Source: Acidimicrobiia bacterium (lineage in GTDB: Bacteria; Actinomycetota; Acidimicrobiia; IMCC26256; PALSA-610). From it: a stretch of 64,000 nucleotides of DNA. The stretch covers positions 963,557 to 1,027,556 of the forward strand of contig BPGH01000001.1 of assembly GCA_026002935.1 (NCBI GenBank), given 5' to 3'. Under the pieces are notes generated by a model that worked only from the letters and a program-made list of their open reading frames with translations, searched no databases and was not told the origin of the DNA. A program made the translations under genes and the position numbers. Positions 1-64,000 of this stretch are shown one piece after another. Numbering within the stretch: the stretch's first letter is position 1; every line of letters begins with the position of its first letter.

Positions 1-194
1 AGAAGCACGTCGCCGTGTTGGAGGCGGCGGGGCTGGTGACGAAGCGGCGCAAGGGCCGGGAACAGCTGGTGCGCGGCGACGTCGGCACCGTCCGCCGGGC
101 GTCGCGCCTGCTGGACGCCCTGGAAGCGGTGTGGCGCGACCGCGTCGACCGGATGAGCGAGATCCTCGCCGAACCCGACGGAGGCACCCCGTGA
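1..194 (+). CDS. ArsR/SmtB-family transcriptional regulator (3' part, truncated by window edge)
   Basis: Frame from nt 3 reads KHVAVLEAAGLVTKRRKGREQLV...WRDRVDRMSEIL, typical of ArsR HTH proteins paired with SRPBCC genes; TGA 192-194 overlaps the next GTG. Confidence 0.85.
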   Translation, partial: KHVAVLEAAGLVTKRRKGREQLVRGDVGTVRRASRLLDALEAVWRDRVDRMSEILAEPDGGTP

Positions 195-685
195 CAGTCA
201 CGCACGTCCACAAGGACCCCGACGCCCTGACGATGGTCATCACCGCCGAGCTCGAGGCGCCGGTCGAGCGGGCATGGCAACTCTGGGCCGACCCGCGCCA
301 GCTCGAACGGTGGTGGGGTCCGCCCGGGTACCCGGCGACGTTCGTCGAGCACGACCTGCGCGTCGGCGGCCGCGCCGTCTACTACATGACGAGCCCGGAG
401 GGCGAGCGGCACTACGGCTGGTGGGAGTTTCTGGCAGTCGACCCGCCGCGGCGGCTCGAGGTGCACGACGGCTTCGCCGACGACGCCGGTCGGCCGAACT
501 ACGACCTCGGTGTGGGCCGGATGGTGATCACGCTGGCCGAGCGCGCCGGCCGCACCGAGATGGTCATCACCTCGCACTTCCCGACGCCCGAGGCGATGGA
601 GGAGATGCTCGCCATGGGCCAGGAGGAGGGCATGGTCCAGGCGATCGGCCAGATCGAGGGGATCCTCGCCGGCTCCGCCTCCTGA
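191..685 (+). CDS. SRPBCC/AHSA1 (START-like) domain protein
   Basis: APVERAWQLWADPRQLERWWGPPG, DLRVGG, QEEGMVQAIGQI motifs; GTGA overlap with ArsR. Confidence 0.9.
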   Translation: MTVTHVHKDPDALTMVITAELEAPVERAWQLWADPRQLERWWGPPGYPATFVEHDLRVGGRAVYYMTSPEGERHYGWWEFLAVDPPRRLEVHDGFADDAGRPNYDLGVGRMVITLAERAGRTEMVITSHFPTPEAMEEMLAMGQEEGMVQAIGQIEGILAGSAS

Positions 686-813
686 CCGTCACCGGGTGCG
701 GCGGCGAGGAGGGTGCTCGTCCGCGGAGCCCACGCCCGGCGCGCCGGCATTCACGGTCGTGGGCGCACGCCTCCGTGCGAGCGCCGCCTGCGCTCAGGCG
801 TACGCCGGGCACC

Positions 814-842
814 TTGACACGCTGCGCTGTCGCGTCGACGAT
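814..842 (+). promoter_or_regulatory. Sigma70-type promoter of the methyltransferase gene
   Basis: TTGACA (814-819), 17 nt spacer, GACGAT (837-842); GGAGG RBS before ATG 933. Confidence 0.55.
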
Positions 843-932
843 CACCTCGAGCACAGCACCGCGCCGTGCGGCCGAGTGTCGCAACCGCGCCCCGGAGCCG
901 AGGAGGCCTCGAGCCGAGGGTTGGAGGCGACG

Positions 933-1722
933 ATGCAGGACTCGATCGTCCTCGATGTCGAGCTGTTGCGTGAGCGCGTCCGCGAGAAGTACCGCGAGGT
1001 GGCCGTCGAGCCGACGGCCGAGTTCCATTTCGACACCGGACGCAAGCTCGCGCAGAAGCTCGGGTACGACGAGGCGCTTCTCGACGACTTCCCCGAGGAG
1101 GCGATCGAGTCGTTCGCGGGCGTCGGGAACCCCTTCGCGCTGCGCCGACCCGGGCCAGGGGAACGAGTCCTCGACGTCGGCTCGGGGCGCGGGTCTCGAC
1201 TCGTTCCTCGCGGCACACCTCGTCGGTGCGCACGGCGCGGTCGTCGGGATCGACATGACGCCCGAGATGCTCGAGCGGTCGCGCCGCATGGCACGCGAGC
1301 TCGGGCTCGACCACGTCGAGTTCCGAGAGGGCTACGCGGAAGCGCTTCCGGTCGAGGACCGCTGGGCAGACGTCGTGATCTCGAACGGCGTGATCAACCT
1401 GTGTCCCGACAAGCGAGCCGTGTTCGCCGAGATCCGCCGTGTGCTCCGGCCCGGCGGCCACCTCCAGTTCTCCGACATCGCGACCGGTCGTGCCGTGCCG
1501 CCCGAGGCGTTGCGCGACATCGACCTGTGGACCGGCTGAATCGCAGGTGGGCTGCCCCGGGAGGGCTGGCGGAAGATGCTCGAGGAAGCCGGGTTCGTCG
1601 ACATCGAGATCGGCGACGCGGTCGACGTGTTCGCAGGCGCACGAGGGGAGGCGAAGGCCCGCTCGTTCGAAACCGTCTCGCTCACGTTCTACGCCCGTAG
1701 CGGACCCCATCCCAGCCCGTGA
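933..1722 (+). CDS. ArsM-like class I SAM methyltransferase, putative selenoprotein (UGA 1537-1539 = Sec); +1 indel in G-run near 1184-1187
   Basis: VREKYREVA, SFAGVGNPF, VLDVGSG(A)GLD, VVGIDMTPEML, DVVISNGVINL; DLWTG-UGA-IAGGL aligns with the ArsM W-x-G-C-I/V-A-G motif; frame continues 60 codons (LEEAGFVDIEI) to TGA 1720-1722. Confidence 0.8.
1551..1570 (+). promoter_or_regulatory. Candidate bacterial SECIS hairpin
   Basis: GCTGCCC-CGGGA-GGGC(T)GGC stem-loop begins 11 nt after the in-frame UGA; apical loop 18 nt from UGA with G at loop position 2. Confidence 0.6.
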
Positions 1723-2039
1723 CGTGCGCCTCGCGGACGCGTCCTAGCGGTTCCCGCGGTCGCTCCCGAGGGTGATCCGGGTTCGAAGCCGATCTTCGGA
1801 CCTCCCCGCGCCGAGGTGGGCCAGTCGGGCCTCGACACGGAGCCCGTCGCGCGTGATGCGAGCAGCTCTCCGGGCAGACGGCGGAGATCGGTTCGTCGGT
1901 CACCGGTCCTCGGCTTCCGGGCGCGCCGCCTCGACCGGAGAGGAGTCCCGCGGGCCGAGAACCGTGTTCCGAACGACCCGGCGGCGGCGCCGAGCACCCG
2001 TCCCGGTGGATCGCCGCCTCCGCCCCGCGACGGCGCCGC

Positions 2040-2065
2040 TGTCACAACCTGGCGGCCGCGTCGTC
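2040..2065 (+). promoter_or_regulatory. Candidate ECF41/SigJ-dependent promoter
   Basis: TGTCACA-n15-CGTC just upstream of the oxidoreductase-sigJ operon; ECF41 consensus is TGTCACA-n16-CGTC. Confidence 0.6.
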
Positions 2066-2080
2066 AGGAGGTCGGAGGTG

Positions 2081-3547
2081 ATGGCCGTGTGGGACCGTCG
2101 TGACCGTTGTGACGTCGCCGTCGTCGGGGGAGGGATCGCCGGGCTGGTGGCCGCCGCGCTGGCGGCCCGGGAGGGGGCCTCGGTCGTGCTGCTCGACCCG
2201 CGCCCCCTCGGCGGGCGGGCCCGGACCACCCTGCGTGGGGGGTTCCGCTTCAACCAGGGCCCGCACGCGCTGTACGAGGGCGGGGAGACCGCCCGGGTGC
2301 TGCGGGCGCTCGGCGTGCCCCTCGCGGGCGGGCCGCCCCGCTCGGACGACACCTGGTGGTGGTACCGGGGCGAGGCGCACCGGTTCCCCACCGGCGCCGG
2401 TTCCTTGGTGACCAGCCGGGTGCTGGGGGCGCGCGCCAAGGTCGGCCTCGCCAAGGTGCTCGCCACGGCGCGGCGCACCGACACCGCCGCCCTCGCCGGC
2501 CGGACGGTCGGCGAGTGGGTCGACGGCCTCCGCCTGCCGGAGGAGGGGGCGGCGCTGCTGCACACGCTCCTGCGCACGGTGACGTACGCGAACGCGCCCG
2601 GCCTGTTCGCGGCGGACGCCGCGGTGGAGCAGCTCCGGGGTTCGCTCGCCGGGGTGCGGTACCTCGACGGCGGCTGGCAGTCGATCGTCGACGCGCTCGC
2701 CGGCGCCGCGCGCGCCGCCGGAGCCGACGTGCGCGAGGGCACCGGGGTCGCCGGCCTCGCCCGCGCCGGCGGGGGCTGGTCGATCGACCTGTACGCGACC
2801 GGCCGGTCCACGTCGGCGCAGGAGCGGGCCGGGGTGGACGGAGCCGGCGGCGTGGAGGACGCCACCGCGGGGCGGGACGGAGCCGGCGGCGTGGAGGACG
2901 GCGCCCCGGTGCGGGACGGCCTCGCGGTGCGGGAGCGCGCCGCGGCCGGACCCGACCCCGGGGCCGGTGACGGCGCGGGCGGGCTGACCGCCGCCGCGGT
3001 CGTGCTCGCCGCCGGCTCGCCCGCCCGCTGCGCGGCCCTGCTCGGCGACGACCCGGGGTGGACCGCGACCGCCGGGCCCGCCGTGCACGCCTCGTGCCTC
3101 GACCTCGGCGTCGCCGCCCCCGCCCGGCGCTCGCTGCTGTTCGGCGCCGACGAGCCGTTCTACCTGTCGACCCACGCGCCGCCCGCCGACCTCGCACCGG
3201 ACGGTCTCGGCGTCGTCCACGTGGCCGAGTACCTCCGCCCCGGCGCGCAGCCCGACGCGGCGACCGGCCGGGCCCGCCTGCACGAGCACGCCCGCCGTGC
3301 CGGGGTGCAGGATGAGGCGGTGGTGGCCGAGCGCTACCTCCACCGGCTGCCGGTGACCCACGGCATGCCGCTCGCGTCGCAGGGCGGGTTGCACGGGCGG
3401 CCGCCCGTCGCCGTCCCCGGCCACGAGGGGCTGTTCGTCGCGGGCGACTGGGTCGGGCCGCGCGGCCTCCTCGCCGACGCCGCGACCGCCTCGGCGACCG
3501 ACGCCGCCCGCGCGGCGGTCCGCCACGCGTCCCGGGTGCGCGCGTGA
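2081..3547 (+). CDS. FAD-dependent oxidoreductase (phytoene dehydrogenase-like), ECF41-associated
   Basis: VVGGGIAGL dinucleotide-binding motif, LGGRART, FNQGPHALY, YLDGGWQ, LFVAGDWVG; GGAGG RBS. Confidence 0.85.
   Translation: MAVWDRRDRCDVAVVGGGIAGLVAAALAAREGASVVLLDPRPLGGRARTTLRGGFRFNQGPHALYEGGETARVLRALGVPLAGGPPRSDDTWWWYRGEAHRFPTGAGSLVTSRVLGARAKVGLAKVLATARRTDTAALAGRTVGEWVDGLRLPEEGAALLHTLLRTVTYANAPGLFAADAAVEQLRGSLAGVRYLDGGWQSIVDALAGAARAAGADVREGTGVAGLARAGGGWSIDLYATGRSTSAQERAGVDGAGGVEDATAGRDGAGGVEDGAPVRDGLAVRERAAAGPDPGAGDGAGGLTAAAVVLAAGSPARCAALLGDDPGWTATAGPAVHASCLDLGVAAPARRSLLFGADEPFYLSTHAPPADLAPDGLGVVHVAEYLRPGAQPDAATGRARLHEHARRAGVQDEAVVAERYLHRLPVTHGMPLASQGGLHGRPPVAVPGHEGLFVAGDWVGPRGLLADAATASATDAARAAVRHASRVRA
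2836..2900 (+). repeat. In-frame 26-bp direct repeat (39-bp period) inside the oxidoreductase
   Basis: GGACGGAGCCGGCGGCGTGGAGGACG at 2836-2861 and 2875-2900, encoding DGAGGVED twice. Confidence 0.85.
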
Positions 3548-3623
3548 GCGGGCCGCACGTCGACGCGGCCCGCGCGGCGGTCGGCCACGCGTCCCGGGTG
3601 CGCGCGTGAGCGGGCCGTACGCC
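3500..3623 (+). repeat. 62-bp tandem duplication spanning the oxidoreductase stop / sigma factor start
   Basis: Near-identical units starting at 3500 and 3562, each containing CACGCGTCCCGGGTGCGCGCGTGAGCGGGCCG. Confidence 0.9.
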
Positions 3624-4537
3624 GACGCGGTCGCGGTGTTCGAACGGGAGCGGCCGCGCCTCACCGGGCTCGCCTACCGGCTGCTCGGCTCGCTGACCGA
3701 CGCGGAGGACGTCGTCCAGGAGGCGTGGGTGCGGTGGCAGCGCGCCGACCGCTCGGCCGTCGAGCGGCCCGAGGCCTGGCTCACCACCGTGGTGAGCCGC
3801 CTCGGGCTCGACCGGCTCAAGGCCCGCCGCCGCGACCGCGCCGTCTACGTCGGCCCGTGGCTGCCCGAACCGCTCGTCGCACCCGCCGGGGCGCCGCACG
3901 GCTCGGTGCCCCCCGGCCCCGAGGCGCACGCGGAGCTGGCCGACTCGCTCACCACGGCCTTCCTGCTCCTGCTCGAACGGCTCACGCCCGAGGAGCGGCT
4001 GGCCGTGCTGCTCGCGGACGTGTTCCGCGAGCCCTTCGCCCGGATCGCCGGGATCCTCGGCCGCAGCGAACCCGCGGCCCGCCAGCTCGCCTCGCGCGCG
4101 CGGCGCAGGCTGCGCGACGCGGCGACCGCGGAACCGGTGCCCGTCCGGCCGGGCGACGAGGAACAGGCCCGGGTCGTGTCGGGCCTGCTCGCCGCGCTCG
4201 CCGCCGGCGACGTCGACGGGGCCGCGCGCCTGCTCGCGCCCGGCGTCGTGCTCGTCGCCGACGGGGGGCCCGACCGGCGCGCCGCCCGCCGCCCGGTCGT
4301 CGGCCCGGCGCGCGTCGCGCGGCTGCTCGTGTACCTCGCAAGCGGCTCCCCGACGGCGTGGTGTCGCGGCCCGCCCGGGTCAACGGCGACCCGGGCGTGC
4401 TCATCCGGAACCGGCGCGGGCGGCCGCTGTACACGGTCGCCGTGCAGGTCGGCGACGCGGGCACCGTCACGCGCGTCCACGTCGTGGTGAACCCGCGCAA
4501 GCTCGCCGCGGTCGACCGTCACGTCCCCGTCGTGTGA
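3606..4537 (+). CDS. sigJ: ECF41-group RNA polymerase sigma factor (SigJ-like) with C-terminal SnoaL-like domain; indel near 4337
   Basis: FERERPRLTGLAYRLLGSLTDAEDVVQEAW, YVGPWLPEP, ADGGP, and VNGDPG...VVNPRKL in the shifted frame. Confidence 0.85.
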
Positions 4538-4813
4538 GCGCCGCCGCGGCGCGGGCGGGCGACACCGGGCGGCGTCCACGTCCCTCGGCGGCCTAGGTTG
4601 TGGCGTCGGCCGAGATGCCGGAGGCACGTGCTCCCTGTGTCATCGACCCGAGACGCGCCCGACACGGGACGCGGCGGCGCAGTCGTCGGGAGCGCGTCGT
4701 GCGCGCAGCGCACCGGCGCGGTCACCGTGACCGCGGCGTGCCCGCGGCTCGGGACCACGGATCGCCGCGCCCTCGCCGCTCGGGGATCCGGGCGCGGTGG
4801 GTGACCCGCCCGC

Positions 4814-5150
4814 ATGAGCGTCGCCCGGGCCGTCGTGCTGTTCGCCGTCGCGGCGGTCGCGGAGATCGGCGGCGCCTGGCTCGTGTGGCAGGGGGTGCGC
4901 GAGCACCGCGGCGTCGCGTGGGTCGGTGCCGGGATCGTCGCGCTCGCGCGCCTACGGGTTCGTCGCGACCCTGCAGGAGGACGCCAACTTCGGCCGGGTG
5001 CTCGCGGCGTACGGGGGGATCTTCGTCGCCGGTTCGCTCGCGTGGGGGATCGTGATCGACGGCTTCGAGCCCGACCGCTACGACTACCTCGGTGCCGCGG
5101 TGTGCCTCCTCGGTGTCGCGGTGATCATGTTCGCCCCGCGCGCCGCGTGA
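4814..5150 (+). CDS. YnfA/UPF0060 small membrane protein; indel near 4948
   Basis: [10 protein letters not shown], then [13 protein letters not shown]...PDRYD in the next frame. Confidence 0.85.
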
Positions 5151-6525
5151 GCCCGGCGCCCGGTCCCGGGAGGTGCACCGTGAACGTGCACCCCTTCCCC
5201 GGCGCGGTGTCGAGGCGGATCTCCCCGCCGTGGGCCTCGACGACGGAGCGGGCGATCGCGAGGCCGAGGCCGGACCCGCCGGTCGTGCGGGCCCGCGACG
5301 GGTCGCCCCGGTAGAAGCGGTCGAAGACGCGGGCGGCGTCGGCCGGGGCGAGCCCGGGGCCGTCGTCGGCGACCGTGAGCGTGCAGCCGCCGCCGTCCGC
5401 CGCCTGCGCCCGCAGGTGCACCGCGGTGCCACGGTCGGTGTGCACGAGCGCGTTCGACACGAGGATCCCGACGACCTGCTGGAGTCGCAGGGCGTCGCCG
5501 GACGCGAGCACCCGTCCGGTGACCTCGACGCGGATCGGCCGCTCGGGCTGCAGCACCCGCGCGTCGCGGGCCGCGTCGTCGAGCAGCTCGCCCACGTCGA
5601 CGGGCTCCGCCCGCAGCGCCGGGTGCTCGTCCAGCTTCGCGAGCAGCAGCAGGTCCTCCACGAGGGCCTGCATGCGGGTCGCCTCCCTGCCGAGGCGCCG
5701 GACGACGTCGTCGAGCTCGCCCTCGTCGCGGAACGCGCCGTCCCGGTACAGGTCGAGGTACCCGCGGATCGACGTGAGCGGCGTGCGCAGCTCGTGCGAC
5801 GCGTCGGAGACGAAGCGCCGCAGCCGCTGCTCGGTCGCCTCGCGCTCGTCGAGCATCACGTTGAACGCGGTCGCGAGGCGGCTCGCCTCCGTGCCGCGTC
5901 CGGTCGCCGCGACGCGCAACCCGCGCGCCCCCTTGGCGATCGCGTCGGCGACGGCGGTCACCTTCTCGACCGGCCGCAGCCCGAGCCGCTCCACCCACCA
6001 GGCCGCCACGAGCAACACCGCGCCCACCGTGAGGCAGCCGATCAGCACGACGGAGCGCAGCCGCGCGACCGCCGCGTCCACCTCGCCGGTCGGCAGGGCG
6101 ATCACCAGCGCGGCGTCGGTGCCCGGCTGGCGCTGCACGATCGCGCGGAATCGGGTCCCGCCCCCGACCGCCGCCACCGTCACCGGGTCGTCGTCGAAGC
6201 CCCCCTGCGCGTCGTCGAGCGCACCGGCGTCGGGCACGGCGTCGAGGAGCTGGCCCTGCAGCAGCGTCTGCAGCTCGCCGTCCTGCAGGAGCCCGACGTA
6301 CAGCGAGGAGGCCTCCTCGTCGGGCGACTCGCGCACGACGAACGGCCGCCCGCCCCCGATCGGGTCGGTGGGCGGCGGCGCGAAGAGCCGGCGCGTGGCG
6401 CGCAGCTGGTCGTCGAGCTGCCCGACGAGGTAGCGCTCCTGGCTGCGCACCACCAGCAGGCCACCGGCCGCCACGACGGCGACGATGCACGCGGCGGCCA
6501 GCAGCAGCCGGACGCGCAGGCTCAC
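5125..6525 (-). CDS. HAMP-containing sensor histidine kinase (PhoR/TcrY-like)
   Basis: Two TM segments, [20 protein letters not shown]-box, [27 protein letters not shown]. Confidence 0.92.
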
Positions 6526-7223
6526 GGTTCGACGCGCAAGGTGTAGCCGACCCCTCGGATCGTGTGGATGAGCTTCGGCTCGAGCGTGTCGACCTTGCGG
6601 CGCAGGTAGCTGATGTAGGTGTCGACCACCGACGAGTCGCCGTCGAAGTCGTACGACCAGACGTGGTCGAGGATCTGGGTTCGGCTGAGCACGCGCCCGG
6701 TGTTCACGAGCAGGTAGTGCAGGAGCTTGTACTCGGTGGGGGAGAGTCGCACCACGGTCCCGGCGCGCACGACGCGGTGTGCCTCCGGGTCGAGCTCCAG
6801 GTCCGCGCACCGCAGCGTGCGTGCCGCGGCGCCGGTGCCGGCCTGCTCCAGCCGCAGGCGGACGCGCGCGACGAGCTCCGCGACGGCGAACGGCTTCACC
6901 TGGTAGTCGGCACCGCCGGTGGTGAGCCCGCGGACGCGGTCGGCCGTCGAGTCGCGGGCGGTGAGGAAGATGACGGGCGCGCTCGAGCCCCGGTCGCGCA
7001 GGCGCCGCATCACCGTGAACCCGTCGACGTCGGGGAGCATCACGTCGAGCACGACGACGTCGGGGTTGTGGGTGCCGGCCTTCTCCAGGGCCTCGGCGCC
7101 GTTCGCCGCGACGAGCGTGTCGAAGCCGTCGAGCTCCAGGGCGGCGCCGACGAGGTAGCGGATGTTCTCCTCGTCGTCCACGACGAGGACGCGCGGCCGG
7201 GCGGGCCGGTCGGCGCCGCTCAC
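6522..7223 (-). CDS. OmpR-family response regulator (mycobacterial PhoP/TcrX-like)
   Basis: VLVVDDE, LDVMLP, KPF, LSPTEYKLL, HVWSYDFDGDSSVVDTYISYLRRKVD, HTIRGVGY. Confidence 0.95.
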   Translation of the reverse strand: MSGADRPARPRVLVVDDEENIRYLVGAALELDGFDTLVAANGAEALEKAGTHNPDVVVLDVMLPDVDGFTVMRRLRDRGSSAPVIFLTARDSTADRVRGLTTGGADYQVKPFAVAELVARVRLRLEQAGTGAAARTLRCADLELDPEAHRVVRAGTVVRLSPTEYKLLHYLLVNTGRVLSRTQILDHVWSYDFDGDSSVVDTYISYLRRKVDTLEPKLIHTIRGVGYTLRVEP

Positions 7224-7325
7224 CGGCGGCGGGGCGCGCCCGCGCGTGCGGCCGCGGGGGAGCCGTGCGTGCGGAGGGGCACGCCCGGAACCTGCCCGCC
7301 GATCCTGCGGGCACGGTGCGAACCG

Positions 7326-7343
7326 CCTGTGAGTTCGCTGTGA
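7326..7343 (-). promoter_or_regulatory. PhoP-like direct-repeat box facing the response regulator
   Basis: Minus strand reads TCACAGC-GAAC-TCACAGG; M. tuberculosis PhoP consensus is TCACAGC-N4-TCACAGC. Confidence 0.7.
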
Positions 7344-7367
7344 GGCGGGCCCGGTTCGGGCGGCGGT

Positions 7368-7385
7368 TCCCAGGAACCTCGCAGC
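7368..7385 (+). promoter_or_regulatory. Second PhoP-like box facing the exporter operon
   Basis: TCCCAGG-AACC-TCGCAGC, same 7-4-7 spacing. Confidence 0.55.
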
Positions 7386-7429
7386 CGGCTCCGGTCGGGC
7401 CGGGAACCGGGCCGGACAGCCTCGTCGCC

Positions 7430-8292
<863 letters not shown>

Positions 8293-8293
<1 letters not shown>

Positions 8294-9618
8294 TGTCCCG
8301 CTTCGCGCGCCTCGCGACGAGGCCCTGGCTCGTCATGCCGCTCGCGTCGGCCGTCGTGCTCGCCGCCTGGTGGGTGTGGCGCGGCGACGCCGGCGGCGGT
8401 GCGACCGGCGACGACGCGACGGGCGAACAGGTCGTGCCGGCGACGCTCGGCACCGTCCGCGAGACCGTGTCCGCGTCGGGCACGGTCGCGTACGCCGAGC
8501 AGGAGGATCTCTCCTTCACCGCCTCCGGGACCGTCACCGCGGTCCACGTCGCGGCGGGCCAGGCCGTGACCGCGGGCACCGTCCTCGCGGAGCTGGACTC
8601 GCCGGAGCTGCACGCCGCGGTCGTCGAGGCCGAGGCCGCGGTCGCGGAGGCGCAGGCGACCCTCGCCGACGACGAGGACGCGGGGGCGTCGTCCGCGCGC
8701 CTGGCCGCCGACCGCAGCGCGCTCGCCGCCGCGCAGGACCGGCTCGCCGACGCGCGGGACGCGCTCGCGGGCACCCGGCTGGTCGCACCGTTCGACGGCA
8801 CGGTCGCGTCGGTCGACCTGACGGTCGGCGAGGTCCTCGGCACCGGCGGCACCGGCGGCACGACGACGTCGGGGTCCGACACGGGCAGCGGGGCGCTCGG
8901 CGCCACGATCGGTTCGGCCGACGGGCCCTCGTCGGGGTCCGACGGCACCGGCGGCACCGACGGCTCGGCCTCACCGCACGTCCGGCTGGTGTCCGCGGGC
9001 CGGTACGTCGTGGAGATCGGCCTCGACGACCTCGACGTCGACCGCGTCGAGGTCGGCCGGCGGGCGCAGGTCGCGCTCTCGGTGTCGCCGGAGACCGGGC
9101 TGCCGGGCGGGTTCCCTGGCGGGTTCGTCGGGGGGCTGTTCGGCGGCCCTGCCGGTGTGGTCGTGCCGGGCGGCCCCGGTGGCGCGGACACCGGCGGGGA
9201 CGCGACCGGCGACGCGTCCCCCGCGCCCCTGGGCGTCGAACCGGCCGACGGGCAGGTCGTGACGGTCGGGACGGTCGCCGACGCCAGCTCGGGCGTGGCC
9301 ACCTATCCGGTGACCGTCGCGTTCACCGACGACACCGGCGACTACCACGCGGGGGCCGGCGTGCTCGTGGAGATCGTCCTCGCCGAACACACCGACGCGG
9401 TGCTCGTGCCCGCGCTCGCGGTCACGAACGAGGGTGGCGAGGCGACCGTGACCGTCGTGGCCGGGGGCCGGCGCGAGACGCGCCCCGTCGAGACCGGGCT
9501 CGCCGAGGGCATGATGGTCGAGATCGTCTCCGGCCTGACGGCGGGCGAGTCCGTCGTCGTGCGCGCACCCGGGCGCGTGACCGTCGGGTCGCCGCCCCCG
9601 CAGGAGACGGGCGCATGA
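8293..9618 (+). CDS. Efflux periplasmic adaptor / membrane fusion protein (MacA/HlyD-like) 1
   Basis: N-terminal [27 protein letters not shown] and APFDGTV lipoyl halves, coiled coil, VETGL...[13 protein letters not shown]. Confidence 0.85.
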
Positions 9619-10334
9619 GCGGCACGCCCGCGCCGGTGATCGAGCTGGCGGACGTCACCAAGACCTACGAGTCGGGCGACCTGCGCGTCGAGGCGCTCCG
9701 GGGCGTGACGTTGCGCATCGAGGCCGGCGAGCTCGTCGCGGTGGTCGGGCCGTCGGGGTCGGGCAAGTCGACGCTCGTGCACCTCATCGGGTGCCTCGAC
9801 GTGCCGACGGGCGGCCGCCTGCGCCTGTCGGGCGAGGACGTCGCGGATCTCGACGAGGACCGGCTCGCCGAGGTGCGCAACCGCCGCATCGGGTTCGTGT
9901 TCCAGCAGTACAACCTCCTCGCGTACCTCCCCGCGTGGCGCAACGTCGAGCTGCCGCTCGTGTACGCGGGGGTCGACGCGAAGGCGCGCCGGGCCCGTGC
10001 GCTCGAGGCCCTCGCGCGGGTCGGGCTCGCCGACCGGGCCGACCACCGGCCGGGCGAGCTGTCGGGCGGCCAGCAGCAGCGCGTCGCGATCGCCCGGGCG
10101 CTCGTGACCGAGCCGGCGCTCGTCCTCGCCGACGAGCCGACCGGCAACCTCGACTCCGCGGCCACCGCGGAGATCCTCGACCTGTTCGCCGAGCTGCACC
10201 GCGACGGGCGCACCATCGTGCTCATCACGCACGACCCCGACGTCGCGGCGCGCGCCGACCGCGTGCTGCGCATCCGCGACGGCCGCGTCGAGGAGGTCAC
10301 CGCGCGCGACGAGCCCGCGGAGGCGGCCCGGTGA
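9615..10334 (+). CDS. ABC transporter ATP-binding protein (MacB/LolD type)
   Basis: [38 protein letters not shown]. Confidence 0.95.
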
Positions 10335-11563
10335 GCGGGCGCGACACGCTGCGCAGCGCGCTCGAGGCCCTGCGGACGCACCGGCTCCGCTCGGCGCTGA
10401 CGACGCTCGGGATCCTCGTCGGCATCGTCGCGGTGATCCTCGGCGCGGGCATCGCGAACGGCGCCCGCGCCGAGGTGCGCGAGCGGATCGACGAGCTGGG
10501 CACCAACGTCCTCGTCGTGTCGCCCGGCAGCGAGACCTCCGCCGACGGCGTGCGCCTCGGGTTCGGCTCCGCCGCGACGCTGACGCGCGCCGACGCCGCC
10601 GCGATCGCGGACCCCGTCGCCGCGCCCGACGTGGCCGCGGTCGCCGCCGAGGCGACCACGGAGGTGGTGCTGGTCGCGGGCGACACCACGTGGACCACCA
10701 CCCTCACCGGCACGACCCCGTCGTGGCGCGAGGTCCGGTCGCGTGCCGTCGCCGCCGGGCGCTTCGTCTCCGAGGCGGACGAGCGGACCGCTGCCGCGGT
10801 CGTCGTGCTCGGTCCCGACACCGCCGAGGCGCTGTTCGGCGGCGGTGTCGCGGTCGGGCGCACGGTGACCGTCGCCGGCCGCACGCTGGAGGTGATCGGC
10901 GTCCTCGAGCCCCTCGAGTCGACCGAGAACGCGGCCGCGAACGACGTCGCCATCGTCCCGGCATCGACCTACGCGCGGCGGCTCGTCGGCGGTCCCGAGC
11001 GCGACGCCGTCGCCGCCATCTACGTGAAGGCGGAGTCCTCCGAGGCGCTCCCGGCCGCCTACCAGGAGACGCAGAACCTGCTCGTCAACCTGCACGGCGC
11101 GCCGTCGGTGGAGGAGGCCGACTTCTCGATCGCGACGCAGGAGTCGATCCTGGCCGCCGCGACCTCCGTCGACCGGACGATGACCGTCCTGCTCACCGGT
11201 GTCGCGGTGATCTCGCTGTTCGTCGGCGGCATCGGCGTCATGAACATCATGCTGGTGTCGGTCGCGGAGCGCGTCCGGGAGATCGGTCTGCGCAAGGCGC
11301 TCGGCGCGCGGCCCCGGGCCGTCCGCCGGCAGTTCCTCGCGGAGGCCGCGGTCCTCGGCCTCGCGGGCGGGCTGCTCGGTGTCGCCCTCGGTCTCGCCGC
11401 GGGCGGCGTCGTCCCGGCGGTCACCGACGCGCGGTTCGTCGCGTCGCCGGCGGCGTCGCTCGCCGCGATCGGCATCGCGGTCGGTGTCGGCGTCGTGTCG
11501 GGCGTGTACCCGGCGACGCGCGCCGCCCGCCTCGCCCCGATCGACGCGCTCAGGAGCGAGTGA
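10331..11563 (+). CDS. ABC transporter permease (MacB/FtsX type)
   Basis: [58 protein letters not shown]. Confidence 0.95.
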
Positions 11564-11566
11564 ACG

Positions 11567-13177
11567 GTGCGCCGCCGGGTCACGAAGCGTGCGGTCGTCG
11601 GCGCGGGCCTCGCGGCCGTGCTCGCGGTCGGCGGCGCGGTCGCGGTGGGTGTGACGACCGACGGGCGGGCGCGCCTGCGCACCGCGACCGCGGGCTACCA
11701 CGCGGTCACCGAGACGATCGAGGAGGTCGGCACCCTCGCGCCCGTCGCCTCCGCCGAGGTGGCCTTCCCCGCCGCGGGCACCGTCGCGACCGTCGCGGTG
11801 CGGCCCGGCGACGAGGTGACGGTGGGGCAGGTGCTCGCGACCCTCGATCCGGCTCCGCTGGAGGCCGCGGTGCGCGAGGCGCGCGCCGCGCTCGACCGGG
11901 CCGAGCTCGCACTCGCCGACGCGCAGGCCGGCGGCGCGCAGGCCGGCGGTGACGCGTCCGGATCGGTGCCGTCGGGCCCGACGGCACCGGCCGAGGGGGA
12001 CGACGCCCTGCGCGCGGCGCGCCGGGCGGTGCTCGACGCGCAGGCCCGGGTCGACGACGCGCTCGCCGCGGCGGGCGAGGCGCTCGCGTCGGCCGAACAG
12101 GTCTGCGCCGCCGCCACGGCCCCGTCGCCCCCGACGACCTCCGCGACGACCTCCACGACGACCTCGGCGACGACCACCACCGCCGCGACCACGACCGCGC
12201 CGGCGACGACCACGACGAGCATCCCGGACGCCGGGGACGGCACGGACGCGTGCGCCGCGGCGCTCACCGCCGCGCTCGACGCGCAGACCGGGGCACGCGA
12301 CGCGCAGGACGCCCTCGGCGAGGCGCTCGCCGCCTACGGCGAGGCGCTCGCCGCGCGCGCCGGGGTCTCCGACACCGCGTCCGGTACCGACGCGAGCGGC
12401 GGCTCCGACACACCGCCCGCGCCGGCGGCGGGCGCGGCGTCACCCGAGCGGCTCGCCGCCCTCCAGGCGGCGGTCGACGCGGCCGCCGCCGACCTGTTCG
12501 TCGCCGTCGCCGCGCGGGCGCAGACCGCGATCGTCAGCCCGATCGACGGCACCGTCGTCACCGTCGGGTTCGCCCCCGGCGACGAGGTCACCGCCGGGTC
12601 CACGACCGCGACGATCGTGATCGACGGCGACGGCGGCTTCGAGGCGACCGCGCTGGTGGGGGTCGACGACCTCCCCGACGTCGAGGTCGGCCAGTCCGCG
12701 ACCGTGACCCCCGACGGTTCCGGCAGCGCGATCGCGGGCGAGGTCGTGCGCGTCGGGCTGGTGCCGGTGGACGCCGGTGGTGGTGCCGCCTACCCGGTCA
12801 CGATCGCGCTGCCCGGCAGCGCCGACGGCCTGCGGCACGGGTCGGTCGCGTCGGTGTCGATCGTCGTCGGCGGCGCCGGGCGCGTCCTGGCCGTGCCCAC
12901 CTCGGCGGTGCTCCCCGCCGACGGCGGTCACCGCGTGCGCGTGCTCGACGGCGGCGAGGTCGAGGAGGTCGAGGTCGAGGTGGGGGCGGTCGGGCCGGAC
13001 CGCACCGAGATCCGCGCCGGCCTCGCCGCCGGCGACGTCGTCGTGCTCGCCGACCTCGACGAACCACTGCCCGGCACCGCGACCGACGGCGAGGCGGGGC
13101 GTGTGGGCGGCCCGCCCGGCGGCTGGCCCCCCGCGGGCGGCCCGCCGGGCGGTGTGGGCGGCCCGCCGGGCCGTTGA
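11567..13177 (+). CDS. Efflux periplasmic adaptor / membrane fusion protein 2, with Thr-rich insert
   Basis: [44 protein letters not shown]; long Ala-rich hairpin with poly-Thr tip. Confidence 0.8.
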
Positions 13178-13227
13178 ACGTGCGCCCGCAGCCCGCGAGT
13201 CGTGCGGCCCGGCGGCGGACGGATGAC

Positions 13228-13246
13228 AAAGGATAGCCTCACCTGA
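13228..13246 (+). promoter_or_regulatory. IdeR/DtxR/DmdR iron box
   Basis: AAAGGATAGCCTCACCTGA matches 15/19 of TWAGGTWAGSCTWACCTWA, directly upstream of an iron-type solute-binding protein. Confidence 0.75.
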
Positions 13247-13259
13247 GTTCCTGCGTCGG

Positions 13260-14296
13260 GTGGAGGTGACGATGGAGGGCGCGGCGACGACGGCCGGCCC
13301 GCGCGCGCGTCGCAACGCCCGCCGGCCGCGGCGTCGCGCCCGGCGGGCCGGGGCCGTGGCCGGCGCGATCGCGGCCGCGGTGCTCGCGGCGGCCGGCTGC
13401 GGCGGCTCGGGCGACGGCCCGGCCGCACCGGCGGGCACCACGGCGGCGGCCGAGGGCACGGCCCCGGAGGCTGCGGGCGGCCCGGCGGGGCGGATCGTGG
13501 CGCTCGGCGAGGAGCGCGTGCTCGCCGACCTGCTCGCGCTGGGGGTGCGGCCGGTCGCGTCCACCGCGAACGCGATCGTCGACGGCGGCTTCGTCGGCCT
13601 CGACGGGCTCGACGCCACCGGCATCGAGGCGCTGCCGTCGGACGAGCCGAACGTGGAGCGGCTCGCCGCGCTCGAACCCGACGTGATCGTCGCCAACGAG
13701 TTCGTCGTCGACTACCTCGGCCGCGACGTGCTCGAACCGATCGCCGAGATCGTCGTCGTCCCCGACGGCGACGCCGCCACGCAGATCCGCGCGCTCGGCG
13801 ACGCGTTCGGCCGGCGGGCGCGGGCCGACGCGCTCGTCGAGGAGCTCGACGCCGCGCTCGCCGCCGGGCGCGAGCGGCTCGCGTCGCTCCCGGCCGGCGA
13901 CCGGACCGTCTCGGTGCTCACCGTGTACCCCGGCCCGACCGTCGCCGCCTGGGTCGACGGTCCGACCGACGTGCCCGCCACGCTGCTCGACCTCGGCTTC
14001 ACGCTGCGGCCCGACGCCGCCGCGGTCGCCGGTGCCGAGGGCGGACCCACGGAGGGCCGCGCCTACCTGTCGGAGGAGCAGCTCGGCCTGTTCGACGGGC
14101 CGACGATCGTCGCGATGCAGTCCGAGCACGTCGAGGGGGGGCGGAGGCCTTCGCCGCGATGCGCGAGCGGCCGCTGTGGAACGACCTGCCGGCGGTGCGC
14201 GCCGGGCGCGTGGTCGTCGTCGAGCGGCTCGGCTACCCGGGCGTCGCGGGCCGCATCCGGCTCGTCGACGACCTCGTCGAGCGCCTCGCGCCCTGA
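13260..14296 (+). CDS. Iron-siderophore/cobalamin-type ABC substrate-binding lipoprotein; indel in G-run near 14135-14141
   Basis: Lipobox AAGC, RIVAL...LALGVRPVA, EPNVERLAALEPDVIV, and PLWNDLPAVRAGRVVVV in the shifted frame. Confidence 0.85.
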
Positions 14297-14376
14297 CGGC
14301 CCGCCGCCTGCTCGGCGGACGCCGGGCCGCGCGTCGCCCTCGGCGGCGGACGGAGAGCACCGGGCACGCCAGTGCA

Positions 14377-14408
14377 AATGTAGTCACCAAATGAGGTAAT
14401 GTGGTCAC
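14377..14408 (+). promoter_or_regulatory. Toxin-antitoxin autoregulatory operator repeats and leaderless -10
   Basis: AATGTAGTCAC (14377-14387) and AATGTGGTCAC (14398-14408), 21-bp period; TAATGT lies 6 nt before the GTG start. Confidence 0.6.
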
Positions 14409-14666
14409 GTGGATGTCGCCGTCCGGGAGCTGAAGGCCCGTCTGTCCGCCTACCTGCGGCGAGCCGCCGCGGGCGAGCGCATCACGGTCACCGACCGCGG
14501 GAAGCCGGTCGCGGTGATCGGGCCGCCGTACGGGCAGGTCGATCTCGATGCCGCGGCCGAGGCCGGGTGGCTGACGCGGGCGCAGCGGCGCGGGCTCGGG
14601 CCGGTGCGCCGCCGCCCCCCGGTCCGGCCGGTCCAGCAGGTCCTCGACGAGGACCGCGCGGAGTGA
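14409..14666 (+). CDS. vapB: Phd/YefM-family antitoxin
   Basis: VAVRELKARLSAYLRRAAAGERITVTDRGKPVAVI. Confidence 0.9.
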   Translation: MDVAVRELKARLSAYLRRAAAGERITVTDRGKPVAVIGPPYGQVDLDAAAEAGWLTRAQRRGLGPVRRRPPVRPVQQVLDEDRAE

Positions 14667-15064
14667 CGACCTACGTCGACACGAGCGTGCTCCTGAAGCG
14701 GTACGTCGACGAGCCCGATTCCGACCGCGCGCAGGAACTGCTCGCCGCCGATCCCGAGCTGGCCACCGGCCGTCACACGATCGTCGAGGTCCGCCGCAAC
14801 CTCGCCCGGCTCCTCATGGCGACCGACGCGGCCGCCGCGCGCGTCGCCTTCGCGGATGACGTCGGCGCGCTGTCGATCGTCGAGCTCGACGCGGCCACGT
14901 GCGAGACGGCGGCCGCCGTCGCGGAGCAGACGGGAGTGCGGACCCTCGACGCGCTGCATCTCGGCGCGGCGCTGCGTCTCGGCACCGCGATCACCTTCCT
15001 CACCTTCGACGCCCGCCAGGCGCACGCCGCCCGCGCGCTCGGCTTCCCCGTCGCCGGCGTCTGA
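14663..15064 (+). CDS. vapC: PIN-domain VapC toxin
   Basis: YVDTSVLLKRYVDEPDS, E, RTLDALHLGAA, TFDARQ acidic tetrad; GTGA overlap with the antitoxin. Confidence 0.9.
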   Translation: MTTYVDTSVLLKRYVDEPDSDRAQELLAADPELATGRHTIVEVRRNLARLLMATDAAAARVAFADDVGALSIVELDAATCETAAAVAEQTGVRTLDALHLGAALRLGTAITFLTFDARQAHAARALGFPVAGV

Positions 15065-15139
15065 GGCGCCGGGCCCGGGCCGGGCCCGGGGCCGTGCGAC
15101 CATGGGGCACCGGCGACGAGGGTGCCGGGTCGTGGCGGG

Positions 15140-16165
15140 ATGGGGGGGGTGGTGGCGACGGTGGACCGGCTCCGGCAGTTCGTCGACTCGGTCGTCGCCG
15201 CGCTCGACGAACCGGCCGACGGGCGGTCGATGGCGAGCCGCGCGCTGCTGAGCCGTTTCCACTTCGACCGGGTCGTCGCGGCCGAGATGGGGGAGACACC
15301 GACGGCGCTGCGGCGCCGGTTGCTCCTCGAGCGGGCGGCGTGGTGCCTCGGCGGCGGCGAGACGGTGACCGATGCCGCCTGGTCGGCGGGGTTCGAGTCC
15401 GTCGAGGGCTTCTCCCGGGCCTTCTCACGCGCGTTCGGCGTCCCCCCGCGTCGGTTCGCGACCGCCGCGATCGATTTCCGCATCCCGTCCACCAATGGGG
15501 TCCACTTCCACCCTCCGGGCAACATCGAGGTGGCCACGTCGACCCGAAACCGGGCAGGCTCGTCGGGGGAGCCGGTTCGTGAAGGGACGCGCCCGACACT
15601 CTCGCCGGTCCGGGTCCTGGTCGAACACGACCGGGCCCGGACCGACGACCTGATTCGCACCGCCGCCAGCGTCGAGCACCTGCTCGACGTAGAGGTGCGG
15701 CCCGGGCACGTGGTCCTCGCGTTCGACGGACCCGAGCCGACGCTGCGCGCGATGCTCGACCGCCTCGTGTGGACGAAGGAGGTCTGGACGGCGGCGATCG
15801 AAGGACTCCCGCTCCCCGCAGCGGGCGAGCGCGGCATCGAGGCGCTCCGCGCGCGCCATCGCGGCGTCGGCGAGCGGTTCGTCGCGATCGTCGCCGACCT
15901 GGACCGAGAGTGCCGATGGGAGGACGTGTTCATCGACACGCTCTGTGACCCCCCGCAGGCGTTCCCGTACGCGGCCGTGGTCGCGCACGTGATCACCTTC
16001 GCGGCGCACCGGCGGCAGGTCGTCACCCAGGTGCTCGCGGAGTTCGGCGTCGAGGCGTCGACGCCGGCCTGCCCGATCGAGTGGCAGCGCTCCACGCTCT
16101 CGCCGCACGCACTCGACGCCGATTCACTGCGGGGTACGCAGAACCGCAATCGCGGTCAAGCATGA
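15140..16165 (+). CDS. AraC-family regulator with N-terminal HTH and C-terminal DinB-like domain
   Basis: LSRFHFDR...GETP, VTDAAWSAGFESVEGFSRAFSRAFG, NGVHFHPPG, AHVITFAAHRR; start uncertain. Confidence 0.85.
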   Translation: MGGVVATVDRLRQFVDSVVAALDEPADGRSMASRALLSRFHFDRVVAAEMGETPTALRRRLLLERAAWCLGGGETVTDAAWSAGFESVEGFSRAFSRAFGVPPRRFATAAIDFRIPSTNGVHFHPPGNIEVATSTRNRAGSSGEPVREGTRPTLSPVRVLVEHDRARTDDLIRTAASVEHLLDVEVRPGHVVLAFDGPEPTLRAMLDRLVWTKEVWTAAIEGLPLPAAGERGIEALRARHRGVGERFVAIVADLDRECRWEDVFIDTLCDPPQAFPYAAVVAHVITFAAHRRQVVTQVLAEFGVEASTPACPIEWQRSTLSPHALDADSLRGTQNRNRGQA

Positions 16166-16175
16166 CGCGGTCGGC

Positions 16176-16634
16176 ATGGGCGACGATCCCCGCATGACCG
16201 ATCGCGATCGTGCCCACCGAGCGGACCCGACCGACCCGGCCGGCGCCGTGCGCGTGTGGTGGGAGCACCTGGCCCGCGGCGACATCACCGCCTGGTCCGC
16301 GCTGCTGACCGACGACTACACCGTCGTCGGCGGACCCCGGGGCCGGGTGAGCGGGCGGCCCGCCGTCGTCACGGAGGCCGAGGAGTTCGCCCGGACGGGG
16401 CGCATCGAGCAATGGGCCGTCGAGGACCTGTCGGCGCAGGTCGAACACGGGACCGCGGTGTGCACCTACCGCTGGGCCGAGCAGGTGCGCGTCGGCACGA
16501 CCGCGCTCCACCTGTCGGGCTGGGCCACCGACGTGCTCGTCGGCGACGGCCGCTCGTGGCGGCACCGGTCGCGCCACGTCTCGGCGGCGGCCGAAGACCC
16601 ACCGCCCGCGCCGCGCCCGGGATCGTGCGGGTGA
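16176..16634 (+). CDS. NTF2-like (DUF4440/SnoaL) protein
   Basis: GDITAWSALLTDDYTVVG...TDVLV...WR...RHVS. Confidence 0.65.
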   Translation: MGDDPRMTDRDRAHRADPTDPAGAVRVWWEHLARGDITAWSALLTDDYTVVGGPRGRVSGRPAVVTEAEEFARTGRIEQWAVEDLSAQVEHGTAVCTYRWAEQVRVGTTALHLSGWATDVLVGDGRSWRHRSRHVSAAAEDPPPAPRPGSCG

Positions 16635-17150
16635 CGCCGATCGCGGGCCGGCACGCCTGGGTCGTCGACCGGCTGCGTCTCGACCGGCCCCGAGCGCGTG
16701 CTCGAGGTCGGGTGCGGGCGAGGGGTGGCCGCAGGTCTCGTCGCCGACCGCCTGTTCGCCGGCCATCTCGTCGCGTGTGACCGTTCGCCGAGGATGATCG
16801 CCGCCGCGCGGAACCGCAACCGCCACCACGTCGAGGCGGGTCGCGTCGAGTTCCTCGCCGTGGCGATCGCCGACCTGCCGGAGGTCGGACCCTTCGACGT
16901 GGCGTTCGGTGTCGACGTGAACGTGTTCGGCGGTGAGTGCCGCGCGGAGCTCGCGCGGTTGCGCACGCTCCTCGCGCCGGCCGGGGTCCTCGATCTCGTC
17001 CACCGGCCCCCGGTCGGCGCCAAGGTCGAACGGTTCGCGGCGAACCTCCACGCGGCGCTCCCGCGCGGCGGCTTCGTCGTCGACGACACGACGATCGAGA
17101 CGGTCGACGGTGCGCGGTGCCTCGCGATCCGTGCGCACCGGGCCCGCTGA
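16631..17150 (+). CDS. Class I SAM-dependent methyltransferase; indel near 16685
   Basis: GTG overlapping the previous stop; VLEVGCGRG, DRSPRMIAAARNRN, FDVAFGVDVNVF. Confidence 0.75.
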
Positions 17151-17214
17151 CTGCGCCCGGGCACTGACCGCGCGGCAGGTGGTGCACCCGTCCGCGGCGC
17201 TACCGTGGGCGGCG

Positions 17215-17616
17215 GTGTCGGTCCGTCCCGCCCGCTGGGCCTGCGTGCTCCTCGTCGGCGTCGCGGCGTGCGTGCTCGTCCTGGTGCACGGGCTCGGCGG
17301 GTTCGCCTGCGACGGTCACCCGTCGGGGCGCGTTGGGCCCGTGGCCGCGGGTGCGCCCCACGACCACGGCGAGGCGCCGGATCCCGCCGACCACGCCCCG
17401 TGTCCCGGTTGCGTCACGGGGCACGTGATGGCGGCCTGCCTCGCGGTCGTCGGCGTGCTCGGGGGTGTCCGGCACCTCCGGCGCCGCGTCGCCCACGCGA
17501 TCGCGGCGGTACGGGGGCCCGTTGCGCCGGACCCCGGGCGCGTGCTCGCACGGCTCGCAGCCCTCGCGCGCGCGCCGGACCCACCGTGGCTCGGCCTGTC
17601 GGTCATCCGCTGCTGA
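17215..17616 (+). CDS. Cys/His-rich membrane-targeted leader protein (DUF6153/DUF2946-like), candidate copper-responsive uORF
   Basis: Hydrophobic N-terminus, HDH...DH, CPGC, H-x4-C-L, C-terminal ARAPDPPW-LGLSVIRC; lies directly before a cupredoxin. Confidence 0.65.
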   Translation: MSVRPARWACVLLVGVAACVLVLVHGLGGFACDGHPSGRVGPVAAGAPHDHGEAPDPADHAPCPGCVTGHVMAACLAVVGVLGGVRHLRRRVAHAIAAVRGPVAPDPGRVLARLAALARAPDPPWLGLSVIRC

Positions 17617-17692
17617 GAGCGCCTTTCCCCGGTACGCGGGCGCGTCGCGACGCGACGCGCCCCGCCACTTCTCCCGGTCGAAAGGAGCGCTC
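17617..17692 (+). promoter_or_regulatory. Long RNA hairpin occluding the cupredoxin Shine-Dalgarno
   Basis: GAGCGCCTTTC (17617-17627) pairs with GAAAGG(AG)CGCTC (17680-17692); inner stem GCGCGTCGC-GAC-GCGACGCGC at 17640-17660. Confidence 0.65.
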
Positions 17693-17694
17693 GC

Positions 17695-18159
17695 GTGCGC
17701 CGGTCACGTTTCGTCCCCTCAGCCCCAACTCTCTTCTGCGCCCTCGTGCTCGGTCTCGCGCTCACCGCCTGCGGCGGTGACGACGACACGACCCCCCGGC
17801 ACCCGATGGGGCCGATGTCGGGTGATCACATGGATGGCGCCCCGCGAGGCGACCACCACCGTTCGACGCCGGTCGCCGAGGGCGCGCGCCGCATCGAGGT
17901 CCGCGCGACCTCGTTCTCGTTCGATCCCGACCTCATCCGCGTCGCCGCCGGCGAGGACGTCGCGATCGTCCTGCGATCGGACGACGTGCTGCACGACTTC
18001 ACCGTCGCCGGGCTCGACGTGCACGTCGCCGCCGGGCGAGGTGAGGTCGCCGAAGGCGGGCTACGGGCCGACGAGCCCGGGGAGTACGTCTTCTATTGCT
18101 CGGTTCCGGGCCACCGCGCCGCCGGGATGGAGGGGAGGTTGGTCGTCGGCGCGCCCTGA
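17695..18159 (+). CDS. Cupredoxin (type-1 copper) lipoprotein with His/Met-rich linker
   Basis: Lipobox LTAC, HPMGPMSGDHMD...HH, LHDF and YCSVPGHRAAGM copper ligands. Confidence 0.9.
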   Translation: MRRSRFVPSAPTLFCALVLGLALTACGGDDDTTPRHPMGPMSGDHMDGAPRGDHHRSTPVAEGARRIEVRATSFSFDPDLIRVAAGEDVAIVLRSDDVLHDFTVAGLDVHVAAGRGEVAEGGLRADEPGEYVFYCSVPGHRAAGMEGRLVVGAP

Positions 18160-18346
18160 GACGGCACCGCCGGTGGTGTCCGACGGCGACCGAGCTCCTG
18201 CACACGTGTCGTACGCGAGCCGGTCGGGACCGGAGGGGTGCCGTGCCGGCCGCGCCGCCGCGGGCCGGCGACGCGGTGTGCCGCCGGTGGCTGCGAGCAC
18301 GCGTGCGCGCCCGATCCCGGATCGGGCGTTCGCGTCTGCGCGTTCA

Positions 18347-18838
18347 TCAGCGGTCCTTCTCGTGCGCCGCTTCGGAATGGAGCGCGATGGCCGCGTACTT
18401 GTAGGACGGTTGACGTGAATGCGGGTCGAAGCCCGGGAAGGTCAGGCGGTTCGTGTGGGCGTGGTGCATCGGAACGAAGACCTGGCCGGGTGCGACGCTG
18501 TTGGTCAGCATCGCCCGGGCTCGCATCGAGCCGCGCGCCGAGACGACCCGCACCCACGCGTTCGGCGCGATTCCCGACGCGCCCGCGCGCAGGCCGACGT
18601 CGTCGCCGGCCCCGTAGCGGCGGGCCTCCTCGACCGCGAACCCGGTGCAGCCGAGGTGGCGGAGCAGGGCCCCGATCACGGCGTCGGCGACGAGTCGATC
18701 GTCCCCGGTACGGGCGGCGAGCGCGCCGGCGAGCACCGCCGTGCGCACCGTCGTCTCGTGCGCGAACCCGTCGGCGGCGTCGCACCCGAGCGACAGCGCG
18801 CCGAGCACCTCCACGAGGCGCGCCGGTCCGTCGTCCAC
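18347..18838 (-). pseudogene. Chimeric ORF: N-terminus of an HD-GYP/LuxR regulator fused to the C-terminal domain of a NasA/NarB-type molybdopterin oxidoreductase
   Basis: RLVEVLGALSLGCD...LLRHLGCTGFA, then from ~18585 VRVVSARG...VAPGQVFVPMH...NRLT...DPHSRQPSYK. Confidence 0.7.
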
Positions 18839-18876
18839 CGGTTGAGTCTCGCACCGGCCCGGTCCGGCACGTGGGG

Positions 18877-19332
18877 TCAGGGCCGGAAGAGCTCGATCAG
18901 CGCCGCGGTGTCGAGGTAGGGCCGGTAGCGCACCGCGAGGCCGTCGCGCACGACCCAGTGGTGCAGCTCGTCGATCGCGGCCCGCCGCCCCTTCGACCGG
19001 TGGGTGGCCTCGAGGTGGATCTCGGCCACGACGGCGTCACCGCCGGCGAACAGGCGTCCGACGTCGAAGACGTGGAACTCGAGCTGCGCGACGCCGCCGA
19101 AGTACCGCTCGACGGCTCCGTGGCCGGTGCCGTGGTGCAGCATCGGGACCCGCTCGGCGCCGGGCGCCGAGACCTCGGCGCCCCAGTCGATCTGCGGGTG
19201 GAGGAGGGAGAACAGGCCGGCCATGTCGCCCCGGCCGAACGCGCCGTAGACGGCGGCGACGACCTGTTCGGGGAGAGCGGGTGCTCCGGTAGCGGGTGCG
19301 GGTGCGGGTGCGGGTGCGGTTCGCTCGTCCAT
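18877..19332 (-). CDS. SnoaL/NTF2-like protein
   Basis: VVAAVYGAFGRGDMAGLFSLLHPQIDW...HWVVRDG...YLDTA. Confidence 0.85.
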   Translation of the reverse strand: MDERTAPAPAPAPATGAPALPEQVVAAVYGAFGRGDMAGLFSLLHPQIDWGAEVSAPGAERVPMLHHGTGHGAVERYFGGVAQLEFHVFDVGRLFAGGDAVVAEIHLEATHRSKGRRAAIDELHHWVVRDGLAVRYRPYLDTAALIELFRP

Positions 19333-19363
19333 GCCGGGGATGCTGACCGTGCCCGCCGCGGAA

Positions 19364-19384
19364 CGCATCGGGAGGATTGCCGAT
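19364..19384 (-). promoter_or_regulatory. Candidate LuxR-type activator box upstream of the SnoaL gene
   Basis: ATCGG-N8-CCGAT-GCG palindrome, 18 nt before -10 CAGCAT; same layout at 59872-59892. Confidence 0.5.
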
Positions 19385-19590
19385 CCGCGCGAGCGCAGCG
19401 GGCCGTCCGGTGAGGCTGTAGCCGACCGCACGCTGAATTGCCGATCCGCGCGGGCGGAGCGGGCCGGCCGCGCCGCCGGCGTGCGGCGCCGGGCCGGGGC
19501 GCTAGCGTGACCGGCCCGCCGGGGCCGGGGCCAGGCGGCCGCGGATCACCGGTGCGACCGGTGTTCGGGATGCGAGGACGGGAGGACGGG

Positions 19591-20049
19591 ATGCCGTCGG
19601 TGTTCGACGCCGAGTACGAACCGAGCCCCTGGGAGCCGATCGCGCGCGAGGTCGAGCGCTACGAGCGCACCGACGGCGCCGAGCCGAGCGAGCTCGTCGG
19701 CGACCGCTGGATCGTGCTGTGGACGGTCGGGGCGAGGTCGGGGAAGGTCCGCAAGACCCCGCTCGTGCGCGTCGCCGACGGTGAGGGGCGCTACGCGGTG
19801 ATCGGGTCGATGGGCGGTGCGCCCACGCACCCGCAGTGGGTCCACAACCTGCGCGCGAACCCGGTCGCGCGGGTCCACGACGGTTCGTCGCTCGTCGAGT
19901 GCAGCGTCCGCGAGGTCGACGGCGACGAGAAGGCGGCGTGGTGGGCGCGTGCGACCGCGGTCTGGCCCGACTACGACACCTACCAGGCCGCGACCGACCG
20001 TGTGATCCCGGTGTTCGTGCTCGAGCCGGTCGCCACGGTCAGGTCGTAG
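19591..20049 (+). CDS. Deazaflavin (F420)-dependent nitroreductase family (Ddn-like)
   Basis: TVGARSGKVRKTPL, SMGGAPTHPQWVHNLRANP, YDTYQAATDRVIPVFVL. Confidence 0.92.
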   Translation: MPSVFDAEYEPSPWEPIAREVERYERTDGAEPSELVGDRWIVLWTVGARSGKVRKTPLVRVADGEGRYAVIGSMGGAPTHPQWVHNLRANPVARVHDGSSLVECSVREVDGDEKAAWWARATAVWPDYDTYQAATDRVIPVFVLEPVATVRS

Positions 20050-21143
20050 CGCAACACCCCGTCCGACCACGCCGGCGCGCCCGCGCCGGCCGACCGCATC
20101 ATCCGGCACATCGGGGTGTTGCCGGGGCCGGTGAGCACGTAGGCGCGGGCGGCGCCCGCCGCCGCGAGGCGCGTGCGGACCTCGGCGAGCAGCAGGGTCC
20201 CGATGCCGCGGTGCTGGTGCGCGTCCTCCACGAGGAACGCCATCTCGAACTCCCCGCAATCGTCGCGGCACGCGTGCGCGACGCCGACGAGCGTGCCGTC
20301 CGCGACCGCGGCGACCGCGACGTCGCCCGCACGGGGTTCGCACAGGCGGGCGAGGACCCGGTGCGAGTCCTTGGGCAGCGGGCCGAGGTAGCGGCGGCGG
20401 ATGGTCTCCTCGCTGCAGCGGGCGTGGAGCCCCGCGAGCGCCGCGTGGTCGGCGGGGCCGAGCGTCCGCAGTTCGACGGTGCCGCCGCCGGCGAGCCGGG
20501 CGAGCACCCGGGCCGGTCGGCGTGCCACCGCGGTGCGCAGCGCCAGGAGCGCCTGGGCGCGCGCCGTCTCCGTGAACGTGAAGCGCGGCCCGCGCCGCAC
20601 GAGCACGAGCACCTCGGGCGGGTCGCCGTCGGCCGGCAACGCGAGCCACCACGTCGGTCCGCCGCCGGAGGGCAGGCGCTTCACGGGTTGCTCCACCTGG
20701 GCCGGGCAGCGCGTCCGCCGCACGCGGGACACGACCTCGTGGGCGTCGGCCTGCTCGCCCGGGTCCGGCCGGTGCACCCATGCGAGCTCGGCGCCGACCA
20801 GCAGCCGGGCGACCTCGGCGAAGCCCTCGGCGTCGGTGTGGCCGCCGCCGACCAGGGACGCGACGAGGTGGAGCGAGGCGGTCACGCGGTCGCGCAGCTC
20901 GTGCGCGTCGACCCGGGCCAGCTCGACGACCCGCCCGCCCGACCGCGCGACCGCGGTCTCGACGGTGCGCGGCCCCGCGGCCCCGGCGAGGTCGACGACC
21001 ATCTCGTCGACGCGTGCACCGGCCGCCCCGCTGTGCACCTCGAGGTCGACGATGTTCACGCCGACGGCCCCGAGCGCCGTCGCGATCCGGCCCAGCGCCC
21101 CGGGGGTGTCGTCGAGCTCGATCCTCAGCCGGTGCAGCCGCAC
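19980..21143 (-). CDS. ACT-domain/GNAT fusion, amino-acid-sensing protein lysine acetyltransferase-like
   Basis: LRIELDDTPGALGRIATALGAVGVNI ACT motif; LHARCSEETIRRRY, EMAFLVEDAHQHRGIGTLL, N-x-PM. Confidence 0.8.
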   Translation of the reverse strand: MRLHRLRIELDDTPGALGRIATALGAVGVNIVDLEVHSGAAGARVDEMVVDLAGAAGPRTVETAVARSGGRVVELARVDAHELRDRVTASLHLVASLVGGGHTDAEGFAEVARLLVGAELAWVHRPDPGEQADAHEVVSRVRRTRCPAQVEQPVKRLPSGGGPTWWLALPADGDPPEVLVLVRRGPRFTFTETARAQALLALRTAVARRPARVLARLAGGGTVELRTLGPADHAALAGLHARCSEETIRRRYLGPLPKDSHRVLARLCEPRAGDVAVAAVADGTLVGVAHACRDDCGEFEMAFLVEDAHQHRGIGTLLLAEVRTRLAAAGAARAYVLTGPGNTPMCRMMRSAGAGAPAWSDGVLRYDLTVATGSSTNTGITRSVAAW

Positions 21144-21312
21144 GTGGCCTCCCCTGTCGTGTCCCCGTCGCCGATCATCATCGTCACCGTCTCGGTCGGG
21201 ACCGTGAGCAGCACGCGAACGGCGTGTCACGGCCGCGCGACGTGATCGTGCGACCGGCCGGGCGGAGCGCCGCGGGGATGCCGCCCCGCCGGGGCGGGGC
21301 GGCGGGATGCGG

Positions 21313-21798
21313 TCAGAGCCGGCGGGCGAACTCGACGAGCTGGTCGGTCATCGCGCCCCAGCCTTCCTGGAAGCCCGCCTCCTCGTGGCGGTCCTTCAAC
21401 GCCTTCGTCCCGTGCACGGCCACGGCGCGGTAGCGGGTGCCGGCGCCCGACGGCTCCATCGTGATGATGGCGCTGAACGGCAGGTCGCTCTCGACCGGCC
21501 GCCAACCGGGTCCGAGCGCGGCGGTCCACGCGAGGCGCCGGTGCTCGACGACCTCGAGGATGCAGCCCGCGCCCTGGTCCAGCTCCTCGCCCTCGGGCGA
21601 GCGCATCACGACCCGGAAGATGCCGCCGGGCCGGAGGTCGATCTCGCACTCGGCCGTCTCGAACGGCTTCGGGGTGAACCACTGCTTCACGTGCTCGGGG
21701 GTGGTCCACGCTGCCCACACGAGGTGCGGGGGGACGTCGATCTCCCGCTCGATCACGAGGTCGAGCGACGGGTCGAACGGGTGGTCGGTGGGGCTCAT
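21313..21798 (-). CDS. SRPBCC/AHSA1 domain protein
   Basis: LVIEREIDVPPHLVWAAWTTPEHVKQWFTP, IDLRPGG, HEEAGFQEGWG. Confidence 0.92.
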   Translation of the reverse strand: MSPTDHPFDPSLDLVIEREIDVPPHLVWAAWTTPEHVKQWFTPKPFETAECEIDLRPGGIFRVVMRSPEGEELDQGAGCILEVVEHRRLAWTAALGPGWRPVESDLPFSAIITMEPSGAGTRYRAVAVHGTKALKDRHEEAGFQEGWGAMTDQLVEFARRL

Positions 21799-22145
21799 CG
21801 GTCGGTCTCCTTCAGTGTGCGGACGTACGCGTCGAAGCGGTCGAGGCGGCGCTCCCACAGGTCGCGCTGGCGGGCCAGCCAGTCCTGCGCGGACGCCAGC
21901 GGTCGCGGGGTCAGCCGGTAGGTGCGTACCCGTCCCCGCTTCTCCGAGGTGACGAGGCCGGCGTGCTCCAGGACGTCGAGGTGCTGGAGGAAGGACGGCA
22001 GGGCCATCGGGAAGGGGCGCGCGAGCTCGGAGGTGGGTGCCGGCCCGATCCCCAACCGCTCGACGACCGCCCGGCGGGTGGGGTCGGCGAGGGCGTGGAA
22101 GAGCCGGTCGAGATCGGGGTCGGCGAGGGACGTGGACGTGGCCAC
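21795..22145 (-). CDS. ArsR/SmtB-family transcriptional regulator
   Basis: LFHALADPTRRAVVERL, MALPSFLQHLDVLEHAGLV.SEKRGRVRT. Confidence 0.92.
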   Translation of the reverse strand: MATSTSLADPDLDRLFHALADPTRRAVVERLGIGPAPTSELARPFPMALPSFLQHLDVLEHAGLVTSEKRGRVRTYRLTPRPLASAQDWLARQRDLWERRLDRFDAYVRTLKETDR

Positions 22146-22151
22146 GGGCGA

Positions 22152-22192
22152 AGTATCCGTCAGGCCAACAGTTAGGTCAATACCTAACTGTT
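22152..22192 (-). promoter_or_regulatory. Leaderless promoter with a perfect palindromic ArsR operator over the -35
   Basis: AACAGTTAGGT-CAAT-ACCTAACTGTT (22167-22192); minus strand TTGACC-17nt-GATACT-6nt-GTG. Confidence 0.8.
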
Positions 22193-22223
22193 TCTGGTGG
22201 TCACCCGTGGCGCGGCATGTCGC

Positions 22224-22320
22224 GTGCGGGGTGACCACCGGGGTCGGCCGGGAGTGCGGGGTGACCACCGGGGTCGGCTGGCGGTTGGGGGGTGACCACC
22301 GGGGTGACAACCGGGTCGGC
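22224..22320 (+). repeat. Short intergenic direct repeats with core GGGGTGACCACCGGGGT
   Basis: 25-bp unit at 22224-22248 and 22254-22278, degenerate third copy at 22289-22320, inverted core at 22196-22205. Confidence 0.8.
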
Positions 22321-22447
22321 CGGGGCGCGGGGGAGCGTCCGGCGGGAGGGCGGGGCCGGGCACACACGGGCGGAGAGGCGGCGGCCGCTACCGTCGGCGG
22401 CCCACGCCCCCGAACGGGGCGCAGCGGGCACGCAGGGAGGGAGGGCC

Positions 22448-23551
22448 ATGGCGGGCGACGCGACGGGCGCCGGGCGGCCGCAGCTCGGCGAGATCGGCTT
22501 CTACGTGCTGCCGGGCGCGCCGCGCACGCCCGCGGACCTGCTGGAGGAGGTGCCCGGGGGCGAGGCGCTCGGCCTCGGCAGCGTGTTCGTCTCCGAGCGG
22601 ATGAACGTGAAGGAGGCCGCGACGCTGGCGGGCGCCGTCGCCGCCTCGTCCCGCACGCTCGGCATCGCGACCGCCGCCACGAACCACAACACGCGCCACC
22701 CGGCGATCACCGCCGCGCACGCGGTGACGATGCACCGGCTCACCGGCGGGCGGTACACGCTCGGGCTCGGGCGGGGCGTGGAGATGCTGTTCGACGCGTT
22801 CGGGCTGCCGCGCGTCACGACCGCGCAGCTCGAGGACTTCGTCGGGCTGCTGCGCCGCCTGTTCCGCGGCGAGGTCGTCGTCGGCCACGACGGCCCGGCG
22901 GGCCGGTACCCGGTGCTCGTGCTCGACCCGTCGTTCGACGAGGACATCCCGATCGGGTTCGTCGCCTTCGGTCCGAACTCGCTCGCGCTCGGCGGGCGCG
23001 TCATGGACATGGTCGTGCTGCACACGTTCTTCACCGACGAGACCACGCGCCGCTGCGTCGAGACGATCCGCACCGCGGCCGAACGGGCGGGCCGCGACCC
23101 GGCGTCGGTGCGGATCTGGTCGTGCTACGCGACCGTGCACGACGGGTTGCCCGAGGCGCTGCGCCTCAAGAAGACGGTCGGGCGGCTTGCCTCCTACCTG
23201 CAGGGCTACGGCGACCTGCTCGTTCGCACCAACGGCTGGGACCCGGCGGTGCTGGAACGGTTCCGCGCCGACCCCGTCGTCGCGTCGTTCCCGGGTTCGA
23301 TCGACGACAAGGCCGACACCGCGACGCTCGAGCACGTCGCGACGCTCCTCCCCGACGAGTGGCTCGCACCGGCGGCGACCGGTTCACCGCAGCAGTGCGC
23401 GCGAGCCGTGCTCGCGCAGTTCGACCTGGGGGTCGACGGCGTGATCATGCACGGTGCGACACCCGCCGAGCTGGCGCCGGTCGTCGAGGCGTACCGGGCG
23501 ATCCGTCCTGCCGGCCGTTTCGACCACCTCGACCCCAACCCCGGCCGCTGA
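22448..23551 (+). CDS. LLM-class (luciferase-like), probably F420-dependent oxidoreductase
   Basis: SERMNVKEAATLAG, ATNHNTRHP, YTLGLGRG, VVLHTFFTDE, YLQGYGDLLVRTNGWD. Confidence 0.85.
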   Translation: MAGDATGAGRPQLGEIGFYVLPGAPRTPADLLEEVPGGEALGLGSVFVSERMNVKEAATLAGAVAASSRTLGIATAATNHNTRHPAITAAHAVTMHRLTGGRYTLGLGRGVEMLFDAFGLPRVTTAQLEDFVGLLRRLFRGEVVVGHDGPAGRYPVLVLDPSFDEDIPIGFVAFGPNSLALGGRVMDMVVLHTFFTDETTRRCVETIRTAAERAGRDPASVRIWSCYATVHDGLPEALRLKKTVGRLASYLQGYGDLLVRTNGWDPAVLERFRADPVVASFPGSIDDKADTATLEHVATLLPDEWLAPAATGSPQQCARAVLAQFDLGVDGVIMHGATPAELAPVVEAYRAIRPAGRFDHLDPNPGR

Positions 23552-23729
23552 CGCCCCTGCGCCGGGCGCTCGTCACCACGGGGAACCGTCGACGGGCCGC
23601 AGGAGCGGTGGTGCGCCGGGGTCGCCGGTCGTCATGAGCACCTCGCATGCGATCTGCGCGGACAGGCGTGTCCCGCGGCCGGCGCGCGATGCTCGGCACC
23701 GCAGCGCAACCGATCCGCAGGAGTGGCCG

Positions 23730-24785
23730 ATGGCGATCCCCGCGACGCTCGACGAGGTCACCGCCGCCTGGCTCGGCGCGGTGCTCGGCGCCGAGGTCCG
23801 TGCGGTGGAGGTGCTCGACGCGCACTCGGGCACGACCGGCCGGGCCCGGATCCGTCTCGACAGCGGCGGCGCGCTGCCCGACACGCTGTTCGTGAAGCTC
23901 CGGCCGTTCGACGACGAGCAGGCGGCGTTCGTGGCGATGGTGGGGCTCGGCGTGTCGGAGGCGCGCTTCTACGCGGCGGTCGGCGACGACCTGCCGGTGC
24001 GCAGCCCGAAGGTGTGGCACGCGGACCACGACGAGACCGACCACTCGTTCGTGATGGTGCTCGAGGACCTGGAGGCGTCGGGGTGCCGGTTCGCGACCCC
24101 CGACGACGACGACGTGCTCGCGATCGCCGAGTCGCTGATGGACGAGCTCGCCGCGTTGCACGCCCGGTACTGGGGCGACGACCTCGACTGGCTCGGCACG
24201 CATGCGCCGGGCCCCGGCGACGGCCCGGCGGCACAGGAGCGGATGGCGGTGGGCGCGGCGCTGGTGCAGGCGGCGGTCGAGCGATTCGCCGACGGGCTGC
24301 CGCCCGAGTTCCGCCGGCTCGGCGAGCTGTACGTCGCGCGCCACCGCGAGATCGGCGCCCTGTGGAACGAGGGCGAGCGCACCCTCGTGCACGGCGACGA
24401 CCACATCGGCAACCTGTTCGTCGACGCGGGGCGCACGGGCTTCTACGACTGGGCGGTCGCGAGCCGCTTCCCGGGGATGCGCGACGTCGCGTACTTCCTG
24501 TGCAACTCGCTCCCCGACGCCGTGCGCCGCGCCGAGGAGGACCGGCTGATCGCGCGCTACCTCGCGGCGCTCGCCGGCCGCGGCGTGACCCTCGACCCGC
24601 GCACCGCGCACGACCAGTACCGGTTGTTCGCCGTCTACTCGTGGATCGCCGCGACGACGACCTACGCGATGGGCTCGAAGTGGCAACCCGAGGAGGTCGG
24701 CCGCCGGGCGACCGAGCGGGCGACGCGCGCGATCGCCGACCTCGACGTGCTCGGCCTGCTCCACGACCGGCTCCGCGGCGCGTGA
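23730..24785 (+). CDS. Aminoglycoside phosphotransferase / ecdysteroid kinase-like protein
   Basis: LFVKL, EARFY, LEDL, TLVHGDDHIGNLF, YDW. Confidence 0.85.
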   Translation: MAIPATLDEVTAAWLGAVLGAEVRAVEVLDAHSGTTGRARIRLDSGGALPDTLFVKLRPFDDEQAAFVAMVGLGVSEARFYAAVGDDLPVRSPKVWHADHDETDHSFVMVLEDLEASGCRFATPDDDDVLAIAESLMDELAALHARYWGDDLDWLGTHAPGPGDGPAAQERMAVGAALVQAAVERFADGLPPEFRRLGELYVARHREIGALWNEGERTLVHGDDHIGNLFVDAGRTGFYDWAVASRFPGMRDVAYFLCNSLPDAVRRAEEDRLIARYLAALAGRGVTLDPRTAHDQYRLFAVYSWIAATTTYAMGSKWQPEEVGRRATERATRAIADLDVLGLLHDRLRGA

Positions 24786-24940
24786 CACGCGGCGGCGGTG
24801 CCGCTCGTCCGTCTGCCCGCGTGCCCGCACACCGCGGCTCGTCCTCGTGCCCGCGCGGCCCCGCCGGGCGCCGCGCGGGCCCGTACCGTGTCCCGGGCGG
24901 CCACGACCCGCCGCGGCGCGCACCGAAGGAGGAACCGCCC

Positions 24941-25303
24941 GTGACCGACCCCCGGCCCGACGCGTACACCGACGGAACCGGCGCACCCGACGGCGCGCCG
25001 GGCGGCTTCTACGGGCTGCTCGAACGCAGCCTGTTCCCGAGGATCATCGGGTGGACGATCCACCCGCTGCACATCCTCGCGCTGCTGTTCCTTTGGATCG
25101 CCCTGCTGGTGTTCCACCGCACCGGCTTCGAGCTCGTCGGCGGCAACTACACCAACGGGCTCTCGGCCATGGCCGCGAGCATCGTCCTGCTGCAGCAGAC
25201 CCGCCACCATCGCGAGGTGCGCCGCCTGCACGAGCGCCACGACCGGCTGCTGCACCAGTTGCACGAGCTCGTGACGCGCGGCGGGGGCGACGCACCGTCC
25301 TGA
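24941..25303 (+). CDS. Small hypothetical membrane protein with His-rich C-terminal coil
   Basis: AAGGAGG RBS, two hydrophobic segments around GGNYTN, tail HHREVRRLHERHDRLLHQLHE. Confidence 0.7.
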   Translation: MTDPRPDAYTDGTGAPDGAPGGFYGLLERSLFPRIIGWTIHPLHILALLFLWIALLVFHRTGFELVGGNYTNGLSAMAASIVLLQQTRHHREVRRLHERHDRLLHQLHELVTRGGGDAPS

Positions 25304-25313
25304 GGCCGGCGGT

Positions 25314-26045
25314 TCAGGGGCCGAGACCGAGGATCCGTGCGAGCGCACCGCCGGAGCGGCCCGCGACCGGGTGCAGGCCGACGGTGCGCCCCGGCTCGTA
25401 GCGCACGACGCGGTCGGCGAGGTCCGCGACGTCCTCGGGGTCGTGGGTGACGAGCAACGCGGTGAGGCCGTGCGCGTCGACGAGCTCGCGCACGAGGCGG
25501 CGCAGGGCGGCGCGGGTCGGCCGGTCGAGCGCGCTGAACGGCTCGTCGAGCAGCAGGACGCGCGGTTCGCCCGCCAGCGCCCGCGCGAGCGCGACGCGCT
25601 GGCGCTCGCCGCCCGACAGCGCGCCCGTCGGCGTGTCCGCGAGGTGCGCCGCCCGCACCTGGTCGAGCCACCGGGCCGCGAGCGCGCGACGCGCCCGCCC
25701 CCGGCGTCCCCCGCGCACCGCGAGCGCGACGTTCCCGAGGGGGCTGCGGTGCGGCAGCAGCGCCGCGTCCTGGAACACCATCCCGAGGCGGCGCCGCTGG
25801 GTCGGGACGTGCAGCCCGCGAGCCGCGTCGGCGACGACCTCGCCGTCCATGACGATCGTGCCCCGCTGCGGCCGCAGGAGCCCGGCGACCGTCGCGACCG
25901 TCACGCTCTTGCCGGCGCCCGACGGCCCGAACAGGGCGGTGACGCCGGGGCCCACGCCGAACGCGGCGGTGACCGAGAACCCGCCGACCGTCGTGGTGAC
26001 GTCGACGTCGAGCGCGGGGCCGGGGCCGGCCTCGGTGCCGCTCAC
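25314..26045 (-). CDS. modC: Molybdate ABC transporter ATP-binding subunit
   Basis: GPSGAGKS, LSGGERQRVALARAL, LLDEPFSALD; follows modB. Confidence 0.9.
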   Translation of the reverse strand: MSGTEAGPGPALDVDVTTTVGGFSVTAAFGVGPGVTALFGPSGAGKSVTVATVAGLLRPQRGTIVMDGEVVADAARGLHVPTQRRRLGMVFQDAALLPHRSPLGNVALAVRGGRRGRARRALAARWLDQVRAAHLADTPTGALSGGERQRVALARALAGEPRVLLLDEPFSALDRPTRAALRRLVRELVDAHGLTALLVTHDPEDVADLADRVVRYEPGRTVGLHPVAGRSGGALARILGLGP

Positions 26046-26704
26046 GACGGGCGCCGCGCCGACAGGCGGGTCACGGCGAGCAGCACGACGACCGCGACCG
26101 CGGCGAGCACGAGCGCGCCCGCGCGGGCGGCGGAGTCGTCACCGGCCTGCACGGCGTCGTACACGGCGACGGGGAGCGTCTGGGTGCGGCCGGGGATGTT
26201 GCCCGCGACCATGATCGTCGCGCCGAAGTCGCCGAGCGCGCGGGCGAAGCCGAGCGCGACGCCCGCGAGCAGCCCGCGCCGCGCGGCGGGGAAGGTGACC
26301 AGCGCCGCGACCCGCCACTCCGGATGGCCGGCGACGCGCACCGCCGCCTCGAGCCGGGGGTCGACCTCCTCGATCGCGGCCCGGCCGGTGCGCACGACGT
26401 AGGGGAACGCGGAGATCGCGGCCGCGACGACCGCCGCGGCGGGGGTGAACACGAGCGGGCGTCCCGTGACCTGTTCCCACGCGCGGCCGATGGGGCTCTC
26501 GGCACCGATGACCGTGAGCAGGTAGTAGCCGAGCACGGTCGGGGGCAGCACGATGGGCACGGTCGCGACCGCCTCGATCAGGCCGCGGCCGCGGAACCGG
26601 CCCTTTGCGAGCACGTACGCGGTCGCGACGCCGCCGGTCGCGGCGAGGAGCGTCGCGATCGTCGCGACCCGCAACGACAGCCACAGCGGGTGCCAGTCGT
26701 CCAT
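26042..26704 (-). CDS. modB: Molybdate ABC transporter permease
   Basis: LWLSLRVA, PIVLPPTVLGYYLL, FARALGDFGATIMVAGNIPGRTQTLP. Confidence 0.95.
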   Translation of the reverse strand: MDDWHPLWLSLRVATIATLLAATGGVATAYVLAKGRFRGRGLIEAVATVPIVLPPTVLGYYLLTVIGAESPIGRAWEQVTGRPLVFTPAAAVVAAAISAFPYVVRTGRAAIEEVDPRLEAAVRVAGHPEWRVAALVTFPAARRGLLAGVALGFARALGDFGATIMVAGNIPGRTQTLPVAVYDAVQAGDDSAARAGALVLAAVAVVVLLAVTRLSARRPS

Positions 26705-26712
26705 GGTCGCGC

Positions 26713-27573
26713 TCAGCCCGCGGGCAGCCGCTCGCCCGGCAGCACGAACCCGTACCGCACCATCACCTCGCGTCCCGCGGGCGACGAGACGAACGCGGCG
26801 AAGGCGCGCGCCGCCTCGCCGCGCGCGCCGGTCGAGGTGACGACGAGCGTCTGCCGCAGCGGTTCGTGCAGGTCGTCGGGGACGAGCCGGTACCGGCCGC
26901 CGTCGGCGATCGCGAGGGAGAGGGCGACGATCGCCACGTCCGCGTTGCCCGACCGCGCGATCCGGAACGTGTCGGAGACGTTCTCGCCGTACACGAGGCG
27001 GCGCTCGACGTCGTCGTACACCCCGGTGGCGCGCAACGCCTGCTCCGCCGCGACGCCGTAGGGCGCGTGCCGCGGGTTCGCGATCGCGATGCGCCGGTAG
27101 CGGGCGTCCGCGAGGCCGCCGATCGCGTCGGGGAGGTCCGCCGGGTCCCTCGTCCACAGCACGATCCGGCCGTACGCGTAGTCGGCCTTCGTGGACGCGT
27201 CCCCCCGCCCGGCCTCGACGACCTCGTCGGCGTACTCGACGTTCGCCGACGCGAAGAGGTCGAACGGCGCGCCGTTGAGGATCTGCTCGCGCAGCTGGCC
27301 CGACGAGCCGAACACGAACGTCACCCGCGTGCCCGTGTCGCGCCGGAACGCCTCCCCGAGCTCCTCGAACGCGGGCCGGAGGTCGCTCGCCGCGGCGACC
27401 GTGATCTCCCCGGCCGGCGCGCCGGTGTCCGCCGGCGCCGGGGCGGTGGTGCCCCGGGCGGCCGCCTCGTCCGCTCCCCCCGACGTGCCTCCCGAGCACG
27501 CCGCGAGCGCGAGCGCCGCCAGCACGGCCGCGGCCCGCGCCCGACGGGTTCCGTGGCGGCGTGCGGGGCTCAC
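26713..27573 (-). CDS. modA: Molybdate-binding lipoprotein
   Basis: Lipobox [49 protein letters not shown]. Confidence 0.93.
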
Positions 27574-28595
27574 GCGACCTGCGTGCCGAGCTCGGCGAGG
27601 TCGTAGCCGCCGATCAGCGCGAGGCGCTCGCGCAGCGCCGGCCCGGTGAGCGCGTCCACGACCGCGGCGGCGGCCGGCGCCGACACCCACCGGTCGTCGA
27701 TCCACAGCTCGACGGCGTGCTCCTCGAGCGGCAGGAACCGCAGCCCGAAGGAGCGGGCCGCGGCCTCCATCGTGAGACCGGCCGGCGCGCCGGTCGCGAC
27801 GCGGCGCGCGACGTCGAGGTGGCCCGACGCGACCGGGCCGGGGACCGCCGCCGGCGCGCCCGCGCGCGCGAGCGCGCGTGCGAAGGCCTGTTGGGTGCCC
27901 GCGCCCGCGTCGCGCTGCACGACGCGCAGGCGCCGCGTCGCGATCTCCTCCACCGTCGGCACGCCCGAGGCGCGCGCCGACGCGAGCCCGACGCGCCAGC
28001 GGCCGAGCCGCCAGCGGCGCACCGGCACGGGGGGCGCGGGCAGCGCGTCGGTGGGGGCGTGCACCACCACCCCGTGGACGCGGCCGGCCCCGAGCGCGTC
28101 GACCGCGCGCCCGGTCGACGCGTACGCGACCGGGACGCGCCGACGCGCGGTGCGTTCGACGAGGGTGGCGAGGAGGCCGAGCGCGGGGTCGCACCCCGCG
28201 AGCACGAGCCCGGCGGCGGACCCCCCGGTGAGTCGACGGACGCGGCCGCCGCGGACGGTCGCGTCGGCGAGCGCCCAGCGCTCGGGGTTCTCCGCGCCGT
28301 GGTCGGCGGGGATCGTCACGAGCTGCTCGCCGACGCGGGCGAGCACCACCGGCGTGCCGTCGGCCGGCGGGTCGCCGCCGCAGGCCGGCACGGGCTCGCC
28401 CGCCGGGTCGGGGGCGAACAGCTCCTCCACGGGGTGGCCGAGCGCCCGCGCGAGCGCGATCGCGGCGGCGACGTTGGGGAGGTGGCGCCCGGCCTCGACC
28501 GCGCCGACGAGCTGACGGCTCACGCCCGCCGCGGCGGCGAGCTCGGCCTGCGACCAGCCCCGGGCCTCGCGGACTGCTCGGATCCTGGCGGCCAT
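27570..28595 (-). CDS. XRE-HTH plus periplasmic-binding-type (molybdate-sensing) domain regulator
   Basis: [32 protein letters not shown]; [17 protein letters not shown]; heads the mod operon. Confidence 0.85.
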
Positions 28596-28704
28596 GCTGG
28601 GAACCTAGCCGAGCCACCCGGACGCGTCGACCCGCCGGGCGACGGTTGCCCCCCGGGGCGGTTCGCCGTACGGTCGCCGCGTCCGCCGCGACGGGGGCGC
28701 TGCC

Positions 28705-29929
28705 ATGGTCTCGCTCGACTTCAGGACCCGGACCGACGCCGACATCCGGGGCGTGTCGCCGGGCGAGTTCTTCGGGGGCGAACTGCCCGCCCTCGCCGCC
28801 GCCCATTGCGACCTCGCGCTCCCCGGCGCCCGCGAGCTGGGGGTCGAGCCGTTCGCGTTCGTGACCCCGTCGGGCGCGTGGACCGTGGCGCTCGCCGGCG
28901 ACGCCTTCACCGTCACCCCGGGCGACGACGCACCCGCGGTGGCCCACTGTGCCGACGACGACGTGTCGCAACTGGTCGACGACCTCGTGACGCCGATGAC
29001 CTTCCTCACGGCGGGCCGGCTGCGCATGGCGCGCGGCGACCTCGGCGACTTCCTCGACTGGTGGGTGGTGCTGCGCTCGCTGATCGACGGGCGCGCCGTG
29101 CACACCCGCGGTGCGGTCGGCTTCGCGGCACGCGACGGACGGGCCGCTCGACCTCGGCCGCTCGTTCACCCCTGCCGACGACGACGCCGAGCTCGCGCAC
29201 TTCCTCGCCGAGGCCGGGTACCTGCACCTCCGGGGCTGGTTCCCGCGCGAGTGGATGGACGAGATCGCCGCCGACATGGACCGGGCGCGGCCCGGCTACG
29301 CGCGCGGCGACGGGCGTTCGTGGTGGGCGCGCACCGCTGCGGGGGAGGACCGTTGCGTGCGCATGCAGTACTTCGACGAGCACTCGGCCGCGGTGCGCGA
29401 GCTGCTCGCCTCGGACGCGTTCGCCCGCATCGGGCGGCTGCTCGAGGGGGGGTACGAGGCGCGCACGGAGGGCAACCGGATCGAGGCGCTCGACAAGCCG
29501 ATCGGCGTCGTCGAGGGGATCTCCGACGTGCCGTGGCACAAGGACTGTTCGCTCGGGATGCACTCGTACCGGTGTTGCGGGCTCACGGTCGGGATCTCGG
29601 TCACCGGCGCCGACGCGCGATCGGGCCAACTGCGCGTCGTGGCGGGCTCGCACCGCGCGCTCGTGCAGCCCGCGTTCCTGCGCCGCGACTGCGACCTGCC
29701 GGTCGTGGACCTGCCGACCGGCACCGGCGACGTCACCGTGCACGCGAGCTGCACGCTGCACATGGCGCAGCCGCCGGTCGAGCGGGAGCGGAAGGTCTGC
29801 TACACGGGCTTCGGCCTCCCGCCCCGCGGCGAGGCCGGCGACGCCCAACGGCGCGCCGCCGCGGCGATCGGCACCGTGCGCGAGGCCGCCTACACGACGG
29901 TGTCGCAGGCGCCGGGGCACGTCGGCTGA
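28705..29929 (+). CDS. Phytanoyl-CoA dioxygenase-family Fe/2OG enzyme with SCP2-like N-terminal region; indel near 29135-29140
   Basis: [27 protein letters not shown]...LH facial triad. Confidence 0.75.
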
Positions 29930-29970
29930 GCGCCTGCGGCGGCCAGCCCGTCGCGCTCCATCGAATCGAG

Positions 29971-30011
29971 TCGCTCAGATTCTTGACTCGATCAAGAATC
30001 TGAGCGATGAT
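29971..30011 (+). promoter_or_regulatory. FurA operator / leaderless furA-katG promoter
   Basis: Perfect 16-bp arms TCGCTCAGATTCTTGA-CTCGA-TCAAGAATCTGAGCGA (29971-30007) over TTGACT-17nt-GATGAT-6nt-GTG. Confidence 0.8.
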
Positions 30012-30013
30012 GA

Positions 30014-32834
<2,821 letters not shown>

Positions 32835-32836
<2 letters not shown>

Positions 32837-32878
32837 CCGGGGTCGGGGGGCGGTGCCCGCCGCCCCCCGACCCCGGTC
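32835..32878 (+). terminator. GC-rich stem-loop after katG (no U-tract)
   Basis: Perfect 19-bp arms GACCGGGGTCGGGGGGCGG / CCGCCCCCCGACCCCGGTC with a 6-nt loop. Confidence 0.75.
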
Positions 32879-32980
32879 GGGCGCCGGCCCGGCGTGTCGA
32901 CCGCTGCGGTCGCGGGCCCGTCCCACCTGCGCGGGCGCGGGCGCGGTCGGTAACGTCGCCGCCGCCCGGGAGGTGGCCCC

Positions 32981-35134
32981 ATGTCGATCGCGATCACCGA
33001 CGACCACCGCGCCCTCGCCGAGACGGCGCGTGACTTCCTCGCCTCGCGCCAGGCGCTCGCCGCGGCGCGCGCCCTGCTGGAGGCGGACACGGAGGGCCGG
33101 CCGCCGTTCTGGGCCGACCTCGCGGGCCTCGGCTGGCTCGGCCTGCACCTGCCCGAGGCCCACGGGGGCTCCGGCTTCGGGTTCGAGGAGCTCGTCGTGG
33201 TGGTCGAGGAGCTCGGGCGCGTCGTCGCGCCGGGCCCGTTCGTCCCGACCGTCACCGCGAGCGCGGTGATCGCCGCCGCGGCCCCCGAGCCGGTGCGCGC
33301 CCAGCACCTCCCGCGTCTCGCCGACGGGTCGGCGGCGGCGGCGGTCGCGCCGGGCGCGGCGGTCGAGGTGCGCGACGGGCGCGCGACCGGTCCCGCCGGC
33401 GTCGTCGTCGGCGGCGGCCTCGCGGACCTGTTCGTCGTCGCGGCGGGCGACGACGCGGTGATCGTCGCGGCCGGCGAGGGCGTCACCGTCGAGACGCCCG
33501 CGAACCTCGACCCGACGCGCCGCTCGTCGCGCGTGACGCTCGACGGTGCGCCGGCGACCGTGCTGCCGGCGGCGCGCCGTCTGCTCGTCGACCTCACCCG
33601 CCTGCTGTTCTCGGCCGAGGCCGTCGGGATGGCGCGCGCGTGCACCGAGCAGGCGGCCGAGTACGCGAAGGTGCGCCACCAGTTCGGGCGGCCGATCGCC
33701 ATGTTCCAGGCGGTCAAGCACCACTGCGCCAACATGCTGGTCGCGACCGAGCTCGCGACCGGCGCGGTCTGGGACGCGGCCCGGGCCGCGGCCACGGGCG
33801 GCGACCAGCTCTCCTACGCGGCCGCCATGGCCGCGACGCTCGCGGCACCTGCCGCGGACCTGTGCGCGAACCTGAGCACGCAGGTGCACGGGGGCATCGC
33901 GATGACCTGGGAGCACGACGCGCACCTGTACATGCGCCGCGCCACGACGCTGCTCGCCGTGCTCGAGCCCGACGCCGCGGCCGCCGACCTCGCGGACCTC
34001 ACCCGCCGCGGCGTCGTGCGCACCAAGCACGTGGAGCTCCCTGCCGAGGCGGAGCCGATCCGCGCCGAGGTGCGCGAGTTCGTGGCGCGCGTGAAGGACC
34101 TGCCCGCGGAGGCGCAGCGCGACCGGCTGATCGAGGAGGGCTACGTGATGCCCCACTGGCCGAGGCCGTGGGGGCGCGACGCGGGCGCGGTCGAGCAGCT
34201 CGTGATCGAGCAGGAGTTCTCCGCGGCGGGGATCAAGCGCCCCGCCTACGGCATCACCGGCTGGGTGATCCTCACCCTCATCCAGCACGGCACGCCGGAA
34301 CAGGTCGAGCGATGGGTTCCGCCCGCGCTGCGCCAGGAGGTCATCTGGTGCCAGCTCTTCAGCGAACCCGACGCCGGTTCCGACGCCGCCGGGATCAAGA
34401 CGCGCGGCACCCGCGTCGAGGGCGGCTGGCTCGTGAACGGCCAGAAGGTCTGGACCTCCGGTGCGCACGTCGCCGGACTCGGGTTCGCGACCGTCCGCAC
34501 CAACCCCGACGTGCCGAAGCACGAGGGCATCACCATGATGGTGATCGACATGCACGCGCCCGGCGTCGAGGTGCGGCCGCTGCGCATGACGACCGGACGG
34601 TCGGAGTTCAACGAGGTGTTCTTCAACGACGTCTTCGTCCCCGACGACGACGTCGTCGGCCCCGTCGACGGCGGCTGGACCGTCGCGCGCGCGACGCTCG
34701 GCAACGAGAGCGTGAGCATCGGCGGCGGTGACGGCGGGTTCACGGTGCCCGGCGACGTGATGATCGCGGCGTTCGACGCGCACCCCGAACGGCTCCCGGG
34801 CGGCGAGTCGCGCATCGGCCGGTACGTCGCGCAGCACCGCGCGATCGGCCTGCTCAACCTGCGCAGCGCGCACCGCGCGGTCGCGAGCGCCGAGCCGGGC
34901 CCGGAGGGCGCGATCACCAAGCTCGTCCTGTCGGAGGTCGGTCACGAGGCCGCCGCGATCCTCACCCAGCTCAACGGGCCCGACGCGGTGTTCATGGACG
35001 GCCCCGGGGCCGCGAGCAACCAGCTCGTGCTGTTCCACCGCGGCCTGTCGATCGCGGGGGGCACCTCCGAGATCAAGCGCAACCAGATCGGCGAGCGCAT
35101 CCTCGGCCTGCCGCGCGACCCGCTGCTGAAGTGA
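32981..35134 (+). CDS. Double-domain acyl-CoA dehydrogenase (FadE34/FadE6-like)
   Basis: Degenerate N-terminal ACAD (RHQFGRPIAMFQAVKH, QVHGGIAMTWEH) fused to a full ACAD (WCQLFSEPDAGSD, GQKVWTS, IAGGTSEIKRN). Confidence 0.92.
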   Translation: MSIAITDDHRALAETARDFLASRQALAAARALLEADTEGRPPFWADLAGLGWLGLHLPEAHGGSGFGFEELVVVVEELGRVVAPGPFVPTVTASAVIAAAAPEPVRAQHLPRLADGSAAAAVAPGAAVEVRDGRATGPAGVVVGGGLADLFVVAAGDDAVIVAAGEGVTVETPANLDPTRRSSRVTLDGAPATVLPAARRLLVDLTRLLFSAEAVGMARACTEQAAEYAKVRHQFGRPIAMFQAVKHHCANMLVATELATGAVWDAARAAATGGDQLSYAAAMAATLAAPAADLCANLSTQVHGGIAMTWEHDAHLYMRRATTLLAVLEPDAAAADLADLTRRGVVRTKHVELPAEAEPIRAEVREFVARVKDLPAEAQRDRLIEEGYVMPHWPRPWGRDAGAVEQLVIEQEFSAAGIKRPAYGITGWVILTLIQHGTPEQVERWVPPALRQEVIWCQLFSEPDAGSDAAGIKTRGTRVEGGWLVNGQKVWTSGAHVAGLGFATVRTNPDVPKHEGITMMVIDMHAPGVEVRPLRMTTGRSEFNEVFFNDVFVPDDDVVGPVDGGWTVARATLGNESVSIGGGDGGFTVPGDVMIAAFDAHPERLPGGESRIGRYVAQHRAIGLLNLRSAHRAVASAEPGPEGAITKLVLSEVGHEAAAILTQLNGPDAVFMDGPGAASNQLVLFHRGLSIAGGTSEIKRNQIGERILGLPRDPLLK

Positions 35135-35173
35135 CACGCCCGCCCCGGCCCCGGGGCGGCGCGGCGTCGTAAA

Positions 35174-35953
35174 ATGGGCACCGTGCCGTCCGACCGCATC
35201 CGGCCCCGCTTCCCGAGATTCGACGACGTCGCCGCCGAGCGCCGGCACCGCAAGCAGCGGCTCGCCGCGGCCTTCCGCCTGTTCGGGCAGTTCGGCTTCG
35301 ACGAGGGCACCGCGGGCCACATCACCGCGCGCGACCCCGAGCTGTCCGACCACTTCTGGGTCAACCCGCTCGGCATGAACTTCAAGCGCATCCGCGTGAA
35401 GGACCTCCTGCTCGTCAACGCCCGCGGTGAGGTCGTGGAGGGCGACTGGCCGCTCAACGCGGCCGCGTTCGCGATCCACTCGCAGGTGCACGCGGCGCGC
35501 CCCGACGTCGTCGCCGCCGCGCACGCGCACTCCCTGTACGGGAAGGCGTGGTCGACGCTGCGCCGGCCGCTCGACCCGCTCACCCAGGACGCCTGCGCGT
35601 TCTACGGCGACCACGCCGTGTTCGACGACTACACGGGCGTCGTGCTCGACCTCGAGGAGGGCAAGCGCATCGCGCAGGCGCTCGGGCCGCACAAGGCGGT
35701 GATCCTCGCGAACCACGGGCTGCTGACCGTCGGCCAGACGTCGGTCGACGAGGCGGCCTGGTGGTTCATCACGATGGAGCGGAGCTGCCAGGCGCAGCTC
35801 CTCGCCGAGGCGGCCGGTCGGCCCGTGTGCATCGATCCGGAGCAGGCGGCCAAGACCGCCGGGCAGGTGGGTACACCCATCGTCGGCTGGCACCAGTTCC
35901 AGCCGCTGTACGACTGGATCGTGACGACCCAGCCGGACCTGCTCGAGGAGTGA
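35174..35953 (+). CDS. Class II aldolase/adducin-family protein
   Basis: EGTAGHITARDP, FAIHSQVH, AAHAHS, LANHGLLT; real start may be leaderless GTG 35183. Confidence 0.92.
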   Translation: MGTVPSDRIRPRFPRFDDVAAERRHRKQRLAAAFRLFGQFGFDEGTAGHITARDPELSDHFWVNPLGMNFKRIRVKDLLLVNARGEVVEGDWPLNAAAFAIHSQVHAARPDVVAAAHAHSLYGKAWSTLRRPLDPLTQDACAFYGDHAVFDDYTGVVLDLEEGKRIAQALGPHKAVILANHGLLTVGQTSVDEAAWWFITMERSCQAQLLAEAAGRPVCIDPEQAAKTAGQVGTPIVGWHQFQPLYDWIVTTQPDLLEE

Positions 35954-35992
35954 GCCCGCGCCGGGCCTCCGGGCCCGCCGGGGGCGCCGGGC

Positions 35993-36388
35993 TCAAGCGA
36001 ATTCGGCCCGGCGGTGGTGGAACCGCCAGGTGCCGTCGGCGGCGCGGTGCAGGGTGTCGTGGTAGCGGCCGACGACCTCCACCGACCAGCCGCGGTCGCG
36101 CCGCAGGAGGAACACCACGTCGCTGACCGCGTGCGCCTCGGCGGCTCCCCAATGCGTCACCAGCGTGTTCACGACGAGGTGCCGCTGCGGCGCGCGAGGT
36201 GCCCAGCGCGCGTACGCAGCGAGCAACGCCTCGTGCCCCTCGTGGGTGCCCAGGCCCGGTATCTCGCACGAGCCGTCGGGGCAGAACGTCGCGACGACGT
36301 CCTCGGTGCGGCCGTCGTCGAGCGCCTGGGTGTACGCGGCGATCGCCGCGCGCACGCCCTCGACCACCTCGGCGGGCACGGGCGCCAT
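35993..36388 (-). CDS. SnoaL-like/NTF2 protein
   Basis: IAAYTQALDDGR...FCPDG...RHLVVN...GRYHDTL...WRFHHR. Confidence 0.85.
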   Translation of the reverse strand: MAPVPAEVVEGVRAAIAAYTQALDDGRTEDVVATFCPDGSCEIPGLGTHEGHEALLAAYARWAPRAPQRHLVVNTLVTHWGAAEAHAVSDVVFLLRRDRGWSVEVVGRYHDTLHRAADGTWRFHHRRAEFA

Positions 36389-36399
36389 GGTCGTCGTCC

Positions 36400-37770
36400 T
36401 CACCACCCCAGGTCGAGGACCGGCTTGTCGAACGGGTAGCCGTTCACCGCGTGCAGCGCCGGGAGCAGGCGCTCGTGCGGCAGGCCCGCGAGGAACCCGT
36501 CGATCGTGCGCTCGAAGTTGGAGACGTGGCCCTCGAGGTCGCGGGAGAGCCGCATGAACCGGAAGCCGTGCGTGTGCAGGCCCTGCTGCTGACGTGGGAG
36601 GTTCGAGAAGTCCTGGGCGGGGATCGGGGGCCAGCGCGGGTCGTCGTGCTCCCACGGCTCGGGCGGTTCCGGCCGGGGCCGCTCCTCGCCCGCGCCCGGC
36701 CGCGTCAGCGACCAGATCTCCATGAGTGTCTCCTCGGGCCCGAGCGGGCGGAAGCGGTACGACGAGGCGCTCGAGTACATCGGCAACACGAACCAGTGCG
36801 GGAAGCAGTGGAAGAACTCGAGGGCGAGGCCGCGGGCCGCGAGATCCTCCAGGTCGGGGACGTCGGCGCCGCGCGCGCGGTGGTGGCGCGTGACCGCGCG
36901 GTTCAGCTCCCGGTTCCAGGTGGCGGTGGCGGCGTCGGGGTCCGCGGGCAGCGAGTCGCGCAGGTCGGCCGCGAGTCCCTCGGCGACGCGCACGTCCTGC
37001 GCGTGGACCATGCCGCCCATGCCCTCGCTCATCGCGCGCAGGTAGCGCAGGTCGGCGTCGACGAAGGCGCGCGGGTCGAACGGTGCGCCGTCGCGCCGCC
37101 CGTAGCGAGTCGGGATGCGCAGCTGCGGGTGGGTCTCGGGGACGTGGTACGCCTCGACGAACGCCTCGATCGCGAGCTTCCAATTGACCGGCAGCCGGCA
37201 CGCGTACCACCACTCGGTGCGCAACGACTCGACCTTCCACTCGTCGAGCGCGCTCGCCGCGGGCTCGAGGCAGTCGCGCAGGGGCGGGGCGCCGTCGTCG
37301 AGATTGATCCACGCGCAGCCTCCCCACGCCTCGCACCGGACCGGTACGAGGTCGATGTCGCCGGTCTCCAGGTTGTGCGGGTCGAAGGTCCCGGCGCGTG
37401 GCACGTGGGTGTTGCGGCCGCCGGCGTCGTAACACCAGCCGTGGAACGGGCAGACGAACCCCTGCTCGCAGGTCGCGCGGCCCTGCACGAGCTTCACCCC
37501 GCGGTGACGGCACGCGTTCTGGAAGGCGCGCACGCCGAGGTCGGCGGTGCGCACGACGACGACCGACTGGTCGCCGAACGTGTACTCGACGCAGTCGTGC
37601 GGGCGCGGGATCTCCTCCAGGCGGCACGCCATCTGCCAGACGCGGGGCCAGAGGCGTTCGGTCTCGAGCCGGTGGAAGTCCGCGTCGAGGTAGCGCGCCT
37701 TGGGGACGCGGTCGGGTCGCTCCACCGCGTGCGGCACCGGGAGTGCCCGGTTCCGGCCTGCGACCGCCAC
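36400..37770 (-). CDS. Rieske ring-hydroxylating oxygenase alpha subunit
   Basis: NACRHRG...CPFHGWCY Rieske ligands; NWKLAIEAFVEAYHVPETH iron site; QDFSNL. Confidence 0.93.
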   Translation of the reverse strand: MAVAGRNRALPVPHAVERPDRVPKARYLDADFHRLETERLWPRVWQMACRLEEIPRPHDCVEYTFGDQSVVVVRTADLGVRAFQNACRHRGVKLVQGRATCEQGFVCPFHGWCYDAGGRNTHVPRAGTFDPHNLETGDIDLVPVRCEAWGGCAWINLDDGAPPLRDCLEPAASALDEWKVESLRTEWWYACRLPVNWKLAIEAFVEAYHVPETHPQLRIPTRYGRRDGAPFDPRAFVDADLRYLRAMSEGMGGMVHAQDVRVAEGLAADLRDSLPADPDAATATWNRELNRAVTRHHRARGADVPDLEDLAARGLALEFFHCFPHWFVLPMYSSASSYRFRPLGPEETLMEIWSLTRPGAGEERPRPEPPEPWEHDDPRWPPIPAQDFSNLPRQQQGLHTHGFRFMRLSRDLEGHVSNFERTIDGFLAGLPHERLLPALHAVNGYPFDKPVLDLGW

Positions 37771-37829
37771 GCAACCCCCTCCGACCACCGGCACGCCCCT
37801 CCGGCGCCGGGCGCCCCGGGGCGACAATC

Positions 37830-37845
37830 GACTAACCGGTCGGTA
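37830..37845. promoter_or_regulatory. TetR-type operator 1
   Basis: GACTAACCGGTCGGTA, 13/16 match to palindrome TACCGACCGGTCGGTA, between the divergent Rieske and BVMO genes. Confidence 0.7.
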
Positions 37846-37907
37846 CAATACGCCCGCCGCCCCGGCCGCGCACGGCCTGCGGCGCGACCCGCGCACGAGA
37901 CGGGGGA

Positions 37908-39586
37908 GTGATCCGGTGGTGGAGTTCTCCGGGGCCGCGGGGGACGGGCGGCCGCCCGGTGCCGAGGGAGACGTCGAGGTGCTCGTCGTCGGCGCCGGCA
38001 TCACGGGCATCTACCAGTGCTACCGCGCCCGTGAGGCCGGGTTCTCGGTGGCGGTGCTCGAGGCGGGCGAGGGGGTCGGCGGCACCTGGTACTGGAACCG
38101 TTACCCGGGCGCCCGCTTCGACTCGGAGAGCTACACCTACGGCTACCTGTTCTCCCGGGAGCTGTTCGAGGAGTGGGAGTGGCAGGAGCACTTCTCGGCG
38201 CAGCCGGAGATCGAGCGCTACCTGAACCACGTCGTCGACCGGTTCGACCTCCGCCGCCACATCCGTTTCGGCGCGCGGGTCACGGCCGCCGAGTACCACG
38301 AGCCGTCGGGGACCTGGTGCGTGGCGGTCGACGGCGGCTCGCAGTTGCGCGCCCGGTACCTCGTCGCCGCGACGGGCGTGCTGTCGGTGCCCCACGTCCC
38401 CGACGTGCCCGGCCGCGGGGGCTTCCGCGGTGAGCAGTACCACACCGGCCGGTGGCCGCGGACCCCGGTCGACCTCGCCGGCAAGCGGGTCGCGGTCGTC
38501 GGCACCGGGTCGAGCGGCGTGCAGATCGTCCCCGCGATCGTGGGCGAGGTCGCGGAGCTCACCGTGTACCAGCGCACCGCGCACTGGTGCACACCGCTCA
38601 ACAACGCGCCGATCACCCCCGACGAGCAGGCGCGCCTGCGTGCCGAGTTCGAGTCGATCCGGCGGACGCTCGACACCTCGCCGCACGGGTTCCTCCACCG
38701 GGCGCACGACCGCGCCACCTTCGACGACGACCCCGAGGAGCGCCGGGCGTTCTACGAGAAGATGTGGAACAGCCCGGGCTTCATGAAGCTCACGAGCAAC
38801 TACACCGATCTGCTCTTCGACCCCGAGGCCAACGCGCAGTGGTGCGGGTTCATCGCGGAGAAGATCCGCGGGATCGTCCACGACCCGGTCACGGCTGAGA
38901 AGCTGATCCCGAAGGACCACCGCTACGGCGAGCACCGCCCGCCGTTCGCGACCGGGTACTACGAGGCGTTCAACGAGCCGCACGTGACGCTCGTCGACGT
39001 CCGGGAGACGCCGATCGTGCGGATGACCGCCACCGGCATCGAGACGACGGCCGGGGTGCGCGAGCACGACGTGGTGATCTGGGCGACCGGCTTCGACTTC
39101 GGCACCGGCGCGCTCGCGCGGATGGGGATCCGGGGGCGCGGCGGCGTGCCCCTCGTCGAGCACTGGGCCGACGGCCCGCGCACGTACCTCGGGGTGCAGA
39201 CCGCCGGCTTCCCGAACCTGTTCTTCCCCGGTGGCCCGCACGCCGCGGCGGGAAACAACCCCCGCTACAACGGCGACCAGGTCGACTTCGTGACCGATCT
39301 GCTCGTGTACGCGCGCGACCACGGGTTCGGGGTGGTCGAGGTGGACGCGGCGGCCGAGGAGGAGTGGACCGCGATGATCGACCGCAATGCCGCGCGTCCC
39401 CCCTCGTTCGGCGCCGCCAGCTACTACTTCGGCGCGAACATCCCGGGCAAACCCCGCCGCTACCTGCTCAACGCCGCGGGCCGCCCGAAGCTGCACGCGA
39501 TGATCGCCGAGATCGTCGCGAACGACTTCCGCCCGTTCCGCTTCGCGCCCGCACCGGCCGGGACCGGCGCGGACGCGACCGCCTGA
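37908..39586 (+). CDS. Baeyer-Villiger monooxygenase (type I)
   Basis: GAGITG, GGTWYWNRYPGARFDSES, FRGEQYHTGRWP fingerprint, GTGSSGVQ, ATGFD; start uncertain. Confidence 0.93.
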
Positions 39587-39660
39587 GACCGGCGCGCGGG
39601 CGGACCGGCGCGACCGGCGTCACGGGTACGGGCGCGGCGGCCCCGGCGCGGGCGCCGTGC

Positions 39661-40719
39661 TCAGACCGTCGCGATCGGCGTCACCGGCGAGCCGACCGCA
39701 CCGGGCAGGCGCAGCGGCGGGGCCGTGAGCAGGAAGCGGCTGCGACCGTGCTCGCGCAGCCACGCCGCCAGGTCGTGGAGGTACCACAGCTCGCCGAGCG
39801 GGACGCCGAGGACGAACAGGCACAGGTGGTGGAGCGGCAGCAGCGAGTGCCGCCCCGCCGGGCGGCGTCCCCCGACCAGCCCCTCCACCGCGTAGTTGTC
39901 GGCGGCGATCGCCGCGACCTGCGACCGCGCGACCCACTCGAGCAGCGCCTCGTCGCGTGCGTCGAGGTAGGTGCACATGCGGTTGAGGAGCTCGGGGTCG
40001 GGCCGCCGGTCCCATTCGAGCACCCGGGTCGCGAACCCGGTGTGCAGCACGAGGATGTCGCCGGGCTCCACGACCACGCCGTCGGCCGCCATGATCTCGC
40101 GCAGGGTCGCGAGGTCGACGGCCCGGAAGTCGTGCCCGAGGTGGTGGGCGAGGTCGACGAGCACCCCGCGGCCCTGCACGCCGTGGAACGCCATGTGCTC
40201 CACGCCGAGGTGATGCGCGAAGCAGCGGTGACCGCTGCCGTCGCCGCGCGCGTCGTCCGCCGGGCCGACGACGTCCACCCCGGCGCGATAGCCGTTGTAG
40301 TACACGGGCTCCTCGACGCCGTCGCCGTCGGCGTCGAACTCGGCGCCCGCGTGCGCGAGCGAGTCCCACTGGGTCGAGTACTGCAGCGACATCGTGACCA
40401 CGTCGTCCGCCCACACGTCCACGTGGTCGGGGTGCCCCCAGCGCGCGATGTCGCGCTGGTGGACGTTGTAGAACACGGCCGGGTTGCCGTCGAGGTCCTC
40501 GGTCGGGGCGAGCACCGGCGGGTGTCGCCGCTGGTTGAGCGCGGTGCCGCCCGGGAAGTCGAGCGGCAGGCTGAGGCAGAAGGTGATCCCGGCCTCGACC
40601 TCGCGCACCCCCTCGAGCACCTTCCCGGGGGTGAGGAGGTTGACGCGCCCGAGCTCGTCGTCGTCGCCCCAGTCGCCCCACGTCGACCCGGGCGGCCGCT
40701 GCCGCCACCGCCTCGCCAC
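39661..40719 (-). CDS. Cyclase family (kynurenine formamidase-like) metal-dependent hydrolase
   Basis: WGDDDELGRVNLL, QYSTQWDSLAH, GRGVLVD, LHTG, GELWYL, PGAVGSPVTPIA. Confidence 0.9.
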   Translation of the reverse strand: MARRWRQRPPGSTWGDWGDDDELGRVNLLTPGKVLEGVREVEAGITFCLSLPLDFPGGTALNQRRHPPVLAPTEDLDGNPAVFYNVHQRDIARWGHPDHVDVWADDVVTMSLQYSTQWDSLAHAGAEFDADGDGVEEPVYYNGYRAGVDVVGPADDARGDGSGHRCFAHHLGVEHMAFHGVQGRGVLVDLAHHLGHDFRAVDLATLREIMAADGVVVEPGDILVLHTGFATRVLEWDRRPDPELLNRMCTYLDARDEALLEWVARSQVAAIAADNYAVEGLVGGRRPAGRHSLLPLHHLCLFVLGVPLGELWYLHDLAAWLREHGRSRFLLTAPPLRLPGAVGSPVTPIATV

Positions 40720-40744
40720 GGCTCGCCCTCCCGCTCGTAGCGTG

Positions 40745-40760
40745 TTCCGACCGGTTGGTC
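40745..40760. promoter_or_regulatory. TetR-type operator 2
   Basis: TTCCGACCGGTTGGTC, 13/16 match, between the divergent cyclase and amidohydrolase genes. Confidence 0.7.
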
Positions 40761-40841
40761 TAATCTCGGGGCCGAACCGTAGCGCGGCCCGCTCGCCCAC
40801 GGCGCGAGCCGAGCGAGCCGCCGGAGCGAGCGGGGGAGGTC

Positions 40842-42092
40842 GTGACCATGACGGAAAAGGACTTCGTCGTCTCGGCGGACGGTCACCTCCTCGAGCCGAC
40901 CGACCTGTTCCGCACCCGCCTGCCGCGGCACCTGCGCGACCGCGCGGTCTGGGAGGAGGACTTCGAGGTCGAGCCGCTGGTCGAGGGCGGCGCCCGTATC
41001 TTCCGCAAGCTGCACACTCCCGGGTTCGAGGGCTGGACGATCTCGCGGTACCGCCAGACCGGCGGCCGGATGCCCGAGGGCGACCCCGAGATCATCCTCG
41101 AGGACATGGACCTCGACGGTGTCGACGCGGCCGTGCTGCACCCCAACCTGTCGCTGTTCGGCCTGTACTCCGACGACCACGAACTGTCGATGGCGCACGC
41201 GCGGGTCTACAACGACTACGTCGCCGAGCGGTTCTCCCCGTACTTCTCGCGCATCGCGCCGACCGCGCCGGTCCCGATCACCGACGTCGGCGACGCGGTC
41301 GCCGAGATCGAGCGCGTCGCGGCGGCCGGCTTCCGCGCCGTCCTGTTGCCGGCCGTGCCGCCCAAGCCCTACTACTCCCGCGACTACGACCCCGTGTGGG
41401 CGGCCACCCAGGCCAACGGCCTCCACGTGTTCATCCACACGCAGACGGGCGGCGTCAAGGTGAACGACCCGGCGTCGACGACGCTCAAGGTCGTGATGGA
41501 GTCGGCCGCGCAGGTCAACCAGCCGATGACCGAGAAGTCGGCGTCGAAGCGGATGATCACCCAGTCGGTGTACAGCACGATCGTGCCGCAGCAGGTGATC
41601 TGCGAGTTGATCGGCGGCGGGGTCCCCGAGCGCTATCCCGACCTGCACTTCGCGCTGATCGAGTTCAACGCGCACTGGCTCGCGTCGCTGGTGGGGGCCA
41701 TGGACAAGTGCTGGGTCACCGGGATCGGTCAGGACGCCGACTGGTGGCTCGGCTACTGGGACGACAGCCGACCGCCGCACGACCAGCCCCAGATGGCCCA
41801 GCTCTTCCGGCTCAACGAGAAGTGGCCCTACCCGCTGATGCCGAGCGAGTACGTGCGCCGGCAGTTCCACGTGTCGTTCCAGGACGACCCGGTGGCCGTG
41901 GCGTGCCGGCACGTCACCGGCGTCTCGACGATCGTGTGGGGCAACGACTACCCGCACGCGGAGGGCACGTTCCGCAAGAGCCGCGAGCTGATCGACACGC
42001 AGTTCGCGGGCGTCCCCGACGACGAGCGCAAGGCGATCGTGGGCGGGACGCTCGCCCGGCTGTTGGGGTTCGAGGCCCCGGTGGCCGCCTGA
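40842..42092 (+). CDS. Amidohydrolase_2-family hydrolase/decarboxylase
   Basis: SADGHLLEP, DMDLDGVDAAVL, YND, YDPVWA, IH, WGNDYPHAEG. Confidence 0.92.
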   Translation: MTMTEKDFVVSADGHLLEPTDLFRTRLPRHLRDRAVWEEDFEVEPLVEGGARIFRKLHTPGFEGWTISRYRQTGGRMPEGDPEIILEDMDLDGVDAAVLHPNLSLFGLYSDDHELSMAHARVYNDYVAERFSPYFSRIAPTAPVPITDVGDAVAEIERVAAAGFRAVLLPAVPPKPYYSRDYDPVWAATQANGLHVFIHTQTGGVKVNDPASTTLKVVMESAAQVNQPMTEKSASKRMITQSVYSTIVPQQVICELIGGGVPERYPDLHFALIEFNAHWLASLVGAMDKCWVTGIGQDADWWLGYWDDSRPPHDQPQMAQLFRLNEKWPYPLMPSEYVRRQFHVSFQDDPVAVACRHVTGVSTIVWGNDYPHAEGTFRKSRELIDTQFAGVPDDERKAIVGGTLARLLGFEAPVAA

Positions 42093-42982
42093 GCGGGGAG
42101 CTGCGCCTCGACGGACGCGTCGCGGTCGTGACCGGCGCGGGCCGCGGGCTCGGCCGCGCGTACGCGTGTGAGCTCGCCCGGCGCGGCGCCCGCGTCGTGG
42201 TCAACGACCTCGGGACCGCGGTCGACGGCGCCGGGGCCGACGCCGGGCCCGCGTCCGCGGTGGCGCGCGAGATCACCGACGCGGGCGGCGAGGCCGTCGC
42301 CGACGCGGGCGACGTGTCGTCGCCCGCCGACGCGCAGGCGCTGGTCGGTGCCGCGCTCGAGCGGTTCGGGCGCGTCGACGTCGTCGTCAACAACGCCGGC
42401 ATCGTCCGGTTCGGCGCGCTCTGCGAGGCCGACCCGGCCGACCTGGACCGGCACCTCGCCGTGCACGCCCGCGGCGCGTTCAATGTCACGCGGGCCGCCT
42501 GGCCGCACCTCGTCGCCCAGGGCTACGGCCGTGTCGTCATGACGACCTCGACGGGCGTCCTCGGCCTGCCCGACAACGTCGCCTACGCAGCGGCCAAGGG
42601 CGCGGTGATCGGGCTCGCCCGCAGCCTCGCGACGGCGGGCGCGGCGCACGGCATCGCCGTCAATTGCATTGCGCCGGCCGCGGCGACCCGAATGGGCGGG
42701 CGCATCGGCACGCCCGAGCTCGCGCCCGAGCTCGTCGCACCGATGGTCGCGTACCTGGCGCACGAGTCCTGTGCGGTGACGGGCGAGGTGTACGTCGCGG
42801 GCGCGGGCCGGTTCGCGCGGCTGTTCGTCGCCACGACCGACGGCTGGCTGTGCAGCGGCCGCACGCCCACGGCCGAGGACGTCGTCGCGAACTGGGCGAC
42901 GATCAACGACGAGGCGGGGTACCACGTCCCCGCCGACCTCGGTGACTGGTCGGCGCGCTTCACGCGCCACCTCGGCCGGTAG
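42089..42982 (+). CDS. Short-chain dehydrogenase (hydroxyacyl-CoA dehydrogenase/MFE-2-like)
   Basis: TGAGRGLG, VVVNDLG, NNAG, YAAAK; apparent CTG start overlapping the upstream TGA. Confidence 0.88.
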   Translation: MSGELRLDGRVAVVTGAGRGLGRAYACELARRGARVVVNDLGTAVDGAGADAGPASAVAREITDAGGEAVADAGDVSSPADAQALVGAALERFGRVDVVVNNAGIVRFGALCEADPADLDRHLAVHARGAFNVTRAAWPHLVAQGYGRVVMTTSTGVLGLPDNVAYAAAKGAVIGLARSLATAGAAHGIAVNCIAPAAATRMGGRIGTPELAPELVAPMVAYLAHESCAVTGEVYVAGAGRFARLFVATTDGWLCSGRTPTAEDVVANWATINDEAGYHVPADLGDWSARFTRHLGR

Positions 42983-42988
42983 GGCGCG

Positions 42989-44134
42989 GTGGACCTCTCG
43001 CTGACCGACGCCGAGCGCGACCTCGCCGAGCTGTGCCGCGAGTTCGCGCGCAAGGAGATCGCGGTGCGCGCGCCGCGGGCCTGGTACGAGGGGCGCTGCG
43101 ACACGGACCTGCTGCGGGAGATGGGCGGGCTCGGGCTGCTCGGGATGCTCGTGCCGCCGGAATGGGGTGGCATCGGCATGTCGACGGTCGGCTTCGTCGC
43201 GGCGATGGAGCAGCTCGGGGTGGCCGACCAGTCGGTGGCCGCGGCGTGGCAGGCGCACGTGACGATCGGGTCGCTCCCGCTGTACCTGTTCGGCACCGAC
43301 GAGCAGCGCGAGCGGTGGCTGCGGCCGCTCGCCGAGGGCCGCGCCCTCGGTGCGTTCGGCCTGACGGAGCCCGGCGCCGGCTCCGACGCGCGCGGGATCC
43401 GCACCCGGGCCGAGCGGCGCGACGGCGGCTGGCTGATCAACGGCCGCAAGACGTTCATCTCCAACGCGGGCACCGACATGTCGTTCGGCGTCACGCTGCT
43501 GGCCCGCACCGAGACGCCCGGCGGCGAGCCGGCGTACGCGAACTTCGTGGTGGAGCGCGGCACGCCGGGGTTCACCACGGGTCCGAAGCTGAACGGGATC
43601 GGCTGGCGGGGACTCGACACGCGCGAGCTGTTCTTCGACGACGTGTGGGTGCCGGACGACCACCTGCTCGGCGACCCCGCGACGGGGCTGGGGCAGTTCC
43701 TGCGCACGCTGGAGGTCGGCCGGATCTCGATCGCCGCGCTGTCGCTCAGCCTCACCCAGGCCGTGCTCGACCTCGCGACCGGGTACGCGCGGGAACGGGT
43801 CCAGTTCGGCCAGCCGATCTCGCGCTTCCAGGCGATCCAGTTCAAGCTCGCCGACATCGCGACCGAGCTCGAAGCGGCCCGCTGGCTCACCTACCGCGCC
43901 GCGTGGCTGCGCGACACCGGCCGGCCCTTCGTGAAGGAGGCCGCGATGGCGAAGCTGAAGGCCAGCCGCGTCGCGACGTGGGCGGCGTCGGAGGCCGTCC
44001 AGGTCCACGGCGGGACCGGCTACATGCTCGACTCGCCGGTCGCGCGCTTCTACTGCGACGCGAAGGTGTTGGAGATCGGGGAGGGCACCAACGAGATCCA
44101 ACACCTCGTGATCGCCCGCCAGCTCGGCTGCTGA
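42989..44134 (+). CDS. Acyl-CoA dehydrogenase
   Basis: FGLTEPGAGSD, GRKTFISN, RVQFGQPI, QVHGGTGY, EIGEGTNEIQ. Confidence 0.95.
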   Translation: MDLSLTDAERDLAELCREFARKEIAVRAPRAWYEGRCDTDLLREMGGLGLLGMLVPPEWGGIGMSTVGFVAAMEQLGVADQSVAAAWQAHVTIGSLPLYLFGTDEQRERWLRPLAEGRALGAFGLTEPGAGSDARGIRTRAERRDGGWLINGRKTFISNAGTDMSFGVTLLARTETPGGEPAYANFVVERGTPGFTTGPKLNGIGWRGLDTRELFFDDVWVPDDHLLGDPATGLGQFLRTLEVGRISIAALSLSLTQAVLDLATGYARERVQFGQPISRFQAIQFKLADIATELEAARWLTYRAAWLRDTGRPFVKEAAMAKLKASRVATWAASEAVQVHGGTGYMLDSPVARFYCDAKVLEIGEGTNEIQHLVIARQLGC

Positions 44135-44147
44135 GGCGCCGCGCCGC

Positions 44148-46114
44148 TCAGATGCGCGCCAGGCGGCGCAGCGCCGCCGCGATGTCGTCGCGGTCGGGGA
44201 GCCAGGCCCGCTCGAGCGTCGGCGCGTAGGGCGGCGGGGTGGGCGCGGCGCCGACCCGCACGACGGGCGCGTCGAGGTGCCAGAACCCGGCGTCGGCGGC
44301 GAGCGCCGCGATCTCCGCACCGATCCCGAACGGGACGACGGCCTCGTGCGCGACGAGCAGCCGGCTCGTCCGCTCGAGCGAGGCGAGGATCGTGGCGGTG
44401 TCGAGGGGCGCGACGGTCCGCAGGTCGACCACCTCGACCGAGATGCCCTCGGCCGCCACGGCCTCGGCCGCGGCGAGCGCCTCGTGCACCATCCGCGACA
44501 CCGACACGACGGTGACGTCGCTGCCCTCGCGTGACGACGCGGGCGCGCCCGATCGGCACGACGTGATCGGCCGGCGGGCCTCGGGCCCTTCGTGCCGTAC
44601 AGCAGCCGGTTCTCGACGAAGACGACCGGGTTCGGGTCCTGGATCGCGGCGCGCAGCAGCCCGTAGGTGTCGGCCGGCGTCGAGGGCATCACGACGGTCA
44701 GCCCCGGCACGTGCGCGAGCAGTGCCTCGAGGCTCTGCGAGTGCTGGCTCCCCGACGAGCGGCCGGCACCGAACTGGGTGCGGACGGTGAGGGCCATGGC
44801 GGCCCGGCCGCCGGTCATGAAGGGGAGCTTCGCCGCCTGGTTGAGGAGCTGGTCGAGGCAGACGCCGACGAAGTCGAGGTACATCAGCTCGACCACCGGT
44901 CGCAGGCCGGCCATCGCGGCGCCGACGCCGAGGCCGACGATCGCCGTCTCGGAGATGGGGGTGTCGCGGACCCGGTCGCCGAACCGCTCGCGCAGGCCCC
45001 GGGTCAGCCCGAACACGTTGCCGCCCTCGCCGACGTCGATGCCGGCGAGGAAGACGCGCTCGTCGCGCTCGAGCTCGACCGCGAGCGCGTCACGGATCGC
45101 GTCCATCGTGCGGAACTCGGGCGCACCGGGGGCCGGCGGAGGGGGTTCGGGGTGGGCCGGGCGTTCGTGCACCACGTAGTACGTGAGCGTCCCGGGGTCG
45201 GGTGCCGGCGACCGCCGGGCGGCGTCGAGCGCCTCGTCGAGCGAGCGCCCGACCGCGGCCTCGAGCGCCTGCACCTCCCCGTCGGCGACACCGGCAGCGC
45301 GCAGCCGGCGCGCGTGCACGAGCAGCGGGTCGCGCCCGGCCCACTCGGCGACCTCTTCCTCGGTGCGGTAGCGCTGCGGGTCGCCCTCGTAGTGCCCGTG
45401 GTGCCGGTAGGTGAACGCCTCGACGATCGTCGGCCCCTCGCCCGCGCGCGCCCGCTCGACCGCCCCGGCCGCCGCGGTCGCGACCGCCACCACGTCGTTC
45501 CCGTCCACCGCCGTGTAGGGGACGCCGTAGCCGGCCGCGCGGCGTTCGAGCGGTGCGGCGTGCTGGGTCGGTGCGGGCGAGAACTCGGCGTACCCGTTGT
45601 TCTCGCAGAAGAAGACGACCGGCAGCCGCCAGACCGCGGCGAGGTTGACCGCCTCGTGGAACGCGCCCGCGGCGACCGCGCCGTCGCCGAAGAACGCGAC
45701 CGCGACCGAGCCGTCGCCGCGCAGGCGTGCGGCCCACGCGGCACCGACGGCGATCGGCAGGCCTGCGGCGACGATCCCGTTCGCGCCGAAGATGCCGATC
45801 CCGGGATCCGCGACGTGCATCGAGCCGCCGCGGCCGCGGTTGGTGCCGTCGGCGCGCGCGAGCAGCTCGGCGAACATCGGGAACGGGTCGAGTCCCTTGG
45901 CGAGGCAGTGCCCGTGCCCGCGGTGCGTCGACGTGATCACGTCGGCCGGGCGCAGCGGCCAGCACGCGCCGACGGCGGCCGCCTCCTGGCCGATGGACAG
46001 GTGCACGAAGCCGGGCACCTCGCCTGCGCGGTAGCAGGCTGCGACCCGCTGCTCGAACCCGCGCACGACCAGCATCCGCCGGTGCATCTCGAGGAGGTCG
46101 GCGCCGGTGAACAC
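44148..46114 (-). CDS. Fused alpha/beta ThDP-dependent 2-oxoacid/acetoin dehydrogenase E1; indels near 44530-44580
   Basis: HLSIGQEA, THRGHGH, FGDGA...ENN, YRHHGH; DTPISE, SQHSQS, VVDLRTVAPLD. Confidence 0.9.
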
Positions 46115-46122
46115 GGAAGGTC

Positions 46123-46139
46123 TACTGTACTGGTCGGTA
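46123..46139. promoter_or_regulatory. TetR-type operator 3
   Basis: TACTGTACTGGTCGGTA (intact right half, one extra base in left half), between the divergent E1 and SDR genes. Confidence 0.6.
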
Positions 46140-46157
46140 CAAGAATCGGGGCGGTGC

Positions 46158-46934
46158 ATGGCCGACATCGAGATCCCGGACTCGTTCCCCGGCGCCGGTG
46201 ACGTGGCGGGCAAGCGGGTCGTGGTCACGGGCGCGGGCCGCGGGCTCGGGCGGTTGCTCGCCCACGCGTTCTCGGGCGCGGGCGCCCGCGTCGCCCTCGT
46301 GGCCCGCACCGAGCGCGACCTGAAGGCGGTCGCGGCGGAGCTGCCGGGGCCGGCGATCGTGTGCCCGGGCGACGTCACCGACGCCGCGTTCAACGAGGCG
46401 GTCGCCGACGCGGCCGTCGCCGAGTGGGGCGGCCTCGACGTGTGGATCTCCAACGCGGGCATCTCGCCGGTCGTCTCGGGGCCGCGCGGCACGGACCCCG
46501 CGCTGTGGCGGCGCGTCCTCGACGTCAACCTCACGGGCGCGTTCCTCGGCGCGCGGGCGGCGGCGCGGGTGATGGGCTCCGGCGGCCGCATCATCTGCAC
46601 GGGGTCGGTGCTCGGGGAGCGGCCCCGCGCGGGGCTCGCCGCGTACTGTGCCGCGAAGGCCGGCCTGGTCGGCATGGCCAAGGCGCTCGCGCTCGACCTC
46701 GCGCCGGCGGGGGTCACCGTCAACGTCGTCGCGCCCGGCTGGTTCGACTCGCCCCTCGCGAGCGCGTGGAAGGAGGACCCGGGGCTCGCGGCCTCGGTCG
46801 TCGACCACACCGCACTGCGCCGGTGGGGCGGCCCGACCGACCTCCCCGGCGCGTACCTGTTCCTCGCGTCGGACGCGTCCGGCTTCGTGACCGGGTCGGT
46901 GCTCCCCGTCGACGGCGGGTACCTGCTCGTATGA
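46158..46934 (+). CDS. Short-chain dehydrogenase/reductase
   Basis: TGAGRGLG, SNAG, YCAAK, VDGG. Confidence 0.92.
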   Translation: MADIEIPDSFPGAGDVAGKRVVVTGAGRGLGRLLAHAFSGAGARVALVARTERDLKAVAAELPGPAIVCPGDVTDAAFNEAVADAAVAEWGGLDVWISNAGISPVVSGPRGTDPALWRRVLDVNLTGAFLGARAAARVMGSGGRIICTGSVLGERPRAGLAAYCAAKAGLVGMAKALALDLAPAGVTVNVVAPGWFDSPLASAWKEDPGLAASVVDHTALRRWGGPTDLPGAYLFLASDASGFVTGSVLPVDGGYLLV

Positions 46935-47699
46935 ACGGCGCCGCTGCCGGGACGCCGCCCAGCCGGCGGGTCGTCGTCATCACCGGCGCGGGCGGCGCGC
47001 TCGGCGCCGCGCTCTCCCGCCACTTCGCGGGCGAGCCGGGCACCGACGTGGTGCTCAGCGACGTGAGCGGCGAGTCGCTCGACGCGACGCTCGCCGGCCT
47101 GCCGGAGGTGCGCGGCGCCGTCGAGACCTGCATCGCCGACGTGGGCGACCTCGCCCAGGTCGAGGCGGTCGTCGGGCGCGCGACCGACGCGTTCGGCCGC
47201 GTCGACGTGCTGATCTCGAACGCGGGGGTGCTGTCCCCCAACGGCCGCATCCACAACCTGACCACCGACGACTGGGAGCGGGCGTTCCGGGTCAACGTGC
47301 TCGGCGCGGTGAACGGGATCCGTGCGGTGGTGCCGGTGATGCGGGCGCAGCGGTCGGGATCGATCGTGCTCACGGCGTCGGTGTCGGGCCTCACGGCCTG
47401 GTCGCACGCCGCGCCCTACTGCGTCACGAAGGCCGGTGTGGTCCACCTCGCGAAGGTCGCCGCGCTCGAGTACGCGCGCGACGGCATCCGCGTGAACTGC
47501 GTGTGCCCCGGCACGTTCCGTCTCGGGCATCCACGCGGGCCTGCCGCCGGAGGCGATCGACGCGATCGCGGCCCGCCACCCGCTCGGTCTCGGTGCCCCG
47601 GCGGACCTCGTCGGCGCGTACGCCTACCTGGCGGGCGACGCGTCGCGGTGGACTACCGGCGCCGCGCTGGTGGTCGACGGCGGCTACTCGGCGCCGTGA
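46931..47699 (+). CDS. Short-chain dehydrogenase/reductase; indel near 47522
   Basis: TGAGGALG, SNAG, YCVTK, VNCVCPG, then WTTGAALVVDGGYSAP in the shifted frame. Confidence 0.88.
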
Positions 47700-48342
47700 C
47701 CGGACCGGCCGCGATCCCGCGGACGAACAGGTCGGCGAACGGCTTGGCCACGTCGCGGGCCGACAGGCGGCCGCCCGGCTTGAGCCACAGGTACGTGTAG
47801 TTGTGCATGCCGAGCCACGCGAGGGCCGTGAGCCGCGGGTCGACGTCGCGGAACTCGCCGGACTCGATCCCTTCGCGCAGCACCGACTCGACCCGCTTCT
47901 CGTACTCGCGCCGGCGGGCGCGGAAGCGCTTCGCGCGCTCGCCGGTGAGCGCGGGGAACTCGTGGAGGAACACCCAAACGTGGTCGGGATAGCGTGCGAT
48001 CACGTCGAGCAGCTCGTCGCCGAGCATCGCGAGGCGGGCGGACGGCGAGCCTCCGGTCGCGTCCACCCGGTTCGCGCCCGCCATCACCTCGTCCATCACG
48101 CGGTCGTGGATGGCGGCGAGCAACGCCTCCTTCGAACCGATGTAGTGGTACAGCGTGCCCTTGCCGAGCCCGTTCGCCTCGCAGAGGTCGTTGAGCCCGG
48201 TCGCGTGGTAGCCGCGCTCCGCGAACACGCGCGCCGAGGTGTCGACGATGGCGGCGAGGCGTGCCTCCCACCGGGGGCTGCGCCGCCGGCCCGCGCGGGC
48301 CGCGCCGGCGCGGCCGGTGGCCTCGGGCCTGGCGTCGGCCAT
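47653..48342 (-). CDS. TetR/AcrR-family regulator (KstR2/PaaR-like C-terminus)
   Basis: FAERGYHATGLNDLCEANGLGKGTLYHYIGSKEALL; GIESGEFRDVD...LGMHNYTYLW. Confidence 0.92.
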   Translation of the reverse strand: MADARPEATGRAGAARAGRRRSPRWEARLAAIVDTSARVFAERGYHATGLNDLCEANGLGKGTLYHYIGSKEALLAAIHDRVMDEVMAGANRVDATGGSPSARLAMLGDELLDVIARYPDHVWVFLHEFPALTGERAKRFRARRREYEKRVESVLREGIESGEFRDVDPRLTALAWLGMHNYTYLWLKPGGRLSARDVAKPFADLFVRGIAAGPVTAPSSRRRPPARRR

Positions 48343-48429
48343 GCGGTGCTCCTCGGGACTCCTCGGGGCCGTACGGGCGCCCGCGGGCGCCGGCCCGGCC
48401 GGCCCGCGTGCCGGGTCCGGTGCTGAATA

Positions 48430-48445
48430 TACTGAACGGTCGGTA
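48430..48445. promoter_or_regulatory. TetR-type operator 4 (autoregulatory position)
   Basis: TACTGAACGGTCGGTA, 14/16 match, between tetR and the CoA ligase. Confidence 0.75.
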
Positions 48446-48465
48446 CAGGCAGCGGTGAGGGGCCG

Positions 48466-49986
48466 ATGCGGGCGGACGTGAACTGGTTCACGGTGCTCAG
48501 CCACCACGCCCTCCGTACGCCCGACCACCCGATCGCCCGCGCCGGCGACGAGACCGTCACCTACGGCGAGATGGCCGCGCGCGCGACCGCGCTCGCCGGG
48601 GGCCTCCACCGACGCGGGGTCGGGCCGGGAGACGTGGTGGCGCTGCTCGCCTACAACTGCATCGAGTTCCTCGAGACGATCTTCGCAGCCAACCGTCTCG
48701 GGGCGATCGCGATGCCCGTCAACTGGCGCCTCGCGGCGCCGGAGGTGCGCTACATCCTCGAGCACTCCGGGGCGCGCGCGCTCGTGTGCGACGCCGAGCT
48801 GGCCGCGCTCGCGGGGGATGCCACGGCCGGCACGACCCTCGCCCCGGTGCGCGTGTGCGTCGACGGCGAACCGCCCGGGTGGGAACCGCTCCCCGCGGTC
48901 CGGTCGGCGCAGGACGCGCCGGCGCCCCCCCTCGTCGGCGGCGACGACGTCCACCGGCTCATGTACACGTCGGGCACGACGGGGCGCCCGAAGGGCGTGA
49001 TGATCACCCATGCGAACCTTGCCTGGAAGAACCTCGCCCACCTCGTCGAGTTCGGGTTCACGAGCGCGGACGTCGGGCTGGCGTGCGGTCCGCTCTACCA
49101 CGTCGGCGCGCTCGACCTCACGACCACGACGCTGATCGCCGCGGGTGCGACGACGATCGTCCACCGCACCTTCGACGCCGCGGCCGTGGTGGAGGAGATC
49201 GAGCGGTCCCGGGTGACGACCCTCTGGCTGGCGCCCGCGATGGTCAACGCGATCATGGCGCTGCCCGACCTGGACGGGCGCGACCTCTCCTCGGTGCGCG
49301 TCGTCGTCAACGGCGGCGAGAAGATGCCGATCCCGCTCATCGAGCGGATCCAGCGCACGTTCCCGTCCGCGTGGTTCGCGGACGCGTACGGGCTGACCGA
49401 GACGGTGTCGGGCGACACGTTCCTCGACCGCGACAGCATCATCCGCAAGCTCGGCAGCGTCGGCCGCCCGTGCCTGCACCTCGAACTGGACGTGTGGGAC
49501 GACGACGGCCGCCCGGTGCCGCCGGGCGAGCCGGGCGAGATCGTGCTGCGCGGCCCGAAGGTGTTCAAGGGCTACTGGCGCGACCCCGAGGCAACGGCGG
49601 CCGCGTTCGCCGGGGGATGGTTCCACACCGGCGACGTGGGCGTGCGCGACGAGGACGGCTACCTGTGGGTCGTCGACCGCAAGAAGGACATGATCGTGTC
49701 GGGCGGCGAGAACATCGCGAGCTCGGAGGTGGAGCGCGTGCTGTACGAGCACCCCGCGGTGCTCGAGGCCGCGGTCGTCGCGCGGCCCGACGAGCGGTGG
49801 GGCGAGGTACCGGTCGCGTTCGTCGTGGCGCGGCCCGGCATCGCGGTCACCGCCGACGCCCTGGTCGAGCACTGCCGCTCGCAGCTCGCCCGGTTCAAGG
49901 TGCCGAAGGACGTCGTGTTCCTCGACGCGCTGCCCCGCAACCCGTCGGGCAAGGTGCTCAAGCGCGAGCTGCGCGACCGGGTGTAG
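48466..49986 (+). CDS. Acyl-CoA synthetase / AMP-dependent ligase
   Basis: YTSGTTGRPKG, YGLTE, FHTGD, DRKKDMIVSGGENI, PRNPSGKVLK. Confidence 0.95.
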   Translation: MRADVNWFTVLSHHALRTPDHPIARAGDETVTYGEMAARATALAGGLHRRGVGPGDVVALLAYNCIEFLETIFAANRLGAIAMPVNWRLAAPEVRYILEHSGARALVCDAELAALAGDATAGTTLAPVRVCVDGEPPGWEPLPAVRSAQDAPAPPLVGGDDVHRLMYTSGTTGRPKGVMITHANLAWKNLAHLVEFGFTSADVGLACGPLYHVGALDLTTTTLIAAGATTIVHRTFDAAAVVEEIERSRVTTLWLAPAMVNAIMALPDLDGRDLSSVRVVVNGGEKMPIPLIERIQRTFPSAWFADAYGLTETVSGDTFLDRDSIIRKLGSVGRPCLHLELDVWDDDGRPVPPGEPGEIVLRGPKVFKGYWRDPEATAAAFAGGWFHTGDVGVRDEDGYLWVVDRKKDMIVSGGENIASSEVERVLYEHPAVLEAAVVARPDERWGEVPVAFVVARPGIAVTADALVEHCRSQLARFKVPKDVVFLDALPRNPSGKVLKRELRDRV

Positions 49987-51034
49987 CCGGCGCGCCCGCG
50001 ACCCCCCTCGGGAGCGGCACCGGCAGGTCGTTGTAGGTCACGATGCCGGGTGGTGCGGCGACCACCCGCGGGATCGCGTTCACCGCGGGCATCGCGGTCA
50101 TGATCATCCCGAGCACCATGAAGTCGGAGAACGACGTGAACTCGAAGTCGGGCGGCGGCAGGAGCTCGATGCGTGTGCGCACGGTCGGGCGCCCCTCGAC
50201 CTCGATCAGGTAGCCGTCCTCGATCGGCCAGTCGGGATCGAGCGTCGTGCCCTTCTTCCAGCGCACGCGCAGGTCGACGAGCGTGCGCCCCCCGACCCGG
50301 CCCTGCCAGCTCGCGGCGATCCCCGCGACGCAGCCGGCGGGGATCGACCAGGAGCCGAGGTCGAGGTCCGCGGTGGTCCGCGCGTACTCCGCCTCGCAGG
50401 CGATCTCGTCGAACTCGACGCCGAGCGCGTCGCCGACCAGGGCGACCGCCTCGGCGAAGACAGCCGTGCCGTGCGCCGTCATGGCGGGCAGGTCCGGGTC
50501 GCCCATCGGCCGGCCGAAGCCGGCGGGGCGCTCGGTCTCGGGCGAGTCGTACAGCGTCGTGTCGGCGGCCTCGGAGATCGTGACCTTGTCGACCCGGTCG
50601 CAGAGGTTCGCCGTGACGATCGTGATCAGCTCGGCGAGGCCGGGGTTGATGCCGGTGCCGAACATCGTCGACCCGCCCCGTTCGCAGGCGCGCACGATTC
50701 GGTCGCGTCCCTCACCCAGGTTGCGCCCCGTGATGAACGCGGCGGTGCTGACCACGTTCGCCCCCGACTCCAGGATGCGGACGAGCTCGTCGACGTCCTG
50801 CCACATCGGGTTGTAGAGCACGCAGTCGGGGCGGAGCGCGAGCAGCGCGTCGACGTCGTTCGTCGCCGCAACCCCGACGGGGTCGATGCCGCACAGCTCG
50901 CCCACGTCGCGCCCGACCTTGTCCGGTGACCACGCGTAGCAGCCGACCAGCTCGAGGTCGGGGTGACCGGCGACGGCCCGCACCGACCGCTTGCCCACGT
51001 TGCCGGTCGTCCACTGCACGACCCGGATCGTCAT
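49958..51034 (-). CDS. Dihydrodipicolinate reductase-like NAD(P)-dependent oxidoreductase
   Basis: RVVQWTTGNVG, KVGRDVGELCG, GTGINPG, AVNAIPRVVAAPPGI. Confidence 0.85.
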   Translation of the reverse strand: MTIRVVQWTTGNVGKRSVRAVAGHPDLELVGCYAWSPDKVGRDVGELCGIDPVGVAATNDVDALLALRPDCVLYNPMWQDVDELVRILESGANVVSTAAFITGRNLGEGRDRIVRACERGGSTMFGTGINPGLAELITIVTANLCDRVDKVTISEAADTTLYDSPETERPAGFGRPMGDPDLPAMTAHGTAVFAEAVALVGDALGVEFDEIACEAEYARTTADLDLGSWSIPAGCVAGIAASWQGRVGGRTLVDLRVRWKKGTTLDPDWPIEDGYLIEVEGRPTVRTRIELLPPPDFEFTSFSDFMVLGMIMTAMPAVNAIPRVVAAPPGIVTYNDLPVPLPRGVAGAPATPGRAARA

Positions 51035-51068
51035 CGCTGCCTCCCGTCCCTCTCGCCCTGCGAACGGC

Positions 51069-51713
51069 TCAGCGGTCGCGGGGCCCCGGGGGCGGCGGTC
51101 CTCGCGGATCGCGCGCTCCAGCATCCCGATCACCCAGGTGACCCCGCGGATCGCCTCGTCCCGCCCGAGGCCCCAGTCGTTCACGAGCCGTTCGTACGAG
51201 CCGACCGACCACAACACGTCGAGCATCGCCGCCGCGAGGGTCCGGTCGGCCGACGACCAGCGCGCCGCGTGCTGCTTCACGCCGCGAGCAGGGCGTCGTG
51301 CTGGCGCCGGTTCGCCTCGAGCAGCGTCGGGTCGAGCCGCCGGGGCCGGGCCAGCGGGTACGACGACACGTGCCGGAGGATCCGTGCCGCGAGATCGGCG
51401 ACGTCCCGAGGTCCAGCTCGGAGAAGTCGACGCCGACCTCCTGTTCGAGGCGGTGCATGACCGCGTCGCGCAGCGCACGTTCGTTCGCGAAGTGCCGGTA
51501 CACGGTGCGCTCGTTCACCCCGGCGCGCGCGGCGACGGCCCGGATCGTGATGCCGCGCCAGTCGCGGATCGACGACGACTCCCGCAGCAGCTCGGCGCCG
51601 GCGGCGACGATCCGGTCTCGGGTCTGGGCCGCGCGCTCGCGCCGCAGGGTGTTGTCGTAGCGGCGCCGGGCCGGCGCCGGGCCCCGGCCCGGCGGGGTGC
51701 GGCCGCCGGTCAC
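51069..51713 (-). CDS. TetR-family regulator; several indels, 3' end uncertain
   Basis: RRYDNTLRRERAAQTRDRIV, TIRAVAARAGVNERTVYRHF; LDVLWSVGSYERL in another frame. Confidence 0.8.
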   Translation of the reverse strand: MTGGRTPPGRGPAPARRRYDNTLRRERAAQTRDRIVAAGAELLRESSSIRDWRGITIRAVAARAGVNERTVYRHFANERALRDAVMHRLEQEVGVDFSELDLGTSPISRHGSSGTCRRTRWPGPGGSTRRCSRRTGASTTPCSRREAARGALVVGRPDPRGGDARRVVVGRLVRTARERLGPRAGRGDPRGHLGDRDAGARDPRGPPPPGPRDR

Positions 51714-52915
51714 GGCAGGATCGCGGGGAGCGTCTCGTACCCCCGCACCGTCGACGTGGGTGCGATCCTGGCCCGGTCGAGGTCGACGTCCCACTCGGGG
51801 AAGCGGTTCAGCACCTCGTCGAGGGCGATGCGGCCCTCCAGGCGGGCGAGCGCCGCACCGAGGCAGTAGTGGATGCCGAAGCCGAAGGCGAGGTGCTGGC
51901 CGATCCTCCGGTGGATGTCGAACCGCTCCGCGTCCGGCCAGCGGCGCTCGTCACGGTTGGCGGCGGACACGACGAACAGGATCGCGCTCCCCGCGGGCAC
52001 CTTCTGCCCGTGGATCTCCGCGTCCTCGGGCACGTAGCGGCCGATCTGCGGTCCGGGCGACTCGTACCGCAGCAGCTCCTCGATCGCGTTGGGGATGAGC
52101 GACCGGTCCTCGACGAGCTCGCGCCGCTGGTCGGGGTGCTCGGCGAGGACCTTCCCGGTCCAGCCGATGAGCCGGGTCGTCGTCTCGTTGCCGGCGCCGG
52201 CCACGACCGTCGTGTACAGGAGGGCCTCCTCCCGGGTGAGGGTGCGGCGGACGCCGTGCTCGTCCTCGAACTCGGTGTGCAGGAGTTCGGTCATCAGGTC
52301 GTCGGACGGGTGCTCGATCCGCCAGTCGATGTACTCCTCGAACATCTCCGCCCCGAAGGTGAGCTCGTCACCCACGTGCATCGCCTCGCCCGCCTTCGTG
52401 CGCAGGCGGGCGTCCGCGTTGTCGCGCACGGCCTCCTGGTCGGCCTCGGGGATCCCGAAGAGCATCCCGATCACGCGCATCGGCATCTGCGCGCCGAGGT
52501 CCTTGATGAAGTCGAACTCGCGCTCGCCGACGAGCGGGTCGAGGCTGCGGGCGCAGTACTCGCGGATCTTCGGCTCGAGCTCCGCGACCCGCCGCGGCGT
52601 GAACACCCGGGAGAGCAGCGCGCGGTGCACGTCGTGGGCCGGCGGGTCCTCGAAGATGAGGTTGCCGGGCGGCATCTCGACGTTCGCCTTGATCAGCTCC
52701 AGGATCCCGCCGCGGCCGGAGATGTACCGCTTCGCGTCGACGAGGCCGCGCTCGCAGTCCTCGTATCGGGTGACGGCGTAGAAGTCGAGCTTCTCGTTGT
52801 AGTAGAGCGGCGCCTCGTCGCGCATCCGCTTGTAGAGCGGGTACGGGTCGGGGTCGTTGATCGCCGTGTACGGGTCGTAGTAGAGGTCCGGTGCGGTGGT
52901 CGTCTCGCCCGTCAT
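51710..52915 (-). CDS. Cytochrome P450
   Basis: AGNETT, EELLRY, HLAFGFGIHYCLG. Confidence 0.97.
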   Translation of the reverse strand: MTGETTTAPDLYYDPYTAINDPDPYPLYKRMRDEAPLYYNEKLDFYAVTRYEDCERGLVDAKRYISGRGGILELIKANVEMPPGNLIFEDPPAHDVHRALLSRVFTPRRVAELEPKIREYCARSLDPLVGEREFDFIKDLGAQMPMRVIGMLFGIPEADQEAVRDNADARLRTKAGEAMHVGDELTFGAEMFEEYIDWRIEHPSDDLMTELLHTEFEDEHGVRRTLTREEALLYTTVVAGAGNETTTRLIGWTGKVLAEHPDQRRELVEDRSLIPNAIEELLRYESPGPQIGRYVPEDAEIHGQKVPAGSAILFVVSAANRDERRWPDAERFDIHRRIGQHLAFGFGIHYCLGAALARLEGRIALDEVLNRFPEWDVDLDRARIAPTSTVRGYETLPAILP

Positions 52916-55272
52916 GTGCGGCCTCCGGCTCGGTGGTGGTGTGGTACGGCACGCGCGTCCCGTTCCCGGAGCAGCGAGACGATGCGCGCCGGCGACAGCG
53001 GCAGTTCGGTCACGTCGACGCCGAACGGCGCGAGCGCGTCGGCGACGGCGTTGACCACGGCGGGCGGTGCGCCGATCGCGCCGCCCTCGCCGACGCCCTT
53101 GAACCCGCCGGGCCCCGGGCTCGGCGTCTCGATGTGCCCGTACTCGATCGGCGGCACCTCGGCGGCCGACGGGACGAGGTAGTCCATGAACGTCGTGGCG
53201 AGCGGGTTCCCCTCGTCGTCGTACGCCAGGTGCTCGAACAGCACCCCCCCGATGCCCTGCACGACGCCGCCCGCGATCTGGCCCTCGACGACGTCGGGGT
53301 TGATCATCGGTCCGCAGTCCTCGCTCACGACGTAGCGCAGGAGCTGCACGCGGCCGGTCTCCACGTCCACCTCACAGGTGCAGACGTGCGTGGCATTCAC
53401 CCAGATGGAGGTGTTCGCAGCCGTGTAGCGCGCGCTCGCCTCGAGGCCCGCGGGCACGCCCTCGGGGAGTGACTGCGGCTGGAAGTACGCGATGCCGGCG
53501 ATCTCGCCGAGGGTCAGGCCCGCCGAAGGGGTGCCGCGCACGAACGCGCGGCTGCCCGCGAGCTCGATGTCGTCGACCGCGGCCTCGAGGCGGTGCGCCG
53601 CGATGGCCCGGATCCGGTCGCGCAGCACCGCGGCGGTCTCGCGGATCGCGCCCGCGGTCATGGAGCCGCTGCGACTGCCGGCCGCACCGGCGCCGAAGCC
53701 GGTGACCGCCGTGTCGCCCTGGATCGTGTGCACGTCCTCGATTCGGGCGCCCAGCGCGTCGGCCGCGAGCTGCACGACCGTCGTCTCGATGCTGTTCCCG
53801 GTCGAGCCGCCCGCGATGTACACGTTGACGACCCCCGACGGCTCGATCCGGATCGTGGCGGCCTCGGTCGCGTAGTAGCCGTAGCCGGGTGTCGACGGTT
53901 CGACGTAGGTCGCGATCCCGATGCCGGGGTACCGTCCGGCGGCGCGGGCGGCGGCCTGCTCGGCCCGGAAGCCTTCGTAGTCGACGATCGCGAGCGCCTG
54001 CTCGAGCGTCTCGAGCGGCGAGACGTGGTCGTAGGTCATCCCGTTGGGGTTGGTGTACGGCAGGTCCTCGCGCCGCAGGAGGTTGCGGCGGCGCAGCTCG
54101 GCCGGGTCGATCCCGAGGCGGCGGGCGGCGATGTCGATCAGCACCTCCCGGGCCAGCGACTCGAACTGCCACGGCCCGCGGTACGCGGCCCGCCCGACGG
54201 TGTTCGTGTACACGGTCTTCACCGAGAAGCCGGCGCGGGGCACCCGGTAGGGACCCGGGAACAGCACGCCGACCGCGGCCGCGGTGGTCACGGGCCAGGG
54301 GCTCGGGTAGGCGCCGCAGTCCTGCACGAAGTCGAGTGCGCGGCGGTGATCCGGCCCTGCTCGTCGAAGGCCATCGTCGCGGTGCCGTGCTCCTGGCGCG
54401 ACTTGCCCGCGGCGAGCAGGTTCTCCCGCCGGTCCTCGACCCACTTCAGCGGTGCGCCGACCTTCGGCGCCGCGAGCATGATGCACATGTCGTCGCGCTG
54501 CACGACGATCTTCTGGCCGAAGCCGCCGCCGGTGTCACGCATGATCACCCGGACGCGGTGCTCGGGGATCCCGAGCAGGCGTGCGCAGAACATGCGCCAC
54601 TCGTGGGGTGACTGGGTGGCGGCGTGGATCGTCAGCTCGCCCGTCGCCGGCGAGTAGTCGACGACCATGCCGCGTCCCTCCATCGGCGCGGGCACGTACG
54701 CGTGCTGCACGATCCTCTCGTCTGACGACCAGCGCCGCCGCGTCGAGCTGCTCCTGCAGGGCCGCGAGCGGACGGCCGGACAGCTCGCCGATCACGTTGG
54801 AACCGTGCGACTCGTGCACGAGTGCGTCGGCGTGCTCCGCGGTCGTGTAGTCGACGACCGGCGGCAGGGGTTCGTAGTCGACCACGACCAGCTCGGCGGC
54901 GTCGTGCGCGATCGCGAGGGTCTCGGCCACGACGAGGGCGACCGGGTCGCCGACGAAGCGCACCTCGCCCTCCGCGAGCGGCGGCCGGGGCGTCTCGGGA
55001 CCCTGGGGCCCGACGGACGTGTGCCACTGCTCCCTCACGCCGGGGTTGAGGTCGGCGGCGGTGAACACGTGCCGCACGCCCGGCACGGCCAGGGCCTCGG
55101 ACGCGTCGATGCCGCGGATCGCCGCGCGCGCGTACGGGCTGCGCACGAACCGGGCGTGGAGCATGCCGGGCAGCGTCACGTCGTCGACGTAGGTCCCGCG
55201 GCCGGTGAGCAGCCGCGTGTCCTCGACGCGCGGGACGCGCGCGCCGACGTACCGCGCGGCCGCCGTCGTCAC
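52912..55272 (-). CDS. Xanthine dehydrogenase-family molybdopterin-binding large subunit; indels near 54337 and 54715
   Basis: RVEDTRLLTGRGTYVDD, GGGFGQK, AYRGPW, DCGPMINP..VEGQIAGG, KGVGEGG. Confidence 0.9.
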
Positions 55273-56009
55273 GGGATGACCGCGACCCGGCCGCCGTCGA
55301 CCGGGATGACGGCGGCGGTCACGAACGACGCGCGGTCGGAGCACAGGAAGGCGGCGACCTCCGCGACCTCCTCGGCCCGGCCGAGGCGGCGCATCGGGGT
55401 GTTGTCGGCCGCACCCGGGAAGTGGTCGAGCGCCGCGCCCATCCCCTCGGTCCTGATGTAGCCGGGGCAGACGCAGTTGACGCGGATGCCCTTCGCGGCG
55501 TACTCGATCGCGGCGGTCTTGGTGAGCGAGACCACGCCGGCCTTGGCGGCGGAGTAGACGCCGGTGGCGGGGGAGGCGTTGAGCCCGCCGATCGACGACC
55601 AATTCACGATCGCTCCGCCGTTGCCGCACTCCAGCATCGTGCGGATCGCGTGCTTCGTGCCGAGCAGCACGCCGCGCAGGTCGATGTCCATGACGCGGTC
55701 GTACTGCTCCATCGTGACGTCGGCGATCTTCGCGGCGTCACCGATCCCGGCGACGTTGCACACGGCGTCGAGGCGACCGAATTCCTCCACCGCGGCGCGC
55801 ATCATGGCCTCGACGTCCGACTCGCGTGTGACGTCGCAGTGCACCGCGAGCACGCCGGTGCCGACCTCGGCGGCCGTGTCCTTCTGCGCGCCGCTGACGT
55901 CCGCGGCGACGACCTTCGCACCCTCGCGGGCGAACACCTGGACCGACGCCCGGCCCATCCCGGAGCCGGCGCCGGTGACGACGGCGACCTTCCCATCGAG
56001 CAGCGCCAT
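55269..56009 (-). CDS. Short-chain dehydrogenase/reductase
   Basis: TGAGSGMG, YSAAK, VNCVCPG, VDGG. Confidence 0.93.
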   Translation of the reverse strand: MALLDGKVAVVTGAGSGMGRASVQVFAREGAKVVAADVSGAQKDTAAEVGTGVLAVHCDVTRESDVEAMMRAAVEEFGRLDAVCNVAGIGDAAKIADVTMEQYDRVMDIDLRGVLLGTKHAIRTMLECGNGGAIVNWSSIGGLNASPATGVYSAAKAGVVSLTKTAAIEYAAKGIRVNCVCPGYIRTEGMGAALDHFPGAADNTPMRRLGRAEEVAEVAAFLCSDRASFVTAAVIPVDGGRVAVIP

Positions 56010-56158
56010 GCGGTGATCCCCCTCCCGGCGCGCCGGGTGCGCCGGGCCACGATTTCGCGTCAGGAATGTGCCACGAAATGTCCCGCGCCGCAACCCCGCG
56101 ACGCGGGGAGCCCGGTCCCGGGCCCGGCCCCGCGCGCCGGGTGGGTAGCGTCGCCGTG

Positions 56159-57131
56159 ATGAGCGGCCGAGCCGTCGACGAGACCCGGTGCCGGGGTCGC
56201 GCCTGACCAACCTCGACCAGCCGTTGTTCGACGGTGCGGGTGCCACCAAGCGCGACCTCGTCGACTACCTCGACGCGGTCCACGACCGCATCCTCCCCGT
56301 GCTTCGCGATCGCCCGCTCTCCGTGATCCGCGTGCACCGCGGTCACGACGCCTTCATGCAGAAGAACGTCCCGAAGTACACGACCCGCGTGGGTGCCGAC
56401 CGTGCGGTGGTGGGCCGAGACGTCCAAGCGGGAGGTCTCGTACGCGCTGTGCAACGACCGGCGCACGCTGCTGTGGTTCGCGAACCAGCGCGCGGTGGAG
56501 TACCACCCCGCGCTGGTGCGTGCGGACCGTCCCGACCGGGTCACGCACCTCGTGCTCGACCTCGACCCGCCCGAGCCGGACGGGTTCTCGTCGGCGGTAC
56601 GCGCCGCGCATCTCGTCCGCCGCGCGCTCGCCGACGCCGGCCTCGAGGGCGCGGTGAAGACCAGTGGCGCGAAGGGCGTGCACGTGTTCGTCCCGATCGA
56701 CGACGGACCCGGTCGAGGACGCCGCGGCCGCGACGCGCGCGATCGCGGCGCGCGCCGAGCGGCTCGATCCCGAGGTCGCGACGACCGCGTTCCTCAAGGA
56801 GGAGCGCGGACCGCGGGTCTACGTCGACCCGACCCGCGTGGGTGCGGCCACGGTCGTCGCGGCGTACAGCCCGCGCGTGCGGCCCGGCACGCCCGTCTCG
56901 TTCCCGCTGGGCTGGGACGAGCTCGACGCCGTCGAGCCCCGCGACCTCACCATCCACACCGCGCTGGGCCGGCTGGGCGGGCGCGACCCCTGGGCCGAGC
57001 TGATGCCGGACCCGTTCCCGATCCCGCCCGGTCTGGTGGAGGAGGGACGTGCCATCCCGCCCCCGCGTGTCGGGGCGATGCGGGAGGGGCGCCGGCGGGC
57101 CCGGGCCCGGCGCACGGCCGGCGGCGGGTGA
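56159..57131 (+). CDS. Stand-alone LigD-type primase-polymerase; several indels
   Basis: LTNLDQ, TKRDLVDY, FMQKN, ANQRAVEYH, LDLDP, KTSGAKGVHV, AAYSPR...VSFPLGWDEL across frames. Confidence 0.85.
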
Positions 57132-57219
57132 CCGCACCGGCGGCGGCCGCCGCGCGTGTGCCATCGTCACCGGGCGCGGGCGGCGCGCCCGGTGCCGACG
57201 CGTCCGGAGGGCACCCACG

Positions 57220-58065
57220 GTGGAGCGACGAGACCTGACCGGCCTGCTCGAGCTCGAGCAGCTCGACCGGGACCTGTTCCGCGGGCGCAACGAGCCCGGG
57301 GCGCGCGCCCGCCTCTCGCTGTACGGGGGTCAGGTCGCCGCGCAGGCGCTGCGCGCCGCGGGCGCGACCGTCCCGGCGGACCGCCTGCCGCACTCGCTGC
57401 ACGGCTACTTCCTGCGCCCGGGCCGCGTCGACCTGCCGGTGGTGTTCCACGTCGACCGTGACCGCGACGGCGGGTCGTTCTCGGCCCGCCACGTGCGCGC
57501 CGTGCAGGACGGCGAGGTGATCTTCTCGATGCTCGCGTCGTTCAACACCCGCGAGGAGGCGCCGGCGTTCGACGCGGTCGCGACGCGCGGGGGGCCGCCG
57601 GCCGAGACGCTGCCGCCGCGTCCGTCGCCGCTGCTCGTGGAGGTGCGCGAGGTGACCCCGACGCGCGTCGCCGACGGGCAGGTGCGCCACTCCGACCGCC
57701 TCTGGGTGCGCGCGGCGTCGCGGCTGCCCGACGACCCGCTGGTGCACGCGTGCGCGCTGATCTACGTCTCCGACCTCGGGTCGGGCTTCGGGCAGGTCGA
57801 GGTGCCGGGCCTCGCCGCGGGCGGTCCGAGCATCGACCACGCGGTCTGGTTCCACGAGCCGGTCCGCGCCGACGAGTGGATGCTGCTCGAGCTCTGGCCG
57901 ATGAAGGCGGGCGGCGCGCGCGGCGTGTACGCCGGGTCGCTGCGCGGCACCGACGGACGGCTCGGCGCCGTCCTCGTGCAGGAGATGTTGCTGCGCGAGC
58001 GGCCGCTCTCCCCCGAGATCCTGCGGCGCGTCGCGGAGTATCTCGGGGTCACCCCCGACGACTGA
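57220..58065 (+). CDS. Acyl-CoA thioesterase II family
   Basis: LYGGQVAAQAL, HSLHGYFLRPG, RDGGSFSAR, YVSD, SIDHAVWFH, QE. Confidence 0.92.
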   Translation: MERRDLTGLLELEQLDRDLFRGRNEPGARARLSLYGGQVAAQALRAAGATVPADRLPHSLHGYFLRPGRVDLPVVFHVDRDRDGGSFSARHVRAVQDGEVIFSMLASFNTREEAPAFDAVATRGGPPAETLPPRPSPLLVEVREVTPTRVADGQVRHSDRLWVRAASRLPDDPLVHACALIYVSDLGSGFGQVEVPGLAAGGPSIDHAVWFHEPVRADEWMLLELWPMKAGGARGVYAGSLRGTDGRLGAVLVQEMLLRERPLSPEILRRVAEYLGVTPDD

Positions 58066-58105
58066 GTCCGGCGGCGGTGCGGGCACCCGGCGCTAGCGTG
58101 GACCG

Positions 58106-58916
58106 GTGACCGGCGACGGGCGCCCGCACGCGCACTACACCCACGGGCACGCGGAGGCCGTGTTGCGCTCGCACCGGTGGCGCACGGTGGAGAACTCCGC
58201 CCCGCACCTGCTGGCCCGGCTCGTGCCGGGCACGAGCGTGCTCGACGTGGGCTGCGGCCCCGGCACCGTCACCGCCGGGATCGCGGCGCGCGTCGCACCC
58301 GGCGCCGTGGTCGGGATCGACTCGTCCGAGGAGGTCGTCGCGCTCGCGGCCGCCGGCCCGCACCCGCCCAACGCGACGTTCCGCGTCGGCGACGCGTACG
58401 CCCTCGGGGTGGCCGACGGCGCGTTCGACGTCGTGCACGAGCACCAGGTGCTCCACCACGTCGCGGACCCCGTCGCCGTGGTGCGCGAGATGCGGCGCGC
58501 CTGCCGCCCGGGCGGCACCGTGTCGCTGCGCGAGACGGACTACGGCGCGATGTCGTGGTGGCCGCAGCTCCCCGGGCTCGACCGCTGGCGCGACCTGTTC
58601 CGGGAGGTCACGCGCGCGAACGGCGGGGAGCCGGACGCCGGTCGCCGGCTCGTGCGCTGGGCCCACGCCGCCGGGCTCACCGGATCTCGTCGTGAGCGCG
58701 TCGGTCTGGTCGTTCGCCACGCCCGGGGACCGGGAGTGGTGGGCGCAGACGTGGGCCGAGCGCACGACCGGGCCGCCGTTCGCCGACCGTGCCGTCGGGC
58801 TCGGGCTCGCGTCGCGCGCCGTGCTGGAGTCGTGCGCGGCGGCCTGGCGGGAGTGGGCGTCCGATCCCGACGCGTGCTTCCTCGTGCCCCACGTGGAGGT
58901 GCTGGCGACCGCCTGA
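58106..58916 (+). CDS. Class I SAM methyltransferase (UbiE-like); indel near 58685
   Basis: YTHGH...SHRWRTVENSA, VLDVGCGPGT, HQVLHHVADP, GGEPDAGRRL. Confidence 0.88.
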
Positions 58917-58931
58917 GCGTCCCGGGCCCGT

Positions 58932-59762
58932 TCAACGGGCGACGGCGATGTTCGTGTGCATCGGCACCACGATCTCGTCGCCGGCACGGTACTCGTCGAC
59001 GACGGCGCGTGTCGCGTCGGTGATCGCGGCGAGGTACCCGTCGAACAGCAGCGGATCCTGCGCGAACACGGGCACGACCGCGGCGTACGCGAATTCCATC
59101 CTCGCGACGAAGCTCTCCGCGTGCGGGAAGCGGGCCTCCACGACGTCCGTCCACACGTCGACGTGTCCGAAGCCTGCATCGAGCAGCAGCGACCGCAGCT
59201 CTTGCGGGTCGCCGAACGAGAACGGCGCCTCCAGCTCGGTCCTCGTCACCTCGACGCCCAGCCGGGCGAGGTGCGGCTCCTCGGCGTCGGCGAGCGCCGC
59301 GTAGAGCGGATGGCGATCGAGGCCCTGCCACACGGCGATCACCGCCGTTCCTCCGTCGCGCAAGGAGCACCGTTGCGCGCGGACTGCTGCCGGACGGTCG
59401 GCGAAGAACTGGAGCCCCTGCTGGCAGTAGCACACGTCGAACGACGCGTCGGGCAGCCCGAGGGTGCACGCGTCGGCCTCGTGGTACTCGATGGGCGCCG
59501 CGCCGGGATCGGCGGGGAACGACCGTGCCATGTCCAACATCGCCGGGTTGACGTCGACGCCCACGACGGTGCCGCCGCGTCCGACCTCGGTCGCGATCCG
59601 GCGGGTGAGGATCCCGGTGCCGCACGCCACGTCGAGCGCCCGCGCCCCTCGTGCGGGGCCGGCACGGGCGACGACCTTCTCGGCCAGGGGAGCGAAGATC
59701 GCGGGCCCGAAATAGGCCTGGTACGCCTGCGCGGGAGTGGCCGCGCTCTCGTCGATCGCCAT
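58932..59762 (-). CDS. Class I SAM methyltransferase
   Basis: ALDVACGTG, GVDVNPAML, FDVCYCQQGLQFF; GGAGG RBS. Confidence 0.92.
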   Translation of the reverse strand: MAIDESAATPAQAYQAYFGPAIFAPLAEKVVARAGPARGARALDVACGTGILTRRIATEVGRGGTVVGVDVNPAMLDMARSFPADPGAAPIEYHEADACTLGLPDASFDVCYCQQGLQFFADRPAAVRAQRCSLRDGGTAVIAVWQGLDRHPLYAALADAEEPHLARLGVEVTRTELEAPFSFGDPQELRSLLLDAGFGHVDVWTDVVEARFPHAESFVARMEFAYAAVVPVFAQDPLLFDGYLAAITDATRAVVDEYRAGDEIVVPMHTNIAVAR

Positions 59763-59871
59763 TCGGCACCTCCGCCGTCGCTGGCCGGCTCGGGGATCTG
59801 CCCACGTCTCAGGCGGTGCGACCGGGCGCAGAGGAGCCGGCCCCTCGACGGTACGGCCGGATCCCCGCCTT

Positions 59872-59892
59872 CGCATCGGTGGTACCACCCAT
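59872..59892 (-). promoter_or_regulatory. Candidate LuxR-type activator box
   Basis: Minus strand ATGGG-TGGTACCA-CCGAT-GCG, 18 nt before -10 TACCGT; lies between luxR and the methyltransferase. Confidence 0.55.
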
Positions 59893-59908
59893 CCGATCAC
59901 CCATCCCG

Positions 59909-61600
59909 TCACGGTTGCCCGGTGCGTGGTCGCCGGGCAGTCGCCGGGGTCCGGCCGGCCGCGACGACGAATCGGACCGCCGCGGCGCGGGCCGCGCGTC
60001 CGTGCAGGCCGAGCTTGCGGTAGGCGCCGGCGAGGTGGCGTTCGACGGTGCGCACGCTCAGGTACAGCCCCTGCGCGATCTCCCGGTTGGAGCAGCCGTC
60101 GGCGACCAGGCGCAGGATCTCGTGCTCACGCGCCGTGAGACCGCCCGTGACCCGGGACGCGGACCGGTGACCGGGCTCCGCGGCGCCGACGCACGCGCCG
60201 ATGCCGTCGAGCTCCTCGTGTGCCGCGTCCCGCTCCCGGCGCGCCGAGTCGGGACGGCCGATCTCCTCGTAGGCGCGCGCGACGACGAGTCGCGCGACCG
60301 CGGCATCGTACGGCAGCCGTAGCCGCTGGTAGAGGCGCAGAGCCCGTTCGAGCGGCGCCAGCGCGCCGGTGGCGTCGCCGCGCGCGAGGAGCACCGAGCC
60401 CGCCGCCAACTGCGCCTGCGCGTGCAGGCCCGTCGTGTCGAACACGGTGGCGACGTGGGCGAGCTCGTCGGCGGCGTCGGCCCCCGCGTCGATGTCGCCG
60501 ACGACCACGAGGATCGTGACCGCGGCGGCGAGCAGGCGCGCGCGGGTGAGAGGGTTGGGCGGGGCCGCCTCGAGCGCGCGGTTGATCTCCGCGACCGCGA
60601 GGTCGGTGCTGTCCCGGGCGAGATGGGTGAGCGCGAGCCCGGGGCACGGGTCCCGCCCGAGCCGGTGCGCCTCGGCGAACCAGGTCTCGGCCGCGTCGAG
60701 CCGTCCCCGCCGGCGCGCGAGGTCGCCGAGCGTGTACGCCGCCTCGCCGATCATCGCCGGCACGAAGCCGGCGAGCTCGTCGAGGACGCGACGGGCCTCG
60801 GCCTCCGCGTCGTCCCAGGCACCACGCGCGTCCAGCAGCTGGGCGCGGTGCACGCGGCAGATCCCCGCGAACGGCCCGGCGCCGGGCATCGACTCGCACC
60901 ACTGCGCAGTCGCCGCGGTCCACTCCGCGGCGCGGGCCCAGTCGGCGAGCTCCCAGCACGCCATCATGAGGCTGCAATAGATGTTGCCGGCCCACGCGGG
61001 GTCGAGGTCGTCCGACACCGCCGCGACCATCGCCTCGTCCAGCAACGCGAGGCCCGCCTGCACCTCGCCGCGCGAGATGAGCACGCGGCCGCGCTCCTGG
61101 ACGCCGAGGGCCACCAGCGTCGGGTCGCGATGGCGGCGACCGATCTCGATGACCTCGTGTGCGAGGCGCTCGGCCGCATCGAGGTCGCCGTCCGCGTGTG
61201 CATGCTCGGCCTCGACGTACCGCAGGTATCCCTGCTCGGCGCAGTCGGGATCGTCCTCGAGCTGGCGCCACGCGCGCCCGAGCCACCCGGTCGCCTGCGC
61301 CTCGTCGCCGCGGATCATGAACGTGTAGCCGACGTCCAGCGCCACGAGCGCCGCGGTGCGGTTGCGACCCTCGTCGAGGTAGCGGCGGTGGGCCCGCTGC
61401 AGCGCCGGCAGCGCCGTGTCGAGGTCGCCGAGCCACCACGAGCAGTTCGCGAGCGCGTACAGGTCGTCGCCGTCGAGGCGATCGGCGCCGGCGCCGGTGA
61501 ACGCGGCACGCGCCGCGACCCAGTCGCGCGCCCCGTAGGCGGCCCGGGCACGCGCGAGGTCCTCGCGCTCGGTCCCGCCCGTCCCGGCTCGCGCGGCCAT
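59909..61600 (-). CDS. LuxR/MalT-like regulator (TPR region plus C-terminal HTH)
   Basis: GLALLDEAM, GNIYC, CRVHRAQ; LTAREHEILRLVADGCSNREIAQGLYLSVRTVERH. Confidence 0.9.
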   Translation of the reverse strand: MAARAGTGGTEREDLARARAAYGARDWVAARAAFTGAGADRLDGDDLYALANCSWWLGDLDTALPALQRAHRRYLDEGRNRTAALVALDVGYTFMIRGDEAQATGWLGRAWRQLEDDPDCAEQGYLRYVEAEHAHADGDLDAAERLAHEVIEIGRRHRDPTLVALGVQERGRVLISRGEVQAGLALLDEAMVAAVSDDLDPAWAGNIYCSLMMACWELADWARAAEWTAATAQWCESMPGAGPFAGICRVHRAQLLDARGAWDDAEAEARRVLDELAGFVPAMIGEAAYTLGDLARRRGRLDAAETWFAEAHRLGRDPCPGLALTHLARDSTDLAVAEINRALEAAPPNPLTRARLLAAAVTILVVVGDIDAGADAADELAHVATVFDTTGLHAQAQLAAGSVLLARGDATGALAPLERALRLYQRLRLPYDAAVARLVVARAYEEIGRPDSARRERDAAHEELDGIGACVGAAEPGHRSASRVTGGLTAREHEILRLVADGCSNREIAQGLYLSVRTVERHLAGAYRKLGLHGRAARAAAVRFVVAAGRTPATARRPRTGQP

Positions 61601-61678
61601 CGGGCAGATCGTACGGTGGCCGTTGCCCCGGCGCCCGGCGGTTGTGGGGCCGGCCCGCCGCAGGGGACGATCGTGTCG

Positions 61679-62943
61679 ATGACGTTCCCCACGCGAGCCC
61701 GACGCCGGCCGCCGCCGGGATGGATCCCGGCCCGCCTCGCGCGCATCGACGAGCACCTGCGCAGTCGGTACGTCGGAGCCCGGCAAGATCGCCGGCTGCC
61801 AGGTGCTCGTCGCGCGCCACGGCCACGTCGCCCACCGCTCCTCGATCGGCTGCATGGACCGCGAGCGCGCCGTTCCCGTCGGGGACGACACGATCTGGCG
61901 CTGGTACTCGATGACCAAGCCGGTCACGGGTGTCGCCGCTCCTGACGCTGCTACGAGCAGGGCGCGCCTGAAGCTCACCGATCCCGTCCACCGCTTCCTC
62001 CCCGAGTGGCGGGACGCGAAGGTGCGCGTCCGCGCAACGGCGACGGCTCCACGTCGCTGGTCGCGCCCGCAGCGTCCCATGTCGGTGCGCGACGCGCTCA
62101 TGCACATGACCGGCATCGGCTACGGGCCGCGCGAGCGCGCGCTTCGACACGGCGGCGATCGCTCCAGGGACGGCCGATACGCGCCGATCGACCCCGGCGG
62201 CCACGCTCGGCGACCTCAGCGTCATGCTCGCGGCCGAGCCCCTGCGTTCGCACCCGGGGACCCGCTGGTTCTACTCGTGGTCGACCGACCTCTGCGCGCG
62301 CCTCGTCGAGGTCGCGTCTCGGCCGTGCGCTTCTCCGCAGTACCTGCGCGAGGTCGGTCCTCGGGCCGCTCGGCATGGTCGACACCGGGTTCTTCGGTGC
62401 CCGGAGGACGCGGCCCACCGCGTCGCCGCCCTCTATGCGAGCGCGCGCCCGACAAGTCGCTGCGCCTCGTCGACGACCCGGCGCGCCGCCGCCTCACCCG
62501 CCCGCCCGCCCTCGAGTCGGGGGGCGGCGGGCTCGTCGGCACCATCGACGACTACGCGCGCTTCTGCCAGATGCTCCTCGGCGGCGGGCAGCTCGCCGGC
62601 ACCCGCGTCCTCGGCCGCCCGACCGTCGAGCTCATGCGCACCAACCACCTGCCCGGGTGGGGGTGAGCTGCGCGACTTCGCCGTGCCCGGTGCGTACGGC
62701 GAGGTCGGCTTCGAGGGCAACGGGTTCGGGCTCACGGTCGCGGTCGGCCTCGGGCCGCGGCCGCCACGGCGACGGCCGCGCCCGCGGGCACGTTCATGTG
62801 GGGCGGCGCGGCGTCGACGATCTTCTGGATCGACCCGGTCGAGGACCTGTTCGTCGTGTTCATGACCCAGCTCCTGCCCTCGGGCACGTTCGACTTCCGC
62901 GGCCAGCTCACGGCGCTCGTCGTACGCGGCGATCGACGACTGA
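61679..62943 (+). CDS. Serine hydrolase (beta-lactamase/esterase family); many indels
   Basis: YSMTKP, LMHMTG, WFYS, GGGGLVGT, WGGAAST.FWIDP across frames. Confidence 0.8.
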
Positions 62944-63029
62944 CGCGAACGCGTCGCGGCTCCTTGACCTCGAGTGCGGTCGAAGTCGTACGGTCCCGGG
63001 GACCGACGAGACGGAACGAGGAGATCCCG

Positions 63030-63407
63030 ATGGCCGTGCACCTCGACCACACGATCGTCCCCGCCTCGTGACCCGCAGGCGTCGGCGCGCTTCGCGGCCG
63101 ACGTGCTCGGGCTGCCGGAGCCCCGGCAGGTCGGCCGCTTCTCGCGTGGTCGAGACCGCCAACGGCGTGCAGCCTCGACTTCATGGCGGCCGGCGGCCCG
63201 GTCGCCTCGCAGCACTACGCGTTCTGGATCTCGCGAGGCCGAGTTCGACGACGTCTTGCGACCGCATCCGGGCCCGGGGGCTGGCCGGCACTGGGCGGAC
63301 CCGGCGACGGTCGCGCCCCGACGAGATCAACCACCGGCAGCGGTGGGCGCGGCGTCTACTTCGAGGATCCCGACGGGCACCTCCTGGAGGTCCTCACCCG
63401 GCGCTGA
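63030..63407 (+). CDS. VOC (glyoxalase/bleomycin-resistance) family protein; indels
   Basis: LDHTIV, F.ADVLGL, QHYAF, GGRGVYFEDPDGHLLEVLT. Confidence 0.8.
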
Positions 63408-63454
63408 GCCCCCGCCACCCGGACGGGCCCGTGGGCGTCGGGTACCGTCCGGCG

Positions 63455-64000
63455 GTGACCGGGACCCGGCCGGGCGCGCCGCGCCACGTCCTCGCGCACA
63501 CGTCCGGTCTCGATCCCGCCCAGCTCGGCGGGATCCGCGCGCTGCTCGACGACGCGTTCGCCGGCGACTTCGACGACGACGACTGGGAGCACGCGCTCGG
63601 CGGCGTGCACGCCCTCGCGCTCGACGGCGACCGCGTCGTGGGGCACGCCTCGGTCGTGCAGCGGCGGCTCGTCGCCGGCGAACGCGTGCTGCGGGCGGGC
63701 TACGTGGAGGGGGTCGGCGTGCACCCGGCCCGGCGACGCCAGGGGATCGCGTCGCGACTGATGCACGACCTCGAGGAGGTCATCCGCCGCGCCTACGACC
63801 TCGGTGCGCTCGGCGCGTCGGACGACGCGGCGCGTCTCTACGAGGCGCGCGGGTGGGTCGCGTGGCGCGGACCGCTCGCCGCGCTCACGCCGGCGGGCGT
63901 CGTCGAGACGCCGGACGAGCGGGGCGCCGTGTACGTGTTCCCGGTCACGCCCGGGCTCGACCTCGACGCGCGGCTGATCTGCGACTGGCGCGACGGCGAC
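63455..64000 (+). CDS. aac(2')-I: Aminoglycoside 2'-N-acetyltransferase-like GNAT (runs off window end; absent from ORF track)
   Basis: AHTS.L...LLDDAFAGDFDDDDWEHALGGVH, GHASVVQRRL, GYVEGVGV, AYDLGALGAS, RGWVAWRGP, CDWRDGD. Confidence 0.85.
   Translation, partial: MTGTRPGAPRHVLAHTSGLDPAQLGGIRALLDDAFAGDFDDDDWEHALGGVHALALDGDRVVGHASVVQRRLVAGERVLRAGYVEGVGVHPARRRQGIASRLMHDLEEVIRRAYDLGALGASDDAARLYEARGWVAWRGPLAALTPAGVVETPDERGAVYVFPVTPGLDLDARLICDWRDGD

Follow-up and report, generated by a model that had tools for sequence, protein, structure and literature searches.

The window, the whole 64,000-nucleotide stretch of Acidimicrobiia DNA analysed here, carries near its left end a coding region (933-1722) for a methyltransferase related to ArsM, with an in-frame TGA and a hairpin directly downstream of it (Table 1). 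An AHSA1/SRPBCC-domain protein is encoded upstream, and farther upstream lies a partial open reading frame (3-194) for which no Pfam match was found at E up to 0.001; we take it to resemble the C-terminus of an ArsR-type regulator. Scanning of 600-2100 yielded no promoter-like site, and it reported a terminator-like hairpin at 1000-1020, inside the coding sequence, with no evident meaning.

Table 1. Features at the methyltransferase locus (positions in the window)
Feature	Position	Strand	Basis
AHSA1/SRPBCC-domain protein, upstream neighbour	233..685	+	Pfam PF08327, 82.8 bits
Shine-Dalgarno-like GGAGG, 5 nt upstream of the ATG	923..927	+	direct reading
CDS part 1: ATG and 85 N-terminal codons (M1-G85), frame of the ATG, ending in the SAM motif VLDVGSG	933..1187	+	orthologue and profile matches
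GGGG run with one surplus G, a frameshift read as an assembly indel	1184..1187	+	runs X1 and X3; orthologues
CDS part 2 (+1 frame), G85-P262: class I SAM methyltransferase core and C-terminal part	1186..1719	+	profile and orthologue matches
In-frame TGA, read as the Sec codon (U202), aligned with Cys224 of CmArsM	1537..1539	+	orthologue columns; four runs
SECIS hairpin: 5' arm 1551-1557, loop CGGGA 1558-1562, 3' arm 1563-1570, U1567 bulged	1551..1570	+	folding; relatives
Terminal TGA stop of the gene	1720..1722	+	direct reading

A frame break inside the coding region

The preliminary description had treated 933-1722 as one open frame. Instead, the interval comprises 790 nt, a number indivisible by 3, and the frame opened by the ATG at 933 is not that of the TGA at 1537; a +1 offset at the GGGG run, overlooked in that first reading, separates the N-terminal 85 codons from the C-terminal part (1186-1722). 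The latter opens with GAGLDSFLAAH and continues the same protein from 1186. The SAM motif VLDVGSGAG straddles the break, and a class I SAM-binding core was recognised. Part 1 was 52-66% identical to the N-termini of nine orthologues and covered positions 9-86 of the ArsM selenoprotein profiles, while part 2 was 66-73% identical to the orthologues and matched Methyltransf_31 (97.6 bits) and Methyltransf_11 (69.6 bits) of Pfam. When the two pieces were searched by tblastn, both fell in a single frame in all nine close orthologues.

Independent DNA was available as contigs of four public runs from four studies, all of them Logan contigs, which drop rare variants. Two runs, X1 and X3, come from two independent studies and are near-identical to the window. 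X1 lacks one letter at 1184 at a depth of 12.3 of 12.3 (a 972-nt contig over 900-1544, with four other letters changed), and X3 lacks it at 4.3 of 4.3 (a contig over 1142-1366). Run X2 matches the window exactly and could be its source; none of its contigs spans 1186, so the source sample does not settle the surplus G. Other genes of the same genome are broken in a similar manner. The rpoB gene (G000:C1:167239-170571, outside the window) is broken into six or more matches in three frames and has one internal TGA; the adjoining rpoC is intact. The selA gene (G000:C1:658815-659970, locus L001, also outside the window) passes from frame 0 to +1 and back to 0 with its conserved motifs kept, including FSGDKLLGGPQAG, and these frame changes are probably assembly errors too. 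The genome consists of four contigs at 85% completeness and appears to be a long-read assembly with indel errors. Because the orthologues are in one frame, because X1 and X3 lack the G and because rpoB and selA are also broken, we read the surplus G as an error of the assembly and not as a trait of the organism. A programmed frameshift at the GGGG run was considered and rejected, given the single frame in nine of nine close orthologues and the two runs without the G. The indel errors in rpoB, selA and the ArsM-like gene call for caution in reading other frameshifts in the window.

Taken at face value, the frameshifted gene and the twice-broken selA would describe a decaying selenocysteine (Sec) trait, in which the gene is dead in the organism through a frameshift at 1184-1187 and a nonsense codon at 1537, and both lesions are indeed present in the assembly as given. 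However, near-identical contigs of two other studies are free of the surplus G, and the essential rpoB is broken likewise, which points to the assembly. Moreover, the pieces on the two sides of the shift are free of any additional stop and retain every conserved motif, and the TGA, being the conserved state in 81 of 89 orthologues as set out below, is no lesion. We therefore regard a pseudogene as very improbable.

The TGA column in orthologues

The reading around the in-frame TGA is DLWTG-TGA-IAGGLP, followed by exactly 60 sense codons (1540-1719), just as the preliminary description had it. That description had also named reads with TGC or TGT at 1537-1539 as a refutation; the contigs of the four runs list no altered letter there. 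We then compared this column in orthologues. Among the close relatives (66-73% identical), which came from a six-frame search of 40 related genomes, seven of nine carry TGA and two carry TGC. A scan with one genome per species added 80 further loci, with TGA in 73, TGC in six and one frame-broken copy. Over 89 orthologues, the window included, TGA occupies the column 81 times and TGC eight times, and about 55 conserved residues follow the TGA in the alignment. The named records among these loci include Acidimicrobiia, Ilumatobacteraceae, Pseudonocardia asaccharolytica DSM 44247 (L069, with TGA), Gaiellaceae and Nitriliruptoraceae, and further Alpha- and Betaproteobacteria, Chloroflexota and Thermomicrobiales. 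An in-frame UGA aligned with Cys and flanked on both sides by conserved sequence, by which a selenoprotein is recognised, was found at this locus.

Three loci deserve a separate remark. In the orthologue of a Rhodobacter-labelled MAG (L113), the frame breaks about 25 codons past the INLC motif; either the copy itself is broken or the assembly is at fault. Locus L038 was left out; it is an incomplete copy at the end of a contig, with two frames and two TGA codons. A Chloroflexota MAG has, shortly after its orthologue, a second ArsM-like methyltransferase open reading frame of 210 aa (L110:4312-4941), whose length suggests another copy truncated at a UGA.

The best 120 database relatives comprised 107 Cys forms, nine proteins that end exactly at the Sec column (mostly at 201 aa), one with Trp, one with Leu and two that the search pattern did not match. 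The nine bear out the expectation that standard gene callers would truncate the gene. They also invite the reading that the TGA is a true stop, so that the product is a 201-residue methyltransferase and the next 60 codons are untranslated or form a separate small gene; gene callers do call it so, and an ATG-started open reading frame is present at 1576-1722, within the 3' part of the gene. Against such a stop, the frame stays conserved across phyla for 55-60 residues beyond it, and in the 107 Cys-form proteins these residues are contiguous with the upstream part. A covarying hairpin stands at SECIS distance (see below), and a protein cut off there would lack the residue aligned with Cys224, which binds the metalloid in ArsM. 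A true stop is, in our estimate, extremely improbable.

Another explanation without selenium would be a reassigned TGA (to Trp or Gly, for instance) or readthrough with a near-cognate tRNA. It could appeal to the Trp at the Sec column in a Blastococcus deserti homologue (P0005) and to the Leu in P0008, both of which could stem from replacements such as TGA to TGG or be artefacts of translation. However, the terminal stop is TGA in the window gene and in 10 of 11 orthologues, and these genomes thus use TGA as a regular stop; the Sec machinery of the genome is complete; and the column pairs with Cys, not with Trp, in eight loci and 107 proteins. We consider a reassigned or misread TGA extremely improbable as well.

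We also surveyed the cysteines around the column (orthologue loci L028-L125, proteins P0002-P0121). The Cys forms mostly carry a second Cys at position -8 (C-x7-C), in eight of eight loci and in 94 of 107 database proteins, whereas none of the 81 Sec forms has it; 42 of the 81 have a Cys at +7. The Cys forms branch from inside the Sec forms; in a tree of 195 proteins, whose midpoint root is a drawing aid only, most of them group in one clade of 109 rows, the others in a clade of five and in a single row. Since they form mostly one clade, the association with Cys(-8) reflects few independent events and carries no statistical weight. The second Cys may compensate for the loss of selenium.

The hairpin and the selenocysteine machinery

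The hairpin starts 11 nt after the TGA and its 5-nt loop, whose second and third letters are both G, lies 18 nt after it, in exact agreement with the position given in the preliminary description. According to published criteria for bacterial SECIS elements (PMC13188914), the apical loop has 3-9 nt with G in its first two positions, the upper stem has at least 4 bp, the distance from the UGA is 16-37 nt and the MFE is -7.5 kcal/mol or lower. With a loop of 5 nt, a spacing of 18 nt, a stem of 4+3 bp and an MFE of -8.4 to -10 kcal/mol, the window hairpin falls within these limits (-8.4 kcal/mol taken for the comparison). Its stability by itself was rejected as evidence, as it is indistinguishable from that of shuffled sequence (z = +0.63; 151 of 200 shuffles folded at least as well, at 75% G+C). 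The hairpin is unexceptional alone, so it gains significance only through comparison with relatives.

Such a comparison was made for the equivalent 7-bp stem in 60 Sec-form relatives. Pairing was found in 97.6% of 420 cells, compared with 83.0% in shuffles and 25.7-48.8% in slid-register controls. Moreover, three pairs were changed on both sides (G-C/C-G, C-G/U-A and G-C/U-A) in 58 cells, which none of 500 shuffles reached. The eight Cys forms paired at three to five of the seven positions in the same register. The 60 covarying Sec forms have the loop 2 nt nearer to the UGA than the subgroup of 21 sequences to which the window belongs, that is, the loop motif C-CGUGC-G of this subgroup (CGGGA in the window) sits 2 nt farther downstream. 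Within the window subgroup, no hairpin column varies, not even at synonymous sites, whereas flanking third positions do; this fits an RNA constraint, and the subgroup has no covariation of its own. At 1552-1566 of the window, the local codons read LP-R-A rather than LP-C-A, so that the RNA motif is kept and the codon reading changed. Scanned against Rfam with E up to 10, the interval 1450-1750 matched no family, and there seems to be no Rfam model for a bacterial SECIS of this sort.

The preliminary description had correctly noted that no sel gene is visible in the window. We found the machinery elsewhere on the same contig, with selA (291.2 bits), selB (295.8 bits), selD (406.8 bits) and tRNA-Sec (73.4 against a gathering score of 47) all above their curated cut-offs. 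The four components of the pathway (selA, selB, selC and selD) are accordingly present in the genome, selA being in two frames in the assembly. ARAGORN called a second tRNA-SeC at G000:C2:337481-337573; this locus is missing from the Rfam tRNA-Sec matches, and the call is probably false.

Two further candidate selenoproteins, both belonging to recognised (seleno)protein families, emerged from a genome-wide composition screen for in-frame TGA codons, which gave 92 candidates, mostly gene junctions, missed the ArsM-like gene and was used as a source of these two leads only. One is a candidate UGSC selenoprotein with an in-frame TGA in N-U-G-S-C (L130:418-969; G000:C1, ~1938017-1938568), which matched PF24696 at 121.4 bits and NF041046 at 70 bits, short of the cut-off of 125. 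The second, a ResA-like candidate of the WAxxUGC type with the motif WASW-U-GC and a C-terminal TPR (L131:308-1318; G000:C1, ~2061607-2062617), reached 246.5 bits with NF041054, below the cut-off of 300. A Sec-containing formate dehydrogenase (TIGR01553) was looked for and rejected, with weak matches only and no internal stops in them.

Judged from the aligned sequences, the TGA at 1537-1539 almost certainly encodes selenocysteine, as the preliminary description had proposed and as orthologues, covariation and machinery support. Three observations named there as speaking against it, namely TGC or TGT at 1537-1539, homologues that stop here and a genome devoid of Sec machinery, were looked for; none was made, which supports the Sec reading. 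Taken together, we hold with a probability of about 93% that 933-1722 is a single gene for a class I SAM-dependent methyltransferase of the ArsM superfamily, about 262 residues long, with selenocysteine at residue 202. By analogy with the standard bacterial mechanism, the mRNA hairpin at 1551-1570 would recruit SelB-GTP carrying Sec-tRNA(Sec) to the UGA; Sec would be inserted in place of termination, and translation would proceed to the TGA at 1720.

Relationship to arsenite methyltransferases and possible substrate

The window protein was compared with canonical ArsM proteins, namely CmArsM (4FR0/4KW7), the Chlamydomonas ArsM (5EVJ) and human AS3MT. It shares their fold and SAM motifs, and the best matches among solved structures were ArsMs (E = 3e-22 to 4.7e-22). 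All AsMTs are described as having four conserved cysteines that are all needed for the first methylation, with Cys174-Cys224 as the metalloid site, in the account given in PMC6138428. In the alignment to CmArsM, Sec202 lies over Cys224, one of the metalloid-binding pair, whereas Cys174 is replaced by Gly and Cys72 by Val, and an equivalent of Cys44 is absent (Pro in the 5EVJ alignment). Only the Cys224 position of the canonical four (CmArsM Cys44, Cys72, Cys174 and Cys224) is thus kept, as Sec. Moreover, the protein has about 260 residues compared with the 377-387 of canonical chains, and its clade has no ars operon context in the loci examined. The motif W-x-G-C-I/V-A-G, which the preliminary description had attributed to arsenite methyltransferases, belongs to this clade; in the corresponding stretch of the alignment, the solved ArsMs read l-[ly]-g-e-C-l-[ag]-g-a-l.

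Profile searches placed the protein close to known selenoprotein families. The top ranks in NCBIfam were taken by the arsenite methyltransferase model NF008823 and by the methyltransferase modules of three ArsM-fusion selenoproteins, all with scores below the cut-offs. NF008823 has a cut-off of 263 bits; the intact orthologues reached 213.3 (L030) and 210.4, Cys forms 227.4 and 213.0, and the pieces of the window gene 186.8 (part 2) and 29.9. With the arsenite methyltransferase selenoproteins (PRK11873/NF008823), the window protein shares a single ArsM-like domain, one Sec in U-x-x-G, the pairing of Sec with Cys in homologues and a bacterial SECIS directly 3' of the UGA; the intact orthologue nevertheless stays under the cut-off. 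The UxxG motif of PMC13188914 Table 1 is found as U-I-A-G at 1537-1548, and its Gly is invariant in the alignment. The fusion models NF041537 (ArsM/AhpD), NF041536 (ArsM/DUF2284) and NF047649 (MTase/UXPK-star) have the methyltransferase module and the UxxG Sec site in common with the window protein and matched over positions ~9-227 with 235.2, 201.3 and 202.6 bits, best or near-best in NCBIfam. In contrast to these fusions, the window protein has neither a second domain nor a second Sec, and the cut-offs of 510, 575 and 460 are far above its scores.

Selenoproteins of this type are in print. The GOS analysis of Zhang & Gladyshev 2008 (PMC2398784) lists ArsM-type selenoproteins (PRK11873, eight sequences) and Peng et al. 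2016 (PMC5029168) report them in 39 organisms. Table 1 of Zhang et al. 2026 (PMC13188914) has the entry 'Arsenite methyltransferase, NF008823, UxxG, 1 Sec' under 'experimentally verified', for which it cites Fomenko et al. 2007. The preliminary description's word 'hidden' does not fit a family already named in these three papers (PMC2398784, PMC5029168 and PMC13188914). The ArsM-type UxxG selenoprotein family has been in print since 2007-2008, and the window gene is a further member.

We considered whether the protein is a bona fide arsenite methyltransferase that confers arsenic tolerance, a proposal that overlaps with the preferred reading and does not compete with the Sec assignment. Its best structural and sequence relatives are ArsMs, database relatives carry that name, and the literature files the selenoprotein family under ArsM. 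On the other side, three of the four AsMT cysteines are missing, the NF008823 score is under the cut-off even for the intact orthologue, and the neighbourhoods of 32 loci showed neither ars transporter nor reductase genes. Specifically, ArsB, Acr3 and ArsC were not found by Pfam in 136 flanking open reading frames of the 32 loci. Recurring neighbours in these loci were ArsR-rhodanese regulators (five), MFS transporters (five), DsrE (three), OsmC (three) and further methyltransferases. Because three canonical ArsM cysteines are missing and no ars genes stand beside the gene in relatives, we regard arsenite as a possible but doubtful physiological substrate, and an arsenic-tolerance enzyme in the strict sense as a proposal that falls short of even odds.

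Sec202, at the Cys224 position beside the SAM pocket, would most likely act as a selenolate that holds a soft metalloid or chalcogen during its SAM-dependent methylation. A singly coordinated substrate, such as an organoarsenical or a reactive sulfur or selenium species, seems at least as likely as arsenite. The clade would behave like an ArsM with a selenol at its metalloid site, yet by its sequence it falls outside canonical ArsM membership. An alternative, to which we give a rather low probability, is that the clade is a distinct single-selenol methyltransferase and not an arsenite methyltransferase, possibly Sec-dependent from its origin. Under such a scheme, a lone Sec would stand in for the several cysteines of the ArsM site, with reactive sulfur or selenium species or singly coordinated metalloids as substrates. 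The clade is distributed over Acidimicrobiia and other Actinomycetota, Alpha- and Betaproteobacteria, Chloroflexota and Thermomicrobiota.

For the reading that we prefer, an ArsM-superfamily methyltransferase with Sec202, the biological gain is modest, since the family is already known; what is added is clear covariation evidence for its SECIS across several phyla. For annotation, the gene would be called a pseudogene or a 201-residue stump without the residue aligned to the metalloid-binding Cys224 of ArsM. The retention of one of the four ArsM cysteines in this clade casts doubt on the database label 'arsenite methyltransferase'. Together with the UGSC and WAxxUGC candidates, the ArsM-like gene indicates that this Acidimicrobiia-like genome uses selenocysteine.
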